In this document: piece after piece, positions 1 through 20,000 of the stretch | Numbering within the stretch: position 1 is the stretch's first letter | How the letters are laid out: every line of letters starts with the position of its first letter | NCBI GenBank assembly: GCA_026991575.1 | Contig: JALXBF010000058.1 | Span: 49,080 to 69,079, forward strand | Source: Planctomycetota bacterium | GTDB lineage: Bacteria > Planctomycetota > Planctomycetia > JALXBF01 | Direction: 5' to 3' | Length of the DNA stretch: 20,000 bases | Program-made: the position numbers and the translations under genes | The notes under the pieces: model-generated | The model's input: only the letters and a program-made list of their open reading frames with translations | Told to the model about the DNA's origin: nothing | The model's database searches: none

Positions 1-177
1 GCAGATGCCGGCTGCAGCGTCGCCGCCAGCGGTGAACCAGGCAATGCTGTCGAGCCGGCGCAGGAGAACGGCATCGAGCTGATGCTGGCTCAGGAACTCA
101 GCGACGAGGCGGTGCTTCTGGTCGACTTCCTCCCTTCGTTGACGGACGGCGTCGGGCAAAGTTGCGGCGTTTCCCAT
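1..177 (-). CDS. M24 family (Xaa-Pro/creatinase-like) peptidase, N-terminal part; runs off the window edge
   Basis: Manual translation from ATG at 177: MGNAATLPDAVRQRREEVDQKHRLVAEFLSQHQLDAVLLRRLDSIAWFTAGG..., open to position 1. The pattern 'L..FL....LDAVLL....IAWFT.G' resembles creatinase/aminopeptidase P N-terminal domains. Not in the ORF track because it is truncated. Confidence 0.65.
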   Translation of the reverse strand, partial: MGNAATLPDAVRQRREEVDQKHRLVAEFLSQHQLDAVLLRRLDSIAWFTAGGDAAAGIC

Positions 178-253
178 CGGCTCGAGCACCGGCAGTCGGT
201 TCGGTCGCAGAGTGGCACAGCCGTGGGCACCGCGCTGGCGTCAAGTACGGCAT

Positions 254-262
254 ATTCTAACA
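254..262 (-). promoter_or_regulatory. Putative extended -10 promoter (TG-T-TAGAAT) for the M24 peptidase gene
   Basis: Minus strand reads TGtTAGAAT about 75 nt upstream of the ATG, in a locally AT-rich patch. Confidence 0.4.
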
Positions 263-351
263 GGCGGCCTATTCAAGCATAACGCGCAGCCACTGACCGG
301 CGTGGTGGTTCCGGCGCCGTAGAGACGCGCCGTGCAGCGGCACGGGCCCAC

Positions 352-1149
352 TCACGGCGACCGGGCACCTTCGGCCGGCTCGGTCGCGTAGACCGGGCGG
401 GCCACGCCGACCTCGCGACAGTGCAGCACCTTGATCGGTCGTGGGCTCAACGATCCGATGGCATCCATGATCACGTCGGCCACCTCATGCAGCAACTCGT
501 CCGTGATCCGCTTGCCGTAATAGCGGCTAAGGTCAAGGGGCCGACCGTAGTAGACTCTCGTGCGGCTGCGTGTCGTGATTGCTTCGACCAGCGAATGCGT
601 ATGGAGCTCGCGATCGATGAAGGCGGGCACGACGGTAGCCCGACTGCGCAGCGCAAGATAAGCGGCTCCGGGCCGGGCAGGTCCGATCTGGTCGTGCGTC
701 AGCTTGATCCCCCCCTCCGGGAAGATGCCCAACACGCGGCCCTCCCGTAGCGCGCGCAGTCCGGCCAGTGCCGGCCCCGTGTCACGGCCGGTGCGGGTCA
801 CCGGAATCACCTGGGTAATCGTGTAGATCGGCTTGAAGATCCAGAAGCGGAGATACTCGGCCGCCATAAAGAACGAGATGACCCGATGGCGGGTCGTGCA
901 CTGGAGGAAGACGGGATCGAGGTTGCAGACGTGGTTGGCAACCAGCAGCGCCGCGCCTTCGCCGGGGATCGGGGGGCGTCGATTGGCACGCAAGTTGTGC
1001 ATCAGCACGCAGTAACTCTGGGCAATCCGCCGCAGCAACAGCTGATAGAGCGGCTCACCGGCCAGGTAGCAGGCCAGCCGCACCAGGCCAAGCGGCACAA
1101 GAACGGCAAGCGTCAAGCCCAGGGCGTGGGCAGCAAGTAGCTCAGGCAT
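352..1149 (-). CDS. plsC: 1-acyl-sn-glycerol-3-phosphate (lysophospholipid) acyltransferase, PlsC family
   Basis: NHVCNLD (HX4D catalytic motif), IPVTR, IFPEGG and GAAYLA blocks; N-terminal hydrophobic segment. Start placed at ATG 1149 (MPELLAAH); the ORF is open to 1194. Confidence 0.85.
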   Translation of the reverse strand: MPELLAAHALGLTLAVLVPLGLVRLACYLAGEPLYQLLLRRIAQSYCVLMHNLRANRRPPIPGEGAALLVANHVCNLDPVFLQCTTRHRVISFFMAAEYLRFWIFKPIYTITQVIPVTRTGRDTGPALAGLRALREGRVLGIFPEGGIKLTHDQIGPARPGAAYLALRSRATVVPAFIDRELHTHSLVEAITTRSRTRVYYGRPLDLSRYYGKRITDELLHEVADVIMDAIGSLSPRPIKVLHCREVGVARPVYATEPAEGARSP

Positions 1150-1240
1150 GGTTTGCGTCGTGCGATCCGGAAAACAGCCCGCCTCGCCGCACATCAGGCG
1201 CGGCGAGGCGGCATATCCGTTCGTTGCTGCTGTGAGGCCG

Positions 1241-4200
1241 TTACGAACAGCCCATCGAGTTTCCGCAATTCAAGCACCGGAAGCAACTGCCACTGCGCAC
1301 CGTGATGGCACCGCAATTATCGCACGGCGGCGCGTCGCTCTGAAGCTGGGCCAACCAGGCAGATGGTGTGTAGGCCGGCGTTTGGCTCGGTTGCCCCTTC
1401 GGCTCCTGAGTTGACCCGCGCGCGGTGGCGGCGGCGTCTCGCTGATGCATTTGCTCTTCGGTCCGGTCCGGGGTCGGCGTGCTGGCAAGCTCGGCGCGGT
1501 GCGGCACCGTCTTCTCCCGGTAACCGGGCACGAAGCTAATGCCAAGCCAGCGGAAGATGTAATCCACGATGCTTTTCGCGTACGGGATGTCCGGATTTTC
1601 GGTGAAGCCGGACGGCTCGAACCGGACATGCTCGAATTTCCGCACCAGCGCCTCCAGCGGCACACCGTACTGGAGTGCGATGCTGGTCAGGACGCCGATC
1701 GTGTCCATCAGCCCGCCGATTGTGCTCCCTTCCTTTGCCATGTTGATGAACAGTTCGCCGGGGCGGCCGTCGTCGTAGAACCCGACGGTGATGTAACCTT
1801 CGTAGCCGGCGATCGAGAACTTGTGTGTGATGGACCGGCGCGTGTCGGGCAGCCGCTCGCGACGGGGCCCCTGCGGAATCAGCTCACGCTGCACTACCTT
1901 GGGCCTGACCGGTTGCTGCCTGCGTGCCCGCTCGATAACGACCTCCTCGGGCCGCTTACCGGCAACACGAGTCTCGACGTCGCGTTCGGCCTGTTGGCGG
2001 TCCTCTTCGTTGCTCACGCTGGTCGACACCGGTTGACTGCCCTTGGAACCGTCCCGGTAAATGGCCAGTGCCTTCAAGCCGAGCCGCCAGCCTTCGATGT
2101 AGGCGTTCATGATGTCCTCGACGGTCGACTTGTTCGGCATGTTCACCGTCTTGGAGATCGCTCCTGAGATGAACGGCTGCACTGCGGCCATCATCTTCAG
2201 GTGAGCTGAATAGTGTATGCATCGGCCGCCTCCCGGGGGTGGGAACGCACAGTCGAACACGGGTAGATGCTCTTCTTTCAGTCCCGGCGCCCCCTCGATC
2301 TTGTCGTGTTGCTCCAGGTACGCGACGATCTCCTCGATGCTGGCCTTGTCGTAGCCGAGCCGTTCCAGTGCCATCGGCACGGTGCGGTTCGGAATGCGGA
2401 GCATGCCACCGCCGGCCAACAGCTTGTACTTGATCAGCGCGATGTCCGGCTCGATGCCCGTCGTATCGCAGTCCATCATGAAACTGATCGTGCCTGTAGG
2501 CGCAACAACGGTGGCCTGAGCGTTGCGATAGCCGTGCCGCCGCCCCAGCTCCAGACAGCGGTCCCAGACGCTGCGTGCCGCTTCGCGCAGGTAGTCCGGG
2601 CAACTGGAGTGGATCCGCTCGACGGCATCGCGATGCATCTGCATCACCTTCAGCATCGGCTCGCGGTTCTTCGCAAACTCCTCGAACGGCCCCATGTGGC
2701 CAGCAACCTCGGCCGAAGTCAGGTACGCCTGACCGGTCATGATCGCGCTGATGGCACCCGCCAGCGCACGTCCCTCGTCGGAGTCGTACGGCAAACCGAG
2801 CGACATCAGCAGCGAGCCGAGGTTGCTGAAGCCAAGCCCGAGCTGCCGGAACTTGTGCGCGTTGACCGCGATCTTCTCGGTCGGGTAGCTCGCGTTGTCG
2901 ACGATGATCTCCTGAGCCAGGATGAAGATCCGCACCGCGTTGCGGAAACTTTCCACATCAAACGTGCCATCGTCGCGGCGGAACTTCATCAAGTTGAGGC
3001 TGGCCAGGTTACAGGCGCTATCGTCCACGTGCATGTACTCGGAGCAGGGGTTAGAGCTGTTGATCGGGCCGCTGTTCGGGCAGGTATGCCACCGCTGAAT
3101 CGTGTCCTCGTACTGGACCCCGGGATCGCCGCACACCCACGTGCCCCAGGCGATCTTGCGCATCAGCTCGCGGGCGTCGTACGTGTCCATCACCTCGCCG
3201 GTAGTCACCGCCCTGGTCTGCCACTTGCGGCCATGGATCACCGCCTCCATGAACTCGTCGGTGACGCGCACCGACAGGTTCGCGTTCTGGAAGAAGACCG
3301 AACTGTACGCTTCGCCGTTGAAGTCCGCACTGTAGCCACACTTGATCAGGCAGTGCGCCTTTTTCTCCTCCTTCGCCTTGCACTCGATGAACTCCACGAT
3401 ATCCGGGTGCCAGATCCTCAGTGTCTGCATCTTGGCCGCCCGCCGCGTCTTGCCGCCGGACTTGACCACTGAGGCGATCGCATCATAGACGCGCATGAAC
3501 GAGACGGGGCCGCTGGGACGGCCACCGCCGGAGAGTTTCTCCTTGCTGGAGCGCAGCGGGGTCAGGTCCGTACCGGTGCCGGAACCATACTTGAACAGCA
3601 TTGCTTCGCTCCGGGCCAGCTCCATGATCGATTCCATGTTGTCCTCGACCGACTGGATGAAGCAGGCCGAGCACTGAGGGTACTCATACGGGGTCTCCAC
3701 CCGCACAGCCATACGCGTCTGCGCATCCCAGCGATAGTTCGTTCCCTTGCCCTTGACGCCATACTGGTGATACAGCCCGACGTTGAACCAAACGGGTGAA
3801 TTGAACGACCCGTACTGGTGCAGGCAGAGCCAGGTGAGCTCGTGGTAGAAGCGTTCGGCGTCTTCGCGGGTGGCAAAGTAGCCGTCCTTGATTCCCCAGT
3901 CGGTGATCGTTCGGGTGACGCGGTGGATGAGCTGCTTGACGCTATGTTCCCGTTCGTCCGTGCCCGGCTCGCCGTAGAAGTACTTGTTGGCCACGACGTT
4001 CGTTGCCAGACGGCTCCAGAACTTGGGCACTTCGCAGTTCTTCTGCTCGAAGATGACGTTACCCTGCTCGTCACGGATCACCGCGGTACGAGTCTCCCAT
4101 TCGACCTCATCAAACGGATGCACCCCCTCGGTGGAAAAGTACCGTGGGATCTCAAGCCCCCCCTTGCGGTCCCGCCGAGCGTCCAGGGCCGTTCGAATGC

Positions 4201-4270
4201 GTTCTAGGCGGTCGACTTCGTGGGTCGTTACCGCACCGTTGTTCCGCCGCGTCTCGTGCCGTTCACTCAT
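1241..4270 (-). CDS. nrdJ: Vitamin B12-dependent (class II) ribonucleotide reductase with fused C-terminal TSCPD/Zn-ribbon region
   Basis: FNSPVWFNVG, PQCSACFI, SGGKTRRAAKM, SNPCSE (thiyl-radical Cys motif), APTGTISFMMDCDTTGIEP, QPFISGAISKTVN; C-terminal CDNC...CLNC...GCS. Start at ATG 4270 (MSERHETRR) preferred, because the upstream extension runs through the operator/promoter. Confidence 0.95.
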   Translation of the reverse strand: MSERHETRRNNGAVTTHEVDRLERIRTALDARRDRKGGLEIPRYFSTEGVHPFDEVEWETRTAVIRDEQGNVIFEQKNCEVPKFWSRLATNVVANKYFYGEPGTDEREHSVKQLIHRVTRTITDWGIKDGYFATREDAERFYHELTWLCLHQYGSFNSPVWFNVGLYHQYGVKGKGTNYRWDAQTRMAVRVETPYEYPQCSACFIQSVEDNMESIMELARSEAMLFKYGSGTGTDLTPLRSSKEKLSGGGRPSGPVSFMRVYDAIASVVKSGGKTRRAAKMQTLRIWHPDIVEFIECKAKEEKKAHCLIKCGYSADFNGEAYSSVFFQNANLSVRVTDEFMEAVIHGRKWQTRAVTTGEVMDTYDARELMRKIAWGTWVCGDPGVQYEDTIQRWHTCPNSGPINSSNPCSEYMHVDDSACNLASLNLMKFRRDDGTFDVESFRNAVRIFILAQEIIVDNASYPTEKIAVNAHKFRQLGLGFSNLGSLLMSLGLPYDSDEGRALAGAISAIMTGQAYLTSAEVAGHMGPFEEFAKNREPMLKVMQMHRDAVERIHSSCPDYLREAARSVWDRCLELGRRHGYRNAQATVVAPTGTISFMMDCDTTGIEPDIALIKYKLLAGGGMLRIPNRTVPMALERLGYDKASIEEIVAYLEQHDKIEGAPGLKEEHLPVFDCAFPPPGGGRCIHYSAHLKMMAAVQPFISGAISKTVNMPNKSTVEDIMNAYIEGWRLGLKALAIYRDGSKGSQPVSTSVSNEEDRQQAERDVETRVAGKRPEEVVIERARRQQPVRPKVVQRELIPQGPRRERLPDTRRSITHKFSIAGYEGYITVGFYDDGRPGELFINMAKEGSTIGGLMDTIGVLTSIALQYGVPLEALVRKFEHVRFEPSGFTENPDIPYAKSIVDYIFRWLGISFVPGYREKTVPHRAELASTPTPDRTEEQMHQRDAAATARGSTQEPKGQPSQTPAYTPSAWLAQLQSDAPPCDNCGAITVRSGSCFRCLNCGNSMGCS

Positions 4271-4388
4271 GACTTGCCCCCAAAACGCTAACGTCCTTGG
4301 TTCGTACCAGCGGCCCTTCACCCAATCGTAGGCCACCGAAGCGGGCCCCCGGCCGTGCCTGCTGGCGGGTACGCCGGCGGCACCGCAG

Positions 4389-4436
4389 GCCCCAGATATT
4401 GGGCTATGGCCGCCCCACATCCCCAATATCTTGGGG
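4389..4436. promoter_or_regulatory. Tandem NrdR boxes (4389-4404 and 4421-4436)
   Basis: GCCCCAGATATTGGGC and CCCCAATATCTTGGGG are 16-bp pseudo-palindromes matching the core of the NrdR consensus acaCwAtATaTwGtgt. Their starts are 32 bp apart and they lie directly upstream of nrdJ. Confidence 0.88.
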
Positions 4437-4455
4437 ATCTGCGTCCGGCTGTCAA
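4428..4455 (-). promoter_or_regulatory. Putative sigma70 promoter of nrdJ
   Basis: Perfect -35 TTGACA on the minus strand (4450-4455). The expected -10 position (CAAGAT-like, about 4428-4433) falls inside the distal NrdR box. Confidence 0.6.
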
Positions 4456-4553
4456 GTCCCCACCGGCAGAATCGCTCAACCCCCGCCGAAACCCAACCTT
4501 GCGGCCGGAGACCACCGGCATCGGCGAATACGGCCGTTTTCCCGGTGCGGCCC

Positions 4554-4583
4554 TTGACATCCGGCCCCGCGGCGGGTCAGAAT
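4554..4583 (+). promoter_or_regulatory. Putative sigma70 promoter of the histone gene
   Basis: TTGACA (4554-4559), 18 nt, CAGAAT (4578-4583). Confidence 0.55.
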
Positions 4584-4714
4584 CGGTCAGACAGCCGGAT
4601 TTGGCGGTTTCCGGGCGGATTCGCGACTGCTGCATCCACTGAGGAGTTTTGCTCAGGTTCGATGGCACGGCCCGGTGGTTTCGTTTGCGAGCTAGCTCGA
4701 AAGGAGGTGTCGCT

Positions 4715-4912
4715 ATGGCAAAGAAGAAAGCAGCAAACCGCGAACCGCTTGTCGTAGGCTCCAAGGTGAAGGCGTTCATCGGCTCGAACAACATGCGGAT
4801 GGACGGGCAACTGCTAGAGGCCCTGAACGCAAAGGTGTACGAGCTGCTTGAAGCTGCCATCAAACGGTGTCAGGCGAACGGACGCTCCACGGTTCGTCCG
4901 CACGATCTGTAA
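4715..4912 (+). CDS. Bacterial histone-fold protein (singlet, 65 aa)
   Basis: Strong SD AAGGAGGT (4701-4708) before ATG 4715. MAKKKAANREPLVVGSKVKAFIGSNNMRMDGQLLEALNAKVYELLEAAIKRCQANGRSTVRPHDL has the LVVxSKVK alpha1 signature, a long amphipathic alpha2 and the C-terminal R-x-T-V-x-x-x-D-L histone L2/alpha3 motif. Confidence 0.88.
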   Translation: MAKKKAANREPLVVGSKVKAFIGSNNMRMDGQLLEALNAKVYELLEAAIKRCQANGRSTVRPHDL

Positions 4913-4964
4913 GGTCCACACATGAGTTGATTCGACACCGCCCGGAACCGCCCTCCCGGCAATG

Positions 4965-5005
4965 GCCCGGCACCGCGACCGCTGCCGGGCTCTGTTCTTT
5001 TTTTT
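4965..5005 (+). terminator. Intrinsic terminator of the histone gene
   Basis: Stem GCCCGGCA (4965-4972) / TGCCGGGC (4983-4990), followed by TCTGTTC and T8. Confidence 0.75.
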
Positions 5006-5042
5006 CCCGGCGACGGTAGCCACCTCGCTCAGGCCGCGCATG

Positions 5043-5069
5043 AAAACAGCCCGGCGCTGCCACCGGGCT
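5043..5069 (-). terminator. Putative intrinsic terminator of rplU
   Basis: Stem AGCCCGG (5048-5054) / CCGGGCT (5063-5069), followed on the minus strand by GTTTT; about 30 nt downstream of the rplU stop. Confidence 0.5.
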
Positions 5070-5096
5070 CTCTCTGTTGCCGCTAACTGGAACCGG

Positions 5097-5441
5097 CTAG
5101 CTGTTGGACTCCTGGGAAACGGCTCCGCCCAGCTCGATCGCCTCGATCACCACACGCGTCGCGCGCTGGCGGTGCCCTTTACGTCGTCGGTAGTTTTTCC
5201 TTCGCTTGAACTTCTCCACGTAGATCTTCGGCCCCTTGACATGCTCCAGCACCCGGCCGACGACGCGTGCCTCGCTAACCACGGGCTGGCCCACCAGGAC
5301 CTGCTCGGCGCTGCGGCACAGGAGCACGCGGTCAAAGACCAGCTCATCGCCCGGGTTGAGCCGTTCGCGGTAGTCGACGTCCAGCACCATCCCACGCTCG
5401 ACCCGGTACTGGTGGCTACCGTCTTCGATCACCGCATACAT
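5097..5441 (-). CDS. rplU: 50S ribosomal protein L21 (bL21)
   Basis: MYAVIEDGSHQYRV...GQPVV...KGPKIYVEKFKRRKNYRRRKGHRQ, the hallmark bL21 motifs; SD GGAG upstream. Confidence 0.96.
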   Translation of the reverse strand: MYAVIEDGSHQYRVERGMVLDVDYRERLNPGDELVFDRVLLCRSAEQVLVGQPVVSEARVVGRVLEHVKGPKIYVEKFKRRKNYRRRKGHRQRATRVVIEAIELGGAVSQESNS

Positions 5442-5491
5442 CGGTCGCAGTCTCCGAATGGCAAGCCGTTCGTTCAGGCAACAGGCTCGGA

Positions 5492-5520
5492 ATTATGGGC
5501 GGTCGGAGCGTGATGTTCAA
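5492..5520 (-). promoter_or_regulatory. Putative sigma70 promoter of rplU
   Basis: Minus strand TTGAAC (5515-5520), 17 nt, CATAAT (5492-5497). Confidence 0.65.
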
Positions 5521-5544
5521 GGCCGGCCGGCGCGGCGGCATGGC

Positions 5545-5573
5545 TTGCCCGATGCGGGCCGGGTTGCTACGCT
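5545..5573 (+). promoter_or_regulatory. Putative promoter of the 6S RNA (and possibly rarA)
   Basis: TTGCCC (5545-5550), 17 nt, TACGCT (5568-5573), with extended -10 TG at 5565-5566; back-to-back with the rplU promoter. Confidence 0.55.
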
Positions 5574-5590
5574 TAAGTGGAGACAGCGAA

Positions 5591-5781
5591 GAACCTCTGC
5601 CTTGTGCGTGATAGACGGTATTTTGACGAACCGACACCTGTCCCGCAGGGAGCCTACATGGCCCGGGGAGGCGTATAGCCGCGGTCGTGGCGGCCGTGGA
5701 TCACGCGAGCCGGGTCTGCGGCGCCCACTTGGCTTGCGGGTTCTCAAAACGCCGTCTACACGGCAAATGGCGGAGGTTTTT
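5591..5781 (+). ncRNA. ssrS: 6S RNA
   Basis: About 190 nt that fold by hand into a long rod: AACCUCUGCC/GGCGGAGGUU, UAGACGGU/GCCGUCUA, UUUUGA/UCAAAA, GGCCCGG/CCGGGUC, CCGCGGUCG/CGGCCGUGG. The G-U wobbles favour the + strand. It carries motifs I recall from Bacillus-type 6S RNAs (UUUGAC-GAAC, GGGAGCC, GGCRCCCAC, GCGGGUUC, ACGGCA). U-tracts follow at 5777-5789. Confidence 0.85.
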
Positions 5782-5798
5782 CCTTTTTTGGGCAGCCC

Positions 5799-7136
5799 AT
5801 GAAGTCGCTGTTCGAGCCGCTCGAAGAAGACCGGCTGCGGCGCAACCGGCCGTTGGCCACGCGCATGCGGCCGCGCAGTCTCGAGGAGTTCGTCGGGCAG
5901 CGCCACCTGCTCGGGCCCGGCAAGCTCTTGCGCCGCATGCTCGACGCCGACCGCCTCAGCTCGCTGATCCTGTACGGCCCCCCCGGCAGCGGCAAGACCT
6001 CACTGGCCGAGCTCATCGCACATTGCACGAAGGCCCACTTCGTCCAGCTGAACGCCACGACCGCCACCGTGAAGGAGGTGCGTGAGCTGATCGCTCAAGC
6101 CCACGATCGCGCCCGGGCCGAAGGCCGCCGCACCGTGCTGTTCCTCGATGAGATCCACCGCTTCAACCGGGCGCAACAGGACGTGCTCCTACCCAGTCTC
6201 GAAGAAGGCTTCCTCATTCTCGTGGGCGCGACCACCGAGAACCCGTTCTTTGCCTGCACCGGACCACTACTGAGCCGCAGCCAGGTTTTCCGGCTCGAGC
6301 CGCTCTCCGAGGACGACCTCGTCACCCTGCTGGAACGCGCGCTCAGCGATACCGAGCGCGGTCTGGGCCAGTATGCGGTGCAGGCCGATCCGCAGGCCCT
6401 GCGCTTCCTGGCTCAAACAGCCGGCGGTGACGCGCGCCGAGCACTAAACGCCCTGGAACTGGCTGTTCTCTCCGCACGCACTACCCCCGTGCAGCTAACC
6501 GTCGAGCTGGCCCGTGACTGCATCCAGCGCCGCTATGTCCCGCACGACCGAGCCGGCGACCAGCACTATGACGTCGTCTCCGCATTCATCAAGAGCATGC
6601 GGGGCAGCGATCCGGATGCAACGGTCTACTGGCTGGCGCGCATGCTGGAGGGGGGTGAGGATCCGCGATTCATCGCGCGCCGGATTGTCATCTGCGCGGC
6701 CGAGGACGTCGGTAACGCCGACCCGATGGCACTCGTCGTGGCCACCGCAGCGCTGCAGGCCAGCGAGTTCGTGGGCCTGCCCGAATGCAAGCTCATCCTC
6801 AGCCAGGCCGCCCTCTACATCGCCACCGCACCAAAAAGCAACGCCGCGGCCAAAGCCATCTGGCAAGCTGAAGCGGACATCCGCAATGGCCTTGTCCTAG
6901 AAGTCCCCCCTCACCTGCGCGACGCACACTACCCGGGAGCCGCCCAACTTGGCCACGGCCGCGGCTACAAGTACCCGCACGACTACCCGGGCGGCTGGGT
7001 CGACCAGGCCTACCTGCCCCAGCCCCGCCGCTACTACGAGCCTACAGACCGGGGCCACGAGCGCACGATCCGCCAGCAGCTGGCACGCCGACGCCACGCG
7101 GCCACCGACCCGAGCGACTCGCCGCCGCCGCGCTGA
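5799..7136 (+). CDS. rarA: Replication-associated recombination protein A (RarA/MgsA), AAA+ ATPase
   Basis: PLATRMRPRSLEEFVGQ, Walker A GPPGSGKT, LFLDEIHRFNRAQQD, GATTENP, SAFIKSMRGSDPDA, EDVGNADP, YKYPHDYP. Confidence 0.95.
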   Translation: MKSLFEPLEEDRLRRNRPLATRMRPRSLEEFVGQRHLLGPGKLLRRMLDADRLSSLILYGPPGSGKTSLAELIAHCTKAHFVQLNATTATVKEVRELIAQAHDRARAEGRRTVLFLDEIHRFNRAQQDVLLPSLEEGFLILVGATTENPFFACTGPLLSRSQVFRLEPLSEDDLVTLLERALSDTERGLGQYAVQADPQALRFLAQTAGGDARRALNALELAVLSARTTPVQLTVELARDCIQRRYVPHDRAGDQHYDVVSAFIKSMRGSDPDATVYWLARMLEGGEDPRFIARRIVICAAEDVGNADPMALVVATAALQASEFVGLPECKLILSQAALYIATAPKSNAAAKAIWQAEADIRNGLVLEVPPHLRDAHYPGAAQLGHGRGYKYPHDYPGGWVDQAYLPQPRRYYEPTDRGHERTIRQQLARRRHAATDPSDSPPPR

Positions 7137-7295
7137 ACTGTCCCAATCGCCGCCGCATCATGCCCCCGCGTCAGGTGCAAGGCGTCACGTACACCCGATA
7201 GCGGCCAGTGCGCAGCCGGCACAACGACACGTCAACCACGCCATAGACGGCACCGTAGCCCCTTGTCACCGCGGCATGCAGCCAGGCCCAGCGCG

Positions 7296-8015
7296 TCAGT
7301 GCAAGCGGGCCAGCGGCCCCACGGGAAAGAACGGATAGCCCGGCACGCGACGCTGATACTCACGGTAGCTAGCTCCCAAGTAGTGCGCCAGCCGTTCGTC
7401 CTTCAAATAGCTGCCGATGAAGACATAGATCGTCCAGACGACGTTCAACAGCAGCCGGTCGGCCGTCAGCAGCACGGGTGTCCACAGGATGCACAGGAAG
7501 CTCAGGTAGATTGGGTGTCGCAGACAGCGATACACGACGTGGTCCGGCACGGTGCGTGGCGGGAGTCGCCGGCCGCGAAGCCACGCCCAAAACGGGGTCC
7601 AGCCGGTCTGGTAGCCAGCCCCGGAGATCCAGATGCTGTACAGGAGCGCGGCCCAACTGAACCCATACGGCACGTACGCCCACCACACCGCGTGCACGTC
7701 CCAAAAAACCGGCCCGAACGATCGCCAGTAGAGCAGCGTCACCAGCAGTGAGATGCAGGTTGCGGCGCAGAAGAAGCAGCCATAAAGCGGCCCGGGCACA
7801 TACTGCGTCAGCCGCTGCCGAACCCTGGGCAGTAAAAGCACACTGTGCAAGACGCCGAATTGCACAGCCAGAAGGATGTCCTGCGCACAGGCGCCAGGGC
7901 TGCAGCTGCCGGGCGGGTGCAATAGACCCGACAACCACACAACCAGAGTAGCCGCTGTCACCGCGAAGGCAACCTGGGTAAAGAAGCCAAGAGCCGTCCA
8001 TGCCGCAACGCTCAT
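7296..8015 (-). CDS. Integral-membrane ICMT/nurim/MddA-like (putative methyltransferase) protein
   Basis: Several TM segments; FGVLHS, YRCLRHPIYL (RHPxY motif) and ERL...Y.EY...VP, typical of the ICMT/nurim superfamily; SD GGAG upstream. Confidence 0.7.
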   Translation of the reverse strand: MSVAAWTALGFFTQVAFAVTAATLVVWLSGLLHPPGSCSPGACAQDILLAVQFGVLHSVLLLPRVRQRLTQYVPGPLYGCFFCAATCISLLVTLLYWRSFGPVFWDVHAVWWAYVPYGFSWAALLYSIWISGAGYQTGWTPFWAWLRGRRLPPRTVPDHVVYRCLRHPIYLSFLCILWTPVLLTADRLLLNVVWTIYVFIGSYLKDERLAHYLGASYREYQRRVPGYPFFPVGPLARLH

Positions 8016-8032
8016 CGCCTACCGCTCCTCTC

Positions 8033-8878
8033 CTACGAGCCACTCGCTTCGGCCAGGAACAGGCCATACTCCATCGCACCACGACGGTACGCCTCAAGGA
8101 TGACCGGGAAACCGTCCAGGAAGGCAACGAACTCCTTGCCGGCCAACCGAGCAAGCCAGCGTGCAGGCCAACCGGACGTGCGCTGAAGACACAGCTCCCA
8201 TGTGCGTGCCACCTGGTGCCCCAGCAGCTCAACACGGCGCACCTTCAAGCCTGCCGCGGTCATCCAATCGCGGTACTCCTCTGCCGTCGCAAGCGACGGG
8301 CACAGGAACGCGTCACAGACTCGCTCAACCAGACGCCGCCTTTCCGGATCCCGTTCGGCCGTGGTTGTGGCCAGCCACGCGCAGATGGCCAGATGGCCCC
8401 CGGGGGCTAGCCACCGCGCAACGCGTCGGAAGAACGCCTGTTTGCCAAAGAGGTGCTCGGTGCACTCGATCGACAGGACCAGGTCGAAGCTGGCATCGTC
8501 AAACCAGACCTCCTCCGCATTCTCGGTTCGGAAACGGGCCCTGTGGGACAACCCACGCCAGCGTGCCGCCAGTCCTGCCCAGCTGCATTGCACGGGGCTA
8601 AGCGTGATGCCGGTTACGTGACAGCCGAAGTGCCGGGCCAGATACAGGGCCGTGCCTCCCAGCCCGCAGCCGACGTCCAGCACGCGTGCCTCTGCTCCCA
8701 GCGGCACGCCGCGCAAGAGCCGGGCAATCAACGCCCGCTGTGCGTCATGGGGCAAGCGATCCCGATCCCACACGCCGTGGTGAATGTGCTCCCCCCAGAG
8801 CAACCGATAAAACAACGATCCCAGGTCGTAGTGCCACCGAATCGCCGCACACCGGACCGTAGCCGTGGCAGAAATCAT
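8033..8878 (-). CDS. Class I SAM-dependent methyltransferase, gamma-tocopherol/sterol methyltransferase-like
   Basis: IRWHYD...FY..LWGEHIHHG.W, VLDVGCGLGG, VTGITLSPVQ, FDLVLSIECTEH, LAPGG. SD AAGGAGG precedes ATG 8878 (MISATAT). Confidence 0.85.
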   Translation of the reverse strand: MISATATVRCAAIRWHYDLGSLFYRLLWGEHIHHGVWDRDRLPHDAQRALIARLLRGVPLGAEARVLDVGCGLGGTALYLARHFGCHVTGITLSPVQCSWAGLAARWRGLSHRARFRTENAEEVWFDDASFDLVLSIECTEHLFGKQAFFRRVARWLAPGGHLAICAWLATTTAERDPERRRLVERVCDAFLCPSLATAEEYRDWMTAAGLKVRRVELLGHQVARTWELCLQRTSGWPARWLARLAGKEFVAFLDGFPVILEAYRRGAMEYGLFLAEASGS

Positions 8879-8912
8879 CGGCGCATTCCTCCTTGCTCTG
8901 CTCCGCCCCCCC

Positions 8913-9617
8913 TCATCGGCCTCGTTCCTTTCGCGCAGCACGCACCGCGGGCTTCCTCAGGACAATCACCCCGTAAATGTCCAGATGATCGGCAACGCCA
9001 ATCGCACCGAACAGCCTCGTATAGGGCCGGATCCCGTAATGGCTCTGCAACAGCCGAAAACCACCACGGAGCACCAGCCGGTCGGGCTGATTCGTGGGAT
9101 ACACCCCGGCTTCGAACGATAGCGGCCGGGTGGTACCGTGCAGCGTAAGCTGGCCGCCGATGCGGTAGACCACGCGGGCATCCCTGAGCCAGCTGGTCCG
9201 CGGCTTGGTCGGCTCCAACGACCGGATCTGGTAGCGGGCGGTCGGGTAATGTGCCACGTCGAGGATGTCTGGACCGAGCATGATCTGGGTCACCTCACGC
9301 TGCTCCGCAACACTGCGGTCCGGCCGTAGCCCGACCGCGCGCCGCGCATCGGGACCGTCCGCATAAAAGCGACGCATGTCAAATACCAGCTCCCCTCCCT
9401 GGACTCCCGGTCCAAATTCGATCTTGCCCTCCTTCAGCACGCCGCGGACCCCGTGCTCATGACCAAGTCCCGTGGCATACACGTGCACGAAAACGCGGCT
9501 GGCGCGCGTGTCCACGTACCATGTGCCCTCCGGCAGCCCAGTGACCTGAGTCGGGGCGGGGACCGCAACCGCAGCCACCACAGTCCAAACGAACAACGTG
9601 CAGCTCAGCGGAAACAT
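8913..9617 (-). CDS. YceI-family lipid/polyisoprenoid-binding protein with N-terminal signal peptide
   Basis: SD GGAGGT before ATG 9617; hydrophobic N-terminus; WYVD...S.V, 'LDVAHYPTARY', 'GQLTLHGTTRP' and 'S.YGI.P' are YceI-like motifs. Confidence 0.8.
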   Translation of the reverse strand: MFPLSCTLFVWTVVAAVAVPAPTQVTGLPEGTWYVDTRASRVFVHVYATGLGHEHGVRGVLKEGKIEFGPGVQGGELVFDMRRFYADGPDARRAVGLRPDRSVAEQREVTQIMLGPDILDVAHYPTARYQIRSLEPTKPRTSWLRDARVVYRIGGQLTLHGTTRPLSFEAGVYPTNQPDRLVLRGGFRLLQSHYGIRPYTRLFGAIGVADHLDIYGVIVLRKPAVRAARKERGR

Positions 9618-9696
9618 CTCGCGCACCTCCTGGTTCAATGACCACTGCGTTGGAGCTCCTGCAACGTGCTCCTCACTGGCACGCGCCAACGACAGG

Positions 9697-9740
9697 CTAA
9701 CATTGCCGGCGGCCCAGGTAAATACTAAAATGTTAGTAAT
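9697..9740. promoter_or_regulatory. Promoter with overlapping palindromic operator in the divergent region of the PKS cluster
   Basis: + strand TTGCCG (9703-9708), 17 nt, TAAAAT (9726-9731). Inverted repeat TACTAA-aatg-TTAGTA (9723-9738) covers the -10. A second inverted pair is CTAACATT (9697-9704) / AATGTTAG (9729-9736). Confidence 0.6.
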
Positions 9741-9914
9741 CCGCCGGTCCCCCCTGGCGTCCGCGGCGGGACTGACGCGAAGCTGAAGCTGTTTGAGGTT
9801 CGGCTGTTGCCCGATGCGGCGCGACCGGGAGCGGTTCAGCACGCGGGGCGCCACGACGAACGGCGTAGAACGGCGCATTGCCCTGGCCGCTGCACCGCAT
9901 GGAGGACGCCTTCG

Positions 9915-10673
9915 ATGGCCTGGCTCACCTGGCAGGATCGGCCTGAGACGCTGACCGAGATCCTCGACGACCCAAACGTTCACGATCAAATCCGTGTTCG
10001 GATTCTCAGTCAATTGCCGCGCGTGAACCGCTGGCTCGGCGGCTGGCGTGCGTTGCGGGCAGAACTGCAGCATGTTCATCAGAAGATCGGCCTTGGACGG
10101 CGTGTGCTCGATGTGGGCTGCGGTGTAGGGGATTTGTGTGAGTCGATGCAGCGCTGGGCTGCGCGGATTGGCAATCCCGTCGAGGTGGTAGGCATCGACT
10201 TGAGCCGCGGCCTCCTGCGCGCCGCATCAGGGCGGTCCGTGCTGGCTGTGCGTGCCGACGGGTTCCGACTACCGTTTCCTGACCGCTGCTTCGATCTGGT
10301 TACCGCCAGCATGTTCCTGCACCACTTCACCGGCAACGACCTGCACCGCCTGTTCGGCGAGCTGTGCCGCGTCGCCGATCGCGCGGTCGTGATCAACGAG
10401 CTGTATCGCAGCCGTGTCGCGTGGCTGGGCTGGCGGCTGTGGAGTCTGTTTTTCACGGACGACGAAATCATCCGGTACGACGGTGCGGTTTCGGTACGCA
10501 AGGGATTTATCGCTAGCGACCTACTAGAACTAGGCCAATCCCAGGAAGGCTTCCACTGGACCGTTCGCAGGCATCCTGGCTTTCGAATCTGCTTGACCGG
10601 CACACGGTCTGATGTGGCCCGGCCGGCGGGCCGTGCTGAGTGCGCCCCTGCCGTAGCGGCGTCGAGCGGATGA
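9915..10673 (+). CDS. SAM-dependent methyltransferase of the type associated with type III PKS genes
   Basis: SD GGAGGA at 9901; E.LDD...L..VNRWLGG, VLDVGCGVGD, GIDLS, FDLVTASMFLHHF, INELYRS, YDGAVSVRKGF. The stop overlaps the next ATG (ATGA). Confidence 0.85.
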   Translation: MAWLTWQDRPETLTEILDDPNVHDQIRVRILSQLPRVNRWLGGWRALRAELQHVHQKIGLGRRVLDVGCGVGDLCESMQRWAARIGNPVEVVGIDLSRGLLRAASGRSVLAVRADGFRLPFPDRCFDLVTASMFLHHFTGNDLHRLFGELCRVADRAVVINELYRSRVAWLGWRLWSLFFTDDEIIRYDGAVSVRKGFIASDLLELGQSQEGFHWTVRRHPGFRICLTGTRSDVARPAGRAECAPAVAASSG

Positions 10674-11851
10674 TGGTTGCGGAGGCGAGCATGGAGGTAA
10701 CCGAGGAGGTATGCTGTGATGTCCTGGTTGTCGGCGCTGGACCGGCCGGTTCGGCGGCAGCCGTGGAACTGGCCCGCGCAGGGTTCGATGTCCGCGTGGT
10801 CGAAGCCAAGCGGTTTCCACGTCCGAAGGTCTGCGGTGAGTTCCTGGCAGCGGGTGCATGGCCGGAGCTTGAGGCGCTCGGCGTAGCGGAAGTGATCCGG
10901 CAGGACGCACAGCCGATCCGCTTTCTGCGGCTCTGGTTTTCCCCGGCGCGCCCGGTGCTCGTGCCATTGGAGAAGCCGAGCGGGACAGGCCCGGTCGGCA
11001 TCACGCGCGACCAGCTGGACCGGCGGCTGGCCCGGGCAGCGCAGGCGTGCGGTGCCACCGTCGACTGGCGAACTCGCGTCGTGCACGTAGAACGATCTGG
11101 TGGGCTGGTTCGCTCGGTCGTCGCATGGCGTGGCGGGCGGTTGATCCGTTATCGACCGCGGTGGTTGGTCGCCGCCGACGGCCGCTACTCCGGTGTGGTC
11201 CGTGCGACCGGGCGGCTGTGCCGGCGACGGCGGCTGGGACGCTGTGCGGTGAAGTTACACGTAGCGGCACCAACCGGTGGCTGGCCGGCCGCCGTGGAAC
11301 TCTACGCGCTCGGTCGTGGTTACTTTGGCACGGCGCCGGTGGGCGCTGGTCTGATTAACCTGTGTGGCCTGTTGCCCACCGAGCTCCTTCGGCGGCACCG
11401 AGGCCGGGTGCTTCGTGCGCTGGCCGAGGCGTTCGGTTCCTGGCCGCGCTTGCAGACTTTGGTGGTTTCTGAGCAGCGTGTGATCGAGTTGTGCACGATG
11501 CCGGAGGTCAGCTTCCAGATGGCTCGCCCCGCGTGCGCGAACGTGCTTTACGTGGGCGATGCACTGGCGACCATGGAGCCGGCCACCGGGCAGGGCATCA
11601 CGGCTGCCATCCGCTCTGGCCGCGAAGCTGCCCGCAGCTTGCGTAGATGGTGGCGGCATCGTCACCGCGTTCAGGCGGGCTATCTGGCAGGCTGGTACGC
11701 CGCATGTAGCGCGAAACGGACCATCAGCGGCCTGTGTGGTGTGGCGTTCGATCACGCCGATGCGGTAAGCGGCTTGCTGCGGCGGACCGCAAGCCTCTTC
11801 GGTACCGCCCCTGCTCTGGTCCGGCAACTGTATCGTTTCGCTCAGCTGTGA
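10670..11851 (+). CDS. NAD(P)/FAD-dependent oxidoreductase (geranylgeranyl reductase/flavin monooxygenase-like)
   Basis: DVLVVGAGPAGS (GxGxxG), PRPKVCGEFL, VAADGRYS, YVGDA...P.TGQGI..A. Start is either ATG 10670 (ATGA coupling) or ATG 10691 (GGAGG upstream). Confidence 0.85.
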   Translation: MMVAEASMEVTEEVCCDVLVVGAGPAGSAAAVELARAGFDVRVVEAKRFPRPKVCGEFLAAGAWPELEALGVAEVIRQDAQPIRFLRLWFSPARPVLVPLEKPSGTGPVGITRDQLDRRLARAAQACGATVDWRTRVVHVERSGGLVRSVVAWRGGRLIRYRPRWLVAADGRYSGVVRATGRLCRRRRLGRCAVKLHVAAPTGGWPAAVELYALGRGYFGTAPVGAGLINLCGLLPTELLRRHRGRVLRALAEAFGSWPRLQTLVVSEQRVIELCTMPEVSFQMARPACANVLYVGDALATMEPATGQGITAAIRSGREAARSLRRWWRHRHRVQAGYLAGWYAACSAKRTISGLCGVAFDHADAVSGLLRRTASLFGTAPALVRQLYRFAQL

Positions 11852-11871
11852 GCGTCAGACAAGGGACAAGC

Positions 11872-12927
11872 ATGGAGCCTGTAAGCATCGTCTCAGTGGG
11901 CACGGCACAGCCGGAACATGCATGGCGTCAGGAGGAGCTGCGTCGGATGTACCACGAAGTGGCCACCGCGGAGCTTCGGCCGGCTGCTGTGCGGCTCATG
12001 GACCGTGTATTCCGCGAGGAAGCGGGGATTGAGCGGCGTGCGCTGGCGTGCGCCGACCCGAGGACACTGCCGCGTGAGTCTCCGGCGGACGCGCAGCGAC
12101 GGTATGAGCAGGCCGCACCCGCGCTGGCAGCCCGTGCCCTGCAGGAGGCTTTAGCCGAAGCCGCCTGGCCTGCCCATCGGGTCGCGGCCCTGATTTGCTG
12201 CACGTGCACCGGCTATCTGTGTCCGGGGATCAGTTCCTATCTCGTCGAACGACTCAGCATGCCCGCGGCGACGCGCTGCTACGATCTGGTCGGCATGGGC
12301 TGTGGTGCATCGCTGCCCGGATTGGATCTGGCCCGGCAACTGGCACCGGAGGTCGCGCCGGCAGGGGTGGCCGTCGTCGCCGTCGAAATCTGCAGCGCCA
12401 CGGCGGTCTTCGGCGAGGAGCCGGACTTGATCGTATCGAATGCTCTGTTCGCCGACGGAGCTGCCGCTGCGCTGGTGTCGGCCGAAGCTCGTGGTCCTGT
12501 GCGGCTGCTGGCATACGCCAGCGAAATCCGGCCCCTGTACCGCGATCGGCTCAGGCTGGTGCACGACGGGACTCGGCTCCGCAACCGGCTGGATCGCTCG
12601 GTGCCCGAGCTTGCCGCTGCGGCAGCCGACGCGGTGGTTGCCCGGCTGCTGGCCGGGGCCGATCGAACCCCGGCGCAGATCGAGCACTGGCTGGTGCATC
12701 CGGGGGGGACGAGAATCTTGGAGGCGGTTCAGGCTACGTTCGGCCTGACGGCTAGCCGTCTTCGCTACTCGTACGACGTGCTCCGCTGGTGCGGCAACAT
12801 GTCATCGCCGACGTCGCTGTTCGTGCTGAAACGTTTCCTGGAGAGTGAGCCGGCGCCGGGCCTGGGTGTGTTGCTCGCGTTCGGAGCGGGATTCAGCTGC
12901 TACGCGAGCTTGTTCCGCGTCCCGTGA
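11872..12927 (+). CDS. Type III polyketide synthase (chalcone synthase-like)
   Basis: Catalytic triad contexts GMGC (Cys), HPGG (His) and GNMSS (Asn); also TCTGY..PG, VEICS, ALFADGAAA, AFGAGF. Confidence 0.93.
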   Translation: MEPVSIVSVGTAQPEHAWRQEELRRMYHEVATAELRPAAVRLMDRVFREEAGIERRALACADPRTLPRESPADAQRRYEQAAPALAARALQEALAEAAWPAHRVAALICCTCTGYLCPGISSYLVERLSMPAATRCYDLVGMGCGASLPGLDLARQLAPEVAPAGVAVVAVEICSATAVFGEEPDLIVSNALFADGAAAALVSAEARGPVRLLAYASEIRPLYRDRLRLVHDGTRLRNRLDRSVPELAAAAADAVVARLLAGADRTPAQIEHWLVHPGGTRILEAVQATFGLTASRLRYSYDVLRWCGNMSSPTSLFVLKRFLESEPAPGLGVLLAFGAGFSCYASLFRVP

Positions 12928-13082
12928 CGGCGCCATGCGTGGCCGGTCGGCGCTGGCATCGGCTTGATGCCGCTGCTCGTGCGCGGCGACGAGCCGGGAT
13001 CGGGTGCCCAGGGACAGTGCCCGGGCACCAGGCGCAGGGCAGGCTCTGAGCAGATCAACGTCGGCCGCCAGCCCGTTGGTGG

Positions 13083-14177
13083 CTAGATGCTCGTTTCTTC
13101 GAACGGCAGCGGGCGGAGCTCCTTCGTGTTCCGCTCGACGGCCAGGACCACGGTACGCTCTTCGAAGCCATCGGAGGAGACGACGCCGACCGGGATGATC
13201 TGCCGCCCTTCGGGCAACGGGAAGCGGATCGTGAAGGTGCCATCGGCGCTGAGATCGACCGGCTCCCCCTGCACCTCAACGCGTGCATCGGGTAGTGTTG
13301 CCCCGCGGACGAGCAGCTCCGCGTCCACGTGCAGCCACAGGGGCATTTCGGACAGGCGCCGGCGTGCTTCGTTCTCGAGGCGGCGTTCGAACTCGGTCCC
13401 CGTCCCCGCCGCCGTGCCGCCGTTGCCAACGCTGTCCGATGCGAAGGGCAGTTGGCCACGCAGGTCGGCGCTGTAGGCTTCCGGGCCGCGTGCTCCGGTA
13501 GCGACGGCCGCCGTCGTGCGCGGCGTGCGCACCGTGTTGGTGCGGAGCAGCAGGACGAAGCGGCCTTCCGGAGTCAGGTAGCCGACGTCCACGCGGTAGA
13601 GTCGGTTCCGCGGGCCGACGTGGAAGAACCAATGGGTCGTGAGGGAATCAATCGGCTCTTCGCGGGCAATCACCTCACGGGTTCCCTGAGCCTCCTCGGC
13701 CGTCAGGTCCACGAGCCGGATGACCGGCTTGGCTCGGTACCACTCGTGGGCCAGTGCCGCACGGGCCCGTTCCACGGCTGCTCGACTCACCCGCCAGCAC
13801 ACTCTCAGCCAGTGCGGGTCCATCAGCTGCAGGATGGCCTCGTCCTCGGCCAGCGGCTCCACTGTCCCCGCGCTGGCCAGGTCGTGCACCATCAAGGGCG
13901 AGATGTCGGGAGTCTGGTCGCTCTTCCGTGTGCGGGCCGTGCCGGACTTGTTGGTCGTCTTCTTTGCCTGCCGTTTGTTGCTGGCTTTGGTCCGTTTGCT
14001 TGAAGCGGCAGTTCCCTTGGCGGCCGTTTGGCGCTTCTTTGCTTTTCGAGACGCCGCTACCAGCGCTGCGACCAGCTGGTCCTTGGTCATACGGCTGTAT
14101 CCGGCGATACGCCGCTTGCGTGCCAACTCGACCAGTTCCGCCTTAGTACGCGTCGCTAAGCTGTCCCTGGTGGGCAT
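13083..14177 (-). CDS. DUF4912-like protein with N-terminal Rho-N-like helix-extension-helix domain and Lys/Arg/Ala-rich linker
   Basis: TKAELVELARKRRIAGYSRMTKDQLVAAL (Rho_N-like); L..DPHWL...W.VS, W......P.R.YRVDVGY....G.F..L.R.N.V.TP (DUF4912-like); C-terminal 'DAELLVRGAT.PDA.V...G..V....DGTF..RF.LPEG.Q'. Confidence 0.75.
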   Translation of the reverse strand: MPTRDSLATRTKAELVELARKRRIAGYSRMTKDQLVAALVAASRKAKKRQTAAKGTAASSKRTKASNKRQAKKTTNKSGTARTRKSDQTPDISPLMVHDLASAGTVEPLAEDEAILQLMDPHWLRVCWRVSRAAVERARAALAHEWYRAKPVIRLVDLTAEEAQGTREVIAREEPIDSLTTHWFFHVGPRNRLYRVDVGYLTPEGRFVLLLRTNTVRTPRTTAAVATGARGPEAYSADLRGQLPFASDSVGNGGTAAGTGTEFERRLENEARRRLSEMPLWLHVDAELLVRGATLPDARVEVQGEPVDLSADGTFTIRFPLPEGRQIIPVGVVSSDGFEERTVVLAVERNTKELRPLPFEETSI

Positions 14178-14398
14178 CGCAGAACTCCAAGCCGTGCTTG
14201 CGCAAAGGCCCCCCTCGCTTGGCGCCGAAAAGGGCCGTAGCCGCGTTGGTCACTGTCGCTCCCCGCCCGGGCACCGCACCGTGCGCGCCGGTTGGTCGCG
14301 GACCTTCCCCTGAGGAGCCTTCCTGAGGAAAGGGAGACTCAGCGGTAGCCCCATGCTGCCGCGCCGCCGCCGCGTCCGTCCGCAGTGGCTTCAGATTA

Positions 14399-14427
14399 AC
14401 GCTACCAGAGGCTCGGCACACCGTCAA
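14399..14427 (-). promoter_or_regulatory. Putative sigma70 promoter of the DUF4912 gene
   Basis: Minus strand TTGACG (14422-14427), 17 nt, TAGCGT (14399-14404), with extended TG. Confidence 0.5.
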
Positions 14428-14783
14428 CAGATTCGGTCCCAGGGCTCGCCTGCTATGCCGACTTGATTCCGCAGATCCACTTAATCTTACGCAGCTTTGC
14501 AAGCTCCGGTCCGATCACCACCTTTGCCAACCGGGCCCCCGCAGCGCGCCCCAGATCTGAAGCGCGCAGATGGCGTTGCTCGGTGCGGCGAACCGTTGCA
14601 TCGGCCATCTAACGGCCGATCCACCGCTCCCTGGCCACGGTGCCGACTTTGGCGACATCTTCGGCACGTGGTTTGCTGTCGCGGCCAGCCCCACGCCACA
14701 AGCAGCGAATGTTGCGACAAAGTGAGGGTAGCCCGGGCGCGGCGCCGAGCGGACCGGTTCGGACCGCCGGCGGCAGCAGCCGG

Positions 14784-14813
14784 TTGACGGCGGCGGCTAC
14801 TGCCGGATATAGT
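14784..14813 (+). promoter_or_regulatory. Putative sigma70 promoter of the atp operon
   Basis: TTGACG (14784-14789), 18 nt, TATAGT (14808-14813), about 40 nt before the first gene. Confidence 0.65.
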
Positions 14814-14854
14814 GCCAGTCCCTCTGATGGCCAGGTATTCTCAGGATCTGCCCC

Positions 14855-15091
14855 GTGGCTGCCCAACCCCGTAAGCCGCCGTTGGTGGTCGGGCTGGAGA
14901 TCGCAAGCTTGGTGACCAGTGCGGCGCTTCAGCTGGCGATTCCGCCGGCGGTCGGCATTTACATCGATCGGCGGTGGGACTGCCACCCGTGGGGGCTGAT
15001 TGTGGGCGTGCTACTTGGCATGGCAGGGTTTGTCAGCAGCCTGCGGCATCTGATGCGCCGCTTGGAGCGGAGCGGGAGGAACCGGTCGTGA
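14855..15091 (+). CDS. AtpZ/AtpI-family (ATPase gene 1) small membrane protein
   Basis: P..VGIYIDRRW...PWGLIVGVLLG...GF pattern; first gene of the atp operon; GTG start. Confidence 0.8.
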   Translation: MAAQPRKPPLVVGLEIASLVTSAALQLAIPPAVGIYIDRRWDCHPWGLIVGVLLGMAGFVSSLRHLMRRLERSGRNRS

Positions 15092-15480
15092 TCCGCTCGC
15101 TGCTGCTGATCGCGTCCGGAGTTCTGCTGGCGCTGCTGGCCACCCTGACCGTGCATTACCTGACCGGTCGCCCTCAGTACTGGCAAGCGGTTGTCCTTGC
15201 GGGTGGTATGATCTTGCTGGCGTTCATCGCCGGCACCCTGCTGGCGTACCCCTGGGTCCGCCGGGACCGGCCCGATACGGCGGCAGCCGTGTTGGTGCCA
15301 TTGGTGTGCCGGATGGCCGTGGCGCTGGCCGGCATGTTGTTGTGTGTGTGGTTCCAGCCGTTATGGCGCAACGAGGTGCTGCTTCTAGCGGCGCTGTACT
15401 ATTTGGTCGCGTTGGCGATTGAGACAGCCCTTAGCTATCGTTTGGCGCTGAAACGAGGTACCGATGGCAGCGGAACATGA
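15088..15480 (+). CDS. ATP synthase protein I-like 4-TM membrane protein
   Basis: GTGA overlap with the previous gene; four hydrophobic segments with a central Arg (LVCRMAV); overlaps the atpB start. Confidence 0.65.
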   Translation: MIRSLLLIASGVLLALLATLTVHYLTGRPQYWQAVVLAGGMILLAFIAGTLLAYPWVRRDRPDTAAAVLVPLVCRMAVALAGMLLCVWFQPLWRNEVLLLAALYYLVALAIETALSYRLALKRGTDGSGT

Positions 15481-16432
15481 CATTTTCCACCACGTGAAGG
15501 ACTCCAGCGTCTGGGAGTTCCTGCCCTCGCTGGGGCTGGAGTGGAAGCTGCCAAAGCTCTTTGACGCCGCGCCGAACCCGCTCTACGGACTGGACGGCCA
15601 TGCAGGCTACGGCATCTATTTGACGAAGTTCATGCTCCTGGAAGCGATCGCTGCCGTGCTGCTGCTGCTGATGCTGACGCCCGTCGGTAGGGCTGCCCGG
15701 CAGGCGCTGCGCTCCGGCCAGGCGTGGTGCCCTCGGGGGTTTCTTCAGGTGCTCATGGAGTCCGTGTTGCTATTCATTCGGGACGAGCTGGCGCGGCCGG
15801 TGATTCGGAAGCCGCACCACGAGGAGGGTGAGCACGGTCACGAGGAAGAGGGCAAAGAGAACACGGCGGCTGATACTGCTAACGGGCACGGACCGCACGA
15901 AGCCGACCGGTTTGTGCCCTACCTGGCCACGGCATTCTGGTTCATCCTCCTGTGCAACCTGCTCGGGCTGGTCCCCTTCGGTGGTTCGCCCACGGGGGCG
16001 CTCGGCTGCACGGCCGCGCTGGCGCTGTGCACTCTGGTTATTGGCACCGTAGCAGCCATCCGCGAATCGGGCGCGCACTTTGTGCATGCGTTCATCCCGC
16101 CGATTGATATGCCCCTTGCGATCCGGCTACCGCTGCAGGCGATGATGTTCGTGATCGAGGTCGTGGGTCTGCTGATTCGCCACAGCGTGCTGGCCATCCG
16201 TCTGTTTGCCAACATGATGGGCGGTCACACGGTATTGAGCGTGCTGTTGGGCTTCATCGTGATGGAGAAAGTCCTGGCCAGCATGTTCCTTTACCCGCTG
16301 GTAGCCTCGGGCAGCGTGCTTGGAGTAGTAGGCGTCAGCTTGCTGGAGTTGCTTGTTGCGGGCATTCAGGCGTATATTTTTACCTTCTTGTCGGCAATCT
16401 ACATCGGCATGCTGGTGTACCCGGAGCACTGA
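15464..16432 (+). CDS. atpB: F0F1 ATP synthase subunit a
   Basis: LTKFMLLE, FILLCNLLGLVP, LAIRLFANMMGGH (essential Arg), LELLVAGIQAYIFTFLS. Confidence 0.95.
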   Translation: MAAEHDIFHHVKDSSVWEFLPSLGLEWKLPKLFDAAPNPLYGLDGHAGYGIYLTKFMLLEAIAAVLLLLMLTPVGRAARQALRSGQAWCPRGFLQVLMESVLLFIRDELARPVIRKPHHEEGEHGHEEEGKENTAADTANGHGPHEADRFVPYLATAFWFILLCNLLGLVPFGGSPTGALGCTAALALCTLVIGTVAAIRESGAHFVHAFIPPIDMPLAIRLPLQAMMFVIEVVGLLIRHSVLAIRLFANMMGGHTVLSVLLGFIVMEKVLASMFLYPLVASGSVLGVVGVSLLELLVAGIQAYIFTFLSAIYIGMLVYPEH

Positions 16433-16562
16433 GCCCGCGCCGGATTAGCCAGCAGCCTATAATGCCACCCCCTGGCGCGACCGTATGGTCTGTAACATCG
16501 GCAGCAGACGTGAGCGTCCCTTTCAGTGGTCGTGGTGCTGTGACTTGCGGAGGAAAGGAAAC

Positions 16563-16871
16563 GTGAACACACTCGCAAAGCTTGCTCTGGCGCTGTTCGC
16601 GGCTGGTATCGTGCTCGTTGCCCCGGTTTCGGCCCAGGAAGCGGGAGCGACCGTTTCTCATGCGATCCTGAACCAGACCGGCTCGATCGGCGCAGGCCTG
16701 ATCATCCTGGGAGCAGCGTATGGCATCGGTAAACTGGCCAGCGCGTCCTTTGAGAGCATGGCGCGGCAGCCCGAGGTGGCCGGTTCGATTCGCGGCGGGA
16801 TGATCATCGCCGCCGCGCTGATCGAAGGTGCGACCTTCTTTGCGCTCATCGTCTGTCTCATCGTAGGCTGA
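16563..16871 (+). CDS. atpE: F0F1 ATP synthase subunit c with N-terminal signal-peptide-like extension
   Basis: GTG 16563 after purine-rich AGGAAAGGA; GAGL...GAAYGIG, ARQPE, AALIEG (ion-binding Glu). Confidence 0.93.
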   Translation: MNTLAKLALALFAAGIVLVAPVSAQEAGATVSHAILNQTGSIGAGLIILGAAYGIGKLASASFESMARQPEVAGSIRGGMIIAAALIEGATFFALIVCLIVG

Positions 16872-16958
16872 AGCTGCGAGCGGCTGGGGCCGATGCCCGG
16901 TCGTGCCGCCGTGCATCGGCCCCGATGATGGACTGCCTCGTCCGGGTGAGAGTGCCCA

Positions 16959-17609
16959 ATGACCGGCTATCGTTCTGGCCTTCACATTCTGCTTGCTGCC
17001 GTGGCCGTCCTGCTCTGCGCGACCGTGGTGGGCGTGAGCGGGTTGCGTGCTGCGGAGGATCATGCGGCGCAGTCGTCACATGCCGATGGCGAGCACGGTG
17101 AGAGCCATGGCGGCAGTGGGCCGATCGAGTTCAAAGCGGACCTGGGAGTGTACACCCTGGTCTCCTTTGTCATTCTGGTCGTGATCCTCAGCCGCATCGG
17201 CTGGCGTCCCATGCTGGAGGCGATCCAGGCGCGCGAGCAACAGGTGGCTGCCAGCGTCGCCGAGGCGACGAAGTTGAAGGAGCAAGCTGAAGCGTTGCTA
17301 GCCGAGCACCGTGCGAAGCTAGCGGGCGCCGAGGCAGAGATTCGTGCGATGATGGAAGAGGCACGGCGGCGGGCAGAACAGCTTCAGGCCGAATTGCTCG
17401 CCCAGGCTCGGCAGGAAGCCGAACAACTGCGCCGGCAGGCTCAGGAGGACATCGCACGCGCCCGGGACGAAGCGCTGCAGGATCTCTTTGAGCGGACCGC
17501 CGAGTTGGTGGCCGACGTCGCAGCTCGGATTCTGCCGCGTCACCTCTCCGAGCAGGAACATCGCCAGCTCGTGGAGGAGGCGCTCCAGGAACTGGGCGCG
17601 CAGCGGTAG
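16959..17609 (+). CDS. atpF: F0F1 ATP synthase subunit b with N-terminal extension
   Basis: F.ILV.IL....W.P....I..RE followed by a long Ala/Glu/Arg coiled coil; located between atpE and atpH. Confidence 0.9.
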   Translation: MTGYRSGLHILLAAVAVLLCATVVGVSGLRAAEDHAAQSSHADGEHGESHGGSGPIEFKADLGVYTLVSFVILVVILSRIGWRPMLEAIQAREQQVAASVAEATKLKEQAEALLAEHRAKLAGAEAEIRAMMEEARRRAEQLQAELLAQARQEAEQLRRQAQEDIARARDEALQDLFERTAELVADVAARILPRHLSEQEHRQLVEEALQELGAQR

Positions 17610-17636
17610 CACACCGGCCGCAGCTCCAGAGGTGCC

Positions 17637-18281
17637 ATGACGCGATCGGTCGTCCACAACGCAATCCGTAAGCTGTTCCCCACGGTCCTCGACCCGGTGC
17701 GGCTTCCGCTTGCCCGCGTCTACGCCGAAGCGCTCTACGAGGCAGCGGCACGTCGCGGGGAGCTGGAGCGTGTCCGCGACGAGCTTCGCGCGCTGGTGGA
17801 AGAGCTCTTCCCGGCAAAGCCGGAGTTTGAGCGGTTGCTGCTGGCCGCGGCGATCAGCCCGGCACGAAAAGCAGAGGTGATCGAGCACGTGCTGGGCAAT
17901 GGTCGAGTCGCCCAGAGTCTGTTGAACTTCTTGCTCGTGCTCAACCGCCGCCAGCGGCTCGAGCTACTGCGCACGATTGTCGATCAGTTTCTTGCCCTCT
18001 ACGACGAGCGGCAGGGCATCACCGACGTCTACGTGGAACTGGCCTTCGAACCGGACGAAGAAACGCGCAACGCGATCGAGCGGCGGCTGGCCGAACTGAC
18101 CGGTGCCAAGCCGCGTGTTCACTATGTACACGCCCCGGAGATCCTGGGCGGTATTATCATCCGGCTCGATTACCGCGTCTTCGACGGCTCGGTGCGTACC
18201 CAGCTTGAGCGACTGAAGCACCGGATTCGAGAGAGAAGTCGCCATGAAATTCAGAGTCGACGAGATCGCCTCCATTCTTGA
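17637..18281 (+). CDS. atpH: F1 ATP synthase subunit delta
   Basis: [16 protein letters not shown]....[14 protein letters not shown]....VFDGSVR.QL; the 3' end overlaps atpA by 38 nt. Confidence 0.92.
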
Positions 18282-19782
18282 AAAGGAAATCGAGCAGTAC
18301 CGACCCGAGCTGGAGGCCCAAGACGTCGGCCGGGTGATCGAGGCCGGCGACGGCATCGCGCGTGTCTCCGGCCTGGCCAACGCCATGGCCGGCGAGGTGG
18401 TTGAGTTCGAGAACGGAGCCCGCGGTCTGGTCTTCAACCTCGAGGAAACCTCCGTCGGTATCGTCGTCCTCGGCGACTTCACCGAAATCTCCGAAGGTGA
18501 TCTGGTCCGGTGCACCGGTCGCCTGCTGAGTGTCCCTGTCGGCCCCGAAATGCTCGGCCGCGTCGTGAACCCGCTGGGCGACCCGCTTGACGGCCGCGGG
18601 CCGATCAACGCAACCCGGTTCCGGCCGGTCGAGTCGCCGGCACCCGGCGTCGTCGATCGCCAGCCGGTGAACGTGCCGCTGCAGACCGGTATCAAGGCAA
18701 TCGATGCGATGACGCCGATCGGACGCGGCCAGCGTGAGCTGATCATCGGTGACCGCAAGACGGGCAAGACTGCCATCGCCGTCGACACGATCATCAACCA
18801 GAAGGAAGAGGATGTCATCTGCGTATACGTGGCCGTTGGTCAGAAGGAATCCACCGTCGCACAGGTCGTCGAGACCCTCCGTCGCTACGGCGCCATGGAC
18901 TACACCGTGGTGGTCGTAGCCACGGCTTCCGATCCGGCACCGCTTCAGTACATCGCCCCCTACGCCGGCTGCGCCATCGCTGAGTACTTCATGTACGAGG
19001 AGAATCGGGACACGCTCTGCGTCTACGACGATCTGTCGAAACAGGCAGTTGCCTACCGTCAGCTCTCGCTGTTGCTGCGGCGTCCTCCCGGCCGCGAAGC
19101 GTATCCGGGCGACATCTTCTACTTGCACTCCCGTCTGCTTGAGCGCTCAGCCAAACTGAACGATAAGCTTGGTGGCGGCAGCCTGACGGCGCTGCCGATC
19201 GTCGAGACCCTAGAAGGTGAAGTGTCCGCTTACATCCCCACAAACGTCATCTCCATCACGGACGGGCAGATTTATCTTCAGACGGAGCTGTTTTTTGCCG
19301 GTGTGCGTCCGGCCATCGACGTGGGCATCAGCGTTTCGCGGGTCGGTGGCAAAGCTCAGATCCCTGCCATGAAGAAAGTCGCGGGCGGTCTGCGACTCGA
19401 CCTGGCGGCATTCCGAGAGCTGGAGGCGTTCGCCCAACTGGGCACCGAGCTCGACAAGGCAACCCAGGCTCAGCTCGAGCGCGGCTACCGCATGGTCGAG
19501 CTGCTCAAGCAGCCGCAATACCAGCCGTACCATGTGGCGGACCAGGTGATGAGCATCTACGCGGGCACGCACGGTTACCTGGACACCATTCCGCGCCAGG
19601 AGGTCCAGCAGTGGGAGGCTGGTTTCTTGAAGTTCGTGCGTGAGAAGCATCCACAGGTGCGCCAGGCGATCATCGACTCGAAAGACCTGACGCCGGAGAT
19701 CGAAGAGCAGCTTCGGAAAGCGCTCGACGAGTTCCAGCAGCTCTATCCCAGCCTACGTCAGGAGCAAGCTGCGTTGGTGTAA
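18244..19782 (+). CDS. atpA: F1 ATP synthase subunit alpha
   Basis: [64 protein letters not shown]. Confidence 0.98.
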
Positions 19783-19815
19783 CGATCGGGCACGCAGCGG
19801 AGCAAACCGGCAGCA

Positions 19816-20000
19816 ATGGCTGAAGCCAGACAGATTCTGCGGCGTCGTAAGGCGATCCGCAATATCCACAAGCTGTGCTACACGATGCAGCTTATCGCGA
19901 CCGCGCGCTTCAAGCGGGCGATGGACCGCGCCCTGGAGGCCGCCGCGTATACGAACAAGATCGCCGAACTCGCCGCCGACCTTGGCCGCGCGGCCACCAA
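19816..20000 (+). CDS. atpG: F1 ATP synthase subunit gamma (5' part, truncated by window)
   Basis: Manual translation from ATG 19816: MAEARQILRRRKAIRNIHKLCYTMQLIATARFKRAMDRA..., the typical gamma N-terminal helix, directly after atpA. Confidence 0.93.
   Translation, partial: MAEARQILRRRKAIRNIHKLCYTMQLIATARFKRAMDRALEAAAYTNKIAELAADLGRAAT

What the first reader, a model, noticed from the sequence alone, without database searches (positions are those of the whole stretch)
4715..4912. Stand-alone bacterial histone with a short basic N-terminal tail
Seen: a 65-aa ORF with an ideal SD, its own promoter candidate and an intrinsic terminator, which suggests a highly expressed monocistronic gene. It contains LVVGSKVKAFI...L...LN..VY.LLE.AIKR...N.RSTVRPHDL. 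Known: this pattern matches my recollection of bacterial histones (Bdellovibrio Bd0055/HBb and especially the Leptospira histone), including the RxTxxxxD 'R-D clamp', ending right after a very short alpha3. Inference: a histone-type chromatin protein, plausibly of the face-to-face tetramer class, in a probable planctomycete, a phylum with condensed nucleoids. The MAKKKAANR extension could be a DNA-binding or modifiable tail. Pipelines usually label such genes hypothetical.
Basis: partly seen in the sequence, partly recalled or inferred. Interest (0 to 1): 0.85.

Follow-up and report, generated by a model that had tools for sequence, protein, structure and literature searches.

The report
Face-to-face histone of a planctomycete
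This small gene really does encode a bacterial histone, of the tetramer-forming "face-to-face" type already solved in Leptospira and already reported as common in planctomycetes, so the call is correct but the case is fairly ordinary.

Summary
The 65-aa ORF at 4715-4912 (+) is real. It has a strong Shine-Dalgarno site, a promoter-like site and a terminator hairpin, and it lies between genes on the other strand.

It is a singlet, alpha3-truncated histone of the bacterial face-to-face (FtF) class.
- Closest solved relative: HLp of Leptospira perolatii (phmmer E 7e-12; family profile E 2.6e-25; model TM 0.96, rmsd 0.7 A).
- All residues that define the class are present and invariant in 51 of 51 relatives: S16-K17, R51, N55, R57-x-T59-xxxx-D64.
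- A four-copy model rebuilds the HLp dimer-dimer interface, although that may be recall of solved structures.
- Most likely mechanism: a constitutive homotetramer that binds DNA without sequence preference and wraps about 60 bp.

FtF histones, their presence in Planctomycetota and their positive N-tails were published in 2023-2025.

My counts:
- The family is in 186 of 401 sampled genomes of the phylum, but in only 2 of 41 nearest relatives.
- HU is in 399 of 401, so this histone is not the only nucleoid protein.

Expression and DNA binding are untested.

The parts
4554..4583 (+). sigma-70-like promoter candidate TTGACA-18 nt-CAGAAT; it would give a leader of about 125 nt
   Evidence: 10 of 12 positions, 1 site found against 0.1 expected. 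TTGACA is kept in the sister-genus locus, where TTGACA-17-GAAAAT can be read. The transcription start is inferred, not measured.
4700..4709 (+). Shine-Dalgarno site AAAGGAGGTG
   Evidence: Kept in G001. AAGGAGGT followed by 4-8 nt and ATG occurs only 17 times in the 4.96-Mb genome, against 8 for the reversed control pattern. Of 14 gene starts examined in the window, this is the only one with an SD core of 5 nt or more (some of those starts are guesses).
4715..4912 (+). CDS of the 65-aa FtF-class histone (stop included). Basic tail residues 1-11, alpha1 15-24, L1 25-32, alpha2 33-54, L2 55-61, alpha3 62-64.
4964..5005 (+). intrinsic-terminator-like hairpin (about 4964-4991) followed by a T-rich tail with T8 at 4998-5005
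   Evidence: Not flagged by the scanner. A separate minus-strand terminator-like hairpin at 5069-5048 faces it and would serve rplU.

Best explanation
The gene encodes a singlet, alpha3-truncated histone of the bacterial face-to-face (FtF) class. Two chains form a handshake dimer through crossed alpha2 helices. Two dimers then join face to face through the end of alpha2, loop L2 and the one-turn alpha3, using R51, N55, R57, H63, D64 and L65, to give a closed homotetramer that exists without DNA. The tetramer carries a ring of basic and polar groups: the G15-S16-K17 'paired ends of helices', K19, G31 in L1 and S58-T59 in L2. This ring contacts the phosphate backbone without sequence preference, so that about 60 bp wrap around it, as shown for HLp of Leptospira perolatii. 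The R57-D64 salt bridge holds L2 in shape. The disordered Lys-rich N-terminus (MAKKKAANRE) probably adds non-specific electrostatic affinity. The gene is a stand-alone transcription unit with one of the strongest ribosome-binding sites in the genome. It works beside HU rather than in its place. Shown here: the fold, the class residues and their conservation, purifying selection and the gene anatomy. Inferred by homology: the tetramer in solution, DNA wrapping, abundance and the role of the tail.
For: Sequence searches:
- phmmer against PDB: HLp 9qt0 E 7e-12, gapless over residues 6-64; HTkC 9f2c 9.1e-07; HBb 8cmp/8fvx 0.017-0.018.
- Profile of 51 relatives: HLp 2.6e-25, HBb 1.4e-12, HTkC 3.4e-12, and nothing else at E<=0.01.

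Fold:
- AF2 model pLDDT 87.9, helices 15-24, 33-54 and 62-64, residues 1-5 disordered.
- Foldseek top hits: HLp (TMt 0.96, rmsd 0.7 A, 45% identity), HTkC (0.91), HBb (0.83), then eukaryotic and archaeal histones.

Class residues:
- Invariant in 51 of 51 relatives: S16, K17, R51, N55, R57, T59, D64.
- These equal HLp S14, K15, R49, N53, R55, T57, D62 (numbering offset 2, from the alignment) and the FtF-defining R48/N52/R54/T56/D61 of Schwab 2024.
- HBb has S and D where this protein has R51 and N55 (alignment). This fits the published rule that dimer histones lack them.

Four-copy model:
- Score 0.88, best of 3 controls 0.00.
- The mark was reached by 20 of 30 proteins solved as pairs of one chain and by 1 of 23 solved as single chains.
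- Runs agree in at least 93% of contacts; partner pLDDT is at least 87.
- The dimer-dimer contacts are residues 50-51, 54-55, 57, 61 and 63-64, the HLp interface positions.

Selection: 50 of 65 residues are identical to the sister-genus orthologue, with dN/dS 0.097.
Against: - No binding, oligomer or expression data exist for this protein, and no RNA run is listed.
- Pfam does not call it: DUF1931 scores 18.5 bits against a cut-off of 21.8, and CBFD_NFYB_HMF scores 12.5 against 21.4.
- Two of the nine HLp DNA-contact positions are not kept: K21 is G23 and T27 is M29.
- The tetramer model may be recall of the solved HLp and HTkC tetramers. The tool's calibration held two copies, not four.
- dS of 1.9 is near saturation, so the dN/dS ratio is rough.
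- HU is present in this genome and in 399 of 401 sampled genomes of the phylum. The histone was not found in 39 of 39 genomes of the other families sampled in the class. It is therefore dispensable for the planctomycete cell plan, and 'principal chromatin protein' cannot be carried over from Leptospira.
- Hu 2025 could not exclude bridging in vivo.
Confidence: 0.85

Rival explanations
1. It is a dimer-only histone that bends DNA, like HBb/Bd0055 of Bdellovibrio, and forms no tetramer.
For: HBb is a clear relative: profile E 1.4e-12, model TMt 0.83. Planctomycetota also hold 'bacterial dimer' histones according to Schwab 2024. The tetramer here is only a prediction.
Against: R51 and N55, the two residues that the dimer class lacks, are present and invariant in 51 of 51 relatives. 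HBb has S and D there. HLp scores about 40 bits higher than HBb against the family profile. The four-copy model places the dimers on the HLp interface.
Confidence: 0.07
2. It forms the tetramer but mainly bridges two DNA duplexes, or coats DNA, rather than wrapping about 60 bp.
For: Each of the two HLp-DNA crystal forms taken alone hints at bridging, and the authors say they cannot rule out bridging in vivo. Two HLp contact residues are changed here, G23 and M29.
Against: For HLp, MD runs started from the bridging state moved to wrapping. MNase fragments of 35-72 bp, TPM and topoisomerase assays all fit wrapping. The remaining contact positions and the whole tetramer interface are kept here.
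Confidence: 0.12
3. It is a histone-fold protein with a role outside chromatin, such as a protein adaptor or a specific regulator, as proposed for DUF1931 proteins.
For: Best Pfam hit, though below threshold, is DUF1931. Schwab 2024 notes that DUF1931 histones lack DNA-binding residues. HU is already present.
Against: The protein is a 65-aa singlet, not a 138-position pseudodimer. The true DUF1931 gene of this genome is a separate locus scoring 168 bits. The DNA-contact residues S16-K17, K19 and T59 are invariant or nearly invariant. Net charge is +6 by count of the sequence. The nearest relative binds DNA in crystals and in E. coli.
Confidence: 0.04

Closest known systems
HLp, FtF histone of Leptospira perolatii (PDB 9QT0, 9QT1, 9QT2; Hu et al. 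2025, PMC12701072)
   Same: Same length class (63 against 65 aa) and a gapless alignment. 45% identity in the Foldseek alignment. Same three-helix fold with a one-turn alpha3. It shares the RD clamp, the conserved tetramer residues (R49/N53/R55 = R51/N55/R57), the S-K motif and a short disordered basic N-terminus.
   Different: HLp S52, T61 and F63 are A54, H63 and L65 here. The DNA contacts K21 and T27 are G23 and M29. Leptospira has no HU and no second histone. This genome has one HU and one DUF1931 pseudodimer. The hlp neighbourhood (smc, map, DUF350) is not seen here, where the neighbours are nrdJ and rplU.
HTkC, archaeal FtF histone of Thermococcus kodakarensis (PDB 9F2C)
   Same: Same alpha3-truncated fold and tetramer class: phmmer E 9.1e-07, model TMt 0.91, 41% identity.
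   Different: It belongs to the archaeal cluster, and it has no N-terminal tail. Archaeal FtF histones generally lack tails. Profile score is 49.6 bits against 91.7 for HLp.
HBb / Bd0055, bacterial dimer histone of Bdellovibrio bacteriovorus (PDB 8CMP, 8FVX, 9EZZ, 9F0E)
   Same: Alpha3-truncated singlet with the S-K motif and the RD clamp.
   Different: HBb is strictly dimeric and bends DNA. It has S and D at the positions of R51 and N55. Identity to the model is 32%.
DUF1931 pseudodimeric histones (PF09123; Aquifex 1R4V and Thermus 1WWI, as named in Hu 2025)
   Same: Histone fold, with a weak sub-threshold profile match over residues 33-65.
   Different: These are two fused folds of about 138 positions and lack DNA-binding residues. 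This genome has a genuine one elsewhere, at G000:C158:1017-1430.
Archaeal nucleosomal histones (HMfB; PF00808)
   Same: Handshake dimer, RxTxxxxD motif and L1-L2 DNA contacts.
   Different: These have a longer alpha2 and a 10-residue alpha3, a four-helix-bundle interface, and polymerise into hypernucleosomes only on DNA. The PF00808 score here is 12.5 bits against a cut-off of 21.4.

Membership tests
alpha3-truncated prokaryotic histones (Schwab 2024) | Histone fold: alpha1-L1-alpha2-L2-alpha3 | tested here: met
   AF2 model pLDDT 87.9 with helices 15-24, 33-54 and 62-64. The top nine listed Foldseek rows are chains of HLp, HTkC and HBb; most lower rows listed are eukaryotic, archaeal or viral histones or histone-fold proteins.
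alpha3-truncated prokaryotic histones (Schwab 2024) | alpha3 of only 3-4 residues | tested here: met
   The model helix is 62-64. The protein ends one residue after the clamp Asp, as in 51 of 51 relatives.
alpha3-truncated prokaryotic histones (Schwab 2024) | alpha2 shorter than in nucleosomal histones | tested here: inconclusive
   The model alpha2 is 22 residues and aligns without gaps to HLp. The paper calls HLp's alpha2 one turn shorter than HMfB's. I did not measure HMfB myself.
Face-to-face (FtF) histones | RxTxxxxD motif (RD clamp plus L2 Thr) | tested here: met
   R57, T59 and D64 are present and invariant in 51 of 51 relatives.
Face-to-face (FtF) histones | Dimer-dimer residues R48 and N52 of the FtF profile (HLp R49, N53) | tested here: met
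   R51 and N55 are invariant in 51 of 51 relatives. The correspondence comes from the gapless alignment to 9qt0 and.
Face-to-face (FtF) histones | Conserved alpha1 Lys (profile K16; HLp K15) within the bacterial S-K motif | tested here: met
   S16-K17 is invariant.
Face-to-face (FtF) histones | Closed homotetramer through the alpha2 C-terminus, L2 and alpha3 | tested here: met
   This is in silico only. The four-copy model scored 0.88, with the best of 3 controls at 0.00. The mark was reached by 20 of 30 proteins solved as pairs of one chain and 1 of 23 solved as single chains. Runs agree in at least 93% of contacts, and partner pLDDT is at least 87. Interface residues are 50-51, 54-55, 57, 61 and 63-64. 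Like complexes are solved (9QT0, 9F2C), so the pass may be recall. No solution measurement exists.
Face-to-face (FtF) histones | Sequence-independent DNA binding with wrapping of about 60 bp | not testable with these tools
   This is known for HLp only. It needs EMSA, MNase and TPM on the purified protein.
Bacterial dimer histones (HBb type) | Absence of the R48/N52 dimer-dimer residues; no confident oligomer above a dimer | tested here: not met
   R51 and N55 are present, and a tetramer is modelled with confidence. HBb has S and D at these positions.
DUF1931 pseudodimeric histones (PF09123) | Two fused histone folds over the 138-position profile, at or above the 21.8-bit cut-off | tested here: not met
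   18.5 bits, with only residues 33-65 matching profile positions 21-53. The protein is a single fold of 65 aa.
Archaeal nucleosomal histones (PF00808) | Match at or above the 21.4-bit cut-off, and a full-length alpha3 | tested here: not met
   12.5 bits. The alpha3 is three residues long.

The most novel reading that the evidence does not exclude
In this hydrothermal-vent lineage the FtF histone is one part of a multi-component, histone-based chromatin kit that works beside HU. The parts would be (1) the FtF tetramer; (2) a DUF1931 pseudodimer that I found in both genomes of this family but in none of the other 400 sampled genomes of the phylum; and (3) a separately encoded 54-aa Lys-rich KKKTAA-repeat peptide with the same very strong ribosome-binding site. 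That peptide would supply in trans the long Lys-rich tail that other planctomycetes carry fused to the histone.
Probability: 0.07. Interest if true: 0.6.

Novelty: new member of a known kind. Interest (0 to 1): 0.3.

Why it matters
Bacterial histones are a young field. Only HBb and HLp have been studied at the bench. In the held library, all 14 papers that hold both 'planctomycet' and 'bacterial histone' mention planctomycete histones only in passing, judged from titles and abstracts and from the passages I read in three of them.

This gene adds nothing new in kind, but my counts frame a useful question. The family is in about half of the sampled planctomycete species (186 of 401), always next to HU (399 of 401). 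It is missing from the sampled relatives in the window's own class (0 of 39 outside its family), several of them single-contig genomes. Planctomycetes would therefore be a good place to ask what an FtF histone adds to an HU-based nucleoid.

For annotation: Pfam misses this protein, and sources mostly leave relatives unnamed or call them 'hypothetical'.

Tried and rejected
- **Expression.** The look-up of sequencing runs listed no RNA holder, only DNA runs of vent metagenomes. I did not lay reads, so expression is untested.
- **Conserved neighbourhood.** tblastn of 7 window neighbours against the 80 related loci (up to 5 kb on each side) gave 0 of 80 hits for every neighbour. Synteny (rplU-histone-nrdJ) holds only in the sister genus G001. 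A link between the histone and ribonucleotide reductase is therefore rejected as a general feature.
- **Origin of the gene.** In an ML tree of 82 rows by 56 columns, window and G001 form a pair (99/95) on a long stem (0.52). The base of the tree is unresolved, and 30 of 76 inner branches are open. Vertical descent with losses cannot be told apart from transfer.
- **Strong SD as a marker of high expression.** The 16 other AAGGAGGT sites include 13 that open ORFs of 43 aa or more. Among them are Usp, an HPr-like protein, cytochrome c', FlgD and a GFO/IDH oxidoreductase. This is not a clean set of abundant proteins, so the SD shows a strong start site and nothing more.
- **Upstream TTG at 4649 (87-aa form).** Rejected, because the SD and all relatives support Met at 4715.
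- **Overlapping minus-strand ORFs 4318-4863 and 4577-4810.** Treated as GC-rich noise. I did not search them.
- **PDB hit 7dww.** This is a designed double-psi barrel, E 0.00077 over residues 21-47 in two short stretches. I took it as a chance match. It did not return with the family profile at E<=0.01.
- **Three large hits of the representative search.** P0058, P0144 and P0164 are secreted repeat proteins, not histones.
- **The 54-aa Lys-rich ORF.** It found nothing in 40 relatives with this query. Its low complexity makes that blank weak.

Full report
**1. The observation**

The window has an ATG at 4715 and a TAA ending at 4912.

- AAAGGAGGTG lies at 4700-4709, with GGAGG ending 7 nt before the ATG.
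- The promoter scan found one site in 4300-5500: TTGACA-18-CAGAAT at 4554-4583, matching 10 of 12 positions, against 0.1 expected in shuffles.
- Downstream, the RNA fold shows a GC-rich hairpin at about 4964-4991, followed by UCUGUUC and U8.
- The terminator scanner did not flag this hairpin. The 96-nt segment as a whole folds no better than shuffles (z -0.65). I call the terminator plausible, not proven.
- The upstream gene is a class II ribonucleotide reductase and the downstream gene is rplU. Both are on the minus strand, so the ORF has to be its own transcription unit.

**2. It is a real gene under selection**

- A word-indexed search of 5.8 billion proteins gave 51 relatives at E<=0.001 among 53 candidates, at 50-77% identity.
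- An exhaustive phmmer over 1.84 billion cluster representatives gave 385 hits at E<=0.001 and 29 at E<=1e-10.
- A scan of one genome for each of 185,579 species gave 374 confirmed relatives among 453 pattern matches. Of the 80 loci kept, 72 carry a planctomycete label, 5 another phylum and 3 'uncultured bacterium'.
- The only other genome of the window's family (G001, another genus) has an orthologue in the same rplU-histone-nrdJ arrangement.
- That orthologue shares 50 of 65 residues, with dN/dS 0.097. dS is 1.9, near saturation, so the ratio is rough.
- The SD and the TTGACA hexamer are kept there too.

**3. What it is**

Pfam does not call it. DUF1931 scores 18.5 bits against a cut-off of 21.8, and CBFD_NFYB_HMF scores 12.5 against 21.4.

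Against all PDB sequences the matches were as follows.

| PDB entry | Protein | E-value |
|---|---|---|
| 9qt0 | HLp, Leptospira perolatii (gapless over residues 6-64) | 7e-12 |
| 9f2c | HTkC, archaeal FtF histone | 9.1e-07 |
| 8cmp / 8fvx | HBb, Bdellovibrio | 0.017-0.018 |

- Two non-histone chains also appeared. One is a designed barrel (7dww, E 0.00077) that matches two short stretches and did not return with the family profile; I take it as chance. The other is 2mpu (RBP1, E 0.27), too weak to count.
- With a profile of the 51 relatives, HLp reaches 2.6e-25 (91.7 bits). HBb reaches 1.4e-12 and HTkC 3.4e-12. Nothing else passes E 0.01.
- An AlphaFold2 model built on that alignment has mean pLDDT 87.9. 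It shows helices 15-24, 33-54 and a three-residue helix 62-64, with residues 1-5 disordered.
- The Foldseek top hits are HLp (TM 0.96 by target, rmsd 0.7 A over 56 columns, 45% identity), HTkC (0.91) and HBb (0.83). Eukaryotic, archaeal and viral histones follow.

**4. Which class of histone**

I read passages of Schwab et al. 2024. They define alpha3 histones by an alpha3 of 3-4 residues. They define the face-to-face (FtF) class by a closed tetramer and by profile residues R48, N52, R54, T56 and D61 plus a conserved alpha1 Lys. 'Bacterial dimer' histones lack R48 and N52.

I read sections 6, 7, 9 and 13 of Hu et al. 2025. They show that the HLp tetramer uses R49, S52, N53 and R55 against F63, T61 and R55. 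Of these, R49, N53 and R55 are conserved in bacterial FtF histones.

The PDB chain runs two residues ahead of the paper's numbering, so query numbers equal HLp numbers plus 2.

- Here the corresponding residues are R51, A54, N55, R57, H63, D64 and L65.
- In the 51-sequence alignment the invariant columns are exactly S16, K17, R51, N55, R57, T59 and D64.
- HBb has S and D at the R51 and N55 positions.

A four-copy model scored 0.88, with the best of 3 controls at 0.00.

- The mark was reached by 20 of 30 proteins solved as pairs of one chain and by 1 of 23 solved as single chains.
- Runs agree in at least 93% of contacts, and partner pLDDT is at least 87.
- The scored copy touches one copy through a handshake interface centred on residues 37, 41 and 45. 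It touches a copy of the other dimer through 50-51, 54-55, 57, 61 and 63-64, the HLp interface.

HLp and HTkC tetramers are solved, and the calibration held two copies, not four. This pass therefore shows likeness and may be recall.

I file the protein as a bacterial FtF histone. It does not fit the dimer class, the DUF1931 pseudodimers or the nucleosomal histones.

**5. How it most likely works**

By homology with HLp, it forms a stable homotetramer that binds DNA backbone without sequence preference and wraps about 60 bp.

| HLp contact residue | Residue here |
|---|---|
| A13 | G15 |
| S14 | S16 |
| K15 | K17 |
| K17 | K19 |
| K21 | G23 (not kept) |
| T27 | M29 (not kept) |
| G29 | G31 |
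| T56 | S58 |
| T57 | T59 |

- Net charge is +6: 12 Lys or Arg against 6 Asp or Glu, counted.
- Hu et al. could not exclude bridging in vivo, so that remains a rival for the binding mode.

**6. The tail**

- In 49 of the 51 relatives where my core motif was found, the segment before the core is 4-45 residues long, with a median of 10. It is 11 here.
- Net charge of that segment is positive in 31, zero in 14 and negative in 4.
- Long forms are Lys-rich repeats, for example in P0006, P0031 and P0037 and in L042, L063 and L069.
- Start codons of metagenomic gene calls are uncertain, so these lengths are approximate.
- In HLp the first six or seven residues are invisible in the crystals.

The tail here is an average member of a described feature. 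Its function is untested.

**7. Host and distribution**

- The neighbouring RarA has its named best hits in Gemmataceae, at 64-66% identity.
- Earlier notes of this scan on the same genome also call it a planctomycete.
- The DNA is held by hydrothermal-vent metagenome runs.

| Group searched | Protein | Genomes with a match |
|---|---|---|
| 41 nearest genomes, including the window's own | FtF histone (family profile) | 2 of 41, the two of family f1; none in the 39 of other families (35 of these over 90% complete) |
| Phylum sample | FtF histone | 186 of 401 (124 of 244 high-quality genomes; 143 of 288 genera) |
| Phylum sample | HU | 399 of 401 |
| Window's own genome | HU | one match |

- Unlike Leptospira, which lacks HU, planctomycetes keep the histone beside HU.
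- Hocher et al. 2023 found histone folds in 1.86% of 18,343 bacterial genomes and noted their persistence in Planctomycetota.
- The ML tree could not resolve the origin of the f1 gene. Window and G001 pair at 99/95 on a long stem, and the base is open.
- No neighbour of the window gene recurs in any of the 80 related loci.

**8. Expression**

- The exact context AAGGAGGT followed by 4-8 nt and ATG occurs 17 times in the 4.96-Mb genome, against 8 for the reversed control.
- Of 14 gene starts examined in the window, only this one has an SD core of 5 nt or more.
- The other strong-SD genes are a mixed set.
- No RNA data could be had.

'Highly expressed' remains an inference.

**9. Novelty**

But the class, its tetramer, its presence in Planctomycetota and its basic tails are all in print. 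I rate it a new member of a known kind.

Two things are still open:

- No planctomycete histone has been studied at the bench. Of the 14 held papers with both 'planctomycet' and 'bacterial histone', none has it as its subject, judged from titles and abstracts and from the passages I read in three of them.
- It is not known what an FtF histone adds to an HU-based nucleoid.

Supplementary figures of Schwab 2024 and Hocher 2023 on tails and on planctomycete distribution were not read. They may already contain counts like mine.

**10. Side observations that feed the boldest reading**

- The genome also has a genuine DUF1931 pseudodimer gene scoring 168 bits. It was found in 2 of 41 relatives, again only family f1, and in 1 of 401 genomes of the phylum sample. 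Named relatives at about 50% identity are in Actinomycetota and Thermus.
- One of the 17 strong-SD sites opens a 54-aa KKKTAA-repeat ORF with a TTGACC-16-TATACT promoter-like site. It resembles the long tails fused to the histone in other planctomycetes. It was not found in 40 relatives with that query.
- Whether these three proteins work together is speculation.

Noticed in passing
G000:C158:1017-1430 (-), locus L003 1005-1454 (-): This is a genuine DUF1931 pseudodimeric histone gene: 149 aa, 168 bits against PF09123. It was found only in the two genomes of the window's family among 41 relatives, and in 1 of 401 genomes of the phylum sample. Named relatives at about 50% identity are Actinomycetota and Thermus. 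Its contig in G000 is short, but G001 carries it at position 23403-23813 of its contig C112.
   Followed up: partly
G000:C122:34442-34603 (-), locus L105 1940-2104 (-): A 54-aa ORF made almost wholly of KKKTAA-type repeats. It has the same strong SD context as the histone and a TTGACC-16-TATACT promoter-like site about 160 nt upstream. It looks like an H1-like peptide or a free-standing 'tail'. It has no Pfam match and was not found in 40 relatives with this query.
   Followed up: partly
proteins P0107, P0094, P0052 (metagenome representatives, no context): FtF-like histone folds occur fused to an RRM_1 domain (P0107, P0094) and as tandem doublets (P0052 and some 30 others with two matched stretches). 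All three proteins that I read begin with what looks by eye like a signal peptide, which would mean exported histone-fold proteins. I ran no signal-peptide predictor. No paper in the held library holds both 'RNA recognition motif' and 'prokaryotic histone', and the main text of Schwab 2024 has no RRM mention.
   Followed up: partly
window 5591-5780 (+): A 6S RNA gene (Rfam RF00013, 57.9 bits against a gathering score of 46.4, full length) lies between rplU and rarA.
   Followed up: no
window 4390-4403 and 4421-4436: Two palindromes, CCCCAGATATTGGG and CCCCAATATCTTGGGG, lie about 32 bp apart centre to centre and 120-166 nt upstream of nrdJ. Both are kept in G001, and the genome has an NrdR gene (193 bits). 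They look like tandem NrdR boxes serving nrdJ, not the histone. The box consensus is recalled from memory and was not tested.
   Followed up: partly
window 1241-4426 (-): The longest ORF of the class II ribonucleotide reductase starts at a TTG at 4426. The start shared with G001 is the ATG at 4270 (MSERHE...). The longer form would swallow the NrdR-like boxes.
   Followed up: partly
loci L010, L015, L025: A small clade of the histone family has an acidic, Ala/Pro-rich N-terminus (MFEDAPA...) in place of the usual MAKK basic tail.
   Followed up: no
loci L049/L052 and others in the tree: Records titled 'uncultured Pirellulales' carry histones identical to, or interleaved with, those of Sedimentisphaerales and Phycisphaerae records. 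The order labels of these MAG records cannot be trusted for counting.
   Followed up: no
window 8033-12927: A methyltransferase, a YceI-like protein, an FAD monooxygenase and a type III polyketide synthase lie together. This may be a small alkylresorcinol-type lipid cluster, a reading recalled from memory and not tested.
   Followed up: no
proteins P0058, P0144, P0164: Three proteins of 846-1024 aa matched residues 14-47 of the histone in 4-7 stretches at E down to 5.8e-14. They are secreted repeat proteins (DUF5074, Calx-beta, Por_Secre_tail), so they are false positives of the single-sequence search.
   Followed up: yes
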